Origin: Nanobdellati archaeon | GTDB taxonomy: Archaea > EX4484-52 > WAPT01 | Direction: 5' to 3' | DNA length: 28,974 bases | Assembly: GCA_015520605.1 (NCBI GenBank) | Contig: WAPT01000010.1 | Span: 1-28,974, forward strand | Shown: positions 1-28,974 of the stretch, one piece after another | Numbering within the stretch: position 1 is the stretch's first letter | How the letters are laid out: the number at the start of each line of letters is the position of its first letter | Made by a program: the position numbers and the translations under genes | Notes under the pieces: model-generated | What the model was told of the DNA's origin: nothing | Database searches by the model: none | What the model saw: only the letters and a program-made list of their open reading frames with translations

Positions 1-2
1 CT

Positions 3-32
3 GTTAGAATCAGATTATGGTGGGATTGAAAG
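3..32 (+). CRISPR. Single CRISPR-type direct repeat, probably the terminal repeat of an array cut by the window edge
   Basis: GTTAGAATCAGATTATGGTGGGATTGAAAG is 30 bp, with a GTT start and ATTGAAAG end typical of archaeal type I/III repeats. Only one copy is visible and no cas genes are recognisable in the window. Confidence 0.6.
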
Positions 33-134
33 ATTTGATTTTTAAAATAAAAAGCTTTGAAGTTTTGTCACTTGTGTCACCAAAAGAGTTAAAAAATCTA
101 TTTTTGTTGAGCTCGGAGAAGAGGTAAATTCTGA

Positions 135-548
135 GGAGATTACTTTAATAGATACAGGAAAGAAGTAAAACCACTTTTAGATAAATCAATAGATATAGCA
201 AAACAACATTATGTAGAGATAGATGACTCTATAAAACTTAAATTGATGTATGAAGAAATTCCAAATGCTTATTTAAAAGTATGGTATGGGATTGATGATG
301 CAATTGCAGAAGCAATTAGTGAAACCCATTCCGAGGTAGAAGAATTGTTCCATAAATATGAGTGTGGAGACTCAACAATTCTAATTAGGAGAAAAGATAA
401 AAAAGAGATACAAGAGGTATTTAGAGATTATGCTCAAGAAATGAAAAGAATAAGAAATCAGATAACAAGCTATGATCCATATGCGATTATCAGACAAGGG
501 GTAATAGAGTTTATTAAAAAATACTACAATCAAACTCAGAAAGAGTGA
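135..548 (+). pseudogene. AT-rich hypothetical gene remnant, 5'-truncated or frameshifted
   Basis: The frame of ORF 243..548 stays open back to a TGA at 132-134 (GDYFNRYRKEVKPLLDKSIDIAKQHYVEIDDSIKLKLMYEE...) with no earlier ATG. Protein-like fragments occur in other frames at 61-170 and 560-640. The region is visibly more AT-rich than the core genes. Confidence 0.45.
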
Positions 549-790
549 TATTTATAATTATCAGAAAAGCTGACAAAAATAAAAGATAATCTTCCTGATT
601 GAATATTGTCTTTAGAGTTAGAAAGTTTATTCAGAAAAATTTGAAAAATCTGTTTTACAATCTTAACATTTTATAATTCTCCAAACATAAATATATTATT
701 TTATGGGGGGTTGTTTGTGAGATGTGAGAATTTTGAGAATTTATTGAATACTGAAAAAGTTAACTGAAAAGGTTCATAGAAAATGTGCAA

Positions 791-1093
791 CTAGTCTATT
801 CTTGTGATACGGTAAAGGTAAATTAGTGAAAATGCAAAACAACTCATCAAACACACAAACGCAAAACACTTCAGTATCGATAATTTGAGAAAAACACCCA
901 CAAATGAAAACATGGCATACAGTAACCCACCCAAACCAAAGCACATCAAAGCTATTCTACCGGTAAGAAATACTCTTGAAGCCGCTGCCACCGGATGACG
1001 ATGTATATTTTTTGATAAGAGAAGACTGAAAACTGTGCAAATCATTGCAAGTAAAAATCCTACCGCTCTCGTAAGGACAAAGATATCTACCAT
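791..1093 (-). CDS. Small membrane protein (~3 TM), module gene B, copy 1
   Basis: Three hydrophobic segments and an RVFL motif; aligns end to end with 18910..19206. Confidence 0.8.
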   Translation of the reverse strand: MVDIFVLTRAVGFLLAMICTVFSLLLSKNIHRHPVAAASRVFLTGRIALMCFGLGGLLYAMFSFVGVFLKLSILKCFAFVCLMSCFAFSLIYLYRITRID

Positions 1094-1383
1094 TTCGCGT
1101 ATCGCCTCGCTATTCTGATCGCGGCTATAAGGTACAGCAATGCACTTGAAATACCCGCTAGCATGTAAAATGAATTTTGGGGATCTTGGAGGATGACGCC
1201 AATCGCGGCATGAATAGTGGCAAGGACTGAGGCCAAAAATACCAACTTTATGTCGGTGAAAAGTTGAGAAGGCGAAACCAATGTTTTTATTATTGTCTCT
1301 TTTTTTATCGTTAACAGTTTCAGTGAATAATAGGAGCCTATGAGTGCCATTATACCCAAAGATAATTTGTAGATAAATTCCAT
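1087..1383 (-). CDS. Small membrane protein (~3 TM), module gene A, copy 1
   Basis: Three hydrophobic segments and a C-terminal RIARRYAKW. TATA-like TTTTTAAG (1407-1414, minus strand) lies 23 nt upstream. Paralog at 19210..19501. Confidence 0.8.
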   Translation of the reverse strand: MEFIYKLSLGIMALIGSYYSLKLLTIKKETIIKTLVSPSQLFTDIKLVFLASVLATIHAAIGVILQDPQNSFYMLAGISSALLYLIAAIRIARRYAKW

Positions 1384-1513
1384 GCTTGGATTATTGTGTT
1401 TATAATCTTAAAAAATTTTTTAAACGCGCTGAAACAGACATCACAGCATGTCAGAATTTGTTGAATGCAACATGTCCCCAACCAATTTAAATGTTACTGT
1501 CAGTAGTTTTCCC

Positions 1514-2017
1514 ATGAAAGCGCCCATCTGTGAGATCTGTCTGAAGAACGATATTTTATGCTCCGGCTGTAACGCCAAGCTTGAGGAAGGGAAGATCACT
1601 CCTGTGGACGTTGAGGTGAGTAGGAAGCTTGTAAAGCTGGAAGAAAAGATGCCTTCCTTAAAAAGTGTCGAGCTCAAAAAGGTAATAGAGACGAGGAACA
1701 GCTACATTCTCGTAGTGAAGAAGGGCGACGCACCGAAAATCATCGGAAAGAGAGGGTCGGTAATTAAAAAAATAAGTGAAGTGCTCGGGAAGGATACCAG
1801 AGTCATAGAAGAGACCAAAAATCTCGAGGAACTGTTGCAAAATCTGATAAAACCGGCCAACATAAAGGGAATAAACATCCTTTACACTCCCGGAGGAGAA
1901 ATCTACCGTGTTAGGATCCCGGCCACTTATCGAAGATTGATTTACCTTTCCAAAAACGACATAGAAGTTGTTGCCACGCTTGCAACCTCCCGGAAAGTCG
2001 AAGTGGTTTTTGAGTAA
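1514..2017 (+). CDS. NusA-like KH-domain protein with N-terminal Cys4 motif
   Basis: MKAPICEICLKNDILCSGC N-terminus and KH GxxG loop (IIGKRGSVIKKI). ATG 1514 preferred over 1448. Confidence 0.8.
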   Translation: MKAPICEICLKNDILCSGCNAKLEEGKITPVDVEVSRKLVKLEEKMPSLKSVELKKVIETRNSYILVVKKGDAPKIIGKRGSVIKKISEVLGKDTRVIEETKNLEELLQNLIKPANIKGINILYTPGGEIYRVRIPATYRRLIYLSKNDIEVVATLATSRKVEVVFE

Positions 2018-2052
2018 CGTCCTCTTTCTTCTCGTGGGCTGTGGTGTTCGGT

Positions 2053-3837
2053 ATGGAGGAGCACAAAATAAGGATAGCGGTTGTGGACACCTCTAAATGT
2101 AATCCTAAGAAGTGTCAGAAAGAATGTCTTAGGTTCTGCCCCAGGGCAAGAGCGGGAGATGAGACGGTGGTTGTGGACGATAAAAGAGCATATATTGATG
2201 AAAAAACATGTGTCGGATGCGGGATCTGTGTGAAAAAATGTCCGAGAAAAGCGATAAAGATAGTTAATCTAATATCTGAACCAAAAAACAAGGTACACCA
2301 GTACGGAAAAAATGGATTCCGACTTTATAGACTCCCAATCCCTAAAGAAAGTGCTGTGGTTGGAGTTCTCGGATTAAACGGGACAGGCAAAACAACGGCA
2401 ATAAGGATACTCGCGGGCATCCTCAAACCGAATCTGGGGAAGCTGGATGAAGATGTTGGATGGGAGGAGATTCTCGAGAGATTCAGAGGAAGTGAACTGC
2501 AAACCTACTTAAAAAGACTTGCTGAGGGAGAAATAAGGGCGGTTCTCAAACCGCAGGAGGTGAACAAGCTACCAGTATATTATGGAGAAAAACATGTGAA
2601 CAGTTTGATAAATGCAGACGCTCCTGATTTCGAGTTAGTGGACTCCTACCTTAACATCTCGAAGCTTCTGGAAAGAAAGCTGAGCGAGCTGAGCGGAGGT
2701 GAGTTGCAGAGGGTTGCAATAGCTGCGTGTATGCTGAGAGATGCGGACTTCTACCTCTTTGACGAGCCATCGAGTTTCCTTGATGTGGAACAAAGACTAA
2801 AAGCTGCACAGGCCATAAGGCATCTGGCTTCTGCTGGCAAGAGCGTTGTGGTCATTGAACATGACCTTGCAACGCTCGATTTCCTTTCCGATTACATCCA
2901 TATATTTTATGGGGAGCCTGCTGTTTATGGTGTTGTCTCCGCTTCCTACACCGTCAAGAGAGGCATAAATCTCTACCTCGACGGCTACATTAAAGAGGAA
3001 AACATAAGGTTCAGAGATGAGCCCCTCTCGTTTGAATCTCAGGCGAGAATAGAAGAGGAAGGAGATGTTGTGGTTAAGTACACCCGACTGATGAAGAAGT
3101 TTCCGTCTTTCACGCTTGAAGTGGATGAGGGAGAGCTTGAAAGTAGGAACATAATAGCTGTTCTCGGAGCAAACGCACTTGGTAAGACGACCTTTGCAAA
3201 GATGTTGGCGGGTATAATCAAGCCAGATGAAGGAGGGATAAGCACAAATATAACGATATCGTACAAGCCACAGTACGTACAGCTCGGAAAGAACGAGGAA
3301 AGCATGACTGTTATGGAAGCTCTCACGAAAGCGTCGGGAGGGAAAAATATTATGAGCGCTGCCATAAAGGAAAAGATTCTGAAGCCTCTTGAGATAGATG
3401 AGCTTCTGGAAAGAAAGCTGAGCGAGCTGAGCGGAGGTGAGTTGCAGAGGGTTGCAATAGCTGCGTGTATGCTGAGAGATGCGGACTTCTACCTCTTTGA
3501 CGAGCCATCGAGTTTCCTTGATGTGGAACAGCGCGTCAGGTTTGCAAAACTACTGAAAAGGTTTGTGATGGACACGCAAAAGGGTTGCCTTGTCATAGAT
3601 CATGACCTCCTCTTGCTGACATACTTGGCAAAGAAGTGCATACTTTTTGAGGGTAAACCATCGGTTAACGGTAAAGCATCAAAACCACTGTCCTTTGAGG
3701 AAGGGATAAACCTGTTCCTTAAGGGTGTGGGTATAACCTTCAGGAAGGATGACGAAACGTTCAGGCCGAGAGCGAACAAGCCCGGTTCGCAGAAGGACAG
3801 GGAGCAGAAGGAAAAAGGAATTTATTATTTAGGATGA
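2053..3837 (+). CDS. rli: Ribosome recycling ATPase ABCE1/RLI
   Basis: Fe-S domain (CNPKKCQKECLRFCP, CVGCGICVKKCP); two NBDs (GLNGTGKT, GANALGKT; LSGGELQ twice); C-terminal FRPRANKPGSQKDREQK. Alternative GTG start at 2041. Confidence 0.97.
   Translation: MEEHKIRIAVVDTSKCNPKKCQKECLRFCPRARAGDETVVVDDKRAYIDEKTCVGCGICVKKCPRKAIKIVNLISEPKNKVHQYGKNGFRLYRLPIPKESAVVGVLGLNGTGKTTAIRILAGILKPNLGKLDEDVGWEEILERFRGSELQTYLKRLAEGEIRAVLKPQEVNKLPVYYGEKHVNSLINADAPDFELVDSYLNISKLLERKLSELSGGELQRVAIAACMLRDADFYLFDEPSSFLDVEQRLKAAQAIRHLASAGKSVVVIEHDLATLDFLSDYIHIFYGEPAVYGVVSASYTVKRGINLYLDGYIKEENIRFRDEPLSFESQARIEEEGDVVVKYTRLMKKFPSFTLEVDEGELESRNIIAVLGANALGKTTFAKMLAGIIKPDEGGISTNITISYKPQYVQLGKNEESMTVMEALTKASGGKNIMSAAIKEKILKPLEIDELLERKLSELSGGELQRVAIAACMLRDADFYLFDEPSSFLDVEQRVRFAKLLKRFVMDTQKGCLVIDHDLLLLTYLAKKCILFEGKPSVNGKASKPLSFEEGINLFLKGVGITFRKDDETFRPRANKPGSQKDREQKEKGIYYLG
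2663..2792 (+). repeat. 130-bp exact direct repeat, copy 1 (ABCE1 NBD1 signature to D-loop)
   Basis: Base-for-base identical to 3401..3530, an offset of 738 bp. Confidence 0.97.
3401..3530 (+). repeat. 130-bp exact direct repeat, copy 2 (ABCE1 NBD2 signature to D-loop)
   Basis: Base-for-base identical to 2663..2792. Confidence 0.97.
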
Positions 3838-4421
3838 TAAAGGTAAAATTAAAAATTGGGTTTTGTCCTCTGTGCTCTTCCATGGGGACTCTGCCCTTCA
3901 AAAGTTTGAGGGTGGTCTCCGTGGAGGGGCGAGAAGAAAGGAAGGAGAATGAGTTTCCGCCCACCGTGCTCGACCTAAAGGACTACGTGGAGCTTGATGA
4001 AGATGCCATAAAGAAGTTCCGCTGTCTCAGATGTGGGAGGTGCTGCTCCTCCCTTATAATCGGACCAGTAGGCACGGAAGATATGGTGAGAATATGCAGG
4101 CTTAACCCTGCGTACATGAGATACTTCAAGAACTATCTTAGGATAGGGAAGCGATCCAACGTTCTGATGGCATTCAAAATCATTACAAACAGGAACGGAG
4201 ATGCCGGTGGATGCGCATTTTACGACAGAAAAGGGAAAGTGTGCACTATATATCCTTACAGACCGGAGATCTGCAGGATGTTCCCGTTCCGCACGAGAAC
4301 ACTTGCTTGGAGGCACTGTGAGTGGGTGAAAAGATATTTAAAGAAAAGGATGCTAAGGCAGAAAAATCGAAAGACAGCATCGAGCTTCAGTAATGCATGT
4401 GGGGAGGAGGGAGAAAAATGA
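3834..4421 (+). CDS. YkgJ-family CxxCxxCC Fe-S/zinc-chelating protein
   Basis: FRCLRCGRCC ... GCAFYD ... CTIYPYRPEICRMFPF motifs; ATGA overlap with the ABCE1 stop. Confidence 0.88.
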   Translation: MIKVKLKIGFCPLCSSMGTLPFKSLRVVSVEGREERKENEFPPTVLDLKDYVELDEDAIKKFRCLRCGRCCSSLIIGPVGTEDMVRICRLNPAYMRYFKNYLRIGKRSNVLMAFKIITNRNGDAGGCAFYDRKGKVCTIYPYRPEICRMFPFRTRTLAWRHCEWVKRYLKKRMLRQKNRKTASSFSNACGEEGEK

Positions 4422-4981
4422 TCGTCGCCATAGTTGGAATGCCCGGGAGTGGTAAGACAACGGCTGCCTCTTTTTTAAAAGAAAGGGGCTGTGCCGTCAT
4501 AAGGTTTGGGGACATAACAGAGGAGATCCTGCGTGAGAATGGGCTTGAGATCAACGAAGCCAATGAGAGAATGGTCAGGGAAGAAATTCGAAAAAAACAC
4601 GGGATGGATGCTTATGCCAAGCTCAACAAAGGCAAAATAGACTCTCTTCTGCAACAGGGAAAGGTTATAGCGATAGACGGGCTTTACAGCTGGGAGGAGT
4701 ATCTCTTCATGAAAGAGAACTACACGAATAGGTTTGTGGTGCTTCATATTTATGCCTCTCCAAGAACGAGATACGACAGACTTAAGAGAAGGTCTGTGAG
4801 ACCGCTCAGCGAAGATGAAGCATGGCAAAGGGATAAGGCAGAAATAGAAAAGTTAAACAAGGCAGGCCCGATAGCGATGGCCGACTATGTTATAATAAAC
4901 GAGGATGATCTTGAGTCTCTCAGAAGGAACGTGGAGGATTTCTACGAAAGGGTCGTGAGGCCAGCCGTAACGAGCACATAA
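4418..4981 (+). CDS. P-loop kinase, UPF0200/dephospho-CoA kinase (COG0237)-like
   Basis: IVAIVGMPGSGKT Walker A, then IDG, RYDRLKRR and ADYVIIN motifs. GGAGG SD and ATGA overlap support the start at 4418. Confidence 0.85.
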   Translation: MIVAIVGMPGSGKTTAASFLKERGCAVIRFGDITEEILRENGLEINEANERMVREEIRKKHGMDAYAKLNKGKIDSLLQQGKVIAIDGLYSWEEYLFMKENYTNRFVVLHIYASPRTRYDRLKRRSVRPLSEDEAWQRDKAEIEKLNKAGPIAMADYVIINEDDLESLRRNVEDFYERVVRPAVTST

Positions 4982-4998
4982 GTAAGGTGCTAAAAAGG

Positions 4999-5829
4999 AT
5001 GTCAGAAAACAGTTATGAGCTGGTTGTAAAGTTTAAGGAGCCGTTCCACCTCCAGAAAATAATAAAGAATGAACCTTTTCTCTTCTTTTATAATGATGTA
5101 CCGAAAAGAAAAATTCATGCTTTCAACAGGGAAATTGATGTGAAGTTCAGGCAGAAAAGCGAAGTGGAAGTGTTGTGCAGGATTGAGTGTGAGGAAGAAC
5201 TGACGGGAAACATACTATCCTTCATAGAAAAGAGGTTGCGCTACTCTCTCGGAGCGGATGAAAAACTGGAGGAATTCTATGCCATAGTAGAGCATGATGA
5301 TGTGCTCTCGAGGTACTACAACAAAATTTATGGAACAAGAGTGCCCGCAGCCTTCGATTCGTTTGAAGCAATTCTGGCAATCATTTGCTCGCAGAATGTT
5401 AGCTTTTCAGCCTACAAGAGAATGTTGAAATCAATAATGAAAGCTTATGGTCTTGAAGGAAGGTTGCCTACATGGTTCGAGTTGTTAAAAAACCCCGAAA
5501 ATCTTCAGAACACCGCCGTGGGTTACAGAGCTGAATACATACTGAATGCTGCGCGCTTCTTCTCTAGAAACGATGTGTTTAAACTGCCCGAGGAGTCAAG
5601 GCTGAGAGGTGTGAAGGGCATAGGAAGTTACAGCGTGAATCTGTTTTATCTGATACAGGGCAAGGAGTATTCGAGATTTTACGTCGATGTCCTCATGAGG
5701 AAGATATTTTCGCAACATTATAGCTTCACGTTCCAAAGTGATTCTGAGCTTGAAAGATTCGCAAAGAGGAAGTTTGGAAGGTACTGCGGACTTGCGGGCC
5801 TTTACTTACAGCAGTTCTTCAGGAGCTGA
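4999..5829 (+). CDS. HhH-GPD DNA glycosylase (AlkA/Ogg-like)
   Basis: FEAILAIICSQNVS, VGYRAEYI, HhH motif VKGIG and downstream VDV with the catalytic Asp. Alternative GTG start at 4987. Confidence 0.85.
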   Translation: MSENSYELVVKFKEPFHLQKIIKNEPFLFFYNDVPKRKIHAFNREIDVKFRQKSEVEVLCRIECEEELTGNILSFIEKRLRYSLGADEKLEEFYAIVEHDDVLSRYYNKIYGTRVPAAFDSFEAILAIICSQNVSFSAYKRMLKSIMKAYGLEGRLPTWFELLKNPENLQNTAVGYRAEYILNAARFFSRNDVFKLPEESRLRGVKGIGSYSVNLFYLIQGKEYSRFYVDVLMRKIFSQHYSFTFQSDSELERFAKRKFGRYCGLAGLYLQQFFRS

Positions 5830-5835
5830 AGAGAT

Positions 5836-7617
5836 TTAGCTTGCAGGCTTTAGTATCTTGCCAAACTTCGATACCTTCAGAAGTGTGCTCACCACACCGA
5901 GAAAGTGCTGGGAGGCGGGCTTTGCTACGTATTTATTTGCGAAGTCCTTAGAGAAATGACCGTATGGTCCCTTAAACCTGTATGGAACAATATCTATTCC
6001 GAAAAACTGGAAGAACTCTCCGATAGAGTCAAAGCGCGACCGCAGCGGTATGTATTCTTTGAGGTTTACATATCTCATTTTATCGTTTCCCAGCTTCTCT
6101 TTGAGTTCCTTCACCGTGTAGGTCTGGAGGGGTGGTAACTCGATGTATGTACCACTGTTCTCAAATACGAACTTTCTGATGGCATTGTAATGCCCCTGAA
6201 GGATCTTCTGCTCCCCTTTCTCTTTCCTGTAAAACACCACCGGCCTGCCCGGGATCCTATGCTTTATTCCCAAAAACTCATCAACATATATCTCGTTTTC
6301 CTCCTTTATCGCCTCCAGCTCCAGCAACTTACAGAACATCACGTTCGAGCTCAGAACCCAGTTGGTTATGTTAAATGTGCCGTCCTCTATCTCGCTGCCG
6401 TTTGCAAGCCTTATGTTGACTTTATCAAGAGTCACCGGCATGAAAATATAAAAGTGGTAATACCTTCCTTCCCAGTTCATTTTAGATAATATGCCGCTTG
6501 CTTTTGTCTCCACCCACTCCTCGGTTATCCACGGGTGGTCAGCTATCAGACCGACATCGGGATGAAAGACCATGTGTTCCTTCGTCCAGCTGTTATATGG
6601 GTGAATCTCTCCCATCACCTTGGCCCTCAGCTCCCCGGGGGTGGGGAATTCCTCAAAGATGGGGTAGGCTTTCCAGAGCCATATATCGATTGAGATTATG
6701 GCAGTTGCGTGTCCTACCAGTCTGAAGAAAACGTGAGGCATGCTTTTCCTTGCCGAAGCGGAGCTGAGGGCATCGTTGATCATTTTGTATCTCAAGATTA
6801 TCGGCTTGGCTCTTTCCCTCCATTCCTCAAGAGTCCTCTCCCTGCTCCTAACCATAGTCCTTAGATGCTCAACTCTCGTCCTCACATTGCTTTCGAAAAT
6901 TCTCAGCCAGTCCTCGTAGGCCTTCCACTTGCTCCTGAGGACCTGCTTCTCCACCTCGGGTATGTGTGATAGCTTACCACCCTCCTCGAGATCCTTCAGA
7001 CCTTCCATAGTCATGAAATCTTGAGCTATGGTGGGCATTATCCCTCTGTTCCTCATAAAAGCCATCGATAGCCTTCCTGGACCTTCAGCGCCGCCACCCC
7101 CTGCATAATAATCCACCTGATCCACAAAAAAGCTCTTCAGAACAAGCTGAGCTTGCCTTGCTTTGTTAGGATCGTTGCTCCTCACATCTTCTATCCACTT
7201 CAGGAACTCCTCGTACCTCTCAAGGTCGGTTCTCACAAGCTCGAGATCCGATATGGAAGAACTTATTGCCATCAGAGTCTGCTTCAACTTCTGCTCCAGT
7301 GCTTCTTTCTGAGCCAAGGTTATCTGCCAGTACTGCTGGTGCTCCGGAGACACATCTATGCTCTCGCTGATCTTTTCTATTTTGAACTTGTCCTTGCCAA
7401 GCGCGAACGTCAAGCCAAGGTAACATTGAGTCACGTAGCCTGGGTAGCCCGTCACATCTATCGATATCTTCTGATTTCTGGGTGATTGAGCCCATGCCCT
7501 GCCGTACCACTTACCTTCCGTCCAGAAGAGAGGAGCCGGACCCATATCCCCAAAGTACGTCCTTATGTCCTTATCGTCCCTGTCATGCCCGATCTTAGAT
7601 ATAAGGGATTTTCCCAT
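5836..7617 (-). CDS. Conserved hypothetical protein, 593 aa, with coiled-coil segments
   Basis: Long ORF with its own BRE/TATA 23 nt upstream; no recognisable catalytic motif. Confidence 0.85.
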   Translation of the reverse strand: MGKSLISKIGHDRDDKDIRTYFGDMGPAPLFWTEGKWYGRAWAQSPRNQKISIDVTGYPGYVTQCYLGLTFALGKDKFKIEKISESIDVSPEHQQYWQITLAQKEALEQKLKQTLMAISSSISDLELVRTDLERYEEFLKWIEDVRSNDPNKARQAQLVLKSFFVDQVDYYAGGGGAEGPGRLSMAFMRNRGIMPTIAQDFMTMEGLKDLEEGGKLSHIPEVEKQVLRSKWKAYEDWLRIFESNVRTRVEHLRTMVRSRERTLEEWRERAKPIILRYKMINDALSSASARKSMPHVFFRLVGHATAIISIDIWLWKAYPIFEEFPTPGELRAKVMGEIHPYNSWTKEHMVFHPDVGLIADHPWITEEWVETKASGILSKMNWEGRYYHFYIFMPVTLDKVNIRLANGSEIEDGTFNITNWVLSSNVMFCKLLELEAIKEENEIYVDEFLGIKHRIPGRPVVFYRKEKGEQKILQGHYNAIRKFVFENSGTYIELPPLQTYTVKELKEKLGNDKMRYVNLKEYIPLRSRFDSIGEFFQFFGIDIVPYRFKGPYGHFSKDFANKYVAKPASQHFLGVVSTLLKVSKFGKILKPAS

Positions 7618-7640
7618 GAAAATCTTTGTGATCGTCCCAC

Positions 7641-7655
7641 TTAATAAACTTTTTG
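7641..7655 (-). promoter_or_regulatory. BRE-TATA promoter, probably leaderless, for the 593-aa gene
   Basis: Minus strand CAAAAAGTTTATTAA ending 23 nt upstream of ATG 7617. Confidence 0.6.
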
Positions 7656-7685
7656 TGAACGAGAATTAGAATAGTTAATTTATTT

Positions 7686-10442
7686 TTATTCCTCTCCGAC
7701 TTCGTACCTTGCGTCAAGCAGTTTTGTTATCTCCCTCGCCTTTTTCCGTCCAATACCCTCGACCTTCTGCAGCTCCTGTTCACTTGCAGAAAAGACCTTT
7801 CTTACGCTTCCGAAGTGCTGCAGGAGATTCTTCGCAAGCTTTGTGTTCACTCCTGGAAGCCCCGCAACAACGAATTCCTGAAGTTCCTCCAACCTCTTGG
7901 GACGCCTCTTCACCCTTATCGCTATCGTGCCGTTTCTTTCCTCCTGCTCCCGTTTTGCCAGAGTTATGAGAAAAAGTGCCGTCTCCCTCTCATTTTCGGT
8001 GAATACCACCGGAATGTTGAAGTCCAGAATAGCTGAGGCTATGGCACCCCTTATAGCATTCGGATGTACGTTGCGATGGTAAAAGTCCCTACCCTCAATC
8101 ACGAGTATTGGTCTTTCAAAAGCCTCTGTAAGGTTCCTCAGCTGGTTGAACAGCCTTCCATCAACTATGGAGTTTACAAAATCCCTTGCTGTTTTCCTCT
8201 CAATGCCCACGCTCGCCGATATCTGGAAATCCCCCACATCAATCTGCTTGACCCGCACATCAGCACCCATCTCTATCAAGATCTTTATCAGTTTCTTCTC
8301 CCTCGCGTCAGCATATATCACTACTCTGCCCGAGACTGATGTTCCCCAAGCGCCCTGCTCATCACTTCTTTCCTTACTCGTACAGTTTCCCACCTCCGAA
8401 AAAACGGAATTATCATCGTCACGAGGTGCAAACTCAATTTTCCTGCTTCCATTTCCATTCTCCCTTATAAAATTGTCAAGGGACATCTGAATCGGTACAA
8501 AGGATTTCTTTTCCTCAGTATCTTTTACTTCCTCCTCTCTGTTTCCTTTTTCCTCACGACTCTTGTTAGTTTCCCCACAACCGTTTTCGATCTTTTCTTC
8601 TCCCATTCTTCCTTCACTCTCTTCACCTTCTTTCCTTCTATCATCTCTTTTCTCTTCCTTGGTGAGAGATTCCTCTCTATGATCTCCTACAGCGGTCTTT
8701 TCCTCCCCACCACCAGCATCTCTATTTTCCATTGACATATTTTCGGGCTTAACGTTCCAGGGGGAGTCCGCAAGCTTTATCGAGTTCACCACGCCCTGCT
8801 TGGAGAAAAATGGTGAGGTGTGTACCACAATGTTTGCTTTTTTTAGTTCTTCCCTCAATTTTCTTAGATATTTCATCATTCTCTTCTCTTTATGATAAGC
8901 ACTCCAGTAGAAAGCTTCATCCATAGTGCCTTTAGTCATCAGAATGTAGATTCTTCCCTCTCCAAACCTCCCGGTTCTGCCCCTCCTCTGTATGCTTCTT
9001 ATCTCGGAAGGTATGGGTTCGTAAAATATAACCGTATCCACCTTTGGTATGTCCAGTCCCTCTTCAGCAACGGAAGAGGCCACAAGCACGTTAAACAGAC
9101 CTTTCCTGAACGCTTCCATGATCTCGAGTTGCTTTTTTTGAGTCATCCCCTTTCTCTGACCGACGAAAAGCACCGGTTTCAACGATGAGCTTCCGTGCTT
9201 CTTTATATACTCAACTACAAGTTCCGCTGTCTTCACATACTGTGCAAAAACTATAGCCTTTCTGTCGTCCTTTACTTCCCGTTCCAGAATGGAAAGTATG
9301 TGCTTGAACTTGGGGTGTTCCACTCCACTTGAAATAAGCCTTGAGAGAAGAGATATTGCTGCCTTTACGTCCTCATCTGCTAAAAGCATCTCGTCAGCTT
9401 TCCTTTTGTTTTCGTCCATCTCAAGCTCCCTGAAAAACTCATAGCACTGTCTTGCTCCCTGAGTCTGGAGAAGTTCGATTGCATGGAGAAGCTTGATAGC
9501 CATAGCCAAAGCCTGAGCGGCCCCGAAAAGAGCACCGCTTCCCTCTCCCTTCTCGAGGGCTTTCAGCACTCTCTCCTGGAGCTCCAGCAGTACTTTTTTG
9601 GATATTTTTCTAGGGGAAGCGGGCACCTCTCTGAAGCCAGCATTTCTCAGGCTTGCGAGCCTCTTTTTCAACGCTCTCTCAAGAAGTCTGCTCACCTTTA
9701 CAAAAGCTTCCGGAATCCTGACCGTAACCCATTTTATTTCCTTCCTCGCAACGTAAGGTTTTACATCTGGATCGAGCTCGGTTCGGATTTCCACATTCTC
9801 AACAAAAAGATTGCCACAAATCATTCCTATTTTCTCCACGCTCCCGCCGGGGGATGCCGTGAGCCCAAGTATCAATGGATTCTTTGCTTCCTCCATGTAC
9901 CTGCGCGCTATGTAGGTATAGGCATAGTCCCCCACCGCTCTGTGAGCTTCATCAAAAACCACAAGCGAGAAATCCTTAAAGCTTAGCAGTCCCGTGATTA
10001 TGTCGTTCTCCACAACCTGAGGAGTTGCAAAGAAAACCCTGCCTTTGCTCCAAAGCTCAGTTCGCTTATCCCTTTTCACCTTTCCCGTAACAACCACAAA
10101 GGCCTCTGGCGGGAGCTTCAGGAACTCTCTGAAAGTGCGGTAGTGCTGCTCAACCAAGGGTTTTGTAGGAGCCATCACAAGAACCTTGCTTTCCGGATAC
10201 TTGTAGAGACGGTGGGCAGCTACAAGTATGGCTATGGGGGTCTTCCCAAGTCCGGTCGGCAGAACAACGAGCGAGTTTTTGTTGATACAGCTTGCGGCTA
10301 TTATCTCCTGATATCTCCTTCTTTCCATCTTCCCCTCTCTCAAAAGAGGGTGCGAGAAGTACTCTCTGAAAGATTGCGGGGGCTCGCTGTTTTCCTTCTC
10401 ATTTTTCTCGAGTATTGCGGAGATTTCGGGCTTCGTGCTCAT
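7686..10442 (-). CDS. hef: Hef helicase-nuclease (FANCM/ERCC4-like)
   Basis: PTGLGKT, DEAH, TAS and QRRGRTGR SF2 motifs; charged disordered linker; ERCC4 nuclease GDF...ERK; C-terminal (HhH)2. Confidence 0.95.
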   Translation of the reverse strand: MSTKPEISAILEKNEKENSEPPQSFREYFSHPLLREGKMERRRYQEIIAASCINKNSLVVLPTGLGKTPIAILVAAHRLYKYPESKVLVMAPTKPLVEQHYRTFREFLKLPPEAFVVVTGKVKRDKRTELWSKGRVFFATPQVVENDIITGLLSFKDFSLVVFDEAHRAVGDYAYTYIARRYMEEAKNPLILGLTASPGGSVEKIGMICGNLFVENVEIRTELDPDVKPYVARKEIKWVTVRIPEAFVKVSRLLERALKKRLASLRNAGFREVPASPRKISKKVLLELQERVLKALEKGEGSGALFGAAQALAMAIKLLHAIELLQTQGARQCYEFFRELEMDENKRKADEMLLADEDVKAAISLLSRLISSGVEHPKFKHILSILEREVKDDRKAIVFAQYVKTAELVVEYIKKHGSSSLKPVLFVGQRKGMTQKKQLEIMEAFRKGLFNVLVASSVAEEGLDIPKVDTVIFYEPIPSEIRSIQRRGRTGRFGEGRIYILMTKGTMDEAFYWSAYHKEKRMMKYLRKLREELKKANIVVHTSPFFSKQGVVNSIKLADSPWNVKPENMSMENRDAGGGEEKTAVGDHREESLTKEEKRDDRRKEGEESEGRMGEEKIENGCGETNKSREEKGNREEEVKDTEEKKSFVPIQMSLDNFIRENGNGSRKIEFAPRDDDNSVFSEVGNCTSKERSDEQGAWGTSVSGRVVIYADAREKKLIKILIEMGADVRVKQIDVGDFQISASVGIERKTARDFVNSIVDGRLFNQLRNLTEAFERPILVIEGRDFYHRNVHPNAIRGAIASAILDFNIPVVFTENERETALFLITLAKREQEERNGTIAIRVKRRPKRLEELQEFVVAGLPGVNTKLAKNLLQHFGSVRKVFSASEQELQKVEGIGRKKAREITKLLDARYEVGEE

Positions 10443-10616
10443 GAAAATAATGTGGAGTGCTAAAAATTAAATTAAGATGCTACACAACCATCTTTACTCG
10501 TCCTTCCTGGCTCTCCGCAGCAGATCTGAAAAATGAAATCCGTGCTTGCTATGCTTATCGGGAGTCAAAATTTCCCGAAAACAAAGTCAAAAGGTTTTAC
10601 CAACACAATAGAACAC

Positions 10617-11024
10617 ATGAAAGTCGTCGCTTTAGCGGTGATATTCCACAAGGACAAAATCCTCATAGGAAGAAAACGTTTCGGAGAACATCCCATGAAT
10701 CTTGGTGGTAAGTGGCATGTAATCGGAGGAAAAGTTGAGGAAGGCGAAACCGAAGAGGAGGCTGTAAAGAGGGAGGTAAAAGAAGAGACAGGACTTGATG
10801 TTAAAGTAGTAAAAAGGTTGGGAGAGAAAACAGTAAAAAACAGAAAAGGGGAAGAAGCTAAAGTGGTAACATTTCTTTGTGAGGCTGAAGAAGATGGTGC
10901 TGTAGCAAAAAGCGATTTGATTGAAGTGAAATGGGTTAGAAGAGGGGATTTTCTCAAGAACATCTGCAAAGAATCTCGCTCCATGTTGCCAGAGAATATT
11001 GAGAGCGTGTTGCGAGGTTATTAA
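10617..11024 (+). CDS. Nudix hydrolase (MutT-like)
   Basis: Nudix box GGKVEEGETEEEAVKREVKEETGL; ATG 10617 preferred over 10533. Confidence 0.92.
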   Translation: MKVVALAVIFHKDKILIGRKRFGEHPMNLGGKWHVIGGKVEEGETEEEAVKREVKEETGLDVKVVKRLGEKTVKNRKGEEAKVVTFLCEAEEDGAVAKSDLIEVKWVRRGDFLKNICKESRSMLPENIESVLRGY

Positions 11025-11413
11025 CGGCGTTTGTTTCTTTACACAATCTCAAATAGGAGGGAGAATTATAAACGCGGGCTTCAGATTTCTTCACACCCAA
11101 AGCTAAAGACTTTCCGATGGTACTTTATTTCTACACGATGATCGGCTTTAAATTCCATCTTAGCACCCACAAGCTTCTTCTTTTCCTCTTCGCTCAGTAT
11201 TTCAAGGTAATAAAGAGAATTGGCTTTGGTTAATACCTTTGCGAGACCACAAGAGAACTTATTGATTTTGTGAAGACACAATGAGATGGAATCTTAGGCA
11301 AACATTTGTTACGAGGCGGTTTCCTCACTCCTGACTAAGATTTAAAAAAATTACCCGTCCATTTAGTTTACGTCAAAAATTTCTTGCACGAGAACACTTT
11401 CTGGTGAGCGCAA

Positions 11414-11989
11414 ATGTATTTCATAAGCACAATTGAGGACAAGGTGCGGGTTCCTCCCGAATGGCTCAGCGGAAATAAGATAGAGGCCATAAAAAGGTCT
11501 CTGGCTAAAAAATACGAGAATAAAATCGTCCCTGAACTTGAGGGTGTTGTGCTTGCCATAATGGATATACTTAAAGTGGGGCAGGGAAGGTTGGTTGTTG
11601 AGGATCCAGGAGTGCACTACCCCGTTAAGTTCAAAGCGCTTGTGTTCAGACCCTTGCTTAATGAGGTTGTGGAAGGTCAGGTTGTGGACATAACGGAGTT
11701 CGGTGTCTTCGTGCGCTTTGGCCCAATCGATGCCCTCTGCCATATCTCGCAGGTTACGAACGATTACCTGAGTTATGATAGAAAGAATGTTATGCTTGTG
11801 GGAAGAGACACAAAGCGTGTACTTAAGGTAGGACATATAGTCAGGGCGAGGATCATCGGTGTGAGTATGAAGAAGAGTGAGCAGAACAAAATAATTTTGA
11901 CAATGAGGCAACCTGGATTGGGCGCGATAGAGTGGATAATTGCTGAGAGGGAGGAAAAGGCGAAGGCTGAGGGAAAAGGTAAGAAGTAG
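11414..11989 (+). CDS. rpoE1: RNA polymerase subunit E' (Rpo7)
   Basis: VRVPP, EVVEGQVVDITEFGVFVRFGPIDALCHISQV S1 domain and LTMRQPGLG. Confidence 0.96.
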   Translation: MYFISTIEDKVRVPPEWLSGNKIEAIKRSLAKKYENKIVPELEGVVLAIMDILKVGQGRLVVEDPGVHYPVKFKALVFRPLLNEVVEGQVVDITEFGVFVRFGPIDALCHISQVTNDYLSYDRKNVMLVGRDTKRVLKVGHIVRARIIGVSMKKSEQNKIILTMRQPGLGAIEWIIAEREEKAKAEGKGKK

Positions 11990-12040
11990 TCCTGTGTAGT
12001 AGCCACGACAGACCTTCAGCCAAGTTGAGGTGATGGAAGA

Positions 12041-12220
12041 ATGAAGGCCTGCAGGGAGTGCAAAAGGATAGTGGAGGAAGGAGACGAGTGTGTGGTCTGT
12101 GGGAGCAAGGATCTCACACGAAACTGGAAGGGCATAGTCATAATATGGGATGTTGAGAGCGAGATAGCTAAAAAGCTTGGTATAACTGCTCCGGGCAAAT
12201 ATGCTCTTCAAGTGTTTTAA
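12041..12220 (+). CDS. spt4: Transcription elongation factor Spt4 (RpoE''), 59 aa, absent from the ORF track
   Basis: MKACRECKRIVEEGDECVVCGSKDLTRNWKGIVIIWDVESEIAKKLGITAPGKYALQVF; SD GAGGTGA at 12027-12033; canonical position after rpoE'. Confidence 0.95.
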   Translation: MKACRECKRIVEEGDECVVCGSKDLTRNWKGIVIIWDVESEIAKKLGITAPGKYALQVF

Positions 12221-12247
12221 AAGCGATGCAGAAGGAGGTGCGTTGCT

Positions 12248-12550
12248 ATGGAGATCACGATAGTTAAGGATGTTCAGAATCCTCTGCTTGAAAGGAGGGA
12301 AATAGAGGCCATAGTTTCCTTTCAGGGTGCCACTCCCAGCAGAAAGGAAATCCTCGCTGAGCTATCCAAAAAGCTGAAGGTAGATGACACCCACATAGAG
12401 GTGGACAAAATCTACCAGCGCTTTGGCAAGCAGGAAGCCAAAGTAATTGCGTTTGTGTTTCCCAAGCCTATAAGGGAGAAGGAGGAGACAAAGCAGGAAC
12501 AGGAAGGGGGAACAGAGGAAGCTAAAGCTTTAGAACAGACACAGCAGTGA
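12248..12550 (+). CDS. rps24e: 30S ribosomal protein S24e
   Basis: NPLLERREI, GATPSRKEI motifs; SD GGAGGTG; synteny. Confidence 0.93.
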   Translation: MEITIVKDVQNPLLERREIEAIVSFQGATPSRKEILAELSKKLKVDDTHIEVDKIYQRFGKQEAKVIAFVFPKPIREKEETKQEQEGGTEEAKALEQTQQ

Positions 12551-12584
12551 GAGGATGTAAAGAGCTGAAAACCACTTACCCTTC

Positions 12585-12606
12585 GCTAAATTTTTTAAAA
12601 TTTAGC
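12585..12606. promoter_or_regulatory. Perfect inverted repeat overlapping a TATA-like element upstream of rps27ae
   Basis: GCTAAATTTT-TT-AAAATTTAGC, with 10-bp arms. Confidence 0.45.
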
Positions 12607-12634
12607 TGTTCATGCTTGTGTGGGGTGATGCATT

Positions 12635-12841
12635 ATAGCCAAGAAGCCCAAGAGCAAGAGCAAACACAAGAAAGTACAGCTCTGGAAGAAATATGAGGTG
12701 AAGGATGGTAAAGTGATAAGGAAGGGTAAACTCTGCCCGAAGTGCAGAAGCTTTCTTGCTGAAGCGGGCAACAGGCTCTTCTGTGGTAAATGCTGGTATG
12801 TTGAAGTACCTAAAGAGACAAAAGAGGGTTCTTCCGTGTGA
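12635..12841 (+). CDS. rps27ae: 30S ribosomal protein S27ae (eS31), apparent ATA start, absent from the ORF track
   Basis: (M)AKKPKSKSKHKKVQLWKKYEVKDGKVIRKGKLCPKCRSFLAEAGNRLFCGKCWYVEVPKETKEGSSV, containing a CPKC/CGKC zinc ribbon. SD GGGGTGA at 12622-12628; in-frame TGA at 12626-12628. Confidence 0.92.
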   Translation: MAKKPKSKSKHKKVQLWKKYEVKDGKVIRKGKLCPKCRSFLAEAGNRLFCGKCWYVEVPKETKEGSSV

Positions 12842-12847
12842 AAACTT

Positions 12848-12963
12848 AAGCGACCTGTTCACCACACCCAATCTGGGTCCGTGCAAATGGGGGACGACCC
12901 TTATTAATTATCTTTGTGAGATCACGAGCTGAGCGGGTGGAAGAGGGATCGGGCAGGTTGTTT
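12848..12963 (+). ncRNA. Candidate structured RNA (multibranch) followed by a U-tract
   Basis: 13-bp closing helix AAGCGACCUGUUC/GGGCAGGUUGUUU containing G-U pairs. Internal hairpins ACCCA-AUC-UGGGU and CCGU-GCAA-AUGG, plus helix GACCCUU/GAGGGAUC. Confidence 0.45.
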
Positions 12964-13026
12964 TTCTCGGTGTATGGCCGGTCTCTTGCGGAATTATAAA
13001 ATATTTTCGGTTACAATGAGTTCGGT

Positions 13027-14001
13027 ATGATCTGCTTGGGGATAGAAAGTACAGCTCACACTTTTGGGGTTGGAATAGCAACCGATGAGAACGGTGGAAA
13101 AATCCTCGCAAACGAAAAAAGCACATACACCACAGAGCATGGTGGGATGAAGCCAAGGGATGTGGCTGAACACCACGCTTCCATGGCAAGGGATGTTCTT
13201 CTTGCTGCGCTGGAAAAGGCACAACTCTCTATAAAAGATGTTGATCTCGTTGCTTTCTCGGCTGGACCGGGCATGGGACCATGCTTAAAGATAGGGGAGA
13301 TCGTGGCCAAATACCTTTGCCTGAAGTATGATAAGCCTGTGGTGCCTGTAAACCACTGTCAGGCGCACATAGAAATAGGGCTGCTCGTCACTCAGGCAAG
13401 GGATCCTGTAACGCTCTACGTTTCTGGAGGTAACACCCAGATAATAGCAAAGCTAAACAACCGCTACAGGATCCTTGGTGAGACGCTCGACATAGCTATA
13501 GGCAACGCTCTGGACAAGTTCGCGAGAGCAGCTGGCCTGGGCTTTCCCGGCGGGCCTGTGATTGAAAAACTTGCCAGGAGGGGCAGATTCGTCTCCCTGC
13601 CTTATGTCGTCAAGGGTATGGATTTTTCGTTCTCTGGTATTGTTACCGAGCTGGAAAGAAGGTTGAAGCAGGGCTATAAGCTTGAAGACCTGTGCTATTC
13701 ATTTCAGGAGCATGCCTTTGCCATGTTAACGGAAGCTGTTGAGAGGGCTCTAGCACACGCAGGCAAGGAGGAAGTGCTTCTTACAGGAGGTGTGGCTGCT
13801 AACAAAAGGCTTCAGGAAATGTTACGGACGATGTGTGAGGACAGAAACGCAAGGTTTTATGTAGTGCCAAGAGAATATGCTGGTGATAATGGCGCGATGA
13901 TAGCCTGGACAGGCATCATTATGGCCAGGAAGCATGCAACAAAGAACATTGAGAACGTGAGAAGTATACAGAGATGGCGAATCGACGAGGTGGAGATTTG
14001 A
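13027..14001 (+). CDS. kae1: tRNA N6-threonylcarbamoyladenosine synthase Kae1 (KEOPS), not fused to Bud32
   Basis: LGIESTAHTFG, NHCQAHIE, YVSGGNTQ, GETLDIAIGN, GGVAAN and DNGAMIA motifs; TTATAAAA at 12994-13001. Confidence 0.97.
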   Translation: MICLGIESTAHTFGVGIATDENGGKILANEKSTYTTEHGGMKPRDVAEHHASMARDVLLAALEKAQLSIKDVDLVAFSAGPGMGPCLKIGEIVAKYLCLKYDKPVVPVNHCQAHIEIGLLVTQARDPVTLYVSGGNTQIIAKLNNRYRILGETLDIAIGNALDKFARAAGLGFPGGPVIEKLARRGRFVSLPYVVKGMDFSFSGIVTELERRLKQGYKLEDLCYSFQEHAFAMLTEAVERALAHAGKEEVLLTGGVAANKRLQEMLRTMCEDRNARFYVVPREYAGDNGAMIAWTGIIMARKHATKNIENVRSIQRWRIDEVEI

Positions 14002-14013
14002 CAACGCGAGCCA

Positions 14014-14021
14014 TTTATAAG
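14014..14021 (+). promoter_or_regulatory. TATA box for hel308, probably leaderless
   Basis: TTTATAAG 23 nt upstream of ATG 14045; no SD. Confidence 0.55.
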
Positions 14022-14044
14022 GTTTAACTCTGAGTTTTATTCTC

Positions 14045-16267
14045 ATGAAAATTGATGAGCTTGCCGACTTTCTTGGAGAGGACATCGTTGAGACTATAAA
14101 GGAATTTGACGGGATTGCCGAGCTAAATGATCCGCAAAGGAAAGCTGTTAATGCTGGGTTATTCGCGGATGTGAGCATGGTTGTTGCCGCTCCTACAGCT
14201 TCGGGCAAGACATTAATCGCTGAGATGGCCGCCATTCATGAGATAAGGAACAGAGGGAAGAAGGTTGTTTATGTTGTGCCGCTCCGCTCAATAGGCAGCG
14301 AGAAATACAGAGAGTTTAAGCAGAAGTACGAGGATCTCAACATAAAGGTCGCTCTGAGTATGGGTGATTATGACAGTGATGATCCCTGGTTAAAATACTA
14401 CGATCTCATAATCACAACGTCCGAAAAACTTGAGAGTCTGTTAAGGCACAATGTGGAGTGGATAAGGGAAGTTGGTCTGTTGATCGTTGATGAAGTCCAC
14501 CTTCTCAACGATGTCAGCAGAGGGCCAACCCTTGAGATTGTGATAACCAAGCTTAGAGAGATGATCCCCACGCTTAGAGTTCTTGCGCTCTCGGCAACGA
14601 TAAGCAACGCTGAAGAAATAGCCTCTTGGCTCGACGCAAAGCTTGTTACATCCACCTACAGACCAATACCTGTTAAAAAATCCGTTTTCTGCGGTGGAGC
14701 GCTGCTGTATGAAAATGGGGAAATGGAAAAACTTGCCGGAGTCGGTGATGCTGACGGAATGCTCATCTACTTTGCCAACAGGAATAAACAGCTACTCGTG
14801 TTTGTAAACTCGAGAAGAAACGCGGAGAACCTGGCGGCAAAGCTTTCCGGAAAGGTGCTCATCAAAAGACAGGAAAAGGTCTTCTTGAACTCCCTAGCAA
14901 GTGAGGTTCTCTCAGCTCTCGACACACCTACGGAGCAATGCAAGAAGTTGGCTTCTTGCGTTAAGAATGGAGTGGCTTTTCACCACGCAGGTCTCGTTCA
15001 GAAGCAAAGGGAGCTTCTGGAGAATGGTTTCAGAAAAGGGTTGATAAAAATAATGGTGGCCACGCCCACGCTTGCAGCTGGAGTTAACCTTCCAGCAAGT
15101 GTGGTTGTGGTTAAGCACCTTTCGAGGTTTGAGAGTGGGGAGGGTGCACAGTACATTCCCGTACTGGAGTTCCAGCAGATGATAGGGAGGAGCGGAAGGC
15201 CGAAATATGACAAAGAAGGGCTCGCTATAGCTGTGGCCAAGAACGAGAGAGAGGCTGAGTATAGTATGGAGCGCTACATAAAGGGGAAACCCGAGCCCGT
15301 GTACTCAAAACTTGCTGTCGAGCCCGTGCTGAGAGTTCACCTCCTTGGGTTGATAGCCAGCGTGCCTTTCACCACCTTTACTCAAATAATGGGTTTCATA
15401 TCAAAAACCTTCTACGCATTCCAGTACAGGGAGCTGAACGAAATCAGAGCGAAGGTGAGAAGGATCGTGGATATGCTCGAAGCTTTTGAGCTCGTGGAGG
15501 TGGAAACTGGAGGTAAGAGTAGTAATATTGCGGGCGGTTTGTTTTTCAGGGCAAGCGATAGCGGGAAAAACTTAAAAATAAGGGCAACAAAACTCGGAAA
15601 GAGAGTATCCGAACTTTATATAGACCCTGTGTCGGCACATCTTCTCGTTTCTGGCCTAAGAAGGGAAAATATGAGAAATGCTGATGAGGTATCCTTCTTT
15701 CACCTCATAGCTTTGACCACCGAATTTAAACCCCTTCCGAGTGTAAGCAGGAAAGAGGAGGAAAAGCTGTTGCTCATGCTTGAGGAGCATGAAGAGAAGC
15801 TACTTGTCGAACTCCCTCCTCTGTGGAGCTTTGAAATCGCCACGCACATGAGGGCCATGAAGGCCGCGCTTGTACTCAAAAGCTGGGTTGAGGAGGAGAA
15901 GGAGGATGTTATTTCTTCCAAATTTGGAGTCGCGCCCGGAGATCTGAGAATCATGATAGAAAATACTGAATGGCTGCTCTATTCAACGGAAGAAGTGGGA
16001 AGGGTTATAAACGCTGATGCTTCCATTCTCAACAGGATCGAAAGACTCAGGAAGAGAGTGGTGCATGGAGTTAGGGAAGACGTTCTGGAGTTCGTTCTCC
16101 TTCCAGGAATAGGGAGAGTCAAGGCAAGGAAGCTTTATAACGCAGGCATAAGAAGTATAAAGGATATCGGTAGGATAAACAGAGCTGTGCTGGAAAGTAT
16201 CGTGGGGGTGAAAACAGCGGAAAAAGTTCTGAAAGCGCTGCAGGAAATGAAAGAACAAAGCCAGTAG
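14045..16267 (+). CDS. hel308: Ski2-like DNA helicase Hel308/Hjm
   Basis: APTASGKT, DEVH, SAT, FHHAGL, TPTLAAGVNLP, QMIGRSGRP motifs; C-terminal HhH (GIGRVKARKLY). Confidence 0.96.
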   Translation: MKIDELADFLGEDIVETIKEFDGIAELNDPQRKAVNAGLFADVSMVVAAPTASGKTLIAEMAAIHEIRNRGKKVVYVVPLRSIGSEKYREFKQKYEDLNIKVALSMGDYDSDDPWLKYYDLIITTSEKLESLLRHNVEWIREVGLLIVDEVHLLNDVSRGPTLEIVITKLREMIPTLRVLALSATISNAEEIASWLDAKLVTSTYRPIPVKKSVFCGGALLYENGEMEKLAGVGDADGMLIYFANRNKQLLVFVNSRRNAENLAAKLSGKVLIKRQEKVFLNSLASEVLSALDTPTEQCKKLASCVKNGVAFHHAGLVQKQRELLENGFRKGLIKIMVATPTLAAGVNLPASVVVVKHLSRFESGEGAQYIPVLEFQQMIGRSGRPKYDKEGLAIAVAKNEREAEYSMERYIKGKPEPVYSKLAVEPVLRVHLLGLIASVPFTTFTQIMGFISKTFYAFQYRELNEIRAKVRRIVDMLEAFELVEVETGGKSSNIAGGLFFRASDSGKNLKIRATKLGKRVSELYIDPVSAHLLVSGLRRENMRNADEVSFFHLIALTTEFKPLPSVSRKEEEKLLLMLEEHEEKLLVELPPLWSFEIATHMRAMKAALVLKSWVEEEKEDVISSKFGVAPGDLRIMIENTEWLLYSTEEVGRVINADASILNRIERLRKRVVHGVREDVLEFVLLPGIGRVKARKLYNAGIRSIKDIGRINRAVLESIVGVKTAEKVLKALQEMKEQSQ

Positions 16268-16366
16268 GATCTTTAAAATGAAACATCATAAATTGCTCTA
16301 CAGAGAGATTGTTTTTATTTATAAGTGTTAAAAATTTAAAAGTTGCAGAAATCCTACTCATACATT

Positions 16367-17291
16367 ATGTTTGGCGAGGACATTTTGGATCTCACCGACG
16401 AGCTGGAAATCATTACGGAGGGTAATATTGTTGTCTACTACTTAGATGTGCAGGAGAGTAACGATAACCTTGAACTCATCGAGACCGTCCTCAAAAGTTT
16501 GGGAATGGAATATTCCGGAGGGTCCACGTTCAACCTCAACTTCGAAAACGGAAGACAGTTATCGTCCTGAAGCGTTCTGGGTTGAAATAAGATCTCAGGA
16601 CTACTGCACGGATTTTTCTAATCCGCTTCTGTACGATGTGGTCGTGGGTGTTGGGGAGGAGGAAGGTGTAGACTCGCTGCGGGAAGTTACCTCAGTTTAT
16701 GTGGAGAGTCTTCTTTTCGGTGACGAATCACTTTCGACGTTTTATCTCATCCTTCCCAAAAATTACAAAAGCAGAGTCCAGAACGTTGATAAAGTATCTG
16801 TATATATCGTGGGGTCAAGAAGGTGTGACAAAGAACATGAATTAAAAATAGAAGATATTGATGTCTGCTGTCGTTTGGAGATCATCCCCGCAACGCCTCT
16901 GCCAAAGAATCTCGACATTTTGAGCAGAACTTTGGAGTTCCTTCTCTCAGAGCGCGGTGAAAAGTCTCCATTGGGTGGTCCCGAGTTCAAAAAGGGTGCG
17001 TTTGTTTCCGAGACGATCTACAAAGTTGCTGGGGAAAATGTACCAAAAAAGGTAAGAAAAGCGGAAAGTTATCGTGGTGTTGTGGATGAGAATTTCGCAT
17101 TCGGTTTTAAGCCGGAAGAAACGCGCAGGTACTTCATACCCGTCGAGGAACTGACCATGAAAACCCTTGAACACTATGCTCTCGGAAACAAATGTTACCT
17201 TTTAGAAACTGATACACCCAGAGTAATCTCGATCGATGGAGGCGGGAAATACGGGTGGAACATGTTGAGAGACATGGATATAAATTTTTAA
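16367..17291 (+). pseudogene. Acidic hypothetical protein (~300 aa) split by a probable frameshift near 16545-16548
   Basis: The ATG 16367 frame (MFGEDILDLTDELE...FNLNFE) and the second frame (TEDSYRPEAFWVE...) share composition and overlap at an A4 run. TATA-like TTTAAAAG about 25 nt upstream of 16367. Confidence 0.6.
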
Positions 17292-17312
17292 AAGACACCA
17301 ACGATCGTTTTT

Positions 17313-18089
17313 TCAAATTTTCAAAAAATTTTCAACATCGAAATCGAAATTTTCATAGTCCTCAATTCTGCCCTCATCGCACAGTTCGGAAAGTCGTGGA
17401 TCCAGAGGTATTTCCAGAAAATGAGGGACATCGTACTTTCTACTAAGTTCTCTCGCCTTACCATTTCCAAAAAGATAACTTTTGTATCCGCAGTTCGGAC
17501 ATTCATACAGACTCATATTCTCCACCAGACACGTCACTTCGGCGTTCAACATCCTTGCCATGTTGATGGCCTTTTCTACTATATCGGTGGCGAGCTTTTG
17601 TGGGGTTGAAACTATCACAATCTTATCGGGTTTCACCACCTGCAAAATGGTCAGCGGAACATCGGAAGTGCCGGGAGGTAAATCAAAAAGAAGGTAATCC
17701 AAAGCTTCCCACTTTGTTTTTGAGAGTAAGTCGAGCATGGTTTTTGAGATCAGCGGGCCCCTCCAGATTAGAGGTGTGCTCTTCTCCGGAAAAAAGAAAT
17801 GAATTGATATAATCTTTATTCCAAATTTCCTGCTGCTTACGGGATAAACCATATCCTCATCAATCACAGGGGTTTCTGATTCCAAGCCAAAGATCTTAGG
17901 TATGCTCGATCCTGTGAAATCGCAATCGAATATCCCTGCAGCTTTTCCCTTTCTCGCGAGACATACCGCCAGTAGGGATGTTACGGTTGATTTCCCCACC
18001 CCGCCTTTTCCGCTCATCACGGCAACTTTGGTTTTTATCTCAGAGAGGTTTTCCGAAACCTTCTTCACCAAATCTTGCATAGTGATCAT
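17313..18089 (-). CDS. Mrp/NBP35 (ApbC) Fe-S cluster carrier ATPase
   Basis: SGKGGVGKST, WRGP, DLPPGTSD and ENMS..CPNC motifs. Confidence 0.95.
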   Translation of the reverse strand: MITMQDLVKKVSENLSEIKTKVAVMSGKGGVGKSTVTSLLAVCLARKGKAAGIFDCDFTGSSIPKIFGLESETPVIDEDMVYPVSSRKFGIKIISIHFFFPEKSTPLIWRGPLISKTMLDLLSKTKWEALDYLLFDLPPGTSDVPLTILQVVKPDKIVIVSTPQKLATDIVEKAINMARMLNAEVTCLVENMSLYECPNCGYKSYLFGNGKARELSRKYDVPHFLEIPLDPRLSELCDEGRIEDYENFDFDVENFLKI

Positions 18090-18193
18090 GGATGAACTAT
18101 GATAATAAATTAATTTTTAGCTTTTTGTTATCGGTATTTGAACAGAAGAAAAACAAAAAATTTTAATAAGTGGGATTCTCTTCTTTTGTCAGG

Positions 18194-18249
18194 ATGATGA
18201 AGAGGAGGTGAAGTGAGCTTTTTGCGATGAGCTCGCCTCTCATGTCTGA
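18194..18249 (+). ncRNA. Candidate box C/D sRNA
   Basis: C box ATGATGA 18194-18200, 12-nt guide, D' GTGA 18213-18216, C' GCGATGA 18224-18230, 15-nt guide, D box CTGA 18246-18249. TTTAATAA at 18162-18169 is about 25 nt upstream. Confidence 0.45.
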
Positions 18250-18277
18250 TACCCCGAGAGAACTTATGGGGTAGTTT

Positions 18278-18913
18278 ATGAGCTACCGAACCTGGTTTCT
18301 GGAAAAATGGATCGGGGATGAGCTCGAGAAATTCCGGATGTACTGCCGTGCTGCAAGCAGTGATATCATTCTGGCCATCATAACGGAAGGTTGCGTTCCG
18401 AAAACCGCACTCATAACCAGTCCAACCAAACGCAGGTGCTTTGATGAGTTTGTGGATTTGCTGAGTACCGACATAATCAACATCATTTACGAAACTGAAA
18501 AATACGGCACATATAGGGTAAAACCCGTCAAACATGTCTATTACAGCGCCCACGATTTCGAAATAATGCTCCCGGAATTGCGCTTCGAAATAAACCGGCC
18601 ATTCGGAGAGTATCTGGTGGAGATTTACGGGTTGAGAGAAATGGATGATTTCCGGCTCCCTTCCGTGCCCTTCGAGGTGGAGGAGTTTGTGGAGAGCAAC
18701 AATGAGATGTGCGGTAATGCAGAGAGACGAGCGTGCTTTGGAATCTACCTTGAAACGCGCTTTCCCAAAGGGGTGAGGGTGGAATACGACGAGCAATATC
18801 TCGGGTATGAGCATGCGCCAGTGAGGAGCCATGTGATGGTGAGTCTGAAGAGGGATAAAGACTCCCCCTCAAAGATGAGAGTTGTAAGACCATTAAGGCA
18901 TGAGCAATGCTAA
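18278..18913 (+). CDS. Hypothetical protein (acidic, 211 aa)
   Basis: ORF with Glu-rich composition like the host genes; no recognisable motif. An in-frame TAG precedes it at 18272-18274, with in-frame ATGs at 18227 and 18242. Confidence 0.65.
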   Translation: MSYRTWFLEKWIGDELEKFRMYCRAASSDIILAIITEGCVPKTALITSPTKRRCFDEFVDLLSTDIINIIYETEKYGTYRVKPVKHVYYSAHDFEIMLPELRFEINRPFGEYLVEIYGLREMDDFRLPSVPFEVEEFVESNNEMCGNAERRACFGIYLETRFPKGVRVEYDEQYLGYEHAPVRSHVMVSLKRDKDSPSKMRVVRPLRHEQC

Positions 18914-19206
18914 AATTTTGTTGTTCTGTACCATGTGAAAAGTGCGAGAAAGAAAAAGAAAAATATCAGTGGTTCTGCCACATACTTTGCTATCTCTATT
19001 TTGAGAAAAAGCGAAATGAAAAAAAGAAGAGAATACGCAAGTCCTCCTGCAGCGAAATAGGAAAACGAGAGTTTTCCCTCCAAAAATACCCTGCAAATGC
19101 TCGCTCTCAGGTTTGCTTTAACATTTTTTAGCGTAAGGAGAGATAAAAGTAAGCAAAGGAGAGAAAATACGAAACCTAAAATTTTGGATATTATCACCGC
19201 ATCCAT
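18910..19206 (-). CDS. Small membrane protein (~3 TM), module gene B, copy 2
   Basis: Shares GF, SLL..KN, RVFL.G, F..GGL.Y, FLK..I.K and YR.T with 791..1093. Confidence 0.8.
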   Translation of the reverse strand: MDAVIISKILGFVFSLLCLLLSLLTLKNVKANLRASICRVFLEGKLSFSYFAAGGLAYSLLFFISLFLKIEIAKYVAEPLIFFFFFLALFTWYRTTKF

Positions 19207-19209
19207 ATT

Positions 19210-19501
19210 TTACCACTTCCTGTATCTTTTCGCAATCCTGAACGCTACGAATACATAAAGAAATCCACTCGAATACCCAAGAAAATTCACGAAAATTTCA
19301 GGAGTCGTTAAGAAAAATGAGAAGAAAAAGTATAAACTTCCAAAAAAGGATGCGAAAACCATTATTTTTAGATCATCTTCAAAATCTTTTGGATTGGCAA
19401 CTGTTTTTAAGAGAAATTCTTTTTTGAATAGAAAAATTTCAATGGAAAAATGCCCCTACGAAACCGAAAATACTCATGGGAATGATATACGTTATATCCA
19501 T
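19210..19501 (-). pseudogene. Small membrane protein, module gene A, copy 2, frameshifted and absent from the ORF track
   Basis: Reads MDITYIIPMSIFGFVGAF, then a frameshift at the T5 run (plus-strand A5 19446-19450), then SIEIFLFKKEFLLKTVANPKDFEDDLKIMVFAS...GYSSGFLYVFVAFRIAKRYRKW. Aligns with 1087..1383. TTTATATT 23 nt upstream. Confidence 0.8.
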
Positions 19502-19601
19502 ACTGAGACCTTAATTATCCACCTAATATAAATCTTTATGCCTATTGGGACGGAAACCGGGATGAATAAAGTTTTTAAATAAGTTTACTCATCCATCATT
19601 T

Positions 19602-20453
19602 ATGGACTTCATAAAGTTTATGGGTACGGGTGGTGGAAGGACTGTAATGATAACCCAGCTAAGAAGCACCGGCGGAATTTACATCGAGCTGGACGGTACG
19701 AGGCTCTACCTTGATCCTGGGCCTGGAGCTCTCGTGCATTCCATAAGACACAATTTGCCTTTAAAAAAGCTTGATGCTCTTCTCCTCTCTCATGCTCACA
19801 TAGACCACACAAACGATGCAAATGCGATAATAGAAGCGATGACTGATGGTGTGGTGAAAAAAGGTGGAGTGTTAATAGGTAATGTTTCTGCAATAGAGGG
19901 TTATGAAGAGAATAGTAGGGTTGTGGAAAAGGTCGTCGGCAACTATCATCTCAACGCCCTTCAAGAGTATTATGTTGTGAAGCCCGGAGACTCTGTCAGA
20001 GTGAACACCGTTAAGATCGTGGCCACAAAAGCTGTTCATACTGATCCAATGGCCATAGGGTTTAGGATAGAGAGTGAAAAGTACACGATTGGATATACGG
20101 GAGATACGATCTATTTCGATAACATAGGATCGCAGTTTTCCGAATGTGACGTGCTGATCCTGAACTGTCTGTTTAACAGGAACCCTTACAAAAATAAAGA
20201 TGTGGAGTTCTCAAGGCATATGGACAGCGAGGATGCCATAAAAATAATAGAGCATGCTAAACCAAAGCTTGCGATTTTGCAGCACTTTGGTATGGAGATG
20301 CTTAGAAGCATGCCGTGGGAAGTCGCAAGAAAAATATCGGAAACGACTGGAATCAAGACTATTGCGGCGAGAGATTTTCAGGAAATAAAGCTTGATGAAG
20401 CTCTGAACACTGCTAAGACCGCCCACGAAAAGTCCCTTTCGGAATGGGTATGA
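19602..20453 (+). CDS. MBL-fold metallo-hydrolase
   Basis: FMGTGG, DPGPG, SHAHIDH, H, YTGDT and QHFG motifs; TTTAAATA at 19574-19581. Confidence 0.92.
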   Translation: MDFIKFMGTGGGRTVMITQLRSTGGIYIELDGTRLYLDPGPGALVHSIRHNLPLKKLDALLLSHAHIDHTNDANAIIEAMTDGVVKKGGVLIGNVSAIEGYEENSRVVEKVVGNYHLNALQEYYVVKPGDSVRVNTVKIVATKAVHTDPMAIGFRIESEKYTIGYTGDTIYFDNIGSQFSECDVLILNCLFNRNPYKNKDVEFSRHMDSEDAIKIIEHAKPKLAILQHFGMEMLRSMPWEVARKISETTGIKTIAARDFQEIKLDEALNTAKTAHEKSLSEWV

Positions 20454-20487
20454 GTTCTTTTAAAATTTAGCAGGTGAAAAGGATACA

Positions 20488-22194
20488 ATGGAGGGAAAGC
20501 AGGAAAAAGGGAAAGACAGAGAAAATCGGAGCATCAGCGCTGAGACTAAAGTTAAGGAAGTCGTGGGCGAGTGTGCAGAGAATTTGGAAAAGAAAGAAAG
20601 CGCGGAAAGTCGGGAAGAACGGAAAGAAACATCGCAGAGTTCCGCATCTTCTGAAATACAGGCCATAATTAAGGAGATTGTGGAGGGGGAGGAAGGCAAG
20701 ACGTATAGAGTTGTGGCAAGAGTTGTGAGCGTAAAGAAGACAAGGGGGCCCACCCTTTTCAGACTGGAGGATACCAGCGGAGAGCTTACAGCTGCGGCGT
20801 TTCAGGGTAAGGGTGTGAGAGCATTTCCAGATATAAAGGACGGGAACGTTGTTGTGGCGGCGATTATGAAGAGCTACGATAGAACACGCGGATCTTCGAG
20901 CTTCTTCTTAACTTCCATGGAAAAACTCAATGAGGAACAGGCCATAAGCTTTCTTGAAGAGTTGGAAAAGAATAAAAAAAGTCATAAGGACAGGCTGCTT
21001 GAACGTGTAGCGGAAAATTTCGAGGGAAAGAAAAAGAGAGAGTTCATAACCTCTTTCCTCTCCGCGCTTATCGATACCACGGCGGAAGGCAGGAGTCTCA
21101 TCATCAGATACCACAATGATATTGATGGCTTTGTTTCGGCTCTTCTGTTTAGAGAGCTCGTTTTTATGCTATCTTCTCATCTTCAGAAAAGACCGCCCGT
21201 CATGAAATTCTATCCTATGAGAAGGCCATGGTACGACCTTGAGGATGCACTCCAGGACATCCAGTGCTCAAAGGGAGATCTGACCTCTTTCTGTCTGGTT
21301 TTGCTGGACAACGGATCAACGGAAGATGACGTTAAGGCTCTTACAGTCCTAAAGGGGCTGGGAAGCAGGGTTCTCATTGTTGATCACCACCCACCCTCCG
21401 AGAAAATAAGTGAAGTTGTGGATGGTGTGCTCAACCCTTACCTGTGGGGGAGTGATAAAAATGAAACGACAGCGTACATTATATACAGCATGCTGGATTC
21501 TCTTGCAAAAGCAAAAGAGAGAGAAGAGTGGTGGTCGCTGGTAGCTTCGCTTTCGCTGATAGCCGATAAGAGTAAGGGTGAGATTTCTGAGAGCTTTCTT
21601 GCTCACATGAGAGAAAAGGTAGGTGAGGATAATCTTGAAAAGCTGAGGTGGGTTCTTGACTACATGATAACGGTAATGTCGGGAAGGCTGGATCTGGACT
21701 TCGTTAAGGAGCTGCTTACAAGCGGGAAAGTATGGAAGATTGTTAATGTTCTGTATCCGGCTGTGAAGGAGCTGATAGAGACCAGGATCGAAGAAATGGA
21801 ATCACGCCTCAACATCATAGAGAATGAAAGAATAGCTGTTGGAATTGTTGATGTCAGAAGCAGTATACGATTTTATCCACCAGCCGGAAGAAGTACCGGA
21901 GTCTTATTTGAGAGAATGCGAGAGAGGTTCGAGAAGGAAGGGAAAAGTGTAGCGCTCTTTTGCTTTGCAGGAGACAGCATAATAGTGAGAGTGGGAGAAG
22001 GGGAAGCGATGAAACTGTTTAGCAAAGAGTTCATGGACGAAACAATTAGAAAATGTATAGATCCTGCTGCTTCAGCTGGCGGGCATGATGTTGCCTACAC
22101 AATAAAAGTGGAGGAACCTTTACATTATAGGGTTAAGGAGGAGATAAGGAAAGCGCTTCTAAATGGTGGGAAAAATGAAAAAGAAAGAGAATAG
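20488..22194 (+). CDS. DHH-family RecJ-like nuclease with OB fold (COG1107/HAN-like)
   Basis: OB fold (KTRGPTLFRLED...AAAF...GVRAFPDI) and DHH motifs HNDIDG, LDNGS, VDHH, GGH. Confidence 0.85.
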   Translation: MEGKQEKGKDRENRSISAETKVKEVVGECAENLEKKESAESREERKETSQSSASSEIQAIIKEIVEGEEGKTYRVVARVVSVKKTRGPTLFRLEDTSGELTAAAFQGKGVRAFPDIKDGNVVVAAIMKSYDRTRGSSSFFLTSMEKLNEEQAISFLEELEKNKKSHKDRLLERVAENFEGKKKREFITSFLSALIDTTAEGRSLIIRYHNDIDGFVSALLFRELVFMLSSHLQKRPPVMKFYPMRRPWYDLEDALQDIQCSKGDLTSFCLVLLDNGSTEDDVKALTVLKGLGSRVLIVDHHPPSEKISEVVDGVLNPYLWGSDKNETTAYIIYSMLDSLAKAKEREEWWSLVASLSLIADKSKGEISESFLAHMREKVGEDNLEKLRWVLDYMITVMSGRLDLDFVKELLTSGKVWKIVNVLYPAVKELIETRIEEMESRLNIIENERIAVGIVDVRSSIRFYPPAGRSTGVLFERMRERFEKEGKSVALFCFAGDSIIVRVGEGEAMKLFSKEFMDETIRKCIDPAASAGGHDVAYTIKVEEPLHYRVKEEIRKALLNGGKNEKERE

Positions 22195-22780
22195 AAATGC
22201 ACTTCCCCCCATCATAATAAGCGGGATGGCCGGCGTTGGAAAGTCCACCTTAGCAAAAGCTCTCGCAGAAATTTACGGCATTGAGTACGTTTGCGGAGGG
22301 GACGTTCTCAAAGAGATGGCAAGGCGGGAGGGCTATAAAGTGGAGGAAGAAAACTGGTGGGAAACCCCGGAAGGTATGGAGTTCCTCCGTAAAAGAAAAG
22401 AGGACCCGAACTTTGATAAAAAACTTGACCAGCTGCTGATAGAGATAGCGAGGAAAGGAAACTGTGTGATAACATCCTGGGCTCTGCCGTGGATATGGGG
22501 GAAAGGTGTGAAGATCTGGCTTCAGGCATCGCAGCGAGTCAGAGCTGAGAGGATAAGCAAACGCGATAATATAAGCTTTGAAGAAGCTTTTGAGTATGTG
22601 AAAAAAAGAGACAAAGAAAACGTGGAACTCTACAAGAACATGTACGGTTACACACTTGGAAGAGATCTGCACGTGTTCGACGTGGTACTCAATGTTGAGC
22701 ATGCCTCGCAACAGGATGTTGTTGATATGGTAAAGTGTTTTCTTGAAAAAAGCAAGCTTCTGGAGAAGGCCGAATTCTGA
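22175..22780 (+). CDS. cmk: Cytidylate kinase (archaeal type)
   Basis: IISGMAGVGKST, DKKLD, KIWLQAS..VRAERI..RD and Y..MYG motifs. Alternative start 22163. Confidence 0.88.
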   Translation: MKKKENRNALPPIIISGMAGVGKSTLAKALAEIYGIEYVCGGDVLKEMARREGYKVEEENWWETPEGMEFLRKRKEDPNFDKKLDQLLIEIARKGNCVITSWALPWIWGKGVKIWLQASQRVRAERISKRDNISFEEAFEYVKKRDKENVELYKNMYGYTLGRDLHVFDVVLNVEHASQQDVVDMVKCFLEKSKLLEKAEF

Positions 22781-23529
22781 TGCGCGGTGGAAGCATGCTG
22801 ATTCCTTTCGATCCCGTGGAGAGAGCAAGAAAAGTTGAGAAAATTGTAATGAAAGATGGAAAGAGAAAATATTACCGGTTCAGGTTCGCGAAGTATTATG
22901 GTGGTATAGCTACTGCTGATGCTGTGGGATGTAACTTGTTGTGTGCCTACTGCTGGAACCATAACCGCAATCTCCACCCAGAAAAGTATGGAGAATTCTA
23001 CTCAAGTGAAGATGTTGCAAACAGACTTGTTAAGCTTGCCGAGAGGAACGGAAGGTTTCTCTTCAGAATAAGCGGAGCCGAGCCGGTATTGGGAGAGAGG
23101 TCAGCAGAACATGTTGTGAGTATTATTGAGAATGTGGAGGAAACGGTCAGCAATGCCAGGTTCATCCTCGAGACCAACGGGATAATGATAGGGTATAATG
23201 ATAAGATCGTTTCAATGCTTTCTTCTTCAAGGAACCTTATGGTCCGGGTTTCCGTCAAGGGCTGGGATGATGAAAGCTTCAACAAAGTTACCGGAGCGAG
23301 AGGAGAGTTCTTCCATCTGCAGTTGGAAGCAATAAGAAAGCTGAAAGATGCTGGAGTTACGGCGTGGCCTGCGGTGATGTTTGACATTTTTGGTATAGAA
23401 GGTCTGTACATTCTTGTGGAGCTACTAGAGCCAGTGGGGATCAAGAAGGAAGAGATTGAGCTGGAATACCTTGAACTTTATCCCTTAGTGGAGAAAAATA
23501 TGCGCAACAGAGGGCTGCTACAAAGGTAG
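22780..23529 (+). CDS. Radical SAM protein (COG5014-like)
   Basis: YGGIATADAVGCNLLCAYCW (CxxxCxxC), RISGAEP and LETNG motifs. Confidence 0.9.
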   Translation: MRGGSMLIPFDPVERARKVEKIVMKDGKRKYYRFRFAKYYGGIATADAVGCNLLCAYCWNHNRNLHPEKYGEFYSSEDVANRLVKLAERNGRFLFRISGAEPVLGERSAEHVVSIIENVEETVSNARFILETNGIMIGYNDKIVSMLSSSRNLMVRVSVKGWDDESFNKVTGARGEFFHLQLEAIRKLKDAGVTAWPAVMFDIFGIEGLYILVELLEPVGIKKEEIELEYLELYPLVEKNMRNRGLLQR

Positions 23530-23590
23530 CTCGAGTCTCCAACGCTATTTACTGAATTAAAACTTTCATTCCTATACACTATAGTCGGGT

Positions 23591-24241
23591 ATGGAGATTG
23601 AGCTAGAATGTAGCGCTCTAAGCGTCAAAGGGGAAGATCATGAAGAAAATGAGGATAGGTATGTAATAGAGGAAGATTTGCGTTTGTTTGCAGTCGCTGA
23701 TGGCGTTTCCATCCCGAAGGGAGGGGGAGAAGCAGCAAAACTTGCAACCAGAATTCTGCCGGAGGAGCTAAGAAAGCATCAAGACTTACTCGAAGCTGTG
23801 CTGAGCACGAACGATAGTGTTCTAAAAGCTCGGAAGAAAGGAAGGTGCGGATACACCACGCTTACAGCACTGTGGCTACATAAAGAGAGACCATGGCATG
23901 GAATCCTATGCTGGGTTGGCGACAGTCCGGCTTATCTCGTCAGAAACGGCAGGATTTCTGAGTTGACCACAGAAAAGGATGCTCATGGAAGTGTGCTTCT
24001 GCAAGCAATTGGGGAGGAAGTGATAAACCCACACAGTACGGAGCTGATGATTAAAAGAAATGATGTCTTCCTTCTGCTCACCGACGGCGTTTCGGGTGTG
24101 CTGTCAACAAATGAAATGCTCCTCGCCGTAATGCAGAGCGGAAATGCCAAGAATATCTGCACAAAACTAATTGGGCTTGCACGAAAAAAGAGAGTGGAGT
24201 ACAGGGATGATAGAACCGTGGTGGTTGTGATGATCAGCTAG
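23591..24241 (+). CDS. PP2C/PPM-family Ser/Thr protein phosphatase
   Basis: NEDR, AVADG, GYTT, VGDS, LLLTDG and DDRT motifs. Confidence 0.9.
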   Translation: MEIELECSALSVKGEDHEENEDRYVIEEDLRLFAVADGVSIPKGGGEAAKLATRILPEELRKHQDLLEAVLSTNDSVLKARKKGRCGYTTLTALWLHKERPWHGILCWVGDSPAYLVRNGRISELTTEKDAHGSVLLQAIGEEVINPHSTELMIKRNDVFLLLTDGVSGVLSTNEMLLAVMQSGNAKNICTKLIGLARKKRVEYRDDRTVVVVMIS

Positions 24242-24255
24242 GCAGACTTTTCCTC

Positions 24256-25344
24256 TCAGTTCTTACCCTTCCTGAAGTTCACTGCGTCCATGAGGAGAGA
24301 TGCTTCCGTAATGATCGCTTCGCACAGCTTTACGGTGTTTTCCGCATCCTCAATTGCAAGCATCTCAACTGGAGAGTGCACGTACCTCAATGGTATGGAT
24401 ATTGCAGTTGCGGGAATACCCTCCCTGGTAAGGCTTATGATGGTAGCATCCGTTGTACCACCTTCCGCAACCTCGAGCTGGTAGGGTACCTTCTTTTTTT
24501 CCGCAATCTTTATCACGGCTTGAATGAGATTCTCCGGTGCTATCAGACCGTAACCCTTTCCATCCACAACCGTTACTGTTGGGCCTTTTCCAAGCTTAAC
24601 GGGTACATCTTCCTCCTTAACACCCGGGTGGTCTCCTGTTGGACAGACATCTATCGCAAATGCGACGTGCGGATTTATCTTGAAAGCAACGACCCTCGCT
24701 CCCTTCAGTCCGACCTCCTCCTGCACTGTCGCTACAAAGTAAACTGAAATATCCTTAAGCTGGGATTTCATCTTACTTACCCTTCTCACGAGCTCCAGAA
24801 GCACCGCGCATCCTGCTCTGTCATCGAGGGCTTTCCCCACTATTCTACCGTTCGGAAGCTCAAAGATCTCGCTTACAATAACAACAGGATCGCCAACTCT
24901 TATTCCCATTTTCTCCACTTCCTCCCTGCTTCTTGCACCAACATCGATGAACAGCTCCTCCAGAGGTACGGGCTTTTTTCTCTCCTCCTCCTTCATGATG
25001 TGGGGTGGTTTTGATCCTATAACACCGTACACCTTACCCTTGGATGTGCGGATCACAACCTTCCTCGCAAGGAGATTCTGTTCAAACACACCTCCTATGG
25101 TAGTAAACCTGATAAAGCCGTCCTTATCCACAAACCTCACAACCATCCCGATCTCGTCCATGTGGGCTGCGAACATTATTTTAAAGTCACCATCGCCAAT
25201 TCTTCCTATTACGTTTCCGAGTGCATCCACACTCACCTCATCGCAATACCTCGAAAGTTCCTCTCTTACGAATTCCCTAGCTTCATGTTCTCTGCCGGAA
25301 ACTCCGTGAAGAGAGGAGAGCTTCATCATGTATTCTTTCAGCAT
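24256..25344 (-). CDS. M42 (TET-like) aminopeptidase
   Basis: AAHMDEIG, KALDDRAG, QEEVGLKGA, GGTTDA and RYVHSPVE motifs; SD GGAGGTG 6 nt upstream of ATG 25344. Confidence 0.95.
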   Translation of the reverse strand: MLKEYMMKLSSLHGVSGREHEAREFVREELSRYCDEVSVDALGNVIGRIGDGDFKIMFAAHMDEIGMVVRFVDKDGFIRFTTIGGVFEQNLLARKVVIRTSKGKVYGVIGSKPPHIMKEEERKKPVPLEELFIDVGARSREEVEKMGIRVGDPVVIVSEIFELPNGRIVGKALDDRAGCAVLLELVRRVSKMKSQLKDISVYFVATVQEEVGLKGARVVAFKINPHVAFAIDVCPTGDHPGVKEEDVPVKLGKGPTVTVVDGKGYGLIAPENLIQAVIKIAEKKKVPYQLEVAEGGTTDATIISLTREGIPATAISIPLRYVHSPVEMLAIEDAENTVKLCEAIITEASLLMDAVNFRKGKN

Positions 25345-25362
25345 GCTCACCACCTCCTAACC

Positions 25363-25941
25363 TCAAAGCCTGAGGGCCTGTATGAATTCCTCAGCCGCTT
25401 CCTTAAGCCTGTTCTGTCTGTTCTGGATTATCTTAAGCCTCGCGCCACTCATGGCTGAATAAGCTACAGCATACATTCTGTTGAACTGCTGGTACATGTC
25501 TATATCTTTCTCGAAATCGTAACCCCTCACTCTGGTTTTATCGGCTTCCTGTCTCATCCTGATCTCCTCCGCAGGAGCTTCAATGATTATTATTCTGGAA
25601 GGTCTTAACCTTTCGAGCACGTAGGTGGGAAGTCCGGGATAAAATCCAGAGGGCGTCATCAGTGACATGTGTGTTGTCACGATGATTCTGCCTTCCTCCT
25701 CCGCTATTTTTTCGGCTGCCATTTTTTGATACTTGACATAGGTATCCTGATCAACCTTAGCTCTTATCTCATCTTTGTGTTCCACTATACCGTCCTTTTT
25801 CATCAGCTCGAAGAGAACGTCACCAAAATTTACTATCTTGTACCGTTCTCCTTCTTCCGCCATCTTCCTGAGAGCAAGCTCAGCGACGCTCGTTTTTCCT
25901 GCCCCGGGCACTCCAGCGAGAATCACAATCTCCTCCGCCAT
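25363..25941 (-). CDS. adkA: Adenylate kinase (archaeal type)
   Basis: GVPGAGKT, VNFGD, TH...TPSGFYPGLP and AYSAMSGA motifs. Confidence 0.92.
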   Translation of the reverse strand: MAEEIVILAGVPGAGKTSVAELALRKMAEEGERYKIVNFGDVLFELMKKDGIVEHKDEIRAKVDQDTYVKYQKMAAEKIAEEEGRIIVTTHMSLMTPSGFYPGLPTYVLERLRPSRIIIIEAPAEEIRMRQEADKTRVRGYDFEKDIDMYQQFNRMYAVAYSAMSGARLKIIQNRQNRLKEAAEEFIQALRL

Positions 25942-26096
25942 AACACACCACCATCAAGCCGACGTGATATAGTTAGTATGGTATTTTTGTTCTTTTCTTC
26001 CACATTTAAAAGAGTTTCCCAAAGTGTGACTGAATCGTCAGATTATGGCCACGCCAGGAAATCATAAGTCGCATGAACAAGTTTGTCATTCACAGT

Positions 26097-26432
26097 TTAC
26101 TGCTCGCTGAGCATCTTTTCCAGCTGCTGCCTGAAGAGCTGTTTCGGCATAGCTCCGACAATCCTGCCAGCCTCCCTACCGTCTTTGAATACTATGAAGG
26201 TGGGTATGCTCATTACCCCGAATCTTCTGGCAAGCTCTATGATTTCATCAATGTTCACCTTGTAAAACTTTACGTTTTCCATTTCTCTCGCTAACTCCTC
26301 GAGCACAGGACCCATCATCCTGCACGGCATACACCACTCAGCCCAGAAATCCACCACCACGGGCATGCTGCTTTTCATCACCTTATTCTCGAAGTCCTCA
26401 ACACTTTTTATTTCCTCCACCTTGCCGCTCAT
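26097..26432 (-). CDS. trxA: Thioredoxin
   Basis: [16 protein letters not shown] and SIPT motifs; SD GGAGGG upstream. Confidence 0.95.
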
Positions 26433-26452
26433 GGTCACCAACCCTCCTTTTT

Positions 26453-26489
26453 AGTTTTTGCAAGATGTATTATATCTCATGCAAAAACT
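26453..26489. promoter_or_regulatory. Inverted repeat (operator candidate) in the divergent trxA/HTH promoter region
   Basis: AGTTTTTGCA (26453-26462) and TGCAAAAACT (26480-26489) form perfect 10-bp arms around an inner AGATGTA-T-TATATCT near-palindrome. It abuts TTTAAATA at 26489-26496. Confidence 0.6.
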
Positions 26490-26520
26490 TTAAATATGGA
26501 TTCTCATAAACCTTAAAACC

Positions 26521-26919
26521 ATGGTCAAGAAAAAGAGGGCGAAGCAGGAAAGGATCAGGATAGAAACAAAGATAAGAAGCATAGAGAGTATCGCTGAGTT
26601 CCTCAAAAAATTCTACGGTCTTAGACCTGCAGAGATCGAGTGCTTCGTGCTGCTACTCACATATGGGAAGGAGATAAAAGTGGATGATGTAGCGGAAAAG
26701 ACGGGTAAGACCAAAATTACAGTTAACAGGATACTGCTCGAGCTTTACGAAAGAGGTCTCGTGGAAAGAGAAGCCAAATGCTGTACCGGAGGCAAACGTG
26801 GAAGGTATTTTGTGTACAGAACCCCATCTCCCCGCGTGCTGAAGGAAAAATTCCTATGTGATCTGAAGGAAAAGACGGAATCTCTGCTCGAGCTTGTGAA
26901 GCGCGGGTTCGAAGGATAA
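26521..26919 (+). CDS. Winged-HTH transcriptional regulator (TrmB/MarR-like)
   Basis: YGL..AEIECF, VDDVAEKTGKTKITVNRILLELYERGLVER and GRYFVY motifs. Confidence 0.88.
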   Translation: MVKKKRAKQERIRIETKIRSIESIAEFLKKFYGLRPAEIECFVLLLTYGKEIKVDDVAEKTGKTKITVNRILLELYERGLVEREAKCCTGGKRGRYFVYRTPSPRVLKEKFLCDLKEKTESLLELVKRGFEG

Positions 26920-27028
26920 AGGAAAGGATAAAAAGCGGGGAAGGTGACAGGAAGCTTTCTTCTTTACCAGCATTTAATTTTTATATACACCTTGAGTACA
27001 GAATTAAACTCAGAAATAAGACGAGAAA

Positions 27029-28438
27029 ATGGAAAATAAGCTGGTGTTAAAAACCATGGCGAAAGATACCATTCTCCAGAAAAAAATGGAAAAAATTGAG
27101 GAACAGCTCGAAAACTTAAAGGAAAAGGTCGATTTCCTTTTCATCGATCTCAATCAGAAGCTTGAGACTGTCGAGGAGGACTTTACAAACTTCAAAAAGA
27201 AGCTTTCCCCGGAGAAGCTGAAAGAGCTGGAAAGTTCTGATTTTCTGAAAAGGCTCAACGAAATTGAGGTGAAGCTCACAGATATAGAAAACAATGACCT
27301 TGTGCTAAAGCTGGAGGTGTTGAAAGCCTCCGAGGAGATAGCACTCCTACAGGAAAACATGGATAAGTTCAAGGAAACGGTGGAACTTGTTCTTCAAGGC
27401 CTTAAAAATCTTGAGAAATTGGACGTTCTGGAAAAAATAGACGTTGAAAAGATTCTGAATCTCACGAACGCCGTGGAAGATCTCAAATCAAGAGTAGATG
27501 ACATACAGGTTAAGTATGCAAAATTGCTGGATGTTGCGGAGGTGAGAAAGAGAGTCGAAGACCTAAACCAGCTGCTGAACGCTCTCCAGGAAGACGTAAA
27601 GAAACTCACCACCACATCACCACCTTCGGCAAAAACCTCTATGCAAGCATCAGCACCCTCCGCAACTTCACAAACCACCTCCAATCTCCAGATCGAGGTG
27701 ACCAAGATAAACAACCAGATAAAGCTCATAAACCAGAGGCTGCTCCAGCTTGAGAAAGATATCAGCTCTTTGAAGCTAAGGCCGGGGACGATAATTCCCG
27801 CACAGACACCCCCGCAAACGGCGCATAAAACACCACAGTCCGCTATCCAAACGCCACAGACATCACTTTCGGAGCTAAAGGCCGAGATTAACAACATAAA
27901 GGAAAAAATGAACGAGCTCGAAAAAAGGGTCTCGGAGTTCGGATCAAAGACTTCATCCGCACAGAGTTCAGTCAAACTCCCAGCCACTTCTCCACCATCC
28001 ATGCAGGTAGCATCACCTCCATCTGTAAGGGTTGTGGCTCCCGCACCCGTCCAGCTCAGAGAGCTGGAGATGTTGAAGCAGCAGCTTAACAACTTACGGA
28101 CTCTGTATTCCAAACTCAGCGTGGATGTGGGGGAACTTAAAAAGACTCTTGAATCTCTGAAGAGAACCCCGCCATCTTCAGGGACAGGATCAAAACCCCA
28201 GCCCATTCCCTCAATACCAGCAACCACCACCGTGCCTGGCTCTTCATCAACTCGCTCTCCAGAAAGTAGGAAAGTGCGAGAGGATCTGAGTGAGATTAAG
28301 AGAAGAGTTACCGCTCTTTCTTCCCAAACGGAGGAGAGGATAACAAAGATCGAGAAGGACTTGGAAACAAGGATGGACCTTCTTGATAGTAAACTGCGTG
28401 AAATTGAAGATCCAAAAAAAATGAGAATGCGAAGGTAA
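27029..28438 (+). CDS. Long coiled-coil protein with Pro/Ser/Thr-rich linkers, probably C-terminally truncated by a frameshift
   Basis: Heptad-rich segments alternate with TSPPS/QTP linkers; the ORF ends shortly after an A8 run. Confidence 0.8.
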   Translation: MENKLVLKTMAKDTILQKKMEKIEEQLENLKEKVDFLFIDLNQKLETVEEDFTNFKKKLSPEKLKELESSDFLKRLNEIEVKLTDIENNDLVLKLEVLKASEEIALLQENMDKFKETVELVLQGLKNLEKLDVLEKIDVEKILNLTNAVEDLKSRVDDIQVKYAKLLDVAEVRKRVEDLNQLLNALQEDVKKLTTTSPPSAKTSMQASAPSATSQTTSNLQIEVTKINNQIKLINQRLLQLEKDISSLKLRPGTIIPAQTPPQTAHKTPQSAIQTPQTSLSELKAEINNIKEKMNELEKRVSEFGSKTSSAQSSVKLPATSPPSMQVASPPSVRVVAPAPVQLRELEMLKQQLNNLRTLYSKLSVDVGELKKTLESLKRTPPSSGTGSKPQPIPSIPATTTVPGSSSTRSPESRKVREDLSEIKRRVTALSSQTEERITKIEKDLETRMDLLDSKLREIEDPKKMRMRR

Positions 28439-28974
28439 AGCATTAAAATTTTAATTAAAAACTACATCCACACCACGATAAAGGACATGGAGAATCTGTT
28501 TGTTAAAAAAGCAGGGGCTTGATTTGAAAAGTAATAGGGAAGTCCGCGGTCTGAAATTGAGGAACTGAAGATCGAACTAAAACCATACAGTTAAAGAAAA
28601 GAAAAATGATAAAGAAAAATGTGCCAGCGAAGCTCTCATTGAAAAAATTATCTCAATAGAAGATTAAACAAAACTCCCGAACTCCGAAACGAGCTTCTCG
28701 TAGACATAAAAAGTCTACCATGTATGAGAAAGAATATAAAGATAAAGATACAAGATTGATTTGTAAGATTCAGAATGATATCGGCATCTGATAGAAAAGA
28801 TGGTGACTATGAAAAAAGTCATAGAGGTACTTGCAGAATCCGGAAAAACCGATGAAAACAGTATTGAAAAATTAAATGAAAAACTTGAAAAAATCTCAAA
28901 AAAAATTTCGCCCACTCCTAGCAAAAGGGTTAACTACGAAGCTCTGGAAAAAATGATTACGGAAAGCCAAAGAA
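28439..28974 (+). pseudogene. Fragmented continuation of a coiled-coil gene running off the window
   Basis: Short K/E/L-rich pieces in shifting frames: SIKILIKNYIHTTIKDMENLFVKK, SEIEELKIELK, LRNELLVDIKSL, KIQNDIGI, and LIEKMVTMKKVIEVLAES...EALEKMITESQR, which is open to the end. Confidence 0.6.

Follow-up and report, generated by a model that had tools for sequence, protein, structure and literature searches.

The window analysed here, a stretch of 28,974 nucleotides that forms a whole contig of an archaeal assembly, carries two copies of a two-gene membrane module that is real, conserved and previously undescribed. The two genes, which we call A and B, each encode a small protein predicted to cross the membrane three times, and on the strength of their linkage and shared history the two products probably operate as one membrane complex. 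For the module as a whole, we lean towards a two-subunit membrane complex built from an undescribed pair of families and presenting a cytoplasmic docking or regulatory surface. The narrower proposal of a cytoplasmic scaffold role, read solely from where conservation falls, is tentative.

In the explanation we prefer, each pair would be a self-contained two-gene operon, A then B, with its own predicted promoter and coupled translation. A and B would be the two subunits, about 100 residues each, of a small hetero-oligomeric complex that is anchored in the membrane and exposes a cytoplasmic or interfacial surface for docking or regulation, rather than acting as a solute carrier. The family pair would be confined to a few related small-genome (DPANN-type) lineages, with up to seven diverged pairs per genome, single copies being gained, lost or broken between close relatives. 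We infer assembly of A with B from their obligate linkage over deep divergence, their co-duplication and one natural fusion.

Two A–B pairs in the window

The pairs lie about 18 kb apart among housekeeping genes (ABCE1, Hef, Hel308, Kae1, S24e, an Mrp/NBP35 ATPase and a DHH/RecJ-like protein); Rfam and tRNA scans detected no RNA genes in the window. Coordinates of both pairs and of the regions upstream of them are given in Table 1. BLASTP relates A1 to A2 (34% identity over 79 residues, E 8e-15) and B1 to B2 (33% over 97 residues, E 1e-12), which bears out a preliminary description of this DNA that had read the pairs as diverged paralogues in the same order and on the same strand. All of the A and B motifs listed there were found in both copies. 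It had also placed the second A gene at 19210..19501; this is indeed a paralogue of A1, but the interval is 292 nt long, not a multiple of three, and its reading frame is broken.

Table 1. Genes and upstream regions of the two A–B pairs, in window coordinates
Feature	Position	Strand	Description
Gene A1	1087..1383	−	98 aa, intact ORF; three predicted membrane helices; motifs KKETIIKTLVSP...DIK in loop 1 and RIARRYAKW in the C-tail
Gene B1	791..1093	−	100 aa, intact ORF; three predicted membrane helices; B profile 119 bits
Gene A2	19210..19501	−	Interrupted in the window assembly; poly-T run 19446-19450 short by 2 nt
Gene B2	18910..19206	−	98 aa, intact; B profile 108.5 bits
Pair-1 promoter-like region	1384..1425	−	A/T-rich; TATA-like box ~22 nt upstream of the A1 ATG; read from sequence
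Pair-2 upstream region	19502..19561	−	TATA-like box

Spacing within the pairs is tight. In pair 1 the A1 stop and the B1 start overlap by 7 nt; in pair 2, 3 nt separate the A2 stop from the B2 start. The proposal that each pair sits behind its own TATA box also held, with TATA-like boxes beginning ~22-31 nt 5' of both A start codons. A six-frame search of the whole assembly (863 kb, 27 contigs) recovered two A and two B genes, those of the window only, so that the genome-wide count comes to exactly two pairs.

The frame of B1 is open through the entire A1 gene (199 codons without a stop, 1094-1390 on the minus strand). Such a stop-free B1 frame arose in 317 of 20000 codon-order shuffles of A1, and the product of the extended alternative frame is not membrane-protein-like. 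Elsewhere in the window, Pfam gave no match (E up to 1e-3) for three sizeable ORFs, at 5836-7617 (−, 593 aa), 11363-12211 (−, 282 aa) and 16446-17291 (+, 281 aa).

Linkage and descent of the pair across lineages

Word-indexed profile searches of 5.8 billion proteins returned four proteins for A and five for B, and a HMMER search of 1.84 billion representatives with the B profile returned 15 at E up to 1e-3, eight of them at 1e-10 or below. Two of the 15 carry the submitter label 'Candidatus Aenigmarchaeota archaeon', and no annotation exists for the family pair, the few source names read being 'hypothetical protein'. Within the window's phylum (42 genomes, one order) the pair occurs in three genomes only, which are all three of the window's genus: the window's own assembly and two congeners, G001 and G002. 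Sampling 401 archaeal genomes brought in two more with B, both from another phylum (G126 and G319), together with two false or weak matches. Candidates rejected in the course of these searches were a match inside a SecD/F gene (G385), one with stops inside (G022, E 4.7e-4), a weak high-GC match (G412) and a non-membrane ORF of 65 aa (contig C26).

This second phylum comprises 70 genomes of 0.5-1.7 Mb, and its proteins are strongly acidic in the loci examined. An enlarged B profile (E up to 1e-4) gave 49 matches there, spread over 16 of the 70 genomes and 9 of the 32 genera. Copy number reaches seven B genes in G126 and G432, six in G431 and G434 and five in G416, and is one in each of the four genomes of genus g202. 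Some archaea with tiny genomes, which keep few genes, spend up to 14 of them on the module; this argues for a role that matters to the biology of their membranes or to their life in symbiosis.

The preliminary description left open whether A and B are usually unlinked elsewhere. They are directly adjacent in all four pairs of the window's genus, where A stop and B start are −7, +3, +3 and +4 nt apart, and in 26 of the 30 second-phylum loci retrieved, where B is immediately preceded by an A-like ORF in the same orientation (gap −25 to +34 nt). Four of these 26 loci formed the training set of the A-like profile. The A-like ORFs have three helices, score 42-141 bits on that profile and are 103-125 residues long, one having been called at 254 residues because the ORF rule chose a far upstream start. 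The four loci that gave no A-like ORF are a B gene at a contig start, a weak high-GC match that is probably false, and loci L048 and L068, in one of which B itself carries an in-frame TAG and the ORF rule detected no A. If the family is delimited by a B-profile match with a three-helix A directly upstream, it takes in both window pairs, the pairs of G001 and G002, and the same 26 of 30 loci; the two profiles combined with this positional rule would allow such genes to be annotated. The B genes of L048 (G376) and L050 (G407), which belong to one genus, each contain one in-frame TAG that could mark a pseudogene, a sequencing error or recoding.

No third partner emerged. KaiC-like ATPases had been named as possible neighbours, but no KaiC-like gene adjoins either window pair and neither it nor any other third gene is linked consistently; when neighbouring ORFs were clustered across the 30 second-phylum loci, only A and B recurred. 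The next commonest neighbour, at 6 of the 30, is an endonuclease IV-type (AP_endonuc_2) gene. It lies just downstream of the A–B pair at L069, L046, L047 and three other second-phylum loci, and is found again ~700 nt downstream of the G001 pair (L027 7063-7938). This arrangement may be a remnant of an ancestral position.

Sequence kinship between the two phyla can be traced for both proteins, though weakly for A. Cross-phylum matches to the B profile score 23-32 bits, and the window A profile aligns with that of the second-phylum A-like proteins at E 1.3e-3 (hhalign, probability 18%), collinear over 76 columns. Profiles built from the second phylum only were run on 6817 ORFs of the window's assembly: the A profile ranked A1 first (E 0.023) and A2 seventh, and the B profile ranked B2 second and B1 third. 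The top A candidate immediately precedes one of the three top B candidates, which chance would hardly produce. A five-sequence A-like profile retrieved nothing from the window's assembly, G001 or G002. The C-termini read R-W-W-R-R-F in second-phylum A-like proteins, and RIARRYAKW and RIAKRYRKW in the window's A proteins. The two groups of A proteins are probably related, though the similarity is weak.

A maximum-likelihood tree of 44 B proteins sets 17 window-type sequences apart from 27 of the second phylum (support 97/93), and within the window type the rRNA-linked genes, B1 and B2 form distinct clades. This separation indicates that the pair multiplied separately in each lineage. Across six linked pairs the identity matrix of A tracks that of B (Pearson 0.94, Spearman 0.68), consistent with duplication of the unit as a whole, as had been proposed. 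The window's lineage saw at least two such joint duplications, and the second phylum many. The proposed date of 'long ago' holds in a relative sense only: the duplication stands, but the B1/B2 split is younger than the splits from the rRNA-linked type and from the second phylum, and lies within the window's own lineage.

The 15 B relatives include one natural A–B fusion, a protein of 187 aa (P0014) on a single 5.5-kb contig. Its residues 5-99 align with residues 2-96 of A1 (38%, E 3e-18) and its residues 90-186 with residues 2-98 of B1 (34%, E 2e-17). The fusion lacks the basic tail of A and, taken as a six-helix chain, has Lys/Arg divided 10 to 10 between its two faces. Because such a split fits badly with two halves that are both N-out/C-in, P0014 may be a defective deletion product.

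These data bear on another account, that A and B are two independent small membrane proteins sharing an operon without contact. The profiles of A and B are dissimilar (hhalign probability 1%), as this account would have it, and for the same reason we rejected the idea that A and B are ancient paralogues of each other. Independence nevertheless seems very improbable given that order and tight spacing are kept across lineages at 15-30% protein identity, that the genes were repeatedly duplicated together and that a fusion exists.

A clade of Nanohaloarchaeota, EX4484-52 and Aenigmatarchaeota is proposed in the preprint 10.1101/2025.08.05.668663. The A–B pair, found in the window's phylum, the acidic-proteome phylum and two 'Aenigmarchaeota'-labelled proteins, would match this clade if our phylum guesses are right, and would then be a shared derived character.

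Protein architecture and comparison with known systems

Going by AF2 models and hydropathy, each protein has three hydrophobic helices, the 3+3 architecture that had been proposed. The A1 model (pLDDT 83.7, pTM 0.70; helices 2-24, 28-36, 38-65 and 71-97) consists of three long helices and a short extra one at residues 28-36, and the B1 model (pLDDT 76.7, pTM 0.51) has helices at 2-30, 34-69 and 72-98. In 20 of the 21 separate A and B proteins analysed, Lys/Arg residues gather in loop 1 plus the C-tail, which predicts an external N-terminus and a cytoplasmic C-terminus for both. The hydropathy and charge count behind this topology is crude and found only two of the three cores in five sequences; A1 is among those with only two cores detected, so its own charge count is uninformative.

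Conservation was assessed on two alignments, one of 33 A and one of 44 B sequences. Columns conserved in at least 70% of sequences sit, in both proteins, at the C-termini and in loop 1, which is cytoplasmic by the predicted topology. A has a conserved Leu and Phe within its loop-1 motif (consensus E-T-A-M-x-x-x-x-L-x-P...D-F-K) and an R-W-x-R-R tail, part of a basic-aromatic C-tail pattern R-[IW]-[AW]-R-R-[YF]; B has two conserved Phe that follow an N-x-x-K-x-P segment and, close to its C-terminus, a Thr. No conserved charged column falls within the membrane segments of these 33 A and 44 B sequences. Glycine-rich motifs occur in helix 2 of B (GxGG) and helix 3 of A (Gx5LY). Conservation in loop 1 and the C-tails, rather than in the membrane cores, leads us to prefer a membrane-anchored docking surface over a carrier, the weakest step of the argument.

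The preliminary description had favoured a split transporter, channel or receptor. For a split solute transporter or ion channel, A and B would form a six-helix bundle or higher oligomer that conducts an ion or small molecule, in the manner of three-helix protomers (SemiSWEET dimers, MPC1/MPC2) or of small pentameric channels. The 3+3 helices and obligate pairing suit such a device, and the two glycine motifs would permit the tight helix packing it calls for, but the membrane segments hold no conserved charged or polar residue. In structural comparison, the small channel protein WeiTsing (8hf2_A) aligns over near full length with A (Z 8.8, rmsd 2.9, 91 aligned) and B (Z 10.1, rmsd 3.2, 96 aligned), and SemiSWEET (4qnd_A) aligns with A (Z 6.4, rmsd 5.0, 75 aligned); all of these values are below the Z of ~13 up to which the search tool returns noise for helical bundles. 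Up to seven diverged pairs in a genome of ~1 Mb are unusual for one transport function. We consider a transporter or ion-coupled channel unlikely, as what is conserved is the cytoplasmic loop 1 and the C-tails and not an intramembrane charge.

The statement that the pair belongs to no described family stood up to every search. Pfam gave nothing above threshold, and MtN3/PQ-loop, MPC, SMR and CrcB went unmatched both with the four proteins of the window (at E up to 10) and with ten from the second phylum (at E up to 1). For A and B nothing rose above NCBIfam thresholds, PHROGs gave no match below E 0.03, profile searches of PDB sequences gave no credible match, and PADLOC-DB, scanned with 12 proteins, gave a single match at E 0.0097 (14 bits). 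A TspO_MBR score of 20.1 bits for one B-like protein, against a cut-off of 24 and with the others lower still, was treated as noise. By fold, the best hits were at E 1.3 for A against the PDB (Foldseek) and E 0.89 for B against BFVD viral structures, and a search of structural representatives peaked at Z 10.4 (A) and 10.5 (B), with unrelated helical proteins. The nearest ESM Atlas clusters (0.90 for A, 0.87 for B) are unnamed archaeal hypothetical proteins and serve as leads only.

The nearest named ESM Atlas cluster, Phage_holin_2 at 0.80, is at chance level; a phage holin was rejected on this ground, on the PHROGs result and because searches turned up no relatives in viral contigs or phage records. 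Single-protein scans of metagenome, genome and viral contigs detected no relatives, save one genome scan that found G001 again, and a word search gave no A2 orthologues. A full-text literature search yielded no such family, which is no proof of absence.

Several known systems resemble the pair in part. Paired SMR proteins of the EbrAB/YkkCD type are encoded by adjacent, coupled genes, have ~100-120 residues and work only as heterodimers. A and B are likewise small polytopic membrane proteins from adjacent, translationally coupled genes that have duplicated repeatedly. SMR proteins have four helices, however, and a conserved membrane-embedded acidic residue (Glu) in helix 1, whereas A and B have three helices, no conserved intramembrane charge and no match to PF00893. 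SemiSWEET dimers and MPC1/MPC2 consist of three-helix protomers of ~100 residues, the size and helix number of A and B, that pair to six helices, and MPC is a heterodimer of two paralogous small proteins. Unlike these, A and B match no MtN3_slv, PQ-loop or MPC profile, and unlike MPC1 and MPC2 they are not detectably related to each other; the SemiSWEET alignment with the A model is within helical-bundle noise.

WeiTsing, a small plant membrane protein solved by cryo-EM and described as an oligomeric cation channel, is the only small membrane protein to align over nearly the whole length of both models (12% identity). Its Z values are in the range of unrelated bundles, it has no sequence relation to A or B and it comes from another domain of life.

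Get1/Get2 and EMC3/EMC6, of the Oxa1 superfamily, are 3+3-helix heteromers with basic cytoplasmic elements between helices 1 and 2. A and B share the 3+3 helices and the basic loop 1, and in G001 and G002 the pair stands beside the gene of the tail-anchored Sec61-beta. In contrast to the Oxa1 superfamily, A and B have no match to PF01956, which matches one other locus per genome (DUF106/EMC3-type), and the A–B pair is multicopy, unlike a housekeeping insertase. Searches for full-length ArsA/Get3 in these genomes returned P-loop matches only, at profile positions 1-49. The idea of an insertase receptor was rejected, since the genomes have their own DUF106-type gene and full-length Get3 is absent.

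Copy turnover and the A2 frameshift

Neither pair 1 nor pair 2 has a counterpart at the same site in G001 or G002. In G002 the corresponding site lacks a segment of ~650 nt (about 18905-19561, spanning A2, B2 and the upstream region), and its homology with the window picks up again at 19562. There, the homologue of the orphan gene at 18278-18913 reaches the promoter of the MBL-fold (metallo-beta-lactamase-fold) gene with 32 nt between. Sequencing run X3, in which A2 is intact, also contains an 'empty' junction without pair 2. The difference reflects either an insertion in the window's lineage or a deletion in the others. The KH-domain gene that faces pair 1 adjoins RNase P protein genes in G001 instead.

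G001 and G002 each have one A–B pair of their own, with gaps of 3 and 4 nt and its own TATA-like box, flanked by the RNase P RNA gene on one side and the 23S rRNA gene (3' end) on the other. The pair has the same orientation as these two RNA genes, and Sec61-beta and tRNA genes follow (L027 5553-6723; L021). The interval is an odd site for protein genes. No RNase P RNA was found in the window's assembly; a third pair, linked to rRNA, may therefore exist in the genome but not in the assembly. Between G001 and G002 the positional orthologues share only 37% (A) and 31% (B) identity, whereas the MBL-fold protein that neighbours pair 2 in the window is 75% identical to its counterpart in G001 and 89% to that in G002; hence the A–B pair evolves fast.

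Read from its ATG at 19501, A2 runs for 20 codons to a stop; from ~19446 onwards the conserved part continues in a different frame. The poly-T run is T5 in the window. A relative that is ~94% identical over the stretch, known from a 1995-nt contig of another study, has T7 there, and its A2 is a single uninterrupted gene of 97 codons (97 residues); a contig of the probable source run has T5, as in the window. Among the 40 of 62 differences listed between window and relative, A2 in corrected frames has 11 synonymous and 5 non-synonymous, which indicates purifying selection on A2, and B2 has 4 synonymous and 8 non-synonymous, which points to little constraint on B2. A2 was therefore functional until recently, and in the window it is broken or switched off in the homopolymer. 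The frameshift could represent slipped-strand switching rather than plain decay.

Turnover of this kind raises the possibility of a conflict or selfish module in which a membrane toxin is paired with a protein that neutralises it, as in systems of addiction, immunity or abortive infection. A module that persists on its own account would explain the multiplicity, fast divergence and turnover of the pairs, and two small coupled genes under their own promoter, present in many diverged copies per genome, have the right form. The low identity of the G001 and G002 orthologues relative to the MBL-fold protein, presence or absence at the same site between congeners next to a gene 89% identical, and an A2 broken in a homopolymer run beside an intact B2 are all in keeping with it. 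In two congeners, however, the pair keeps a stable place between the genes for 23S rRNA and RNase P RNA, and all four genomes of genus g202 keep one copy. Low G+C (0.31-0.37 in the pairs, ~0.45 in their surroundings) also speaks for such a module, but is to be expected of membrane proteins rich in Phe, Ile, Leu and Lys. Pair 1 and pair 2 share no flanking repeats or cassette sites, only short chance-like matches, and PADLOC and PHROGs matches as well as viral relatives, by fold or sequence, are lacking. We judge a conflict module improbable.

An elaboration of the docking-surface complex can be offered as a long shot. The pair would represent a new kind of small membrane complex dating back to the common ancestor of one sub-clade within DPANN (probably Nanohaloarchaeota, EX4484-52 and Aenigmatarchaeota). 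It would have diversified into as many as seven variants per cell that differ in specificity, each using its cytoplasmic loop and Arg/Trp-rich tail to recruit or gate a different partner, for example in traffic with a host, and homopolymer slippage would switch pairs off and on. Nanohaloarchaeota can be co-cultured with their hosts, which would make the expression and localisation of the pairs testable.

The orphan gene beside pair 2 (18278-18913, plus strand) encodes 211 aa with no Pfam match, and its G002 homologue encodes 240 aa, about 30 codons more. A G>T change at 18902 in the run-X3 relative creates a stop that shortens the gene by three codons. Variation at the gene's 3' end falls exactly where pair 2 abuts it.
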